IMG/VR virus record: IMGVR_UViG_3300042275_000783
Location: 1 to 25,396 of that record
Reading direction: 5' to 3' (one strand)
Length of the DNA: 25,396 bases
DNA from: a virus
Under the pieces are notes generated by a model. That model saw nothing but the letters and a program-made list of their open reading frames with translations. It had not been told where the DNA came from and did not search any database. Shown here piece after piece: positions 1 through 25,396 of this stretch. Both the position numbers and the translations under genes were made by a program. Every line of letters starts with the position of its first letter. Within the stretch, counting starts at the first letter, position 1.

Positions 1-3
1 CTC

Positions 4-1134
4 ATGAAATTGTTTGAAAATGCTTACTTAAATGAGCCTCTAACAAGAAAAGGTATTTTGAAAAGAAGCCATGATACTTTTGAAAGATGGATCACAATTA
101 TAACAGAAAACGAAGCAATAGAAGAAGCCTTTTATGAGCTCGAGGATAAAACAGACTTGAAAAATAAATTAATTGACCTGCTTAAAAACGCAATGATCTA
201 TGGCGTTGGTTACTTAGAGATAATCTTTGAAAACGATGATAGAAGAGCTGATGAAGAGCCTCCTAAAACGCCAATTATAGGGATTGAATTAATAGATCCA
301 AAAACAATTTATCCAGTTTACCAAACTGATCCAACAAAAGATAATTACGATGAAATACTTTATTATGAGCAAACAGTTAATAACCCAGCTGTTAAGCCAA
401 TCCAAATTCATAAGGATAGAATAATTGAGTTTAAATACGATACGCTAGGCGATGGAAAGAGACCAATAGGTGTTATAGAACCGATGCTGCATGTTATTGA
501 AAGTAAAATTGCGTTAGATAAAGCAAGCGGGAGAATACCAAAAAAGGTGATAAGCCAAATCGTTACTGCTATTTTGAAGGGAGACGTGACACAAACAGAA
601 TTAGACGAATGGGCGAGGGCGCTTGTTAAAATGGAAGATGTAGGTCGTTTCGTTACTCCCGAAATGGTAGAAGTGGATATTAAAGAGGGAGGAAAGGCTT
701 TAGATATTAAGCCTTATTCAGAGCATTTAATCTATCAGATAGCTGGGGGAGTAGGAGTTCCTTATACCGTTTTACTTGGATCAGGGCACGGAACATTAAG
801 CACAGCTGAAACTAATTTAAGAGATTATTATAGTGATCTAAAAGACATTCAAGTAAGATTTACACCGATAATTACGAGATTATTGGACTGGGAGCTTGAA
901 GCGAGAGGAATTAGCGGAGATTATGATATCGTATGGAACGAGATTTACGCTGATGAAAAGAGCGAAGCAGAGGTTTTAGCTACAAAAGCGAAGGCAATAG
1001 ACCTTCTTCTTATGAACGGAGTTATAAGCGTTAATGAAGCAAGAGAAATGTTAAACTTACCTCCAGTTAAAGAGGAAGAACTTTCTGCAAGGTTTGGGAC
1101 ACCAATAAGGAGAGGTAGGTATGCCGAAGGTTAG
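4..1134 (+). CDS. Portal protein (DUF1073/anti-CBASS-unrelated phage portal type); may begin upstream of the window
   Basis: First gene of the head module, directly before MuF. Portal-like segments LxKNAMIYGVGYLEI, QIAGGVGVPYTVLLG, YDIVWNEIY and GVISVNEAREML. Confidence 0.8.
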   Translation: MKLFENAYLNEPLTRKGILKRSHDTFERWITIITENEAIEEAFYELEDKTDLKNKLIDLLKNAMIYGVGYLEIIFENDDRRADEEPPKTPIIGIELIDPKTIYPVYQTDPTKDNYDEILYYEQTVNNPAVKPIQIHKDRIIEFKYDTLGDGKRPIGVIEPMLHVIESKIALDKASGRIPKKVISQIVTAILKGDVTQTELDEWARALVKMEDVGRFVTPEMVEVDIKEGGKALDIKPYSEHLIYQIAGGVGVPYTVLLGSGHGTLSTAETNLRDYYSDLKDIQVRFTPIITRLLDWELEARGISGDYDIVWNEIYADEKSEAEVLATKAKAIDLLLMNGVISVNEAREMLNLPPVKEEELSARFGTPIRRGRYAEG

Positions 1135-1879
1135 CCCAACAGAACTTGAATTCATTTTCAGATTGATTGAGAAATTATATGATGATCTGGTTAATGAGAC
1201 TTATGAAGGTAGTAAGCAATATGTTAGGGCTGCTTACGAAAAGGGCTTATCCAAAGGTAACGCAGACTTAAAAAAAGTTGGCTGGAGTTTTGATATACCA
1301 CCAGACCCAAACAGCATTGAATTCCTTGAAGGTTACCAGTTTGATTTAATCAAAGGTGTTGGAGAGGATGTTAAAAAAGAGATTAAGAGAGTAATAAGGG
1401 CTGGTATAATAGACGGTAAGAGCATGAGACAAATTGCAAAGGACTTAAGAGAGGCTGGCTTTACAAAAAAGAAATGGAGACTAAACACTATAGCAAGAAC
1501 AGAGACAATGAGAGCAGCAAACTATGGGAGATATGAAGCATGGACAAAGTCAGGAGTAGTAAAATACAAACAATGGCTTACAGCTTATGATGATAGGGTG
1601 TGTGCTGAATGTGAAGGCATGAATGGGGAAATTGTTGAACTTGATAAGCCTTTTTCGAGTGGGGATTTGATGCCACCTTTGCATCCTAACTGTAGGTGTA
1701 CGGCTATACCGGTTTTTGATAAAAGCAAGCTGCAAATCAAATCACAGCCGATCAAATTAAGCAGAAAAGAAGAAATTAATGTTAAAAGCATTGAGGCAAA
1801 GTATGCTGCTTTTTTGAGAACTCAATTTAAGAAAGGAATAAAACAAGCAATTGAGGTTTGGAGGCATTATGGGGCATGA
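1121..1879 (+). CDS. MuF / SPP1 gp7-like minor head protein
   Basis: RLNTIARTETMRAANYG, KQWLTAYDDRVCAECEGMNG and PPLHPNCRC motifs; located after the portal. Confidence 0.9.
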   Translation: MPKVSPTELEFIFRLIEKLYDDLVNETYEGSKQYVRAAYEKGLSKGNADLKKVGWSFDIPPDPNSIEFLEGYQFDLIKGVGEDVKKEIKRVIRAGIIDGKSMRQIAKDLREAGFTKKKWRLNTIARTETMRAANYGRYEAWTKSGVVKYKQWLTAYDDRVCAECEGMNGEIVELDKPFSSGDLMPPLHPNCRCTAIPVFDKSKLQIKSQPIKLSRKEEINVKSIEAKYAAFLRTQFKKGIKQAIEVWRHYGA

Positions 1880-2208
1880 CTGGTACTGGTATTTTCCTCG
1901 AGAATGCAGATGGTGTTGCTGAAAAATTGAAGAGATTACTTGATATGGATAAAAAGCTTGAAATAATTGCGTTAATGGTTGAAGCTGAAGCTAAAAAACT
2001 TTGCCCAGTCCGGACTGGGCGTTTAAGGGCTTCAATCCATGCTGGTAAAGAAAGAGAGAATGTGCATTATGTTGGTACTAATGTTCATTATGCTCCTTAC
2101 GTCGAGTTTGGAACAAGAAAAATGACTGCTAAACCATACTTGAGACCTGCTGTTAAAAAGGTGGTGGGGTATGTAAAGAGGTTAGGCGTCAAGTGGTGGT
2201 TAAAGTGA
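1876..2208 (+). CDS. HK97 gp10-like neck/tail-completion protein
   Basis: CPVRTGRLRASI, YAPYVEFGT and KPYLRPA motifs. Likely start is the ATG at 1876 overlapping the MuF stop (ATGA). Confidence 0.8.
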   Translation: MTGTGIFLENADGVAEKLKRLLDMDKKLEIIALMVEAEAKKLCPVRTGRLRASIHAGKERENVHYVGTNVHYAPYVEFGTRKMTAKPYLRPAVKKVVGYVKRLGVKWWLK

Positions 2209-2480
2209 ATGGAGAATATGAAAAAAACTTTGGTAAGATTTTTGAAAGGCTTAACAATCAAGAAAAGCTGTTGCAAGAAATAAGGGATGACCTAAGGGCA
2301 TTAGATAAGTTAAATGAAAGAGTTCTTAAGTTGGAGTTATGGGCTAAAACTCACGAAAAATATCACCTTGATATTAACCAGGAGGTAAGAATAAACAAAA
2401 CAACAATTCTTACAATTTTAAGCATTCTTGCAGCAGGTGGGCTTTTTGGGTATATTTTTAGACTAATCATAGGAGGTTGA
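2193..2480 (+). CDS. Coiled-coil protein with C-terminal transmembrane helix (XhlA/holin-like architecture)
   Basis: Heptad-rich N-terminus followed by the hydrophobic stretch TILTILSILAAGGLFGYIFRLII. Confidence 0.5.
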   Translation: MVVKVNGEYEKNFGKIFERLNNQEKLLQEIRDDLRALDKLNERVLKLELWAKTHEKYHLDINQEVRINKTTILTILSILAAGGLFGYIFRLIIGG

Positions 2481-3868
2481 AAATGACGAAAGAGAAATTA
2501 ACTTTGAAAATGGGGATTAATGAAGGAGAAATACAACAGCAAGGCAATATTGTTAAGTTACCTCTTTCAACTCTGCTTGTTGAAGGACAGCATAACGGTA
2601 TTTTATTTTTGAGGACCGAAATTGAAAAAGCAAAAGTACCAGATGTTTTCCCGCTAACTCTTAATCATTCACGTAACGTTGAAGATGAAGTTGGCTGGTG
2701 GGAAAAGCCCTTAATTGTGGAAGGGCAAATTAAAGCAATACCTGTTATTAATCTTGAAACTGCAAAAGGAAGTGCAGCATTAGGTTATGTAAAGAATAGG
2801 CTGATGGCTGGGCTTGTTCCTGAAGTTTCTGTTGAAGTTTGGGCTGATATTGACACAGACGAAAATGGAAACAGAATTGCAAAGAATTTGGAGATTGACA
2901 AGGCTTCTTTAGTCGATAGAGGAGCATGTAATCCAGAAAAAGGCTGCGGTATTGGTTTAAAGGGGGAGGTTGATATGGGTGTAGTACCTAACCATCCATG
3001 GAGATATGGTAAAGATGCTGAAAGCTCTTGGAGTAAGCCCAGATTAAGCGATTTTACGGATAAAAGCTGGGATGAGCTTTCAGATAAAGAAAAAAGAAGT
3101 ATTGCTGGTCATTTTGCATGGGCTGAAAAGATGCCACCGGAGAATTTTGGACAGTTAAAACTGCCACATCATGATCCAAAAAGTCATGCAGTTGTTTGGA
3201 ACGGAGTTAGAGCCGCAATGGCAGCATTAATGGGAGCAAGGGGAGGCGTTAATATCCCAGGTGTTGATAAAAAGAAAGTGTATACTCATCTTGCAGCTCA
3301 TTACAAAGAATTTGATAAGCAGCCCCCGGAAGTAAAATTCGATGAAGAAACTGGAGAAATACTTGATTTTAAGTTTTTTGAGGGGGAGGAGGGGTTATTT
3401 ATGGAAGATGAGGTTATTGAAGAAAAAGAAGAGGTTAAAGAAGAGCAGTTGCAAGAAGAAAAGCCTATTGAAGAACAGGAAAAGCAAAAAGAAGAATTTG
3501 ATGCTTATGCTCTCTGCAGAGAGGAGCTTGAAGCAATAATTAAAGAAAAAGAAGCAAAGATTGAAGAGTTAGAAGCAAAAGTTGAAGCTCTTTCAAAAGA
3601 GCTTGAAGAAAAAGAAAAGCTGCTTAATTCTTACATTGAGAAAGAGAAAGCAGAAATTATTGCAGAATTACAAAAGCTAAACCCAGAATTTGATCCAAGC
3701 GGCAAGAGCCTTGAAGAGCTAAAAATCATACATGAGTTTGCGAAAGGTGTTAAATTAAGGTCTGGGCGTAAAAGTTTGGTTTTTTCGCCAAAAGAAGACG
3801 AAAAATTGGAATATGAGGAAATTTTGAGGAAAAAGGTTAAGGAGTTTATGAGGAAGGAGGTTGATTGA
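2477..3868 (+). CDS. Prohead protease fused to an internal conserved domain and a C-terminal coiled-coil scaffold
   Basis: Protease-like His (LTLNHSR) and Ser (EVSVEV) motifs plus SLVDRGAC. Middle domain LPHH...GARGGVNIP...HLAAHY. E/K-rich coiled-coil tail. Lies just before the capsid gene. Confidence 0.8.
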   Translation: MKMTKEKLTLKMGINEGEIQQQGNIVKLPLSTLLVEGQHNGILFLRTEIEKAKVPDVFPLTLNHSRNVEDEVGWWEKPLIVEGQIKAIPVINLETAKGSAALGYVKNRLMAGLVPEVSVEVWADIDTDENGNRIAKNLEIDKASLVDRGACNPEKGCGIGLKGEVDMGVVPNHPWRYGKDAESSWSKPRLSDFTDKSWDELSDKEKRSIAGHFAWAEKMPPENFGQLKLPHHDPKSHAVVWNGVRAAMAALMGARGGVNIPGVDKKKVYTHLAAHYKEFDKQPPEVKFDEETGEILDFKFFEGEEGLFMEDEVIEEKEEVKEEQLQEEKPIEEQEKQKEEFDAYALCREELEAIIKEKEAKIEELEAKVEALSKELEEKEKLLNSYIEKEKAEIIAELQKLNPEFDPSGKSLEELKIIHEFAKGVKLRSGRKSLVFSPKEDEKLEYEEILRKKVKEFMRKEVD

Positions 3869-4812
3869 AAATGGTAGATGTTGTTAAACTACAAAAGGAG
3901 TTTGAAGAGCTTGCAAACACTACAACAACAGATATAAGCCCGATTATAAAGAGCGAGGTATTTAGCAAGCTAATAATCGAGGAAGCAACAAAGGGAAGAA
4001 AACTTGCAGGTGTAATTGCTGCAAGTCAAGAAGATTTAGGTAAGGGCGATGGAGACACAGTTAAGGTAAGGATCTTTCCAAAGATAGCTGTTGCCCAGGT
4101 TGCAGAAGGTGCTGCTAATGAAGCTGCTGCATATAAGCCTTTTGCATCAACTGTTACAATAAACAGATATAGCGTAACTGTCCCAGTTACAGCCCAGAGC
4201 CTTTATGAAGCATCTGTTGATCTTCAAGCACAGATTGTTTCAGCAATTGCAAAGGGCTGGGCTGATAAAATGGATGAAATAATAACACAAAAGCTTGATC
4301 TGGGTGCTGTAACTGGTACAAACTACACTCCAGCAGTAAAAGAAGTCCTTGCCACAGCGGGGGACTTTTCAGACTTTTATGCCAAACTTAAGAGAGTAGT
4401 TGATACTATGAGATACGAAAAAGGGCTTAGCCCAGACTACTTGATTATACCAAAGGAGATAAAAGCCCAGCTTCTTGCCGACTATGAGGACGGTACAAAG
4501 AGATACGTTATTGAAGTAGATGACAATGGAGAGCTTAAGAGCGTCTACGGGCTTAAGGTTATAGTTGCTCCTTTTGCATCTGCTGATGCAACACTCAATC
4601 AAGTGGTTGGAGTTGTGCTTGATAGTTCAGTTGCCTTTGTTGAAGCCAGAGGAATGGCAGCAAAGTTTGAAGAAAAGAGAGAGCCAGAATATGACCTCTA
4701 CAAAGAAGTATTTAATGCTTACTGGGGATGTGATGTTGTAAAAGCAGACCTCGACGGGGACGGCATAGCCGAAGCAATTGGCATTGGACAGATTGTAAAC
4801 CTGGAGGTCTGA
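3865..4812 (+). CDS. Major capsid protein, HK97 fold (start TTG 3865 or ATG 3871)
   Basis: 315 aa after the protease/scaffold; GDTVKVRIF and AKGWADKMDEIIT segments, YGLKVIV; followed by a T-rich terminator. Confidence 0.85.
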   Translation: MKMVDVVKLQKEFEELANTTTTDISPIIKSEVFSKLIIEEATKGRKLAGVIAASQEDLGKGDGDTVKVRIFPKIAVAQVAEGAANEAAAYKPFASTVTINRYSVTVPVTAQSLYEASVDLQAQIVSAIAKGWADKMDEIITQKLDLGAVTGTNYTPAVKEVLATAGDFSDFYAKLKRVVDTMRYEKGLSPDYLIIPKEIKAQLLADYEDGTKRYVIEVDDNGELKSVYGLKVIVAPFASADATLNQVVGVVLDSSVAFVEARGMAAKFEEKREPEYDLYKEVFNAYWGCDVVKADLDGDGIAEAIGIGQIVNLEV

Positions 4813-4848
4813 TGATCTTTCTTTTTTCTTAATTTAATTTATTTTTAA
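4813..4848 (+). terminator. Oligo-T terminator after the capsid gene
   Basis: tctttcttttttcttaatttaatttattttt directly after the stop codon. Confidence 0.6.
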
Positions 4849-4860
4849 GGAGGGACAGTA

Positions 4861-5463
4861 ATGCTTTATGGTAACATCATGAATGTAAGGGCTTTAACAG
4901 GACTTACTGAGAATGATGTGAGTAATGAGGATATTGTTGCAATTATGGAGATGGCAAACAGAATTGTGCTTAATACTATTCAAACAAAAGTTGTAAGAGA
5001 ACAAGCAAGGCAAATTGGAAGCGATAGGTTAGTTTATCAAACTAATTATTATCCAATTGCGGATACGGATGGAGATGGACAGGTTACTGCTAATGATGTT
5101 AAGGTTGAAGCCTTAAGTCCTTACGAAAGCTTTAATATGTGGAGAGAGCTAACGATTGACCAGATAAATGCGAAATACGGGTTAATTAAACTTGCTGAAG
5201 CTCCATCTGCTGCTGAGAGAGTGTTTATAACTTATGCTTTTATCCCAGACCTAACCACAAAAGAAGATATTGATGATGCTGTTAATTTGCTTACTGCTCA
5301 CATCCTAACTTTAAGGCTACAAAACCCGGACACAGTTGCGATAACTGATTTAGGGGCAAATGAGCTTATTGTTAAAAAGCAAGAAACAAAGTTTTACGAT
5401 TTATACAAATTGAAAATAAGGAGCATGATGGCTTTAAAGAGCTTTAGGAGTGTAGAAGTATGA
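4861..5463 (+). CDS. Head-tail adaptor/connector with an inserted beta domain
   Basis: Position after the capsid gene; helical N- and C-terminal parts (DAVNLLTAHILT) flank an insertion. Confidence 0.6.
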   Translation: MLYGNIMNVRALTGLTENDVSNEDIVAIMEMANRIVLNTIQTKVVREQARQIGSDRLVYQTNYYPIADTDGDGQVTANDVKVEALSPYESFNMWRELTIDQINAKYGLIKLAEAPSAAERVFITYAFIPDLTTKEDIDDAVNLLTAHILTLRLQNPDTVAITDLGANELIVKKQETKFYDLYKLKIRSMMALKSFRSVEV

Positions 5464-5891
5464 GCATTAAGGATGACCTCGTAACATTACTCTCTCAAAT
5501 AACGTATACTGATGCATTAGGGAACACAAAACAAGTTAATGTATATAAAGAAGAAGATGTTGTTGCTGGTAAGGTCAGGTTTAAAACACCTGCTTTAGTT
5601 GTTAGAGGCGTAAGAAACCTTACAGACCCAATTGATATTGGCTGGAACATTTATAATGAGCTAATTGAAATTGATGTTTCACTTTATACAAAAGTAAGAG
5701 CAGACGATTATGCAGCAGCTGCAGTTAAAGAAGAAATAACAAGCCAGTTTATTGATTTAATTAAAGCAAATAAAAATGGTATTGGAGGTTATGATTACCT
5801 TAAGCTCACTTCAATCACTGATAGAGATCATTTTGAGGAAGTTGGTATTTTAAGAAGAGATTTTAGTTTAGAAATGTATAAGGAGGGTTGA
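5460..5891 (+). CDS. Tail terminator / neck protein
   Basis: 143 aa directly before the tail tube; alpha/beta pattern ending in RRDFSLEMY. Confidence 0.55.
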   Translation: MSIKDDLVTLLSQITYTDALGNTKQVNVYKEEDVVAGKVRFKTPALVVRGVRNLTDPIDIGWNIYNELIEIDVSLYTKVRADDYAAAAVKEEITSQFIDLIKANKNGIGGYDYLKLTSITDRDHFEEVGILRRDFSLEMYKEG

Positions 5892-6808
5892 TTTTGGCAA
5901 ATCAATGGATTAAAATTGGTAATATCTCAAATGGCGGTGCATACATAGGACTTCTTGCAAAGGGAGATGGCTTAACAATTGAAAAAGACCTTTCGGAAGA
6001 GTATTACATACATTCAGTTCACCCACATGAAGTAAAAGATGCAAAAGTTGCAGCTGGTGGGGATATAACACTACCATTAAAGCCAGAGGATGGGCTTGAT
6101 GAACTCTTATATGCTTTCTTTGGGGAAGTGCAGACAACAGACAACCTTGATGGAACATACACACATAAGTTTACAGTAAAAGATAAGGATATACCTACTT
6201 TTGAGATTATCAAGCAAGTTGGGTCAATCCAGGAAAAGTATTCTGGGTGTAAGGTTAAGAGCATTGAAATTTCTGCTAATGCAAGTGGGGAGTTCGAGGT
6301 TACAGTTGAAGTTGTTGCGGCAAATGGGGAGCATGTTACAGGTGAAACTGAAGGTACTTACACTTATTCAAAAACCATGAAAATAACTTCCTCCTCGATC
6401 AAGTGGGGAGGAGTTGAATATGGAATTGGAGCTATAACACTTACACTTGAAAGAGATCTTGCAGAGGATGGCTTTTATCTAAACTCTGATGCTGGAAGAA
6501 GCATAATCCCAGAGGGCAACTTTAAAGCATCTGCAAAGTTAGATGTACTCGCTGATGACGTTATATTTATCCAAGACTTCATGGCTGGTACAAATAAATC
6601 ATTAACAGTAACCTTCCAAAATGCGGATGGGCATGTTTTGGAGATAGTTTTGCCTAACGCAATTATTGTTTCAAGGGAAAAGGCAACTGAAGTTGATAAA
6701 CAGCTTATTGTTGAAGATGTTGAAATTGTAGGACTTTATGATGCAACAGAACAGAGTTCTGCTTATGCTAACTTAACAAATACAATTGCTGCTTACCCAA
6801 GAACTTGA
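5888..6808 (+). CDS. Major tail tube protein (non-contractile)
   Basis: TYTHKF, PTFEIIKQVG and YSGCKVKSIEISA motifs typical of siphovirus tubes; no sheath gene nearby. Confidence 0.85.
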   Translation: MILANQWIKIGNISNGGAYIGLLAKGDGLTIEKDLSEEYYIHSVHPHEVKDAKVAAGGDITLPLKPEDGLDELLYAFFGEVQTTDNLDGTYTHKFTVKDKDIPTFEIIKQVGSIQEKYSGCKVKSIEISANASGEFEVTVEVVAANGEHVTGETEGTYTYSKTMKITSSSIKWGGVEYGIGAITLTLERDLAEDGFYLNSDAGRSIIPEGNFKASAKLDVLADDVIFIQDFMAGTNKSLTVTFQNADGHVLEIVLPNAIIVSREKATEVDKQLIVEDVEIVGLYDATEQSSAYANLTNTIAAYPRT

Positions 6809-6838
6809 TTTTGTTTCATTTTTATTAATTTTTTTATA
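6809..6838 (+). terminator. Oligo-T terminator after the tail tube gene
   Basis: ttttgtttcatttttattaattttttt after the stop codon. Confidence 0.55.
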
Positions 6839-6871
6839 AAGAAGTTGTTAAAAATTAGAAAGGTGGTTTAA

Positions 6872-7141
6872 ATGGAGATTGAAGTGAATGGGAAAAAATA
6901 TGTTGCAGTTGGGGTTTCAGGATATGAATTGCTTGTTTTTACTGAAAAGTACTTTGATGATAGAGGGGAAATGAGGAAGGATATTTCTAAAGCAGAAATG
7001 ATTGTTGATTTAATACACTTGATTTTTAAAGTTGATAAGGATGAAATTAAAAAGCTTAGATGGAGTGAGCTTAATAAACTGAATAATGCAGCGAGTGAAT
7101 ACTTAAACAAGCTCTTGCAAGGTGAGACCGAAAAAAATTAA
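6872..7141 (+). CDS. Tail assembly chaperone (gpG-like)
   Basis: Small ORF between tube and tape measure that ends on the slippery heptamer A AAA AAT (7132-7138). Confidence 0.75.
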   Translation: MEIEVNGKKYVAVGVSGYELLVFTEKYFDDRGEMRKDISKAEMIVDLIHLIFKVDKDEIKKLRWSELNKLNNAASEYLNKLLQGETEKN

Positions 7142-7362
7142 CTTTAATTGCGAAAAGACTTCTTAAAAATAAGCCTTTGCATTTTTTACCAAACAAGAAA
7201 GAAGCTTTTAACGTTTCATTAAAGCTCAATGCAATACTTATTGCCAAATATTTCAACATTTCCCCAATTGAGGTTTTAAACTGGTCTTATTCTGATATGT
7301 TGGAAATAATGAAGTTAATTGAGGTTATTCATGAAGTAGAAGGGGAAAAAGATGGTAAATGA
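7132..7362 (+). CDS. -1 frameshift extension of the tail chaperone (gpT-like part of gpGT)
   Basis: The -1 frame is open from 7132 to 7362 (KKLTLIAKRLLKNKPLHFLP...YFNISPIEVLNWSYSDM) and has no good independent start. Confidence 0.7.
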   Translation, partial: KKLTLIAKRLLKNKPLHFLPNKKEAFNVSLKLNAILIAKYFNISPIEVLNWSYSDMLEIMKLIEVIHEVEGEKDGK

Positions 7363-9193
7363 GACCTTAAAAGTTGTTATTGCTGCTGAGGATAAAGCAA
7401 GTTCAATAATTGAAAGCATAGGCAAAAGCCTTGCAAACTTAAAAACAACTGCTCTCCTTGCAGGTGCGGCATTAGGAGCATTGACACTTAAAAAGTCAAT
7501 TTCAGCTTTTACAGATTTTCAATCTGCATTAAAACAGTCTGTTGCAATAATGGGAGATGTTAGCAGAGAAATGGAAGATACACTTGCAAAAAAGGCTTTA
7601 GAGATTGCAAACTCAATGGCTGTAAGCCAAGAAGAAGTTGCAAGGGCTTATTACTACCTTGCAAGTGCTGGATTGTCTGCAAAAGAAATTTTAGAAAGCG
7701 TTACCGATGTTGCTAAACTTGCAGTTGCGGCTCATATGGATATGGCTGAAGCAACAGATATTGCAGTTAATACCATGAAAGCCTTTGGGTTTGAAGCAAA
7801 GGATATGGCAAAGATAAATGATATTTTAGTTGCAACAGTAACAAACTCCAACACTAACATGCAGCAGCTTGGGGAAGCCTTAAAATATGTCGCTCCATTT
7901 GCCCATCAAGTTGGATGGGAGTTAAGCGAGGTTTCAGCTGCAATAGGCATTCTTGCAGATAGAGGTATAAAGGGAAGTCAAGCAGGTGTTTATTTAAGAC
8001 AGGCTATTGCCCAGTTAATTGACCCAACAGACCAGGCAAAAGAGACTTTGAACAGGTTAGGGCTTTCACTTGAAGATGTAAACCCAGAATTGCATTCTTT
8101 ATCTGAAATATTACAAAAATTAAGCGATGCTGGGGCAACAACAAGTGATATAATGCAACTATTTGGAGTAAGGGCTGGATCTGCAATTGCTGTTTTAATG
8201 CAAGAAGGAGCACCAGCTTTACAACAATTTACAAACGAATTAGAGAAATCGGCTGGTATTACTGAGAAGGTAAGGCAAAAGCAAGAAGAAGCATTTGGAG
8301 AGCAGATGAAAATATTAAAGAATAACCTTGAAAGTCTTGCAATAACTGTTGGTTCTGTTGTTGTACCTGCTTTAAATTCATTATTACAACCTCTCATATC
8401 TCTTCTTCAACAAATAAACTCTCTCCCAGAACCAATACAAAAATTAATCGGTGTTATAGTTGCTTTAGGTTCAACTTTGATGATTGCTGCAGCTGCAGTT
8501 AAAATAATTAGCGGTGTTGCTGGGTTCTTAGGGCTTTCATCTGCAATTAGTACAGTAACAGGAGCTTTAAGTGGGTTAATCCCCGTTTTTACTGCAGTTG
8601 CTGGAGCGATAAGCCTTCCAGTTCTTGCGATAGCGGCATTAGGTGCTGCAATTGTTGGACTGATATTCAATATTGGGGGATTTAGAGATAAGGTAATTTC
8701 TGCATTAAAATATGTTGCTGAAGCTTTTAAATTTACTTTTACTGGCATAAAAGATCTTATAACTAATTTTGCTTCAACTATATGGCAACATGCTGTAGCT
8801 ATTGGATCATCAATTGTGAATGGTATAAAGCAAGGTTTAAGCAATTTGTGGGGGACACTTAAAAATGCATTAATAAGCCCAGTCGAGAATGCAATAAACT
8901 GGATTAAAGAAAAGCTAAAAATTGGAAGCCCATCCAAGGTTTTTGAAGAGATTGGAGAGAGTATTGTAGAGGGTTATGGTGAGGGCTTGAAGTTAGCAGA
9001 GAAAATTAAGCCAACTCTCCCAGCTCCAACCTTAAACCCAGTTGGTCCAACACCAGTTACAACAGCTGCTGCAAGACCTTACGCAAGTAACATAACAATA
9101 AGGCTTGAAGGTGTTGCAATTAGGGAGGATAAGGACATTGATAAGTTAGCTGATGAAATTGAAAAGAGGTTGGCGAGGAGGTTATCATGGTAA
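7352..9193 (+). CDS. Tape measure protein, TP901 family
   Basis: NTNMQQLGEALKYVAP and GILADRGIKGSQAG core, Ala/Gly/Ile-rich helices, SPSKVFEEIG near the C-terminus. Confidence 0.95.
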   Translation: MVNETLKVVIAAEDKASSIIESIGKSLANLKTTALLAGAALGALTLKKSISAFTDFQSALKQSVAIMGDVSREMEDTLAKKALEIANSMAVSQEEVARAYYYLASAGLSAKEILESVTDVAKLAVAAHMDMAEATDIAVNTMKAFGFEAKDMAKINDILVATVTNSNTNMQQLGEALKYVAPFAHQVGWELSEVSAAIGILADRGIKGSQAGVYLRQAIAQLIDPTDQAKETLNRLGLSLEDVNPELHSLSEILQKLSDAGATTSDIMQLFGVRAGSAIAVLMQEGAPALQQFTNELEKSAGITEKVRQKQEEAFGEQMKILKNNLESLAITVGSVVVPALNSLLQPLISLLQQINSLPEPIQKLIGVIVALGSTLMIAAAAVKIISGVAGFLGLSSAISTVTGALSGLIPVFTAVAGAISLPVLAIAALGAAIVGLIFNIGGFRDKVISALKYVAEAFKFTFTGIKDLITNFASTIWQHAVAIGSSIVNGIKQGLSNLWGTLKNALISPVENAINWIKEKLKIGSPSKVFEEIGESIVEGYGEGLKLAEKIKPTLPAPTLNPVGPTPVTTAAARPYASNITIRLEGVAIREDKDIDKLADEIEKRLARRLSW

Positions 9194-10674
9194 CAGAAAC
9201 AACGACAATTAATGAAAATATTGCATTAAATGAAACTCTTTCAACTTCTACTCTTTCTTCTTTTGCAGAAGGCTTAACTTTAAATGAAAGCTTTTCCGGA
9301 TTTTTAAAAAAGCCTTCTTTGTTAATAAATAAACCTGTTTTTACATTTACAATAAATAATGTCCAAATTGGTATAATTGATTTTTCATTACGTAAAAGCT
9401 CAAGCGGGGAGACAGATTTAACAGTTACAACTTATGATACAGTAACAGAGGACAACATTTTAAAAGAAGTAGAATTACAGATAACTGATATTGTAAATAA
9501 TATTACAAAAACGATTTTTAAAGGAGTTTGTGTAAGTATAATTACAAATCTTCCAGACAAAAAAACAAAGATAACTTGCAAAGGTGTGGAGTACTACTTA
9601 CAAAATGATTTGTTCATTACAGATGTAAATGGGACAATAACTGGGGTTTTTGAATTTACAAAGGAGAGAGCAGATAATGTTGCAAAGGCAATTCTGGATG
9701 GAACAGGGTTTACATTAGTAGAATGCCCAACGGATTATATAAGTGTGAAATTTGATTATGAAAACAGATGGAAAGCCTTGCAGTTAATAGCTGATATTAC
9801 AAATAAAAATGTATGGGTTGATGTAAACAAAGGAGTACACATTGGAAATATTTCTGGATACGCTGAAATAGCAGATGTGAAAGAAAAGGAGCTTTCAAAG
9901 ACTGGCGATGAAACATATAATAAAATAATTGTTGTTGGGAGTAATGATGGGTTTGGAAATGTACCAATAGCCATTGCAGAGGATACCGGCTTAATATCCC
10001 AACAAGGAGTTAAAGCAAAGAAAATAAGCATTCCTCAAATTAGGGATAAAGATACTGCTTTACTTCTTGCAAAAGCCTATCTTGATGTATATAAGAATGT
10101 TAATTATGTTTTAACTCTAAAACTCCCAGCAAAATTTGAATACTACCTCTTAAACCCAAATAATGTTGTTAAAGTTGATGCAGTTGAATATATAATCTCA
10201 TCAATTTCATGCTCAAAAGATGATATAACAATTGAAGCATCACCATATAAACAATTATTAAGCTTAACAAAGTATCTTGAAAGGCAAAGGGATATTGCAA
10301 ATGCCACTTTATCAAAATCAACTTTTTATAATGAAAGTCCTACTTATTTAACTGCATATGAGCATCTTGATTTGGATATATTATATTATGGTGGATCAAC
10401 AGCAAAAACAATTACTGCAAATGACAATAACACTTACACAATTTTAAGCGTAATGCACTTTTACGTACCTTCCGAATTCACAATAAAGGATGGAGAACTG
10501 AGAATAAGATGGTATGGAGAAGGTTCACCTCCTGCTTTTAAGGTAGTGGTCAATGGAGATGTTTATGACCTAACTAATGAAGGGACAACTGCAGATGGAG
10601 ATATAATTTATTATGTGAGCATTAACGCATCTTCATTAAAAAATGGATGGAATAATATTTATTTTGTTCAATGA
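9187..10674 (+). CDS. Tail tip / baseplate hub-like protein
   Basis: Directly after the tape measure; beta-rich; YNKIIVVG...AIAED...GVKAKKI pattern typical of hub/Tal proteins. Confidence 0.65.
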   Translation: MVTETTTINENIALNETLSTSTLSSFAEGLTLNESFSGFLKKPSLLINKPVFTFTINNVQIGIIDFSLRKSSSGETDLTVTTYDTVTEDNILKEVELQITDIVNNITKTIFKGVCVSIITNLPDKKTKITCKGVEYYLQNDLFITDVNGTITGVFEFTKERADNVAKAILDGTGFTLVECPTDYISVKFDYENRWKALQLIADITNKNVWVDVNKGVHIGNISGYAEIADVKEKELSKTGDETYNKIIVVGSNDGFGNVPIAIAEDTGLISQQGVKAKKISIPQIRDKDTALLLAKAYLDVYKNVNYVLTLKLPAKFEYYLLNPNNVVKVDAVEYIISSISCSKDDITIEASPYKQLLSLTKYLERQRDIANATLSKSTFYNESPTYLTAYEHLDLDILYYGGSTAKTITANDNNTYTILSVMHFYVPSEFTIKDGELRIRWYGEGSPPAFKVVVNGDVYDLTNEGTTADGDIIYYVSINASSLKNGWNNIYFVQ

Positions 10675-10684
10675 GGTGAGTAGG

Positions 10685-11935
10685 ATGGTTAATAAAATTT
10701 TGGCTGAATTGATTATAAGAGGTTACTTAAACGCAAATCCAAAAGAAGACAGTATAATAAGTACAATTGGGGTTTCCACAGGTAGAAACCATTATTTAAC
10801 TCATTTAAACCCATTTAATACGGCTTTTCATGAATTCGCTAAGTGGACGGGAGAGTATACTCCCGTGCCGATTCCGGCTTATGTTATAAGCCAAGACGGG
10901 TATTATTATGGTGTTTCAAATATTTCAGACCCGGTTATCAAAAAATATGATGAGAACCTTAACGAACTTTGGAGCGTTAGTTATAACGGTGGTAGTACCG
11001 TAGAATTGGATATCCCAGACCCAAAGTTAGTTATGGATTCAAAAGGACGTTATTTAATTGTTCCATTGCAAGATTACGGCACTACACCCATAAAAACCGG
11101 GATTATAGTTATAGATGCCCAAACGGGAGAAATTATTTATTATCCCGAATTCATTGTTAATTCTTCAGATTTGCATATTAACGTAAGCCCGGACGACAAA
11201 AAAGTGATAATGCCTGATAAATTAGGGATAGTTGAATTTAGTTTAGAAACTTTTCAACTAACTACCCACCCACTCCCCGCGGGGTATTCCCAAATAACCG
11301 GGTTTTATAGGAATACGCCCGTATTTGACGATAAAGGTAGGATTTACTTTTATTTAAATAAAGACGGTGCTTTAAGCGTTGCCCAATTCGATAAAGATTT
11401 AACGCTTATTGATTACGTTACGTTACCAAAAAAGATATACGACACCGTCCCGTTAGTTTTCGATAACGAAAATAACCGAATTATAGCGTTTAATAATGAA
11501 ACGATAACCGACATCCCAACACTAATTTTTATTGACCCAGAAACTATGAGCGTTACCGATGTGTTTCAAGACCCGCTAGGAGCTAACCCCCAAATTTATG
11601 GGGAATGGGTAGTAGGGTATGATATAAACATCGCTTTAGACCGGGCTAATAACCGGATAATATTGCCTTACGCCCATCAATCTTTAAGCGGGTTCCATAT
11701 TCGTTATTTTGATTTAAATACGAATTCTTTTGGGACTATCTATATTTCAAATTATGATACAACTAAATATTATAGCGTTGATAAGGTATTCGTTTTAAGC
11801 GACGGGTCAATATTGTTTGGGATGTGGGGAATAGACCAAAACGGCAACATGCTTTATGATTTAAACACTACGGGTACAAAACTTTTAATTAAAGATGATT
11901 TAGGGGTGGTAATATCTCAATTAGTCGTAGAGTAG
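10685..11935 (+). CDS. Putative receptor-binding protein, beta-propeller-like
   Basis: Last large tail gene. Repeated blade-like units (ELWSVSY, GRYLIVP, GRIYFY, NNRIILP). SD GAGGTGA precedes ATG 10685. Confidence 0.55.
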   Translation: MVNKILAELIIRGYLNANPKEDSIISTIGVSTGRNHYLTHLNPFNTAFHEFAKWTGEYTPVPIPAYVISQDGYYYGVSNISDPVIKKYDENLNELWSVSYNGGSTVELDIPDPKLVMDSKGRYLIVPLQDYGTTPIKTGIIVIDAQTGEIIYYPEFIVNSSDLHINVSPDDKKVIMPDKLGIVEFSLETFQLTTHPLPAGYSQITGFYRNTPVFDDKGRIYFYLNKDGALSVAQFDKDLTLIDYVTLPKKIYDTVPLVFDNENNRIIAFNNETITDIPTLIFIDPETMSVTDVFQDPLGANPQIYGEWVVGYDINIALDRANNRIILPYAHQSLSGFHIRYFDLNTNSFGTIYISNYDTTKYYSVDKVFVLSDGSILFGMWGIDQNGNMLYDLNTTGTKLLIKDDLGVVISQLVVE

Positions 11936-12000
11936 AATTAACAAAAAAATGGAAAATTAGGCTTATTTTTTGGATTTTTGCCGGGGTAATTATCATTTTT

Positions 12001-12195
12001 TTGTTAAAAAATTACGGCTTAATTTGGGCTTTAATTTGGCTTTTATTTGCAATTTTGGTAGACGAAGTTATAAAAGAAGGCTATTTATTTAAGCCGGCGG
12101 ACTTGGGGCGGTTAACCCATGAAACAATAGCCGCCGTTATTGCTTTTATTATTTCAATTATCTGGGTGATAAGAAAAAGGGGGTTAAAGCGATGA
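12001..12195 (+). CDS. Small two-TM membrane protein (holin-like)
   Basis: Two hydrophobic helices and a basic C-terminus, at the end of the late operon. Confidence 0.5.
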   Translation: MLKNYGLIWALIWLLFAILVDEVIKEGYLFKPADLGRLTHETIAAVIAFIISIIWVIRKRGLKR

Positions 12196-12386
12196 AAAGG
12201 GTTAATGTTGATGATGTGGACGCCGCCATAGCTGGGATAACCTTAATAGCCATAATTTACACCATTTTGACAAAAGGGGCGGATGAGTCCGTTATAATCT
12301 ACGCTATGGGACTAATAGCGGCTTTAGCTAGGGGAAAAATCCGGGGCGGGGGGCGGGGGCGCCCGACTAAAATCACAAAGAGTTAA
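12192..12386 (+). CDS. Small two-TM membrane protein (holin-like) with a basic RGGGRGRP tail
   Basis: Two hydrophobic segments; start overlaps the previous stop. Confidence 0.5.
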   Translation: MKRVNVDDVDAAIAGITLIAIIYTILTKGADESVIIYAMGLIAALARGKIRGGGRGRPTKITKS

Positions 12387-12454
12387 AATAATGTTCGCGT
12401 TTTTGACCATAGCGAAAACAAAACACAACCCAGAAAGGAAAGTCCCAAATTTTT

Positions 12455-12850
12455 TTAATGTTTCTCAATGTTCATTAATGTTTTAACGTATTCTTTTGCC
12501 CCCTCTTCTCGAGGTCCAACGCTCTTACCAACTTCATTTTTACATTCAAACAGGGAATACACGAGTATTCTGTTTGACACTCTGGGGTCTGCCGAGAGAA
12601 GCTTGTACTCAAGCTCCTCCGACACGTCGAGAGCTTTCTCGGAGTCCACAAACTTCGCTATTATTACGATATGGGGGTTGATACCATCCTCCGGTGTTCC
12701 AGTAGTTATTTTTATCTCTTTAACTTCCTCCCGCTCCAACCATTGTGGAAGAGTTTCCCGAAGGTATCTTATTATCTCTCCCTTATAGGGTAAAGGAGTT
12801 TCAATGAGTGACTTAAAGTCTACTTTAAGCTTTTCTTTCTCCACCTTCAT
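12455..12850 (-). CDS. Hypothetical protein, weak nucleotidyltransferase-like alpha/beta pattern
   Basis: SD before ATG 12850. VKEIKITTGTPEDGINPHIVII resembles the MNT strand order but lacks the GS and DxD motifs. Confidence 0.45.
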   Translation of the reverse strand: MKVEKEKLKVDFKSLIETPLPYKGEIIRYLRETLPQWLEREEVKEIKITTGTPEDGINPHIVIIAKFVDSEKALDVSEELEYKLLSADPRVSNRILVYSLFECKNEVGKSVGPREEGAKEYVKTLMNIEKH

Positions 12851-13050
12851 CCTCCATCCCTCCATATTTTTTCCAATGCATTGTATGCACTTTCAAGCAT
12901 GTTGACGATCTCTTCAGTGTAATCCGCTATTGTCTCCCTGTCTACATTGGTATACCTTAGACCTGCAACAACCTTGTCAAGTCTCGCTATAGAACTTTCT
13001 ATCACTGACCTTGCGTAATCTATCTCCAATTCTCTATCTTTTTCCTCCAT
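12847..13050 (-). CDS. Small helical hypothetical protein
   Basis: SD GGAGGG before ATG 13050; amphipathic helices. Confidence 0.5.
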   Translation of the reverse strand: MEEKDRELEIDYARSVIESSIARLDKVVAGLRYTNVDRETIADYTEEIVNMLESAYNALEKIWRDGG

Positions 13051-13109
13051 CTTACACCCTCCATCTACCACCTTCCTCACCTCCTTAAGGTCTTGATATC
13101 CTCCAGTTT

Positions 13110-13544
13110 TCACCCCTCTATCGAGCCATTAAACACAATATACCCTTTGAACTTAAACCTGCTTTTCTTAACTACTGAACCATCACTCTCAATATGCTCT
13201 ACCACTTCCCTCTCTGTATGGCTGAAAACTGGCGTTGCGTAAAAGTACGGCCAAATCTCTGGAAAAATCCACATCAGCGCTGGAGAACCGACTGGCAAAT
13301 GTACATATGCATGAACTTTTTTCTGTTTGGCAAAATCAATAAGCTTTTCTACGATATTATATGCAAGCATTCCTAATTCGTCGATAGTATCTGGGCACTG
13401 TCTAACCTGACTAACAATATCTTCTGGCAAAACATCTTCTGCATTGTAAAACTCTTCAACTCCAAGCCTCTTTTTCGCTTCCTCCATTTGCTCATTCGTC
13501 AATCTATGGGACGTCAAGTTTACGAATACCTTCCTCATCTCCAT
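13110..13544 (-). CDS. csx20: Csx20-like stand-alone CARF-type ring nuclease homologue (candidate anti-type III CRISPR)
   Basis: N-terminal VFVNLTSHRLTNEQMEEAKKRLGVEEFY and C-terminal PVFSHTEREVVEHIESDGSVVKKSRFKFKGY match my recollection of the Csx20/Csx15/Csx16 pattern (SHxLTxEQ...TxRxxxE...F). Recognised by eye only. Confidence 0.65.
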   Translation of the reverse strand: MEMRKVFVNLTSHRLTNEQMEEAKKRLGVEEFYNAEDVLPEDIVSQVRQCPDTIDELGMLAYNIVEKLIDFAKQKKVHAYVHLPVGSPALMWIFPEIWPYFYATPVFSHTEREVVEHIESDGSVVKKSRFKFKGYIVFNGSIEG

Positions 13545-13568
13545 TCACCTCCATAGTTTTGTCAATAG

Positions 13569-13601
13569 ATATTATGTTTCTAATGTTTATAAACTTTTCG
13601 G
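13569..13601 (-). promoter_or_regulatory. Early promoter P1 (BRE CCGAAAAG + TATA TTTATAAA), 33-bp repeat copy A
   Basis: Minus strand ccgaaaagtttataaacattagaaacataatat, 31/33 identical to 14268-14300. Confidence 0.8.
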
Positions 13602-13615
13602 TTCATCAACACCCC

Positions 13616-14035
13616 CTAATCATCTGTTATTCCCAAATATTCTTTTGCCTCCTCTTCTGTGTTAGCAACCTGCATTGCCCTCTCAATAGCCTCATCCTCA
13701 TCCAACTCATCAACGTCATAACTCACATAATCAACATCGTAAAATTTACTGCCAGTATTGACAATAAACCTGCAATTAGGAATATCCGTATACCAGACAA
13801 CGCCTTTCGCTCCCCTCTCCATCAGCTTATTCAAAACAAACTCTTCAAACTCATAATCCTTCTCACCTAACTGTGCACCAACATTCCCACCAGCAAACTT
13901 CTGCCATGCCTCATCTAATACAGAATAAATATCATCAACATCTAATACACTAAATCCTAACTGTTCCATCTTTATTTCTGCCTGCCCTGCACCATTCCTA
14001 ACCTTCTTTACTTCAAAATACTCCGCCATCTCCAT
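13616..14035 (-). CDS. Highly acidic hypothetical protein (Acr/DNA-mimic candidate)
   Basis: About 33 D+E versus about 13 K+R in 139 aa; SD GGAGGTGA. Confidence 0.55.
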   Translation of the reverse strand: MEMAEYFEVKKVRNGAGQAEIKMEQLGFSVLDVDDIYSVLDEAWQKFAGGNVGAQLGEKDYEFEEFVLNKLMERGAKGVVWYTDIPNCRFIVNTGSKFYDVDYVSYDVDELDEDEAIERAMQVANTEEEAKEYLGITDD

Positions 14036-14042
14036 TCACCTC

Positions 14043-14240
14043 CTACAGATATACTCTCTCTACGTTGGGTGGGAATTGTGTACTTAGAAAGTCTTCAAGG
14101 GAATCAAATGCAAGTTCCTTATCCCCGTTGACTATGAGGATGTATAAGTCTGTCTCATCGTCATAATATAGGTCAAAGATTTGCCCTAACCAGTCAACAA
14201 CCCTGTATCCTCCGGAGAGTGCAACTATTGCGATCTTCAT
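14043..14240 (-). CDS. Small acidic beta-rich hypothetical protein
   Basis: First gene after promoter P2; SD GGAGGTG before ATG 14240. Confidence 0.55.
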   Translation of the reverse strand: MKIAIVALSGGYRVVDWLGQIFDLYYDDETDLYILIVNGDKELAFDSLEDFLSTQFPPNVERVYL

Positions 14241-14267
14241 CTCCAACACCTCCTTCTTCTTTAATAT

Positions 14268-14300
14268 ATATTATGTTCCTAATGTTTATAAGCTTTTCGG
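14268..14300 (-). promoter_or_regulatory. Early promoter P2 (BRE CCGAAAAG + TATA CTTATAAA), 33-bp repeat copy B
   Basis: Minus strand ccgaaaagcttataaacattaggaacataatat. Confidence 0.8.
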
Positions 14301-14327
14301 TCCACCGGGATATTACTTTTTCTTTTT

Positions 14328-14361
<34 letters not shown>

Positions 14362-14548
14362 TTAGGTTATCTTTAGGACCAAAGTACTTGAGTGTAGTTT
14401 TGTGAGGAAATTCTCTGAAGATTTTTACAAAGTTTGGAGATACATTTGAGTGAGTCATTAATCCAAATCTTAATCGAGGAAATTCAAAAAATACTCCCTT
14501 TAAGATTTCGAGACTTCCTGGTCGATCTACTACAAAAAAAGGAATCAT
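14362..14548 (-). pseudogene. 5' fragment of a tRNA-guanine-transglycosylase (TGT/DpdA)-like gene truncated at the IS end
   Basis: MIPFFVVDRPGSLEILKG...FGLMTHSNVSPNF resembles the N-terminus of a TGT-like family I recall beside C5 methyltransferases. The ORF runs into the IS hairpin and stops at 14327. Confidence 0.4.
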
Positions 14549-14554
14549 GTTATT

Positions 14555-14767
14555 TCACCTTCCCTCCACGCACTCGCTACTTCTTTCGCTTCTACCTTTC
14601 CTTGCAACTTTAATTGCCCTATCGTATTGGTAAAGGGCTTCATCAACTAATGCTTCAACATCATCATACCTAAAACGCCTTAAGCCTTCCTTTGCCCTTA
14701 ACAAGCATCTCTGCAACTTTCCTAACCTCTCAAAAAACTCTTTGTCCAATATAACATAATTAGTCAT
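14555..14767 (-). CDS. Small helical protein, paralogue of 20643-20867
   Basis: Ungapped alignment with about 15 identities over 52 aa. Confidence 0.55.
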   Translation of the reverse strand: MTNYVILDKEFFERLGKLQRCLLRAKEGLRRFRYDDVEALVDEALYQYDRAIKVARKGRSERSSECVEGR

Positions 14768-15003
14768 GCCTCTACATCCTCCTTAATCATCTCTGCATCT
14801 GCTGCATCAATCAATGCTTCAAGCCCTTGCTCATAACCCAAAACAAAAGCCCTTACCTCATACAAACTCCTTGCAACTAAAAGCAGCTTACTGTCTAAGT
14901 CCTTGATCTTGTAGATATATCTTGCGTCTCCTGTCCTTTGCCTTTCAAGGAAAAACCCATATTGCTGCAATTCTTTTTGTAATAATTTAAAAGTTAGGCT
15001 CAT
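14764..15003 (-). CDS. Hypothetical protein
   Basis: Overlapping start/stop junctions with neighbours (translational coupling). Confidence 0.55.
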   Translation of the reverse strand: MSLTFKLLQKELQQYGFFLERQRTGDARYIYKIKDLDSKLLLVARSLYEVRAFVLGYEQGLEALIDAADAEMIKEDVEA

Positions 15004-15238
15004 AGTACAATCCCTCCTTTAAAAATCGTTGATAAACTTTTGCTGCTGTTACAGCAACATTTCTTGCCTTTTTTGTTCCATGCATCCAATAATAACTCCT
15101 TGCTGCTTCAGGTGTTATCTCCTCTGCTTGTATGCCCATCTCCTTTTCAAGCTGCTTCAATTTTCTCATGATCTGGTTTATTGTTGATGTTCTGTAGTTC
15201 AATGATAAATATAAGTAAAAATAGCCTTCATGCTTCAT
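14987..15238 (-). CDS. Stand-alone tyrosine-recombinase core-binding (SAM-like) domain protein
   Basis: YFYLYLSLNYRTSTINQIMRKLK...EEITPEAARSYY...RNVAVTAAKVYQRFL follows the integrase N-terminal helical pattern; there is no catalytic domain. Confidence 0.55.
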   Translation of the reverse strand: MKHEGYFYLYLSLNYRTSTINQIMRKLKQLEKEMGIQAEEITPEAARSYYWMHGTKKARNVAVTAAKVYQRFLKEGLYYEPNF

Positions 15239-15465
15239 ATTACCCAGACCTCCATGCCAACAATTACACCATCAACAAGCCTTATTTTTCCAATTAGCTT
15301 CCCAGTTGTTAGGTCATGCCACAAAATAAAACTGCCGTTCTGCAAGTCGTAAGTGACCACTCTTACAGGACAGCCAACAAAAATAGTTGTAAATGGTGTC
15401 TCTTTGTTTACTGCTTCATTAACCAACTCTTCAACAGCATTCAACAAAGATGTTTTAACCTCCAT
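15235..15465 (-). CDS. Hypothetical protein (likely start ATG 15465)
   Basis: SD GGAGGTCTGGGG precedes MEVKTSLL; the longer ORF-track version runs through the CRISPR repeat. Confidence 0.55.
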   Translation of the reverse strand: MEVKTSLLNAVEELVNEAVNKETPFTTIFVGCPVRVVTYDLQNGSFILWHDLTTGKLIGKIRLVDGVIVGMEVWVI

Positions 15466-15512
15466 CTTCCCCAGACCTCCAATTTTTTTACCTGTCGTCA
15501 TTGGGACAGGCG

Positions 15513-15542
15513 ACCTCAATTCTTTCAAAGTCTTATTGGAAC
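15513..15542 (-). CRISPR. Solitary CRISPR repeat unit (not an array), Thermococcales type, 3' end altered
   Basis: GTTCCAATAAGACTTTGAAAGAATTGAGGT versus the P. furiosus repeat GTTCCAATAAGACTAAAATAGAATTGAAAG: nt 1-14 and 20-27 identical. Intergenic; no second repeat seen. Confidence 0.8.
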
Positions 15543-15562
15543 ATTGAAAAAAATGAAAAGGA

Positions 15563-16081
15563 TTACTCAAGCTTGTTAAGAACTTCCTTCAATGTTTGAA
15601 TTAATTCCTCTTTCTTCTTTTCTTTTGCAAGTGTAATTGCTTGTTTTAGTTCTTCAATTACTTCATCCATCTCATCTTTGTCATTGCTAAAATACTGATT
15701 TACTATTTTTGCAATTTCTGTTACCGCATTTGCCATTTCTGCTTGAGTGTCATAATAATCACTAAACAACTCTTCAATATTGCCTTCTTCATCAATTTTG
15801 TATAAGATTATACCTGTCCTTGGGTGTTTTGATGAACCCCATGCAGCTGTTGCAACAATAAATGCTGGTACTTCAATAACAGCATCAATGTATGCTGGGT
15901 CTCCTCTTACCTTCAAAAATCTACCTGTGAATGCATAGCCATTTAATTTTGATGTATCAACTTTGTCTTCAAGCAATTTTGCCCATACCTTTTTCCTTGT
16001 CTTCATGGGTCTCCCAAGTGAAACATCTCCCTTCCCTATTGCCACTTTACCATCTTCAAGAATTACTACCATTTTCACCAT
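15563..16081 (-). CDS. Hypothetical viral protein (KVWAK...DTSKLNGYAFTGRFL motif) with C-terminal coiled coil
   Basis: Likely start ATG 16081 (MVKMVV), coupled to the upstream small ORF. Confidence 0.65.
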   Translation of the reverse strand: MVKMVVILEDGKVAIGKGDVSLGRPMKTRKKVWAKLLEDKVDTSKLNGYAFTGRFLKVRGDPAYIDAVIEVPAFIVATAAWGSSKHPRTGIILYKIDEEGNIEELFSDYYDTQAEMANAVTEIAKIVNQYFSNDKDEMDEVIEELKQAITLAKEKKKEELIQTLKEVLNKLE

Positions 16082-16218
16082 CTCCTTTTCTCCCATTTTT
16101 CCTCTTCTTCCTTCATCATCCTTGCAAATTCAGCCAACTCAAAATCCCCAGCTCTTCTCCCAAGCTCTTCAAGTTGCCTCCAATCTTCCACCGTTCTTCT
16201 TTCGTTTCCAAACATCAT
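16075..16218 (-). CDS. 47-aa charged helical protein (not in the ORF track)
   Basis: MMFGNERRTVEDWRQLEELGRRAGDFELAEFARMMKEEEEKWEKRRW; first ORF after promoter P3, with an SD-like GGGGGTCTGGG. Confidence 0.55.
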   Translation of the reverse strand: MMFGNERRTVEDWRQLEELGRRAGDFELAEFARMMKEEEEKWEKRRW

Positions 16219-16242
16219 TTTCCCAGACCCCCGCTTAAGTTC

Positions 16243-16373
16243 TTCAATACTATATACACCTTTGGACTATATAAACTTTTCGGTGTTTTTAAAGCAAAGT
16301 TTTAGAGGTATTTAAATAACAATAGTGGAAAAGTTTGAGGTTGTTCTACAAATTATCAAGTCTTCTTAATTAC
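16243..16373 (-). repeat. 131-bp direct repeat copy 1, containing early promoter P3
   Basis: Near-identical to 19336-19463 (one short indel region and two substitutions); contains ccgaaaagtttatatag on the minus strand. Confidence 0.95.
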
Positions 16374-16384
16374 AAAGAAATCAA

Positions 16385-17713
16385 TCAGCTCAGTATTTTT
16401 ACTTGGCGTTTCCAAAGTTTTTTCACCTCCCATCCTTCAAAAGTTGCAATTATTGCTAAGCCAAGTGCAGCCGCGAGAAGTGGGGGGACAGCGTTTCCTA
16501 TCTGCCGGTACTGTGCGGTTCTAGGGCCTTTAAAGATAAACCAGTCCGGAAAACTCTGGAGCCTTGCTGCCTCCCGGGGTGTTAGAGTTCTTGGTTTAAC
16601 TGGATGTATGTACCGGTACCCGTCCTTCTGGAGATGGGCTGTTATTGTCCATGATGGGCGGTTCCATATGAGTTTTTTGAATTTATCCCTGAAGATGTCG
16701 TCACGATACCCATAAAGAGCTTTTATGTGCTGGGGAAGATCTTTCCAGGAATCGCCTTCTTTCATGTGTTCAAATGTCAATTTATCCCGTTCGGTGTGAG
16801 AACGGGAAATATGATTATGAACCATTCCGTCCCAGAAGGGGGTTTTTTTCCGGGCCCATTCTTGATATCTGGAAAAGGGATGAATAACATGGAACATGGG
16901 ATAATCTTCTATGCCAGCCCTATTTGCGACTACCGGTTCGGGAAGATCCCCTATTGCCTGTCCAACAGTTACATATGGATATTTGGGAAGAAGTCCTTTG
17001 AAAAGGTAATCAACCAGATTTTTCTTGGATTGCTGGGAATCTTTATGTGTGGGGAATGGCCATCGGAATTCCTCAACAAGTGATTCTTCATCCCGGTGTA
17101 TTCCAACAAAGAAAATACGTCTTCTTGTCTGGGGTACTCCAAAATCGGCAGCATTGAGTATCCCTGGATTGTTTCCTGTTTCCCATCCCGGAATTATGTA
17201 TCCAATCCTTCTGAAATCATCAACTATTTCTCTTACCGTCTCCCCATCCCTGTGACTCATCATTCCGGGTACATTTTCCATTATGACAATCTTGGGCTGG
17301 AAATAGTCGACCATACGGATGAATTCTCGATAGAGCACATTTCGAGGATCATCAATAAATCGGGGATGATGGTTTTTCACATCTTTCTTTTTTCCGTTTC
17401 TTGCAAGATTTGCTATTTTCACACGACCGGCCACGGAAAAGCCTTGGCAGGGAGGCCCTCCCACCATCACATCAATATCCCCTTTTTGAACTCCTGACAC
17501 ATTAGAAATAACTTCAGGGGGCAGCTTTCTAAGGTCTTCTTTCAGGCCAATGGTATCAAATCCCATTGCTTCCCTGAAGTTGTAGTTGTACGTTTTTATT
17601 CCGTGAGGGTCAATGTCAACGGCTGCTTTGGGCACTAATCCTGCCAGCACCATGCCAAGAGAGAATCCCCCAGGTGCACCGAATAGATCCATGAAAGTGT
17701 ATTTTGATTTCAT
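16385..17713 (-). CDS. dcm: C5-cytosine DNA methyltransferase
   Basis: Motif I variant DLFGAPGG, IV GGPPCQGFS, VI ENVPG, VIII QTRRRIFF, IX TPREAARLQSFPD, X QIGNAVPP. Confidence 0.95.
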   Translation of the reverse strand: MKSKYTFMDLFGAPGGFSLGMVLAGLVPKAAVDIDPHGIKTYNYNFREAMGFDTIGLKEDLRKLPPEVISNVSGVQKGDIDVMVGGPPCQGFSVAGRVKIANLARNGKKKDVKNHHPRFIDDPRNVLYREFIRMVDYFQPKIVIMENVPGMMSHRDGETVREIVDDFRRIGYIIPGWETGNNPGILNAADFGVPQTRRRIFFVGIHRDEESLVEEFRWPFPTHKDSQQSKKNLVDYLFKGLLPKYPYVTVGQAIGDLPEPVVANRAGIEDYPMFHVIHPFSRYQEWARKKTPFWDGMVHNHISRSHTERDKLTFEHMKEGDSWKDLPQHIKALYGYRDDIFRDKFKKLIWNRPSWTITAHLQKDGYRYIHPVKPRTLTPREAARLQSFPDWFIFKGPRTAQYRQIGNAVPPLLAAALGLAIIATFEGWEVKKLWKRQVKILS

Positions 17714-17758
17714 TGCATACTCCCTCCGTCCAGATTCTTGCAGGGGCTTTTTATCAGG

Positions 17759-17884
17759 TCAAGAGAGAACCTCATCCTGCATCACCTCCAACACCCAAAT
17801 ATCCATCGCCAATCTCAAAAGTACCCAATAAACCGTAAAACCAAAGACACAAAGACGGAAAACACCCTCAACGTCTTCGTTCAC
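17759..17884 (-). CDS. 41-aa hydrophobic peptide (GTG start)
   Basis: Start overlaps the stop of the upstream 27-aa ORF; one TM-like stretch. Confidence 0.3.
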   Translation of the reverse strand: MNEDVEGVFRLCVFGFTVYWVLLRLAMDIWVLEVMQDEVLS

Positions 17885-17964
17885 ACTACCACCCCCTGAG
17901 CCTTTACTAGTTTTCTCAGCTTCCTCCTGAGCTGTCCAACCCTCTTGTTCCTCACAGCAACCAT
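17881..17964 (-). CDS. 27-aa basic peptide
   Basis: SD GGAGGG before ATG 17964; MVAVRNKRVGQLRRKLRKLVKAQGVVV. Confidence 0.3.
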   Translation of the reverse strand: MVAVRNKRVGQLRRKLRKLVKAQGVVV

Positions 17965-17969
17965 CCCTC

Positions 17970-18731
17970 CTAAAATGAGGTTATAAACTCAATAAGGGTT
18001 CCTTGCCGCCCTTCTTTTTTAAAGCGCTCTTCAAGCTCTGCAAGGGTGTAATCATCCCTGAATTGCTTACCGTGCTCTCTAATACTCATTTCTTCAAGCT
18101 TTTTTGCCGTGTTAAAGAGCCGGGGAAAATGCCAATATAATGCCCTCCATTCCCCTATACGCTGGTAAGGGCACAAATAGCAACCAAGCCGCTCAAAATA
18201 ATCATAGAGTTGGTTGTAAAGTCCATGCTTTTTTATGAGTTGCAAGGCCTCTTTTTCAGTAATTCCCTCCTCTATCAGAGGGGCATGTAAATGCACAATC
18301 TTAACGCCAAACTTACGTGCATACGTCTTTGATTTCCGTTTAGCGTTCTTAAAGCGCTCCTCCTCATCCGCTGCATATCCAAGGTATAAATCAAGATATC
18401 TAATGTTTTGCTCCTTCAACCATTCATAAAAGGGCTCTTTCTTAAGTGTCCTGCAGCACCACCGCCCCGCTGGGCTAAACGGAACACCACGCTTTTTCAC
18501 TTGGAGACCAAACGGTTCCTTAGGGTGTATTTCAGTTATGCCAATTCCAAACGTTTTTTGAACCCACTCATTTAGTTCCTTGCGAACATAAAGCACTTGT
18601 TGAGGGAACTCTATTCCTGTATTCAAAAAAACAATAAAATCGGGTTTAAAGCCTCTCTGAGCAAGAACTATCAGCATCGCCGTGCTGTCTTTCCCTCCGC
18701 TTATGCTAACCACTTTTGTAAATTTACTCAT
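17970..18731 (-). CDS. PAPS-reductase / PP-loop family protein
   Basis: VSISGGKDSTAM PP-loop, FLNTGIEFP, RWCCRTLK and RLGCYLCP Cys motifs. Confidence 0.9.
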   Translation of the reverse strand: MSKFTKVVSISGGKDSTAMLIVLAQRGFKPDFIVFLNTGIEFPQQVLYVRKELNEWVQKTFGIGITEIHPKEPFGLQVKKRGVPFSPAGRWCCRTLKKEPFYEWLKEQNIRYLDLYLGYAADEEERFKNAKRKSKTYARKFGVKIVHLHAPLIEEGITEKEALQLIKKHGLYNQLYDYFERLGCYLCPYQRIGEWRALYWHFPRLFNTAKKLEEMSIREHGKQFRDDYTLAELEERFKKEGRQGTLIEFITSF

Positions 18732-18961
18732 CCTTCCTCACCCTTCTTCCTGAACCAGATTTCCACCCTCATTCTTGAATTATAAAGCGCTACAGCAACT
18801 ACGTTAACTATTTCAAGCCCGAACTCCTCCATAAATTTTTTCCACTCCTGGAGCCGAAACACTGTTGTTTTCACCACGATCCTCCCATCCTCGAACTCAT
18901 CCACCAACCCCACACGTAAAAGGTGTTCAAACAGTTTCTCAACTTCCATTTCCATCCTCAT
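18728..18961 (-). CDS. Hypothetical protein
   Basis: Coupled to the PAPS-reductase start; SD present. Confidence 0.5.
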   Translation of the reverse strand: MRMEMEVEKLFEHLLRVGLVDEFEDGRIVVKTTVFRLQEWKKFMEEFGLEIVNVVAVALYNSRMRVEIWFRKKGEEG

Positions 18962-18965
18962 GACC

Positions 18966-19313
18966 TCACCCCCTCCTTAGGTCCTCGAGAACTAAGATTG
19001 CATGTATCGCTGCATCAGCAAAATACACGTCTTTGAGCTCAACGTCAACCCTTTCAACAACATCATTTAGATTAACTCCGTATGCAAACTGTACTGATGC
19101 CTCTGTGCATTTTGCTATTGCATCTCTTATGAAGTTTTCGAGTGTATAGTACTCATCGTAGATTCTTTTCAGCTGAACTGAGTCAAAGACTAGCTCGACT
19201 CTTTCGTCATCTAATTTCCGTACGGTGCTGCAGTTAAGTTCGTCGAAATATTCTGCAAGATTGTCTGCATTGCAGTACACATTTTTCGCATTCAACACAA
19301 CTTTCACCTTCAT
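18966..19313 (-). CDS. Acidic hypothetical protein (likely start ATG 19313)
   Basis: SD GGAGGTGA before MKVKVVL; first gene after promoter P4. Confidence 0.6.
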   Translation of the reverse strand: MKVKVVLNAKNVYCNADNLAEYFDELNCSTVRKLDDERVELVFDSVQLKRIYDEYYTLENFIRDAIAKCTEASVQFAYGVNLNDVVERVDVELKDVYFADAAIHAILVLEDLRRG

Positions 19314-19335
19314 CTCATTCACCTCCACAGTTTTG

Positions 19336-19463
19336 TTCAATACTATATACACCTTTGGACTATATAAACTTTTTGCTTTTAAAGCAAAGTTTTAGAGGTA
19401 TTTAAATAACAATAGTGGAAAAGTTCGAGGTTATTCTACAAATTATCAAGTCTTCTTAATTAC
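19336..19463 (-). repeat. 128-bp direct repeat copy 2, containing early promoter P4
   Basis: Matches 16243-16373; contains gcaaaaagtttatatag on the minus strand. Confidence 0.95.
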
Positions 19464-19469
19464 TCAAAG

Positions 19470-19713
19470 AGGAAGTATTAATAAAATCATAATAAATTTT
19501 TATTAACTAATCAATAAAGTTCATTTTGCAAAAATTTTGTATTTTTCAGAGGAAAAAGATATATTCTGAACGAAGTCGTTATTAATTAATATATTAATTA
19601 ATAATAACTATTAACTAACTAACACCACCAAAAGCTCAATATAACTCCGGGTTATGTATTAACTGTTATTAACAATTGATAAAAATGTTAATAACACAAT
19701 AGAAAAGAGTAAA
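19470..19713. other. AT-rich non-coding region with palindromes and iterated TATTAAC/GTTATTAA motifs (origin candidate)
   Basis: Perfect 26-bp palindrome 19579-19604; inverted repeat TGTTATTAACA 19664-19674 / 19686-19696; TATTAAC at 19501, 19609, 19657 and 19667. Confidence 0.45.
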
Positions 19714-20517
19714 CTAATCAACAAGCTCAAAATATCCCTTCAAAATGTTGCTAATGTGGTGTTTGTATAATAATCTATCATTGACTTTCCTAACCTGCAG
19801 CCGGTGATTTGTGTTAATAACTTCATATTTTTCGAGAATGGCTTTAAATTCATCATCTGTGAATACGTAAAAGGTTATCTCTTGTAATTCATCAAGCTTA
19901 ACTGCTTTCATCTCATTCTCTGTTAGGTATTCTTCAACAAATTTTGGCAATTGCTTTTCAAGTTTAGTTGTTTTAATAAGCTGCTCAACTTTCAGTAATC
20001 TTTCTTCTTTTTCTGCAAGGTACTTTTCAAACTCTTTTAATTGTCTTTCCCTTTCTGTCAATTCTTTTTCTTTTTGTTCAAGCTCTTTTGCTTTAAAGTA
20101 GTTGGTCCTTTCAAGCTTTAATGCATGTTCATATGTTATTTTTATTTTCTTTGCTTCTTTTGCTTCTTTTAATAAAGTGTTGATCATTAAAGAATAGTTT
20201 TTCAGCTGCTGCTTATATGCTTTAATTTCTCTTTTTAATGCCCTATTGGTAAGTTCCATATTTTTGTACTGTGTGGAATACAAATTAAGTTCTTTTTTGT
20301 ACTCCTCGATGAGTAATTTATAATTAACCTGTCCTTCTTCAAAATATGCATTCAAAATTTCTGTTACAAGTTGGCTTACTGATTTGTTTTCTTTTTTTGC
20401 TTCTTCTTCTAAAAGTTTTTTGATCTTTTTTGGTATTCTAACTGTCGTTATGATATACTGCTCACTAACCGAAAGATTTATCTCCTTCTTTCTTCTATCC
20501 CTATTTAGTGGAGACAT
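19714..20517 (-). CDS. Ribbon-helix-helix DNA-binding protein with long coiled coil and C-terminal domain
   Basis: ITTVRIPKKIKKLLEEEAKKENKSVSQLVTEILNAYF is a CopG-type RHH; an E/K-rich heptad region follows. Confidence 0.75.
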   Translation of the reverse strand: MSPLNRDRRKKEINLSVSEQYIITTVRIPKKIKKLLEEEAKKENKSVSQLVTEILNAYFEEGQVNYKLLIEEYKKELNLYSTQYKNMELTNRALKREIKAYKQQLKNYSLMINTLLKEAKEAKKIKITYEHALKLERTNYFKAKELEQKEKELTERERQLKEFEKYLAEKEERLLKVEQLIKTTKLEKQLPKFVEEYLTENEMKAVKLDELQEITFYVFTDDEFKAILEKYEVINTNHRLQVRKVNDRLLYKHHISNILKGYFELVD

Positions 20518-20556
20518 AACCCAGACCTCCGCAACTGTTCTCTTTTTAATTTTTTA

Positions 20557-20586
20557 GTTATTAAGGTTTATAAGCCTTGTTATTAA
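20557..20586 (-). promoter_or_regulatory. Promoter of the RHH gene: TATA (CTTATAAA) flanked by two TTAATAAC boxes
   Basis: Plus strand GTTATTAA at 20557-20564 and 20579-20586 bracket tttataag. Confidence 0.55.
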
Positions 20587-20640
20587 AACATAAAAAAGAA
20601 AAAAAAGAAAGGATGGAAAACAAAAAAGTAAAAAAATAAA
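20587..20640 (-). terminator. Long oligo-T terminator for the ligase/SSB operon
   Basis: A-tracts on the plus strand read as T-tracts on the minus strand directly after the 20643 stop. Confidence 0.6.
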
Positions 20641-20642
20641 CA

Positions 20643-20867
20643 TCATGGTGTTAATTTTATTTTAACTCTCCCTTTTTGCTGCAATATTTTCATCATCTCT
20701 CTGTAAATGGTGTTGGCTTCTTCCAAATCTCCAAGAGCATCAATGTAATTGAAAACACTCTGGTGCTTTAAAGCCCTTTCAATGACCTCTCCAAGCTCTT
20801 TGAACTTTTTAGTAAATTCATCATCAATTATTACAAACTCTTTCTCTTCTTTAACCACCATCATCAC
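20643..20867 (-). CDS. Small helical protein, paralogue of 14555-14767
   Basis: FVIIDDEF...RA...FNYID...EEA...Y...KGR aligns with YVILDKEF...RA...FRYDD...DEA...Y...KGR. Confidence 0.55.
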   Translation of the reverse strand: MMMVVKEEKEFVIIDDEFTKKFKELGEVIERALKHQSVFNYIDALGDLEEANTIYREMMKILQQKGRVKIKLTP

Positions 20868-21752
20868 CTACAAAGAGTTTACAACTTGCATGTAAAGCCT
20901 ATAAGCTGAGGTTGGTAAACGTTTTCCAAACTCTTCAGCAACTTCTTTTGCAATAAGGGGCATTACTATTTTTGGATCAATAAACTCTTCATAAGAAAGC
21001 CTTAACCTAACCTTTTCAATTGCCTGTAAAATCTCCTCTTCAGTTGCATATGTTTTTTTATCTGTTTTCTCTTTTTTGAGCTTATTTTTGTAAATTTGGC
21101 TTTCATGAGTTGGAAAACCATAATGAATTGGCTTTATTTTGCCCCTAAACAAAATGCTGTTATCTTCAGCTAAAGCTTTAATAACAAAACCTTCATAATC
21201 TCTTAACCATGCCAAATTGGCAAGATTTTTGAGCAGTTCTTGATTAACTTCATCAATGTAAAGGTATTCTTGAATTTCACCTGTTATAAATGAATTTGTT
21301 TCAAGTACATGAACTGGGTAAAATTTGCCGATTTTGTCCTCCCAAAATTCAAAAATAACAAAATTTGCTGGTTGAAATTGTGAGGTATAAGGTGCTTTAA
21401 GCTCTTTTGCTATTAATTCACCGGCAATATAATCTTTTTCATCCCAGTTGTCATAAAAGAATTTGATGAAATTTATTAGGGCTGGGTTATTGTTAAGGGC
21501 TTTTTTAAATAATTCTGCAAACCTGTTTTCAGCATTCTTGTTTCTTGTTAGCAAATATATTTTGCCTTGATACTTAACTAAACGTAAATTAGTACCATCA
21601 TACTTTTTTTCTATTAACACCCAACTTACTCTGCTTTTTTGCCTGTTAAATTCATGCAAGAACTGTGTTGGATTGCTTATTTTTGGAAAGGGCTTAACTG
21701 CTGGAGGTATGCATTCATTAGAAAAAATTAAACCATCAAATTCAAACTCCAT
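20868..21752 (-). CDS. ATP-dependent RNA ligase, Rnl2-like
   Basis: Motif I EKKYDGTN, III AGELI, IIIa FVIFEF, IV EGFVIK, V RGKIK. The C-terminal YATEEEIL...VMPLIAKEVAEE resembles the Rnl2 C-domain. Likely start ATG 21752. Confidence 0.8.
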   Translation of the reverse strand: MEFEFDGLIFSNECIPPAVKPFPKISNPTQFLHEFNRQKSRVSWVLIEKKYDGTNLRLVKYQGKIYLLTRNKNAENRFAELFKKALNNNPALINFIKFFYDNWDEKDYIAGELIAKELKAPYTSQFQPANFVIFEFWEDKIGKFYPVHVLETNSFITGEIQEYLYIDEVNQELLKNLANLAWLRDYEGFVIKALAEDNSILFRGKIKPIHYGFPTHESQIYKNKLKKEKTDKKTYATEEEILQAIEKVRLRLSYEEFIDPKIVMPLIAKEVAEEFGKRLPTSAYRLYMQVVNSL

Positions 21753-21780
21753 CACCCAACCCCCCTCAGAATGAGAACCA

Positions 21781-21987
21781 CTACCATTCTTCATCACCTC
21801 CCCAAGCTCTCCATCTCAAAAACTCATTATACTTCCTTTTTGCCTTTCTAACTTGAGCTAAACTGTGTTTTGATCTGGGGTTGGTCATTCTTAAACCTGC
21901 TAAAATATAAAGAACAAAGGAAGGCTTATACCTCTTTTCAAGCCATTCTTTGAACTCTTCAAGCTCTTCAGGCTTAATTTCAGTCAT
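21781..21987 (-). CDS. Small protein resembling a shortened integrase core-binding domain
   Basis: EEFKEWLEKRYKPS...KAKRKYNEFL shares terminal helices with 14987-15238. Confidence 0.45.
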   Translation of the reverse strand: MTEIKPEELEEFKEWLEKRYKPSFVLYILAGLRMTNPRSKHSLAQVRKAKRKYNEFLRWRAWGGDEEW

Positions 21988-22354
21988 CTTCCATGACCTC
22001 ATCTGGGTCTTCATCTGGGTCAATCAATGTGTAATACTTTAACCCCGCTTTTGTTCTTTTCTTAAGCACTCTCGCTAAAACAGGCTCTCCATCTTCAAAA
22101 GCACCTGCATCTTTTAGTTTTCTAACTTGGTCCATGATGACCTCTGAAGATGTGTTCCAGCAATAAGGCGTTTTCTCTACGTCATCCGCAAAATAAAAAT
22201 AGATGCTTACATAAGGCTTTTTTTCTCCTTTTCTAAAGTGTACTTGCTCTACTGCGATAACCTCCCCTATCACGGCTGGGCTTTTTACCACCTGTCTGCT
22301 GTCGTCATAATGCTGCTCTTTTTCCAAAAAATCACTTATCTTTTTTACCAACAC
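21980..22354 (-). CDS. Single-stranded DNA-binding protein (OB-fold, phi29 gp5-like) with acidic tail
   Basis: NTSSEVIMDQV...GEPVLARVLKKRTKAGLKYYTL pattern and C-terminal DPDEDPDEVMEDD. Confidence 0.6.
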   Translation of the reverse strand: MLVKKISDFLEKEQHYDDSRQVVKSPAVIGEVIAVEQVHFRKGEKKPYVSIYFYFADDVEKTPYCWNTSSEVIMDQVRKLKDAGAFEDGEPVLARVLKKRTKAGLKYYTLIDPDEDPDEVMEDD

Positions 22355-22359
22355 CAGGA

Positions 22360-22460
22360 CCTCCTTAAGTGTTCATCAATGCATATCTCTGTGAATGAAG
22401 TTTTTAAATTTTGTGTTTTTGATTCACTTTGTTAAATAGCAAAAAATATATAAGGTGATT
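22360..22460. promoter_or_regulatory. Divergent promoter region between the minus-strand early block and the plus-strand block
   Basis: Plus strand gcaaaaaa-tatataag and minus strand cacaaaa-tttaaaaa BRE/TATA pairs. Confidence 0.55.
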
Positions 22461-22490
22461 TTTGTATTACATTATTTGAGGTGTTGTTAT

Positions 22491-23705
22491 TTGTCGTTAT
22501 CCCCAAGCCAAAGTTTGATATATACCCTTTTGCTTGAAAGTGGTGGGAGACTTAAGCGGCAGGAGTTGCAGCAGCAAACACCTTTTAAACAAAATGCTTT
22601 TAGGGCAAGATTAAGTGAATTGAAGAAAAAAGGGCTTATTGACTTCAATAAAGAAGAAGTGTGGGTTGTTAAAGAAATACAGCATGAACAAGAGAATAAT
22701 GAACAAGAAGAGCTTAAAAACAAGCTCAAAAGTCTGCTTGATGGTGGGATTGTACTTGAAAGAAAAAGAGAAGGTAACGTTACAGCAACAATAATAATAA
22801 GCGATACGCACTTTGGAGATGAAAACGTTATGATAGAAACTTATCAATCAACAGTAAACAACTTGATCTGGAAATTAAAGCAAATATCCCAACAAAAGCC
22901 AATAGATAATATAATTGTTGTTTTGAATGGAGATGTTGTTGCAGGTAGGCACATTTTTTACATGCAAGAAGCCCAAAACATCTTTAATAAGGGCAATATC
23001 CAGGTATTATACGCAACTGCTTTTATTTTAGACTTACACCACCAGTTAAGCGAAATTACACCAGAGATACAATACTTTGTGATCAAAGGTAATCACGATA
23101 ACAATAGAGGAGATAATTATGCATGGGGTTTAGCAGATAAGTTAAGAAGCTTAGGGCTTGATGCTTATTATAGTGGACACCAGCTTATAATGAACTTGGG
23201 TAATGACGAAAAAGAGCATTGGGCTTTAATTGAGCATGGATACGGCGGAAGTGATTATTACCCAATTAGCTATGACTTCTTAAGGAACACCCAAAAAAAG
23301 CTGCTGTGGTTGAATAGGCATCAAAGGTTAAAAGGGAGAGCAGAAATTGAAAGAGTAATAGTTGGTCATTCACATTGGCTTGTTACAAACATAAGGCAGG
23401 ATACGTATTGGGCAATTGATGTAAGTGGTGGTTTTCAAAGAAATGAAAGAGTTGAGCTGGGCAAAAACCAGAGACCAGCTGGGTTCATCTTGTACGTTTT
23501 TGATCCAGAGAAAGATGGGCTTACAATATATGACTGGAAAGATGGCTTAAGGCTTTATGAAATTACTCCAGATGAAGATGTGATGTTAAAAGAGCTTACA
23601 GATCCAGCCCTTGAACTCAAAAATAGAATGTTAGCTCCACAAAAGCTGATGCAGTTGTATAATTATCTCGTTGAAAATGGCTTGATTAAGAAGGAAATAA
23701 AATGA
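22491..23705 (+). CDS. wHTH-calcineurin-like metallophosphoesterase (likely TTG start 22491)
   Basis: SDTHFG, NGDVV, KGNHD, IEHG and GHSH motifs; N-terminal wHTH (ARLSELKKKGLID). Confidence 0.85.
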   Translation: MSLSPSQSLIYTLLLESGGRLKRQELQQQTPFKQNAFRARLSELKKKGLIDFNKEEVWVVKEIQHEQENNEQEELKNKLKSLLDGGIVLERKREGNVTATIIISDTHFGDENVMIETYQSTVNNLIWKLKQISQQKPIDNIIVVLNGDVVAGRHIFYMQEAQNIFNKGNIQVLYATAFILDLHHQLSEITPEIQYFVIKGNHDNNRGDNYAWGLADKLRSLGLDAYYSGHQLIMNLGNDEKEHWALIEHGYGGSDYYPISYDFLRNTQKKLLWLNRHQRLKGRAEIERVIVGHSHWLVTNIRQDTYWAIDVSGGFQRNERVELGKNQRPAGFILYVFDPEKDGLTIYDWKDGLRLYEITPDEDVMLKELTDPALELKNRMLAPQKLMQLYNYLVENGLIKKEIK

Positions 23706-23752
23706 TGTAGTGTTGGTATTATACTTTAAAGTATGTTTGCGGAGGTCCTGGT

Positions 23753-23974
23753 ATGTATATTAATGTAGGTAAAAGGAGAAAAGATAATGATTTAATTGTA
23801 GTGTTGGCTTTAACCTTACTTGCAATAATACCACTTCTACCATTAATTGGCTTTTGGAAATGGTTAAACCCAGTAAGTTTTTGGCAAAAAATAGCCCTAC
23901 TTGCAATTTACTTTATAGTAATTTACCCAGCAGCAGTCGCTTTAGAGTTATTAATCATAGGCTGGTTAGATTAA
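23753..23974 (+). CDS. Small membrane protein (2 TM)
   Basis: Two long hydrophobic helices; SD GGAGGTCCTGG. Confidence 0.6.
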   Translation: MYINVGKRRKDNDLIVVLALTLLAIIPLLPLIGFWKWLNPVSFWQKIALLAIYFIVIYPAAVALELLIIGWLD

Positions 23975-24006
23975 ATAAGCCTTGCTAAAATAAGGAGGTT
24001 AAAAAA

Positions 24007-24489
24007 ATGGAAGATTACTTCCCAATATTTTATTTTTCGGACCAAAAGGCTAAAACACATTTTGAGGTTGAAAAGTTACCCTTAACACAAAAAGGCAACA
24101 TGCTAAAGACAGGCGATTTTATTTTTTACATGCAAACTGAAGATGATTATGCAAAAGTTGCCTTATCGTTAGAAAAAGCCCTATTTTTAGCAAAGTTAAT
24201 CAATGCTTACTTTATTTTTCCAGAGAAATACAGAAAAGTTAATTTTCACCTTGAAAACGGGAGTAGGCTTACAGCTGTAATCGATAATGAACTAACGTTA
24301 ATTTACACTTCAAAAGAAAGAACAATTACAATAACTCTCTCTCCAGATTTGGCTGTGTGGTTAGCAAGTGTTTTAGAGCTTGAAGCAAAAGAAGAGTACT
24401 TGCTTTTGAAAGATATGAGAAATGAAGCTTACAACATGCTCAAAATGAGAATGCAAAAAGATGAATTAGGAGAGAGGGATTATGGTTAA
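24007..24489 (+). CDS. Hypothetical protein with two tandem beta-strands-plus-helix repeats (PC4/PUR-like)
   Basis: VALSLEKALFLAKLI and ITLSPDLAVWLASVL helices, each preceded by beta-strands. Confidence 0.45.
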   Translation: MEDYFPIFYFSDQKAKTHFEVEKLPLTQKGNMLKTGDFIFYMQTEDDYAKVALSLEKALFLAKLINAYFIFPEKYRKVNFHLENGSRLTAVIDNELTLIYTSKERTITITLSPDLAVWLASVLELEAKEEYLLLKDMRNEAYNMLKMRMQKDELGERDYG

Positions 24490-24952
24490 ATGTCCTTTGT
24501 GTAGTAACAATAAAATAATCTATGATCCAGCGAGGGGAGAATACTACTGTTCAAACTGTGGTTATGTCATTGATGTTGAAGAAGAAGCAAGTATAAACCA
24601 CCATGAGCCTATAAGCTCAATTATTACATCAAACTTTTCTCCTCCCAAAAGGCTTAATGTGATCTATATAGAAAAAGACGTTTACAGAATATGCTCTCAA
24701 TTATATTTGCCAAAGTACCTCAAAGAAGAAGCCTTAAACCTATTATTCAAAGTTGCTAAAATTGATTTAACTGGTAAACACATTCGGCTTGAAGCGATAG
24801 CTCCAGCCCTTATCCTGTTAGCAGCTTATATTCATCATTTTTCTGAATTAGACTTATTGACACTATTTTATTATTCTAATGCAGCACCTAACGAGATCTT
24901 GAACACTTACCATAAGCTTTACGATTTGTTAAGATACTACACAAAAAAGTAA
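24482..24952 (+). CDS. Truncated TFB/TFIIB homologue (Zn ribbon + one cyclin repeat)
   Basis: CPLC-x-IIYDPARGEYYCSNCGYVI is a TFIIB ribbon; ICSQLYLPKYLKEEAL...LEAIAPALILLA matches the first cyclin repeat. 156 aa versus about 300 aa for full TFB. Confidence 0.85.
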   Translation: MVKCPLCSNNKIIYDPARGEYYCSNCGYVIDVEEEASINHHEPISSIITSNFSPPKRLNVIYIEKDVYRICSQLYLPKYLKEEALNLLFKVAKIDLTGKHIRLEAIAPALILLAAYIHHFSELDLLTLFYYSNAAPNEILNTYHKLYDLLRYYTKK

Positions 24953-25000
24953 GGATGTCGTACTGTAATAATATGGGGAAGAGTGAATAAATGTATAGGG

Positions 25001-25059
25001 CTGGGTAAAGAGGGATGACAGCCAACAGGCTTAACCTCTCCCAGTCATCCCCTTTGGGG
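25001..25059. ncRNA. Candidate structured RNA with alternative stems
   Basis: GC-rich intergenic island with overlapping complementarities (see findings). Confidence 0.25.
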
Positions 25060-25101
25060 TTTACACAATTTAACAAAGTGTAAAAGTTTTCGGTGAGCAT
25101 C

Positions 25102-25254
25102 ATGAATGAAATGCTGCAGGTTAAATTTGTTGATTTGATAGTAAAGAGGTATATTGACAATTTTGGCGATGACGAGGTTTATTTGGTTAGGGATGGTAAA
25201 AAGATTGAGTTTGATGAGATAAGAGACGAGTTTTTAAAAATGTTTGATAGGTGA
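25102..25254 (+). CDS. 50-aa hypothetical protein (not in the ORF track)
   Basis: MNEMLQVKFVDLIVKRYIDNFGDDEVYLVRDGKKIEFDEIRDEFLKMFDR; SD GGTGA. Confidence 0.55.
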   Translation: MNEMLQVKFVDLIVKRYIDNFGDDEVYLVRDGKKIEFDEIRDEFLKMFDR

Positions 25255-25260
25255 ATGGAG

Positions 25261-25396
25261 ATGAATTACAAAGAGCTTTTAGCATCAATGCCACCAAGGG
25301 CATTAAAAGCTTATGAGGTTTGGGTTAGAACACACTCTATTAAAGAAACTGCAAGGATAGTTGGAGTGAGTAGGGCAACAATACACAAATGGAAAA
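25261..25396 (+). CDS. HTH protein, 3'-truncated by the window edge (possible terminase small subunit)
   Basis: SIKETARIVGVSRATIHKWK is a classic HTH; position would precede the terminase/portal in a circular map. Confidence 0.6.
   Translation, partial: MNYKELLASMPPRALKAYEVWVRTHSIKETARIVGVSRATIHKWK

Follow-up and report, generated by a model that had tools for sequence, protein, structure and literature searches.

A candidate anti-CRISPR gene block with a Csx20-like protein and a recurring CRISPR-repeat leader cassette in a head-tailed virus of Thermococcaceae

The window analysed here, a whole 25,396-nt stretch of an IMG/VR virus contig, belongs to a head-tailed virus with genes for portal, MuF, HK97 capsid, tail tube and tape-measure proteins. 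Within it, positions 12455-16373 hold 12 minus-strand ORFs, a Csx20-like gene among them, together with three exact promoter motifs and a single CRISPR repeat that stands alone (Table 1), and all of the components that the original prediction had placed in these 3.9 kb were recovered. The ORFs fill 12455-16218 on the minus strand (47, 177, 76, 83, 79, 70, 73, 68, 139, 144, 88 and 136 aa). A spacer of the Thermococcaceae MAG G001 matches 13555-13590, inside the P3 promoter region, at 36/37 positions (E 4e-14); the same MAG encodes Cas10/Cmr2, a model matched in 37/99 Thermococcales genomes, which bears out the predicted type III context. The family of the solitary repeat was seen in 48 loci, only among Thermococcus, Thermococcaceae and Thermococci MAGs. 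These matches support a host within the Thermococcaceae that targets the virus by CRISPR.

Table 1 Features of the block at 12455-16373, in reading direction
Feature	Position	Strand	Remarks
Promoter P1 region	16240-16373	-	motif CCGAAAAGTTTATA at 16270-16283; ~134 nt duplicated at 19333-19463 (P4)
47-aa ORF	16075-16218	-	first gene downstream of P1
177-aa ORF	15563-16096	-	without family or fold lead
T/C-rich tract	15543-15562	-	between 177-aa ORF stop and repeat; conserved 5' part of cassette
Solitary CRISPR repeat core, 27 nt	15516-15542	-	Thermococcaceae repeat family; Cas6 binding/cleavage positions kept
Kink-turn-like element	15491-15519	-	repeat UUGA 15516-15519, stem, AAUGA 15498-15502
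76-aa ORF	15235-15465	-	directly served by cassette; A-run and GGAGG ahead of ATG at 15465
83-aa ORF	14987-15238	-	basic, pI 9.5
79-aa ORF	14764-15003	-	homologue in related virus contig L050
70-aa ORF	14555-14767	-	basic; homologue in L050
73-aa ORF, truncated gene fragment	14327-14548	-	N-terminal match to longer protein
~45-nt hairpin element	14313-14360	-	TGACCTCCTCCCCGCCCTAAAGGGCGAGGCTT and A-run; ends 73-aa gene fragment
Promoter P2	14263-14304	-	motif 14287-14300; 42-nt duplicate of P3
68-aa ORF	14043-14249	-	pI 4.05
139-aa ORF	13616-14035	-	pI 4.13, net charge about -20
Promoter P3	13554-13605	-	motif 13588-13601; contains protospacer 13555-13590
Csx20/MJ1673-family CARF-like protein, 144 aa	13110-13544	-	first gene downstream of P3; candidate viral cA4 ring nuclease
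88-aa ORF	12847-13113	-	within stretch missing from one public contig
136-aa ORF	12455-12865	-	last gene of block; within same missing stretch

The three promoters share the BRE/TATA motif CCGAAAAG(T/C)TTATA; CCGAAAAGYTTATA has exact minus-strand copies at 16270-16283, 14287-14300 and 13588-13601, which confirms the repetition of one promoter motif described in the original prediction. At up to two mismatches the motif has four matches in the window against 0.65 expected, a count reached by 0/100 shuffles; the fourth copy (P4, 19363-19376) lies outside the block. The copies form two duplication families, P2/P3 (42 nt at 90%) and P1/P4 (about 134 nt at 92-97%). That the block is driven by these promoters, and that they are strong and early, is inferred as opposed to observed.

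The neighbouring genes offer few leads. The acidic small proteins described in the original prediction come down to two strongly acidic ones, of 68 and 139 aa, set against three basic ones. None of the neighbours has a recognisable family or fold in family and fold searches, and none is like a known Acr or Aca, so that their proposed status as Acr candidates through guilt by association is weak. The 73-aa ORF was rejected as an Acr candidate, being a pseudogene fragment that over its first 55 residues shares 78% identity with the N-terminal end of a 320-aa protein of Thermococcales; the hairpin element TGACCTCCTCCCCGCCCTAAAGGGCGAGGCTT that ends it has many copies in Thermococcales chromosomes. 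The sole homologue of the 76-aa ORF is a near-copy (97% identical), and the 139-aa ORF, for which a fold search gave no match, has homologues in Thermococcales-type mobile elements. Gain and loss at the level of cassettes is visible in the block as joints in public contigs, one of which joins 12369 to 13112 and thus represents a variant without the stretch of the 88-aa and 136-aa ORFs.

Judged by sequence, the 144-aa protein is a member of the MJ1673/Csx20 family. It aligns with NCBIfam CAS_Csx20 over profile positions 2-121 of 124 (E 1.5e-11), at 44.7 bits against a curated cut-off of 70, which makes it part of a sister group and not a Csx20 equivalog. A profile search retrieved 400 relatives; 55/61 aligned family members match CAS_Csx20, 0/61 reach its cut-off, and close homologues carry PF27247 ('MJ1673'). 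All near-invariant family residues are kept (H13, Q19, P84, G86, S87, P88, S108, H109, R112 and K126). A homodimer model scored 0.86 (best control 0.00), a mark that in calibration of the tool 20/30 proteins solved as pairs and 1/23 solved as single chains had reached; three runs share at least 94% of contacts, partner pLDDT is at least 89, and the modelled interface maps to two conserved motifs (83-96 and 105-112). Among Thermococcales the family occurs in 1/99 genomes, there on a 3.6-kb mobile-element contig, and was not found in the other 98/99, which makes a viral cA4 ring nuclease plausible. In L078 and L084, as in the window, the gene occupies a promoter-proximal position, and its sampled homologues are set among blocks of small uncharacterised genes. 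In vitro, Csx20 itself cleaves cA4, and it is present in five phage genomes (bioRxiv 10.1101/2024.09.24.614671), so the predicted gene belongs to a family with a cA4-cleaving type member that in Thermococcales is confined to a mobile element. The likeliest form of the protein is a CARF-like homodimer; by binding cyclic tetra-adenylate and cutting or sequestering it, the protein would dampen type III signalling.

The solitary repeat proved to be as predicted: it fits GTTCCAATAAGACT-N5-AGAATTGA with 0 mismatches, and at up to three mismatches nothing else in the window fits (0 expected). Against Rfam CRISPR-DR6 it reaches 30.5 bits (E 0.0087), short of the gathering score of 39. None of the sampled host arrays has its N5 variant, TTGAA, and its handle ends in the three bases GGT (15513-15515) versus AAG, AAC or AAT in host repeats. 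A T7 run lies just upstream and could end transcription ahead of the repeat. The kink-turn stem in the window is of a class with only 2-3 pairs; prediction gives greater stability to a different fold, a 6-bp hairpin (CCTGTC/GACAGG, 15491-15510) whose 8-nt loop exposes AAUGA.

Our main new result is that this repeat belongs to a leader cassette that recurs across related mobile elements in front of many genes unrelated to one another. The cassette, about 95 nt in size, was found in 19 copies, 13 of them distinct, on 13 contigs including the window, and these copies are not independent since related cassettes share ancestry. It runs from a T-rich tract through the 27-nt host repeat, a stem with (G/A)AUGA and an A-run to a Shine-Dalgarno (SD) sequence, always sense and 68-79 nt ahead of a start codon (ATG). 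Cassettes fill entire intergenic gaps, A-run and SD included, in L053 and L058 stand in tandem with one for each gene, and precede genes that are mutually unrelated. A Csx20-like gene has the cassette as its leader in L006, an instance of the co-occurrence that the original prediction had suggested surveying, and the identical leader is joined to an unrelated gene in L062, with the break at the start codon. Contigs bearing the cassette share almost no proteins with the window, and the only one of 99 Thermococcales genomes to carry it does so on the same mobile-element contig as the Csx20-like family. The cassette is conserved and its stem covaries: all 22 specified positions of the repeat persist in almost every copy, N5 bases vary as in host arrays, and the 5' handle end is changed in all (GAG.. 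versus GAAAG in hosts). Between UUGA and RAUGA, 83.9% of cells are paired versus 60% in shuffles (0/500 reach it), and the covariation score is 0.52 versus 0.18 (0/500), with all slid registers worse. The kink-turn is clean in only 7/13 distinct cassettes.

We propose, at roughly even odds (about 50%), that positions 12455-16373 form a variable accessory-gene block, read leftward from near-consensus archaeal BRE/TATA promoters, which carries a candidate cA4 nuclease and a Cas6-addressed RNA leader cassette. Both parts would be aimed at, or exploit, host CRISPR-Cas. In Pyrococcus furiosus a stand-alone Cas6 is shared among several effector types. The cassette is probably addressed by the host Cas6. 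It keeps the 27 repeat bases that this enzyme binds and cuts, and in place of the final three bases of the 5' crRNA handle it has the covarying stem; together with the UUGA of the repeat and the conserved (G/A)AUGA, the stem could fold into a kink-turn, a putative site for L7Ae. Host Cas6 would most likely recognise and cut the viral transcript at the repeat, and the altered, structured handle would keep the product out of effector complexes. The outcome could be titration of Cas6 or a separate processed mRNA for each downstream gene, and both may apply. Counting against this explanation are the mature complexes already in the cell, the weak kink-turn of the window, the TTGAA variant, the T7 run, the non-independent copies and neighbours unlike Acr or Aca.

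The original prediction saw in the repeat an RNA decoy. On this reading its main purpose would be to soak up Cas6, and perhaps handle-binding subunits, so that crRNA production or complex assembly fails, with multiple copies raising the dose. Racrs, solitary viral repeats that bind Cas6f and Cas7f and often lie beside acr genes (PMC10651486), provide the precedent, and the multi-copy cassette, with Cas6-relevant 27 nt that are fully conserved in every copy and its position beside or ahead of a Csx20-like gene, agrees with it. We nevertheless regard a decoy as rather doubtful, since it would need neither a fixed distance to SD and ATG nor one copy per gene, and since no promoter lies within 250 nt, P1 being 728 nt upstream. 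Loading into effector complexes, part of the RacrIF1 mechanism, is unlikely because the handle end is always altered, and blocked crRNA maturation would be of little help to a lytic virus because mature complexes pre-exist, leaving pre-formed crRNPs active during the lytic cycle. Decoying stands as one reading among others, and a conserved 5'-UTR cassette placed once per gene before unrelated genes, with its handle end replaced, is no less in keeping with an mRNA site for cutting by Cas6. It is possible, if tentatively so, that Cas6 serves as the virus's own mRNA-processing enzyme, with cassettes as inter-cistron cut marks yielding monocistronic mRNAs whose 5' ends would start with AUUGA in an L7Ae-bound kink-turn and whose upstream 3' ends would be Cas6-capped; accessory-gene expression would then hinge on active host CRISPR-Cas. 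The filling of whole intergenic gaps by sense cassettes with A-run and SD, the shared leader of L006 and L062, the covarying stem adjoining the cleavage site and the commonness of L7Ae-bound K-turns and K-loops in Pyrococcus RNAs (PMC3124441) favour such processing, against which we set that a literature search turned up no precedent, that reliance on a host defence enzyme is a risk for the virus, that the window has one cassette for 12 genes, and that no more than 7 of the 13 distinct cassettes have a clean kink-turn.

The exchange of genes behind an identical leader in L006 and L062, the near lack of proteins in common with the window and the gain and loss of cassettes among public contigs would also arise if the cassette were only a shared junction for gene swaps by homologous recombination, its repeat an array relic and Cas6 uninvolved. 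We consider this very unlikely: a relic would decay, yet the specified positions are kept while N5 varies as in hosts, and the compensatory changes in the stem indicate selection on RNA structure. For the 144-aa protein, a role other than anti-CRISPR, as a CARF-like sensor or sponge acting for instance against CBASS-type signals or in virus self-regulation, appears unlikely. Scores under the Csx20 cut-off for the protein and its whole aligned family, SAVED domains of CBASS effectors among its fold matches and a sister family, Csx15, that showed no nuclease activity and may be a sponge point that way; the conserved Ser/His/Arg/Lys cluster at the modelled interface, candidate hosts with type III systems, the family's distribution off host chromosomes and the established use of ring nucleases by viruses point to an anti-CRISPR function. 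The anti-defence interpretation first offered is supported in part: it holds as to host, type III context, Csx20-like family and co-occurrence, and gives way as to the decoy as sole reading, the neighbours as Acrs and novelty.

Comparison with known systems places both parts of the block. The pTN3 mini-CRISPR array likewise puts host-type repeats on a Thermococcales mobile element; having a promoter, two repeats and one spacer, it can make crRNA, whereas the cassette has its handle altered and carries a single repeat without any spacer-repeat unit. AcrIII-1/Crn2 (DUF1874) shares with the 144-aa protein only the proposed role of a virus enzyme that destroys cA4 and disarms type III signalling; family and fold are unrelated, and the Pfam scan gave no DUF1874 match. 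With Csx20 (NCBIfam NF040559; bioRxiv 10.1101/2024.09.24.614671) and PF27247 the protein has in common its small size (~140 aa), a full-length profile alignment, conserved GSP and SH(S/T)xR motifs and a predicted symmetric homodimer, and it differs from Csx20 in its bit score and in its setting, a head-tailed virus of archaea in which the gene has no type III locus close by. The K-turns and K-loops bound by L7Ae in box C/D sRNAs (PMC3124441) resemble the cassette in a D-box-like UUGA and a C-box-like (C)GAUGA around a Watson-Crick stem, with a 3-nt bulge ahead of the second GA; in the cassette, however, UUGA is part of a CRISPR repeat adjoining the Cas6 cleavage site, guide region and terminal C/D pair are missing, and the non-canonical stem is weak. 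Like Racrs (PMC10651486), the cassette is a single host-type repeat on a virus, outside arrays and without cas genes, close to a candidate protein anti-CRISPR and with a matching repeat in the host family. Unlike them, it is a 5'-UTR element with SD within an operon and lacks its own promoter, recurs in tandem with one per gene in related elements, has its last handle bases turned into a covarying stem and (G/A)AUGA with a kink-turn-like predicted fold, and derives from an unstructured host repeat handled by a stand-alone Cas6. With Racrs published beside acr genes (PMC10651486) and Csx20 already found in phage genomes, the combination of repeat and Csx20-like gene, which the original prediction had thought undescribed, is not new in principle.

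The solitary CRISPR repeat of the original prediction proved to be real and unique in the window, with 22/22 specified positions of the pattern GTTCCAATAAGACT-N5-AGAATTGA matching and an identity of 26/30 with the nearest variant among the arrays. This is the single match in 25.4 kb when up to 3 mismatches are allowed, and no additional one appears at up to 5. The repeat begins 20 nt past a stop codon and 77 nt ahead of the next ATG, and the nearest BRE/TATA motif, P1, lies 728 nt upstream. No cas families were detected in scans of the block and the other large window ORFs. Scanning one genome per prokaryote species with the same pattern returned 48 loci, all from Thermococcus, Thermococcaceae or Thermococci MAGs and mostly CRISPR arrays, whose repeats terminate in GAATTGAAA(G/C/T) and vary mainly at the N5 bases. 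The exact 27-mer of the window was not found in the viral contig or genome contig collections, and a stricter repeat pattern demanding a GAAAG end gave no match at up to 3 mismatches. A second role of the repeat as a TATA box was rejected, since the N5 bases vary just as in host repeats (CTAGG, CTAAG, others).

Coordinates of the features discussed, in the window unless another record is named
Feature	Position	Strand
Plus-strand structural genes	1 to ~12,386	+
Minus-strand gene run	~19,463 down to 12,455	-
Cluster of small ORFs	12455-16218	-
Stretch missing from one public contig	12370-13111	
Csx20-like gene (144 aa)	13110-13544	-
Target of the G001 spacer	13555-13590	
Promoter motif P3	13588-13601	-
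139-aa ORF	13616-14035	-
Promoter motif P2	14287-14300	-
~45-nt hairpin element	14313-14360	-
73-aa ORF	14327-14548	-
Solitary CRISPR repeat	15516-15542	-
Direct repeat of ~134 nt, copy with P1	16240-16373	
Promoter motif P1	16270-16283	-
PAPS-reductase gene, one operon upstream of block	17970-18731	-
Direct repeat of ~134 nt, copy with P4	19333-19463	
Promoter motif P4	19363-19376	-
RNA-ligase and metallophosphoesterase genes	20868-23705	
The same gene pair in L050	10115-12938	
Extra solitary repeat in L059	2580-2606	+
Csf/PAPS-reductase region in L081	4684-8675	
pTN3 mini-CRISPR array (L075; KF527230.1 16359-16458)	1501-1600	

The repeat forms part of a larger RNA leader, here termed the SRU cassette, which recurs on other contigs. 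One of these, the 3.6-kb contig L006, carries two repeat copies that, as in the window, end in GAATTGAG and not GAATTGAAAG, and one copy directly precedes its Csx20-like gene. A scan with CAATAAGACT-N5-AGAATTGAG recovered one further IMG/VR contig and 12 metagenome contigs, 10 of these with the same arrangement, and a tolerant search gave a total of 19 cassette copies (13 distinct) on 13 contigs. Read in gene sense, a T/C-rich stretch of ~20 nt follows the stop codon of the preceding gene and leads into the 27-nt repeat core and a G. Next come a stem-loop rich in GC, the motif (C)GAUGA(C), which in the window is AAUGA, an A-run and GGAGGTG, with the ATG 68-79 nt from the repeat start in every copy. 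Three cassettes occur within 1,042 bp of contig L053 and three ~365 bp apart in L058, one ahead of each small gene. The genes downstream are mutually unrelated, and an identical leader serves a gene for a 207-aa protein in L062 and, in L006, the Csx20-like gene. The cassette contigs have almost nothing else in common with the window; they include L050, a relative of the window virus (tape measure, RNA ligase, phosphoesterase), and L054, an element with a primase-helicase.

Among 99 Thermococcales genomes, the cassette pattern was found on L006's contig only. The phage collection held no match, and the plasmids matched in the repeat part alone, in Thermococcus nautili pTN3; this plasmid was rejected as a cassette carrier because the match is an unannotated mini-CRISPR array, which has a TATA-like box, a single spacer of 37 nt and two repeats, the first GTTGCAATAAGACTCTAAGAGAATTGAAAC and the second degenerate. 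Co-occurrence of Csx20-like genes and solitary repeats was observed in L006 but did not generalise, as no cassette lies near the sampled Csx20-like genes of L063, L064, L065, L078, L079, L080 and L084. The sampled homologues of the 139-aa block protein (L081-L083) also have no SRU cassette nearby. Contig L059, which bears two cassettes, has an extra solitary repeat that ends in GAATCGAAAG, lacks both a kink-turn element and a start codon close by, and may be of another kind.

The cassette RNA appears to be structured, since the bases right after the repeat UUGA pair with those right before (G/A)AUGA. The first stem pair is G-C in 12/13 distinct cassettes and the second is formed in all 13 (G-C, C-G, U-A or U-G). 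Over the five-pair stem 83.9% of cells are paired, compared with 60% in shuffles, and the covariation score is 0.52 compared with 0.18, neither value being attained in any of 500 shuffles; slid registers are all worse. The order of UUGA, stem-loop, 3-nt bulge and GA resembles a kink-turn, with UUGA at the place of the D box and CGAUGA at that of the C box. These elements (UUGA ... (G/A)AU-GA) are present in 13/13 distinct cassettes and the Watson-Crick C-stem covaries. In Pyrococcus, K-turns and K-loops bound by L7Ae have been amply documented (PMC3124441). In seven of the 13 the predicted kink-turn fold is clean; the other six, the window copy among them, allow only 2-4 closing pairs, and in these a perfect 4-7-bp hairpin, differing in sequence per cassette, exposes NC(G/A)AUGAN as an 8-nt loop. 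The kink-turn stem of the window copy has only 2-3 pairs and the competing hairpin is more stable. Whichever fold applies, conservation of the motif and covariation of the flanking stems hold. By minimum free energy, only the window copy stands out (z -3.7, compared with -0.4 to -1.1 in three other cassettes), so that the structure is not supported by thermodynamics alone.

Cas6 of P. furiosus binds the repeat at positions 2-9 and cleaves it past position 22, which leaves an 8-nt handle, AUUGAAAG. All cassettes retain repeat positions 1-27 and alter 28-30, which indicates that the parts used by Cas6 are kept and the end of the handle is rebuilt as a structure beginning one base past the cut site. 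Recognition of the cassette sites by host Cas6 is likely. A cassette that is conserved, structured, mobile and set before individual genes suggests either an RNA anti-CRISPR fitted to unstructured repeats and stand-alone Cas6, or a virus that has borrowed Cas6 to process its own messages. A decoy of the Racr type, after the published solitary viral repeat units, has clear precedent, including placement beside acr genes; however, a decoy requires neither a fixed linkage to the Shine-Dalgarno sequence and ATG nor one copy per gene, its changed handle argues against entry into effector complexes, and halting crRNA maturation would be of little use to a lytic virus. Cassette geometry is accounted for if the repeat is a cut site that splits a polycistronic transcript into separate messages, and so is the altered handle, as the host would not be armed with virus-derived guides, although the literature searched offered no precedent for such a use. 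Gene swapping could also reflect a pure recombination junction, but strict repeat conservation and the compensatory stem changes would then be left unexplained.

Based on the cut-site reading, we propose, with a probability of roughly one in four, that the host CRISPR repeat acts as operon punctuation in Thermococcales viruses and plasmids, being cut by Cas6 and capped by L7Ae, with expression tracking host CRISPR activity. A repeat plus kink-turn cassette would precede each accessory gene, and host Cas6 would cleave the polycistronic RNA at these cassettes to yield stable monocistronic mRNAs with L7Ae-capped 5′ ends, which the altered handle would exclude from effector complexes. Under this scheme, the output of counter-defence genes, for example the Csx20-like ring nuclease, would scale with how active CRISPR is in the host. 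In one RNA library, short contigs cover parts of the block including 15459-15565, with DNA carry-over possible and ends, strand and level unreadable.

The record is linear, with a CheckV completeness estimate of 33% for its 25,396 bp. Its structural genes (portal, MuF-like, HK97-type capsid, tail tube and tape measure) identify a head-tailed virus, and GC skew switches sign with the change to minus-strand genes. A C5 DNA methyltransferase and the PAPS-reductase-family gene are immediately upstream of the block in the same minus-strand stretch. The small-ORF cluster was recovered as predicted, with 12 minus-strand ORFs of 47 to 177 aa. It had been placed under three copies of one strong promoter, and CCGAAAAGYTTATA, presumably a purine-rich BRE followed by a TATA box, is indeed found in three exact copies (P1-P3), plus a fourth with two changes outside the block (P4). 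All four are on the minus strand, ~45-50 nt ahead of a start codon bearing a GGAGG-type ribosome-binding site, compared with 0.65 copies expected by chance and no shuffle of 100 reaching four. Yet they are not one unit copied three times: P2 and P3 belong to a 42-nt duplicate (90% identity), and P1 pairs with P4 in a ~134-nt duplicate. These ~134-nt direct repeats, each with its promoter, flank the methyltransferase/PAPS-reductase operon, and recombination between them could delete or duplicate this cassette. Public contigs carry rearrangements that join window points 12369/13112, 13972/14255 and 19142/19266; the first variant is missing a 136-aa ORF and most of an 88-aa ORF. Such natural variation fits a fast-changing accessory region. 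Elsewhere in the window, an RNA-ligase gene and a divergently oriented metallophosphoesterase gene with a winged-helix domain are conserved with L050.

The Csx20-like gene of the original prediction was also confirmed in the block, its 144-aa product matching NCBIfam CAS_Csx20 with an E value of 1.5e-11, though below the equivalog cut-off of NF040559 (44.7 against 70 bits; profile positions 2-121 of 124). A word-based search gave three relatives only, and their precomputed annotation is Pfam family PF27247, named MJ1673, in which the window protein is placed through annotated homologues of 96% and 49% identity. A profile search of 1.8 billion representatives yielded 400 relatives at E <= 0.001. 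In a 61-member alignment, H13, L15, Q19, P84, G86, S87, P88, F107, S108, H109, R112, G122, K126 and F130 are nearly invariant, and the window protein retains every one. CAS_Csx20 is matched by 55/61 relatives and its cut-off attained by none, and these proteins form a group that is sister to the curated equivalog. Predicted as a two-copy complex, the window protein scored 0.86 (best control 0.00), a mark attained in the calibration of the tool by 20/30 solved pairs and 1/23 single chains. Three homodimer runs share at least 94% of contacts with a partner pLDDT of at least 89, and the modelled interface consists of the conserved motifs at residues 83-96 and 105-112. The predicted homodimer is symmetric and places conserved residues on its two-fold axis, as would be expected of a CARF-type dimer sharing a ligand site. 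Foldseek comparison of the model with the PDB gave no match at E <= 0.001.

The family occurs once in the 99 Thermococcales genomes, on L006, plainly a mobile element; sampled homologues elsewhere neighbour small unknown genes and not cas loci. In the window, L078 and L084, a BRE/TATA-type motif precedes the gene with no other gene in between. Csx20 itself degrades cA4 in vitro, as reported for one representative only, and is present in five phage genomes (bioRxiv 10.1101/2024.09.24.614671). Taken together, family membership, the dimer model, Csx20 activity, distribution on mobile elements and gene setting make a viral ring nuclease, or sponge, acting against type III signalling the most probable role. 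No Pfam family, the DUF1874 of AcrIII-1/Crn2 included, matched at E <= 0.1 in the first 10 island proteins, from the 47-aa ORF through the Csx20-like protein.

The inferred host carries a record of this region, as one of 362 spacers from the repeat-bearing loci, in the Thermococcaceae MAG G001, matches the window at 36/37 positions (E 4e-14). Its target comprises P3 and the start of the Csx20-like transcript, and it also matches the P2 duplicate at 25/27 aligned bases. The spacer is plus-strand sequence, and its crRNA could therefore pair with minus-strand transcripts. G001 has a Cas10/Cmr2 gene, the model of which matched in 37/99 Thermococcales genomes, 20 above the cut-off. Near-identical DNA is present in public runs of many studies (wastewater, subsurface, groundwater, oil-field and crude-oil metagenomes), and the virus seems to be linked with hot, deep reservoirs of oil or water, not just marine vents.

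The remaining block ORFs have no family, PHROG or convincing fold: ten island proteins gave no PHROG match, Pfam and NCBIfam turned up Csx20 alone, and nothing usable came from the ESM Atlas on the 139-aa or the 177-aa protein. Their description as acidic small proteins suits two (pI 4.05 and 4.13), but most others are only mildly acidic and three are basic. For an HTH or RHH regulator of the Aca type, no DNA-binding family was found in the block, where two small ORFs (83 and 70 aa) are basic. Homologues of the strongly acidic 139-aa protein occur in other elements of Thermococcales type, one adjoining type IV Csf genes and a PAPS-reductase gene. That element, L081, has pT26-2-like genes, and its homologue directly follows Csf1, RAMP, Csf3 and PAPS-reductase-family genes; the window likewise has a PAPS-reductase gene. 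The 73-aa ORF corresponds, at 78% identity, to the first 55 residues of a chromosomal protein of 320 aa and is ended early by a ~45-nt hairpin element (TGACCTCCTCCCCGCCCTAAAGGGCGAGGCTT plus A-run). This element, also seen in L068-L072, occurs in 85/99 Thermococcales genomes, usually in many copies, and shares a 38-nt stretch with Sulfolobus virus SMV1 at 97% identity; its depth in metagenome runs greatly exceeds that of the window virus. A weak plus-strand Rfam HgcC match and the SMV1 match were rejected as island features, both being due to this Thermococcales-wide element.

To our knowledge, no anti-CRISPR has been described in Thermococcales, and the block offers two candidates in a host group with genetically tractable members (Thermococcus kodakarensis, Pyrococcus furiosus). 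The Csx20-family protein may add a second type to the viral ring nucleases of archaea, next to AcrIII-1. The repeat-derived RNA cassette is the more interesting candidate; Cas6 borrowing, if true, would mean a CRISPR enzyme put to a new use by the target itself, and the cassette could double as a search handle for accessory or anti-defence genes in uncultured Thermococcales viruses. The novelty claimed for the combination stands as regards the host group but not the kinds of element or their pairing, as solitary repeats acting as RNA anti-CRISPRs together with protein Acrs (PMC10651486), and viral ring nucleases including Csx20 in phages (bioRxiv 10.1101/2024.09.24.614671), have been published. 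A 2026 survey with 620 Thermococcales viral genomes covers head-tailed families and only guesses at anti-defence genes in small-ORF regions (PMC12934983). What is new is the repeat plus kink-turn leader cassette and its gene-by-gene placement across several mobile elements. The window repeat resembles Racr in belonging to a host CRISPR family and in being solitary, with no array or cas genes found on the window. Unlike Racr, it lies between a stop codon and an ATG inside a gene run, 728 nt from the nearest promoter motif.

Follow-up and report, generated by a model that had tools for sequence, protein, structure and literature searches.

A gene on a tailed-virus contig (csx20-like gene, 13110..13544, minus strand) encodes a protein that, judged from its sequence, is almost certainly a member of the Csx20/MJ1673 family, and that probably serves as a viral ring nuclease for cyclic tetra-adenylate (cA4), pre-empting the activation of Csx1/Csm6 as a type III anti-CRISPR. 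The contig is a linear IMG/VR record of 25,396 nt, called the window here at its full length. The course of events that we infer is as follows. After infection of a Thermococci cell, a strong BRE/TATA promoter would drive a three-gene operon in which this gene stands first, and its product, presumably a dimer, would bind and cleave the cA4 that the host's Cmr/Csm Cas10 produces. The loss of cA4 would keep the cA4-activated Csx1/Csm6 RNases off, and the Csx20-like protein would thereby act against type III immunity.

The record, whose completeness is put at about 33% by CheckV, carries portal, Mu-F-like, HK97-type capsid, tail-tube and tape-measure genes on the plus strand of its left half, while genes from about 12.4 kb on run leftward. 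The csx20-like gene is the first of a three-gene leftward block, the end of which converges with the structural module. An earlier note on this DNA had described a 144-aa ORF there, and it is present with the motifs quoted: NLTSHRLTNEQ at residues 9-19, PVFSHTEREVVE at residues 105-116 and DGSVVKKSRFKF at residues 121-132. The tailed-virus structural genes on the same contig bear out the statement that the gene is virus-encoded. That no cas genes lie nearby also agrees with our searches, in which neither Cas10 nor Csx1 was matched anywhere in the record; the neighbours of the gene are viral or fall in no known family. Two in-frame ATGs lie downstream of the Shine-Dalgarno sequence; the first would give a protein of 144 aa and the second, Met3 at 13538, one of 142 aa. 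Met3 is probably the true start, since it is favoured both by the Shine-Dalgarno spacing and by the start of a 96%-identical homolog, P0001.

Assignment to the family was supported by several models. The NCBIfam Csx20 model (NF040559) matched the window protein with E 1.5e-11 and 44.7 bits over model positions 2-121 of 124, and three PADLOC Csx20 models matched with E 4.3e-11, 1.2e-10 and 8.7e-10. The NCBIfam score lies below the equivalog cutoff of 70 bits, as does that of the cas-linked relative P0153 (42.6 bits) and those of ten further family members; the equivalog model is a narrow one. When 1.84 billion representatives were searched exhaustively, 154 relatives turned up, almost all of them 120-160 aa long and aligned end to end, and 89 of 100 aligned relatives matched the Csx20 model. 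Homologs had already been annotated with the Pfam family PF27247, 'MJ1673'. A search of Pfam models that do not include PF27247 gave no family for the protein (best DUF7227, E 0.22); only weak unrelated matches were seen in PHROGs, and nothing meaningful among PDB sequences (best an aldose reductase, E 0.12).

Residues H13 (99), Q19 (100), R112 (98), G122 (92), K126 (95) and F130 (98) are conserved among the 100 aligned relatives, as are P84, G86, S87 and P88 in 92-95 and the S108-H109 pair, singled out in the earlier note and present in the window protein, in 84-85 of them. All near-invariant family residues are retained in the window protein, a single 144-aa domain. Its 35%-identical relative P0153 (E 2e-21) is encoded downstream of Cas10/Csm1, Csm2, RAMP genes and a gene for the Card1 nuclease, which is a canonical type III-A locus with cA4 signalling. 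A dN/dS of 0.15 between the window gene and its nearest relative suggests purifying selection, though only 13 differences enter into it. The Csx20-like identity proposed in the earlier note is thus upheld by the model matches, the 154 relatives and the conserved residues, and so is the proposed distinction from AcrIII-1, with no match to DUF1874 (PF08960) in a Pfam search up to E 1. The Cas_csx3 profile (PF09620) did not match the protein either.

The predicted fold is CARF/SAVED-like. An AlphaFold2 model, with the 100-sequence alignment as input, reached a pLDDT of 95.2 and a pTM of 0.86, and consists of strands alternating with helices, with a long beta-hairpin at the end. In this model two conserved motifs lie in loops, NxTxH...EQ after the first strand (residues 4-9) and HLPxGSPA after strand 77-83. 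Foldseek returned no match in the PDB below E 1e-3. With an exhaustive structural aligner the top 20 structures were mostly SAVED and CARF sensors of cyclic oligonucleotides, with Z of 5.0-7.2, which is middling on the scale of that aligner, so that the argument rests on the enrichment of SAVED/CARF folds and not on single matches. The SAVED neighbours included Cap5, Cap14, TIR-SAVED, Cap4 and CalpL, and the CARF neighbours Csm6 and Cad1. A viral SAVED ring nuclease (9r8s) scored Z 6.5, and Crn1 Sso2081 (7ygh), lower in the list, Z 4.7; the only Crn2-containing structure listed, 8y7g, was aligned over residues 2-191 of a 543-residue Csx1-Crn2 fusion. This enrichment agrees with the published Csx20 model, reported by Hoikkala et al. 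(PMC12409355) to resemble Crn1 and to have a CARF-like fold. The earlier note had named a non-CARF fold as what would speak against its proposal, and the aligner, where Foldseek found nothing, points to the CARF/SAVED group instead.

Upstream of the gene, a promoter, P1, was predicted from sequence at 13586..13601 (minus strand), with a BRE CCGAAAAG at 13601-13594 and a TATA box TTTATAAA at 13593-13586, and a Shine-Dalgarno sequence GGAGGTGA lies at 13545..13552 (minus strand) ahead of the start codons. The motif CCGAAAAGYTTATAA has three minus-strand matches in the window (13587-13601, 14286-14300 and 16269-16283) where 0.27 were expected, and none of 100 shuffles reached three; its recurrence is not due to chance. 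The second exact copy, P2 (14286..14300, minus strand), heads the gene block immediately upstream. Two looser copies near 19362 and 20557 share the same architecture of a TATA box, about 35-40 nt and then GGAGGT, and an alignment of P1 with the four other copies places GGAGGT in the others at an equal distance below the TATA box. The element thus recurs ahead of several leftward gene blocks, and the description of the csx20-like gene as the first behind its own archaeal-type promoter holds, with BRE, TATA box and Shine-Dalgarno sequence in place; the word 'early' in the earlier note goes further than this and is conjectural. No operator-like inverted repeat was seen in these promoters beyond the TATA palindrome. 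The spacing between TATA box and transcription start is usually 24-26 nt, which would place the start of the P1 transcript near 13563.

Separately, a stretch at 14265-14371 (plus strand) contains a core of about 48 nt (14313-14360) that matches most Thermococci genomes with 88-98% identity, typically in two places each. The stretch overlaps a sub-threshold match to the Rfam HgcC family RNA (29.3 bits, gathering 50), and we take it for a small-RNA element of host type, whole or fragmentary, lying among the leftward genes of the virus.

The second gene of the operon (12847..13113, minus strand) encodes 88 aa if translation begins at a GTG that overlaps the csx20 stop, and 67 aa if it begins at the ATG at 13050, which is preceded by GGAGGGTG. 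The third (12455..12865, minus strand) encodes 136 aa. Family profile searches found no match for either. The third gene has DNA of 97-99% identity in two Thermococci genomes and of about 74% identity in four more, and it could be a decoy or an antitoxin-like anti-defence gene. Its Thermococci copies (L019:1499-2041 and L020:2570-3112) are the first gene of a small cassette, which lies about 1.3 kb from an OLD-family gene with AAA_15 and TOPRIM domains in those genomes.

No Aca-type HTH or RHH regulator lies beside the csx20-like gene, and the two downstream genes matched no HTH or RHH family. About 6 kb away, a 267-aa protein (19714-20517, minus strand) has an N-terminal ribbon-helix-helix domain (RHH_1, E 4e-5), and one of the looser BRE/TATA copies (20557-20578) precedes its gene. 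We regard it as a candidate regulator because RHH Aca14 proteins regulate bacterial csx20 operons; it also has a very weak XerC-like match (E 0.0065).

Several matches to cellular genomes identify Thermococci, here archaea of the deep sea, as the host of the virus. When 133 Thermococci species genomes were searched at the DNA level, the assembly G120 proved to contain 99%-identical DNA of the window's methylase and third operon gene, and near-identical pieces of the window (97-99%) occur in the assemblies G120 and G115. The methylase is a C5 cytosine methyltransferase (16368-17763, minus strand), the DNA of which is 99% identical to G120:C17 and 85% identical to G054, which indicates that the virus has recently exchanged DNA with Thermococci genomes or with elements integrated in them. 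The virus is also targeted by a Thermococci CRISPR array. The DNA search gave a 36-nt match to window positions 13555-13590 in another assembly, G106, where a 37-nt spacer (L017:1122-1158, corresponding to G106:C53) sits in an array with at least 24 repeats and matches 35 of 37 nt of the window at 13554-13590. A further 36-nt match, in G039, was rejected as a spacer, lying outside any repeat array.

The protospacer (13554..13590, 37 bp) takes in the 3' half of the TATA box and, beyond it, the csx20-like leader, and on the plus strand it is preceded by a CCA PAM (13551-13553) and followed by AA. These features fit the spacers of Pyrococcus furiosus, for which a length of 37 bp, a 5'-CCN PAM and a 3'-NW motif have been described (PMC5737086). 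If transcription begins near 13563, the P1 transcript would leave most of the protospacer upstream of it, and this would fit targeting of DNA by type I systems or of read-through transcripts.

The pathway that the viral protein would disarm is present in candidate hosts. Of the 133 Thermococci genomes, 20 had Cmr2 and 20 had the HEPN protein Csx1 above the cutoffs (about 15% each), and both are found in G106, which holds the spacer, and in G120, which holds the near-identical window DNA. P. furiosus Cmr makes mainly cA4 and about one third cA3, and cA4 activates Csx1 (PMC7192623). Crn3/Csx3 was detected in 11 of 133 genomes, always within a few kb of Cmr2 and including G106 (C36:355-5089). Some Thermococci thus own a stand-alone ring nuclease, though P. 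furiosus is reported to be without a CARF-type homolog (PMC7192623). DUF1874 was absent from the 133 genomes.

The earlier note had further proposed that the virus captured a host off-switch, and this part was not supported. Cas-linked Csx20 was found in none of the 133 Thermococci genomes, the ring nuclease of these hosts is Crn3/Csx3, and the near relatives of the window gene are carried by phages and mobile elements. The Csx20 model matched only one of the 133 genomes, on a 3.7-kb metagenome-assembled contig of an uncultured Thermococci (L005) that resembles a mobile element, being rich in small ORFs and without cas genes, and the homolog there is 45% identical to the window protein. A profile search with a 10-sequence alignment confirmed one relative in genome contigs, the one on L005, and none in viral contigs. 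The nearest relatives with usable context all lie among phage or mobile-element genes, and none of them has cas neighbours. P0154 (57% identical, the closest relative that is not near-identical) is encoded by the last gene of an 89.8-kb contig that consists of small ORFs and also encodes an RNA ligase (L028, ena:ERZ27262635:k141_254433); P0004 lies on a 27-kb contig with Gp80 and large genes of structural size; P0005 adjoins YopX; P0007 lies between an SbcC-like ATPase and RecT; P0172 is on a 243-kb contig with an SNF2 helicase and a DNA ligase; and P0002 and P0003 lie in runs of small ORFs. A single lineage comprising the window virus and the P0154 contig was considered and rejected, the RNA ligases being barely related (E 0.003), and that contig is probably a different large virus or mobile element sharing only the csx20 gene.

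In a quick tree of 143 columns, which is poorly resolved, the window protein groups with P0001-P0004 (SH-aLRT 91), and every member of this sub-clade with readable context lies in surroundings like those of a mobile element. Because the tree supports little beyond this small clade, it names no donor lineage. The Atlas clusters of the MJ1673 family are mostly labelled viral. The difference between the viral Csx20 family and the host Crn3 family argues for exchange among mobile elements and not for theft from the current host, and the overall picture is of a Csx20-family gene that circulates among mobile elements, not of a recent capture from the present host. Full-length relatives were also seen in Rhodothermus phage RM378 (NC_004735.1:313-705) and in a Caudoviricetes metagenome genome (MW202458.1:28285-28662), with 27-34% identity and E 8e-6 and 7e-7, respectively; both are annotated as hypothetical proteins only.

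Another link between the window and the Thermococci contig L005 is a module of a solitary CRISPR repeat and a hairpin. In the window this leader module (15466..15562, minus strand) heads a neighbouring gene; it matches Rfam CRISPR-DR6 with 30.5 bits, under the gathering threshold, and its repeat (15516-15550) matches Thermococci repeat arrays. The module recurs twice in L005 (2440-2570 and 3520-3640); at one of the two copies the order is the repeat-like element, the hairpin, a Shine-Dalgarno sequence and the ATG of the csx20 homolog. As it heads a csx20 homolog in L005 and another gene in the window, the module behaves like a 5' leader that can be placed before one gene or another. A bolder proposal, which we consider unlikely, is that csx20 of Thermococci mobile elements belongs to a portable anti-defence toolkit and that the host Cas6 processes, stabilises or times mRNAs with the solitary-repeat leader. 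If true, this would tie ring-nuclease output to the activity of the very CRISPR machinery being disarmed.

We know of no solved Csx20 structure and of no mapped Csx20 catalytic residues; with the latter unmapped, the conserved residues of the window protein cannot be linked to catalysis, and their conservation is no proof of it. The protein might accordingly bind cA4 (or cA3) without cleavage and sequester the signal stoichiometrically, a role for which a strong promoter and the first position in an operon would be suitable and which has a precedent in some Csx15 members that sequester cA4 without cleaving it (10.64898/2026.01.21.700848). We hold sequestration to be rather unlikely, however, as every near-invariant family residue is kept, and the one Csx20 assayed is a multiple-turnover cA4 nuclease, active at a 100-fold substrate excess (PMC12409355).

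A ring nuclease could also have as its main role the moderation of host signalling and not its defeat. In a chronic or temperate infection it would then serve virus and host alike by sparing the carrier cell the dormancy or death that Csx1 would bring on. The near-identical window pieces in G120 and G115 hint at such a persistent association or at integration, and the XerC-like match of the RHH protein at 19714-20517, weak as it is, would point the same way. A clear integrase was not found in the record, however, and the matching host pieces are single genes and no provirus, which makes this outcome decidedly unlikely; its biochemistry would be that of the anti-CRISPR reading and only the fate of the cell would differ.

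It is highly improbable that the protein is directed not at type III cA4 but at cA3 or CBASS-like cyclic oligonucleotides, or that it is a CARF-like sensor for a viral process. Csx20 does degrade cA3 at higher enzyme concentration (PMC12409355), about one third of the P. furiosus Cmr product is cA3 (PMC7192623), and the top fold matches are CBASS SAVED domains. On the other hand, those family members that lie in cas loci are found only with cA4 effectors (PMC12409355), as P0153 is with Card1, and the window protein has no effector domain. That the gene is decaying, or a passenger without function, is scarcely credible, as nothing specific speaks for it beyond the fragmentary contig, while the frame is intact, the family-invariant residues are kept, the dN/dS is 0.15 and a dedicated promoter and Shine-Dalgarno sequence are in place. 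Cleavage of cA4 as a viral counter to type III immunity thus remains the preferred reading.

Head-tailed viruses of the Thermococcales were recognised only in 2026 (PMC12934983), and the text of that paper does not contain the terms anti-CRISPR, ring nuclease, Csx, CARF or type III; only two papers name Thermococcales and ring nucleases together, each in passing. If active, the window protein would give these viruses their first described candidate anti-CRISPR, and would be a thermostable viral ring nuclease for Pyrococcus/Thermococcus, where the biochemistry and genetics of type III-B are well developed. More broadly, Csx20-family genes are widespread on viruses and mobile elements.

As for novelty, which is smaller than the earlier note implies, the concept is known and the member is new. 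Csx20 is a confirmed cA4-specific ring nuclease (Hoikkala et al., PMC12409355); there, metal-independent cleavage of cA4 to linear products is described for one cellular Csx20 only, and csx20 is counted in 4 of 28,114 phage genomes, where the preprint had five. For the csx20-aca14 operon of Pasteurella multocida, co-option of csx20 by phages as a counter-defence has been proposed (10.64898/2026.07.27.740549). The window protein shares with Csx20 (NF040559, PF27247) the family, the size, the predicted CARF-like fold and the motifs NxTxHxLTxEQ, HLPxGSPA, FSH[ST]xR and DGSVxKxSxFKF. It differs in that the known Csx20 is cas-linked, whereas the window copy is carried by a tailed archaeal virus without cas genes nearby and its activity is predicted. 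The bacterial phage homologs are likewise Csx20-family genes on mobile elements with a proposed role in type III counter-defence, but the window copy belongs to a hyperthermophilic archaeal virus, has an archaeal BRE/TATA promoter and is without an adjacent RHH/Aca14-like gene.

AcrIII-1/Crn2 (DUF1874, PF08960) has the same proposed role, the viral destruction of cA4 that disarms Csx1/Csm6-type effectors, in an unrelated sequence family. Crn3/Csx3 of Thermococci type III-B loci shares the expected substrate cA4 and the hosts with the window protein, but it belongs to a different family and fold and is cellular, while the window copy is viral; Crn3 is Mn-dependent and holds cA4 sandwiched between dimers, according to PMC12409355. 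The structural neighbours 9r8s and 7ygh also degrade cyclic oligoadenylates and have CARF/SAVED-type folds, yet they show no detectable sequence similarity to the window protein and differ in size and architecture; with the SAVED protein 9r8s, for example, viral ring nucleases other than AcrIII-1 are already known. Against this background, what is new here is the host lineage, the mismatch between a viral Csx20 and a host Crn3, the spacer aimed at the csx20 leader, and the link to a solitary-repeat leader.

Follow-up and report, generated by a model that had tools for sequence, protein, structure and literature searches.

What a single CRISPR repeat of archaeal host type may do in the untranslated leader of a viral operon is the question raised by the locus described here. 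The window, that is the whole stretch of DNA that was analysed, corresponds to an IMG/VR virus record; it comprises 25,396 bases, with a GC content of about 37% and an estimated completeness of 33%. Its + strand carries genes for portal, MuF-like protein, HK97-type capsid, tail tube and tape measure, and its - strand carries small early genes together with a C5 methylase, a PAPS-reductase-like protein, an RHH protein and an RNA ligase. The methylase/PAPS-reductase block is flanked by direct repeats, since the gaps at 16097-16384 and 19353-19713 have a long near-identical stretch in common that ends in a BRE/TATA promoter (AAAAGTTTATATAGTCCAAAGGTGTATATAGTA).

The repeat lies among the early genes in a gap of 97 bp, between an upstream ORF of 177 aa (15563..16096, - strand; stop TAA at 15565-15563) and a downstream ORF of 76 aa (15235..15465, - strand; ATG at 15465-15463) that opens a tightly packed run of five small ORFs reaching to 14327. 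The 177-aa protein belongs to no family and has no relatives in viral_contigs; the 76-aa protein likewise gave no family matches, and relatives of it were absent from viral_contigs. Searches of Pfam and PHROGs returned no match for the small ORFs of the window or for the genes that stand behind the other copies of the module described below.

Anatomy and host type of the repeat unit

Read along the transcribed - strand, the gap opens with a T-rich, pyrimidine tract (TCCTTTTCATTTTTTTCAAT, 15543..15562), a generic intergenic feature and possible partial terminator, of which a T7 tract directly adjoins the 5' side of the repeat. The CRISPR-repeat-derived unit follows (GTTCCAATAAGACTTTGAAAGAATTGAGGT, 15513..15542, - strand): its nt 1-27 are of host type, and its nt 28-30 read GGT, not AAG, AAC or AAT. 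Two bases separate this 30-mer from a GC hairpin (15490..15511 overall, - strand; 6 bp and one G-U pair) with the arms CCTGTC at 15510-15505 and GACAGG at 15496-15491 and an 8-nt loop (CCAATGAC, 15504-15497), for which the consensus of the family is CCGATGAC. An A7 run (15489-15483, - strand) and the SD sequence GGAGGT (15480-15475) lead to the next ATG, 47 nt from the end of the repeat. A preliminary description of the locus had placed the 97-bp gap, the 30-mer at 15542-15513 (-), the hairpin, the A-run and the SD correctly throughout. Its statement that no second repeat follows is borne out as well: at up to 4 mismatches the window holds a single copy, and 0 of 100 shuffles yielded a match. 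The periodicity of about 67 nt with unique spacers that characterizes an array is absent from this single-copy window.

The insert proper is the repeat together with the hairpin, about 50 nt. Intergenic gaps of the sequence L131 contain the same kind of T-tract between genes with neither a repeat nor a promoter, so such tracts occur in spacers generally and cannot stop all transcription. The L131 spacers at 505-576, 1117-1164 and 1354-1404 consist of CTTTCGTTTTTTTTCTCT followed by an A-run and an SD; having no repeat, they resemble 'empty sites' of the module, and their T8 tracts stand within an operon that has no internal promoters.

The P. furiosus repeat given in the preliminary description is correct, being identical to the Rfam CRISPR-DR6 consensus, and the window 30-mer agrees with it at 23/30 positions. 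The nearest real array consensus (GTTCCAATAAGACTTTAAAAGAATTGAAAG) shows 4 differences from the window repeat, at nt 17 and nt 28-30, and over nt 1-27 the agreement with a real Thermococci array consensus is 26/27. Among species genomes the pattern GTTNCAATAAGACT-N6-GAATTGA occurs in Thermococci only (87 stretches), and the exact 27-mer of the window is present in no array. Against Rfam RF01319 (CRISPR-DR6) the window copy scores 30.5 bits and the copies of the module range from 23.9 to 37.9 bits, all below the gathering threshold of 39 because their 3' end is altered. The CRISPR-DR6 model pairs nt 5-8 with nt 23-26, and this pairing could be the reason why AUUG is kept in the modules.

Spacers of Thermococcaceae arrays match the window at 13555-13590 (36/37), its capsid relative L109 (34/34) and the contig L097 (37/38), which identifies the window as a tailed virus of deep-sea Thermococcales, namely of Thermococcaceae. 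This host assignment agrees with a 2026 preprint that first linked head-tailed viruses to Thermococcales and whose text contains no repeat-like elements (PMC12934983). The view that a host-type Thermococcales repeat stands on the transcribed strand is upheld, and the virus is one that Thermococcaceae arrays target. The module of L097 equals the repeat of its targeting array over nt 1-27 (27/27), and Cas6 is encoded in both MAGs whose arrays target the window and L097. The Cas6-binding segment and the predicted cut site are intact in the window repeat, as had been proposed. The spacer that matches the window belongs to an array of a Thermococcaceae MAG (L005) and matches copies of an early promoter, namely P1 at 13555-13590 and P2 at 14263-14289 (25/27 aligned positions), so that this host array targets a repeated promoter region of the window. 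A weak Rfam match to HgcC RNA at 14265-14371 (+ strand; 29.3 bits, gathering threshold 50, E 0.0018) overlaps the P2 promoter gap on the opposite strand and is probably due to chance.

The module family, its tag end and its hairpin

Our searches revealed a family of 17 instances of the module, about 14 of them distinct, on 12 contigs, in which the parts always follow in one order: T-rich tract, repeat nt 1-27, changed nt 28-30, GC hairpin, C(G/A)ATGA(C/T), A-run, SD and ATG. The ATG lies 36-49 nt past the repeat in every copy, and an A-run and an SD follow the hairpin in nearly all of them. The modules are located in a related IMG/VR virus (L089), on 10 metagenome contigs and on a small contig of a Thermococci MAG (L008, G001:C172). 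The virus L089, which is syntenic with the window at about 55-65% protein identity and has a rearranged early region, carries one module; L008 carries two units; and the metagenome contigs carry one to three each, some of them with three copies between successive small genes. On multi-copy contigs the units are separated by gene cassettes of 250-370 nt. The term 'solitary' therefore suits the window and fails for other mobile elements, some of which have two or three copies. The carriers are otherwise unrelated to each other and comprise a tailed virus, an element with primase-polymerase and helicase, and carriers of a methylase or of PEGA/DUF2341 proteins.

Across 133 Thermococci genomes the module was absent except on the L008 contig, and GenBank phages and PLSDB plasmids gave no module match. 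The relatives found through the capsid protein (L109-L111) are sequences that end short of the module region. A search by the CGATGAC motif alone returned two classes only, with 0-1 or with 12-13 mismatches to the repeat, and no decayed copies of the module were found. Repeat and hairpin thus recur together as a family in related viruses and other elements, which argues against captured debris. The contig L103 bears, 1.6 kb from its two modules, a separate lone near-canonical repeat (GTTCCAATAAGACTTTAGAAGAATCGAAAG, 2581-2610, + strand) that has no T-tract, hairpin or neighbouring repeat.

The positions that vary are confined to nt 4 and nt 15-19, the same places at which 28 distinct host consensus repeats vary. 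The search patterns fixed nt 5-14 and nt 21-28 for most copies, and invariance there is partly imposed; nt 1-3, which were left free by the search, read GTT in 15/16 module copies. The sharpest difference from the host lies at the 3' end, where 28/28 host consensus repeats and 0/17 module copies have AA at nt 28-29, and where the copies unbiased at nt 28 (the window, both L008 units, L093:515 and L102:889) carry G or T. Among the viral_contigs no copy ending in GAATTGAA was found. The altered tag end, noted earlier as GGU for the window, is consistent across the whole family, which indicates a unit under selection and not debris. In the 133 Thermococci genomes a base other than A at nt 28 occurs in only 7 repeats, which are the two modules of G001:C172, three last repeats of arrays, one lone copy of such a last repeat and one repeat within an array. 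One of the three last repeats ends in GAGGT like the window, and one has a hairpin after it, which the lone copy shares. In host arrays the last repeat often retains nt 1-25/27 and is degenerate beyond, and by this comparison the modules look like repeats that need to be cut but must not start a crRNA. G is never seen at nt 4 of the modules, which have C (14), A (1) or T (1) there; among the host consensus repeats this position is C in 14, G in 12 and T in 2. The difference may reflect a link of the carriers to a single host clade or a common founder of all modules.

The hairpin was assessed over the family. MAFFT applied to the whole 3' part misaligned the hairpins, and the alignment was re-anchored on the loop. 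In the ungapped 22-column alignment of 8 copies with the motif in the loop, 91% of the cells pair against 50% in shuffles, a count that is biased because these loop-enclosing copies were chosen for pairing. Compensatory changes were present in 7/7 pairs, changed on both sides, with slid controls at no more than 48%. Folding at 75 °C used all 14 distinct copies, and 11/14 folded better than their own shuffles; folding of single sequences at 37 °C was not informative, with z from -0.3 to -1.6. Thus the hairpin reported for the window holds up through covariation in the family, and as a single copy (z -0.3) it is not stabler than shuffles at 37 °C. The remaining copies have a GC helix between tag and motif that often uses nt 28-30. 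The covariation indicates selection on the RNA, or on single-stranded DNA, 3' of the repeat.

Several other candidate functions of the gap were considered and set aside. Pairing of the T-tract with the A-run and SD, to be released by a Cas6 cut, was no better in cognate than in non-cognate pairs (p = 0.32). Mimicry of a host CRISPR leader does not apply, as leaders end in a purine-rich stretch and CGCCCT, not in a T-tract. The frame through the repeat is open in the window, but the ATG of the motif is out of frame in other copies, and spacer lengths that differ among copies by non-multiples of 3 also oppose a coding function. For GAUGA as part of a K-turn, K-loop or C/D box, inspection gave no CUGA/GA partner in a workable register.

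Operon position, promoter likeness and mosaic joints

The nearest promoter on the same strand is the BRE/TATA element CGAAAAGTTTATAT (16269..16282, - strand; PWM 18.3 versus at least 10.3 for the training sites), which stands 740 nt before the window repeat with an ORF in between and is presumed to be the start of the module-carrying transcript. The window, L089, L096, L097 and L102 have strong canonical promoters (PWM 14.5-18.7) on the strand of the module, 357-740 nt before the first module, and in L102 three ORFs separated by modules lie behind one promoter. The other gaps of the window have canonical promoters of the type CCGAAAAG(T/C)TTATA, the module gap has none, and the block of five ORFs downstream of the repeat is devoid of a promoter of its own. 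A free-standing small RNA with a promoter of its own is disfavoured by this arrangement, in which the unit belongs to an mRNA 5' UTR far behind a canonical promoter and at a fixed distance to the ATG.

The anti-CRISPR setting that had been suggested for the locus fits a gene found near the module. The window ORF at 13110-13544 (-) and the L008 ORF at 683-1102 (-) are full-length matches to CAS_Csx20 (NCBIfam) with E-values of 1.5e-11 and 2.1e-9, respectively, both below the curated cut-off. In precomputed Pfam these Csx20-like proteins correspond to PF27247 MJ1673, and a search of 5.8 billion proteins yielded just three homologues. The gene lies 2 kb downstream of the window module and directly behind the module in L008 element 1; a canonical promoter precedes it in the window and in L132, and the module takes that place in L008. 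As judged from these matches, the virus-borne proteins are related to Csx20, a small protein associated with CRISPR, and are candidates for type III counter-defence.

Such an exchange of a canonical promoter for the module would be expected if the repeat were itself an internal promoter, with AATAAG-AC-TTTA(A/G)AAG as BRE and TATA, transcription starting at the G of ATGAC about 23 nt downstream, and the T-tract serving as terminator of the preceding unit. The five downstream ORFs, which have no other promoter, are consistent with this. A leader-derived BRE/TATA PWM, moreover, aligns all copies in one register with a median score in the top 2.5% of the background, and the G of (G/A)ATGAC follows nt 21 at 20-27 nt (mean 23), the spacing found at the canonical promoters of the virus, two of which in the window carry TTGAC or ATGAC at the place of the start site. 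We nevertheless consider an internal promoter improbable, because every repeat core scores less than the weakest true site (maximum 5.7 versus at least 10.3) and several cores score below 0, e.g., TCTAGGAG and TCTCAGAG. With a longer leader-derived PWM the scores are 8.2-13.7 for the window promoters and -4.3 to 9.1 for the modules. Conservation of the repeat is lowest at the would-be TATA (nt 14-21), whereas nt 1-5 and 22-27 are invariant and would be of no use to a promoter. If transcription started in or after the hairpin, the hairpin would remain untranscribed and its covariation unexplained, and the start spacing varies over 8 nt. In host leaders (L027, L045, L062 and others) a BRE/TATA element situated at about -70 to -52 from the first repeat, e.g., TTCCAGAAAGGCTTAAAT, agrees with repeat nt 2-19 (TTCCAATAAGACTTTAAA) at 13/18 positions; this may reflect kinship between the Thermococcales repeat and the leader promoter, or a weak promoter likeness of the repeat.

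On comparison of the carriers, the modules mark mosaic joints. L008 element 1 and L108 have an identical T-tract, repeat, hairpin and SD and diverge from the ATG; up to nt 28 L093 is about 93% similar to L008, and beyond it the two are unrelated; L090 and L105 have the upstream flank in common (89%) and not the downstream part; and L102:889 and L108 have only the downstream gene in common. These joints, in carriers that are otherwise unrelated, are in line with a recombination module, a sequence kept chiefly, or just left over, as a homology patch for swaps of small-gene cassettes between co-infecting elements, which would have little function as RNA. That account is in our estimation quite unlikely: it leaves unexplained the copy of 27 nt of host repeat with its host-type variation, the avoidance of AA at nt 28-29 and the covariation of the hairpin, and the shuffling may follow simply from any conserved intergenic element.

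A candidate Cas6 site in operon RNA

The repeat unit is proposed to keep all that Cas6 needs and to have lost what effector complexes need. PfCas6 binds repeat nt 2-10, and Cas6 enzymes are generally single-turnover (PMC3902920); loading of Cmr requires the tag and a 5'-OH, and the published tag mutants concern positions other than nt 28-30 (PMC4215187). Against this background our preferred reading, held tentatively and at somewhat below even confidence, is that the module constitutes a Cas6 cleavage site within the operon, at which the RNA would be cut, effector loading avoided and Cas6 also tied up. RNA of the early operon would start at the promoter 16282-16269 and read through the 177-aa ORF and the T-tract. 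Oligo-T terminates archaeal transcription, and with the T7 tract before the repeat little RNA may reach it, a point against this reading. Host Cas6 would then bind nt 2-10 and cut after nt 22, between 15521 and 15520, a position inferred from the known behaviour of PfCas6, and the cut would part the upstream cistron from the downstream five-gene block. The downstream RNA would begin with 5'-OH AUUGAGGU, immediately followed by the GC hairpin as a cap, and the changed nt 28-30 together with the hairpin would block its uptake as a crRNA. Cas6 would retain the upstream product, so that each cut would take one Cas6 out of crRNA production. The module would thus act as a processing or insulating site of the operon that depends on host Cas6, with a decoy effect as a side-effect. 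The conserved CGATGAC motif has no role in this Cas6-processing model.

An effect as a decoy alone, in the manner of RNA anti-CRISPRs (Racr), would require that the repeat RNA sequesters Cas6 or nucleates dead-end Cas assemblies, and its place in a 5' UTR would merely reflect that there is no other non-coding space. We regard this as rather unlikely, though much of the setting is compatible with it. Viral solitary repeat units are known and one of them inhibits type I-F (PMC10651486), Cas6 enzymes are single-turnover (PMC3902920), and multiple copies per element would raise the dose. The elements are targeted by hosts with matching repeats, and the Csx20-like gene, candidate type III counter-defence, is in the same island and directly behind one copy. 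On the other hand, a promoter of its own is absent within 250 nt (PWM scores of the repeat core range from -5.9 to 5.7), and a decoy needs neither a constant distance to the ATG nor a co-conserved hairpin, motif, A-run and SD. The altered tag with the hairpin at its end would hinder the Cas7/Cas5 loading used by the type I-F Racr, and effector complexes loaded before infection would be unaffected. The processing and decoy roles are inseparable by sequence, and the pay-off to the virus may lie in message processing, in Cas6 depletion or in both.

The proposal that the unit loads Cascade or Cmr with an aberrant crRNA is likewise opposed by the altered tag and the abutting hairpin, which suggest an RNA that is cut, not loaded. 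For the related possibility of a crRNA-like guide (CreA or crlRNA), in which the tag left by Cas6 and the sequence downstream would load a host complex and repress a host gene, there are viral crRNA-like regulators in bacteria (bioRxiv 10.1101/2024.10.29.618823; 10.1101/2023.03.03.530964), and the first five tag nucleotides AUUGA are kept. We consider such a guide very improbable. Regulators of this kind have a pseudo-spacer that pairs with a host promoter and, as a rule, a second, degenerate repeat. Here a second repeat is absent, nt 28-30 are altered, and the would-be spacer is the covarying hairpin, whose arms differ between copies and which has only 7 conserved nt, outside the seed. The search of the downstream sequence against hosts that had been suggested left the 26 nt after the repeat unmatched at up to 3 mismatches in the two incomplete targeting MAGs.

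Taken more broadly, Thermococcales elements would co-opt Cas6 for their operons by means of repeat mimics that, owing to altered nt 28-30 and a hairpin cap, are cut and not loaded; this wider claim is possible and in our view doubtful. If it is true, the genes behind the mimics, including the Csx20-like candidate anti-CRISPR, depend on and drain the very Cas6 that arms the host.

Among known systems, the viral solitary repeat units and RNA anti-CRISPRs of Camara-Wilpert et al. 2023 (PMC10651486) are similar in that the virus carries one host-type repeat and neither cas genes nor a further repeat nearby, the matching system is present in the host, and the module is likely to be a Cas6 ligand in an anti-defence neighbourhood. 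The module differs from Racr in its unstructured repeat type and archaeal hosts, in its position in the 5' UTR of an operon mRNA instead of a small RNA behind its own promoter, in the systematically altered 3' end of the tag with co-conserved hairpin, CGATGAC, A-run and SD, and in the presence of up to three copies between consecutive genes. No Thermococcales case appears in the text of that study or in its accessible supplements (PMC10651486). Virus-borne mini-CRISPR arrays, as reported by Medvedeva et al. 2019 and cited in PMC11656645, place host-type repeats in an archaeal virus without cas genes; the module, in contrast, has no repeat-spacer-repeat and lacks the two or more repeats around a spacer of normal length that define such an array.

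As an operon feature, the module may be compared with two further systems. The early genes of phage T7 have RNase III processing sites between them, and Csy4/Cas6 insulators have been engineered in synthetic operons. There too an endoribonuclease site occupies a polycistronic intergenic spacer and leaves structured ends on separate messages; in the module a repeat mimic would take the role of the site and the CRISPR nuclease Cas6 that of the enzyme, with cleavage being predicted. The promoter-early stem-loop (PeSL) cassettes of T4-type phages resemble the module as short conserved regulatory elements with a stem-loop, which stand beside small early genes in plastic regions and lie at recombination joints. 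They are genuine promoters unrelated to CRISPR; the core of the module differs in being a CRISPR repeat with a poor promoter score.

Solitary viral repeats are known as RNA anti-CRISPRs, and experiments so far concern bacterial, hairpin-forming repeats; the module provides a well-defined archaeal family for an unstructured repeat. It raises the hypotheses that nt 1-27 are required by Cas6 and nt 28-30 by the effector complexes, and that a virus can use Cas6 as a processing enzyme, and it bears on why last repeats of arrays decay where they do. For P. furiosus and T. kodakarensis genetics, purified Cas6, Cmr, Csa and Cst are at hand, which makes each step directly testable. The module may also serve as a simple sequence marker for mobile elements of Thermococcales and for candidate anti-defence cassettes.

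The last repeats of host arrays, which are needed for cutting and start no crRNA, offer a parallel within the host itself, as they share with the module an intact nt 1-25/27, changes in the last 3-5 nt and, in some cases, a following hairpin. The viral units differ in being intergenic within an operon and not at the trailer end of an array; they have no trailer sequence in common with host last repeats and bear their own hairpin, motif and SD. On a Thermococci chromosome (G053:C1, at about 928.6 kb; L134) there is a lone repeat ending in GATCA and followed by the hairpin GCCTTTT...AAAAGGC. The last repeat of an array 640 kb away (L138, G053:C1 at about 1567.6 kb), together with its trailer, has almost the same sequence. 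This lone repeat may represent an emptied array or a copied array end.
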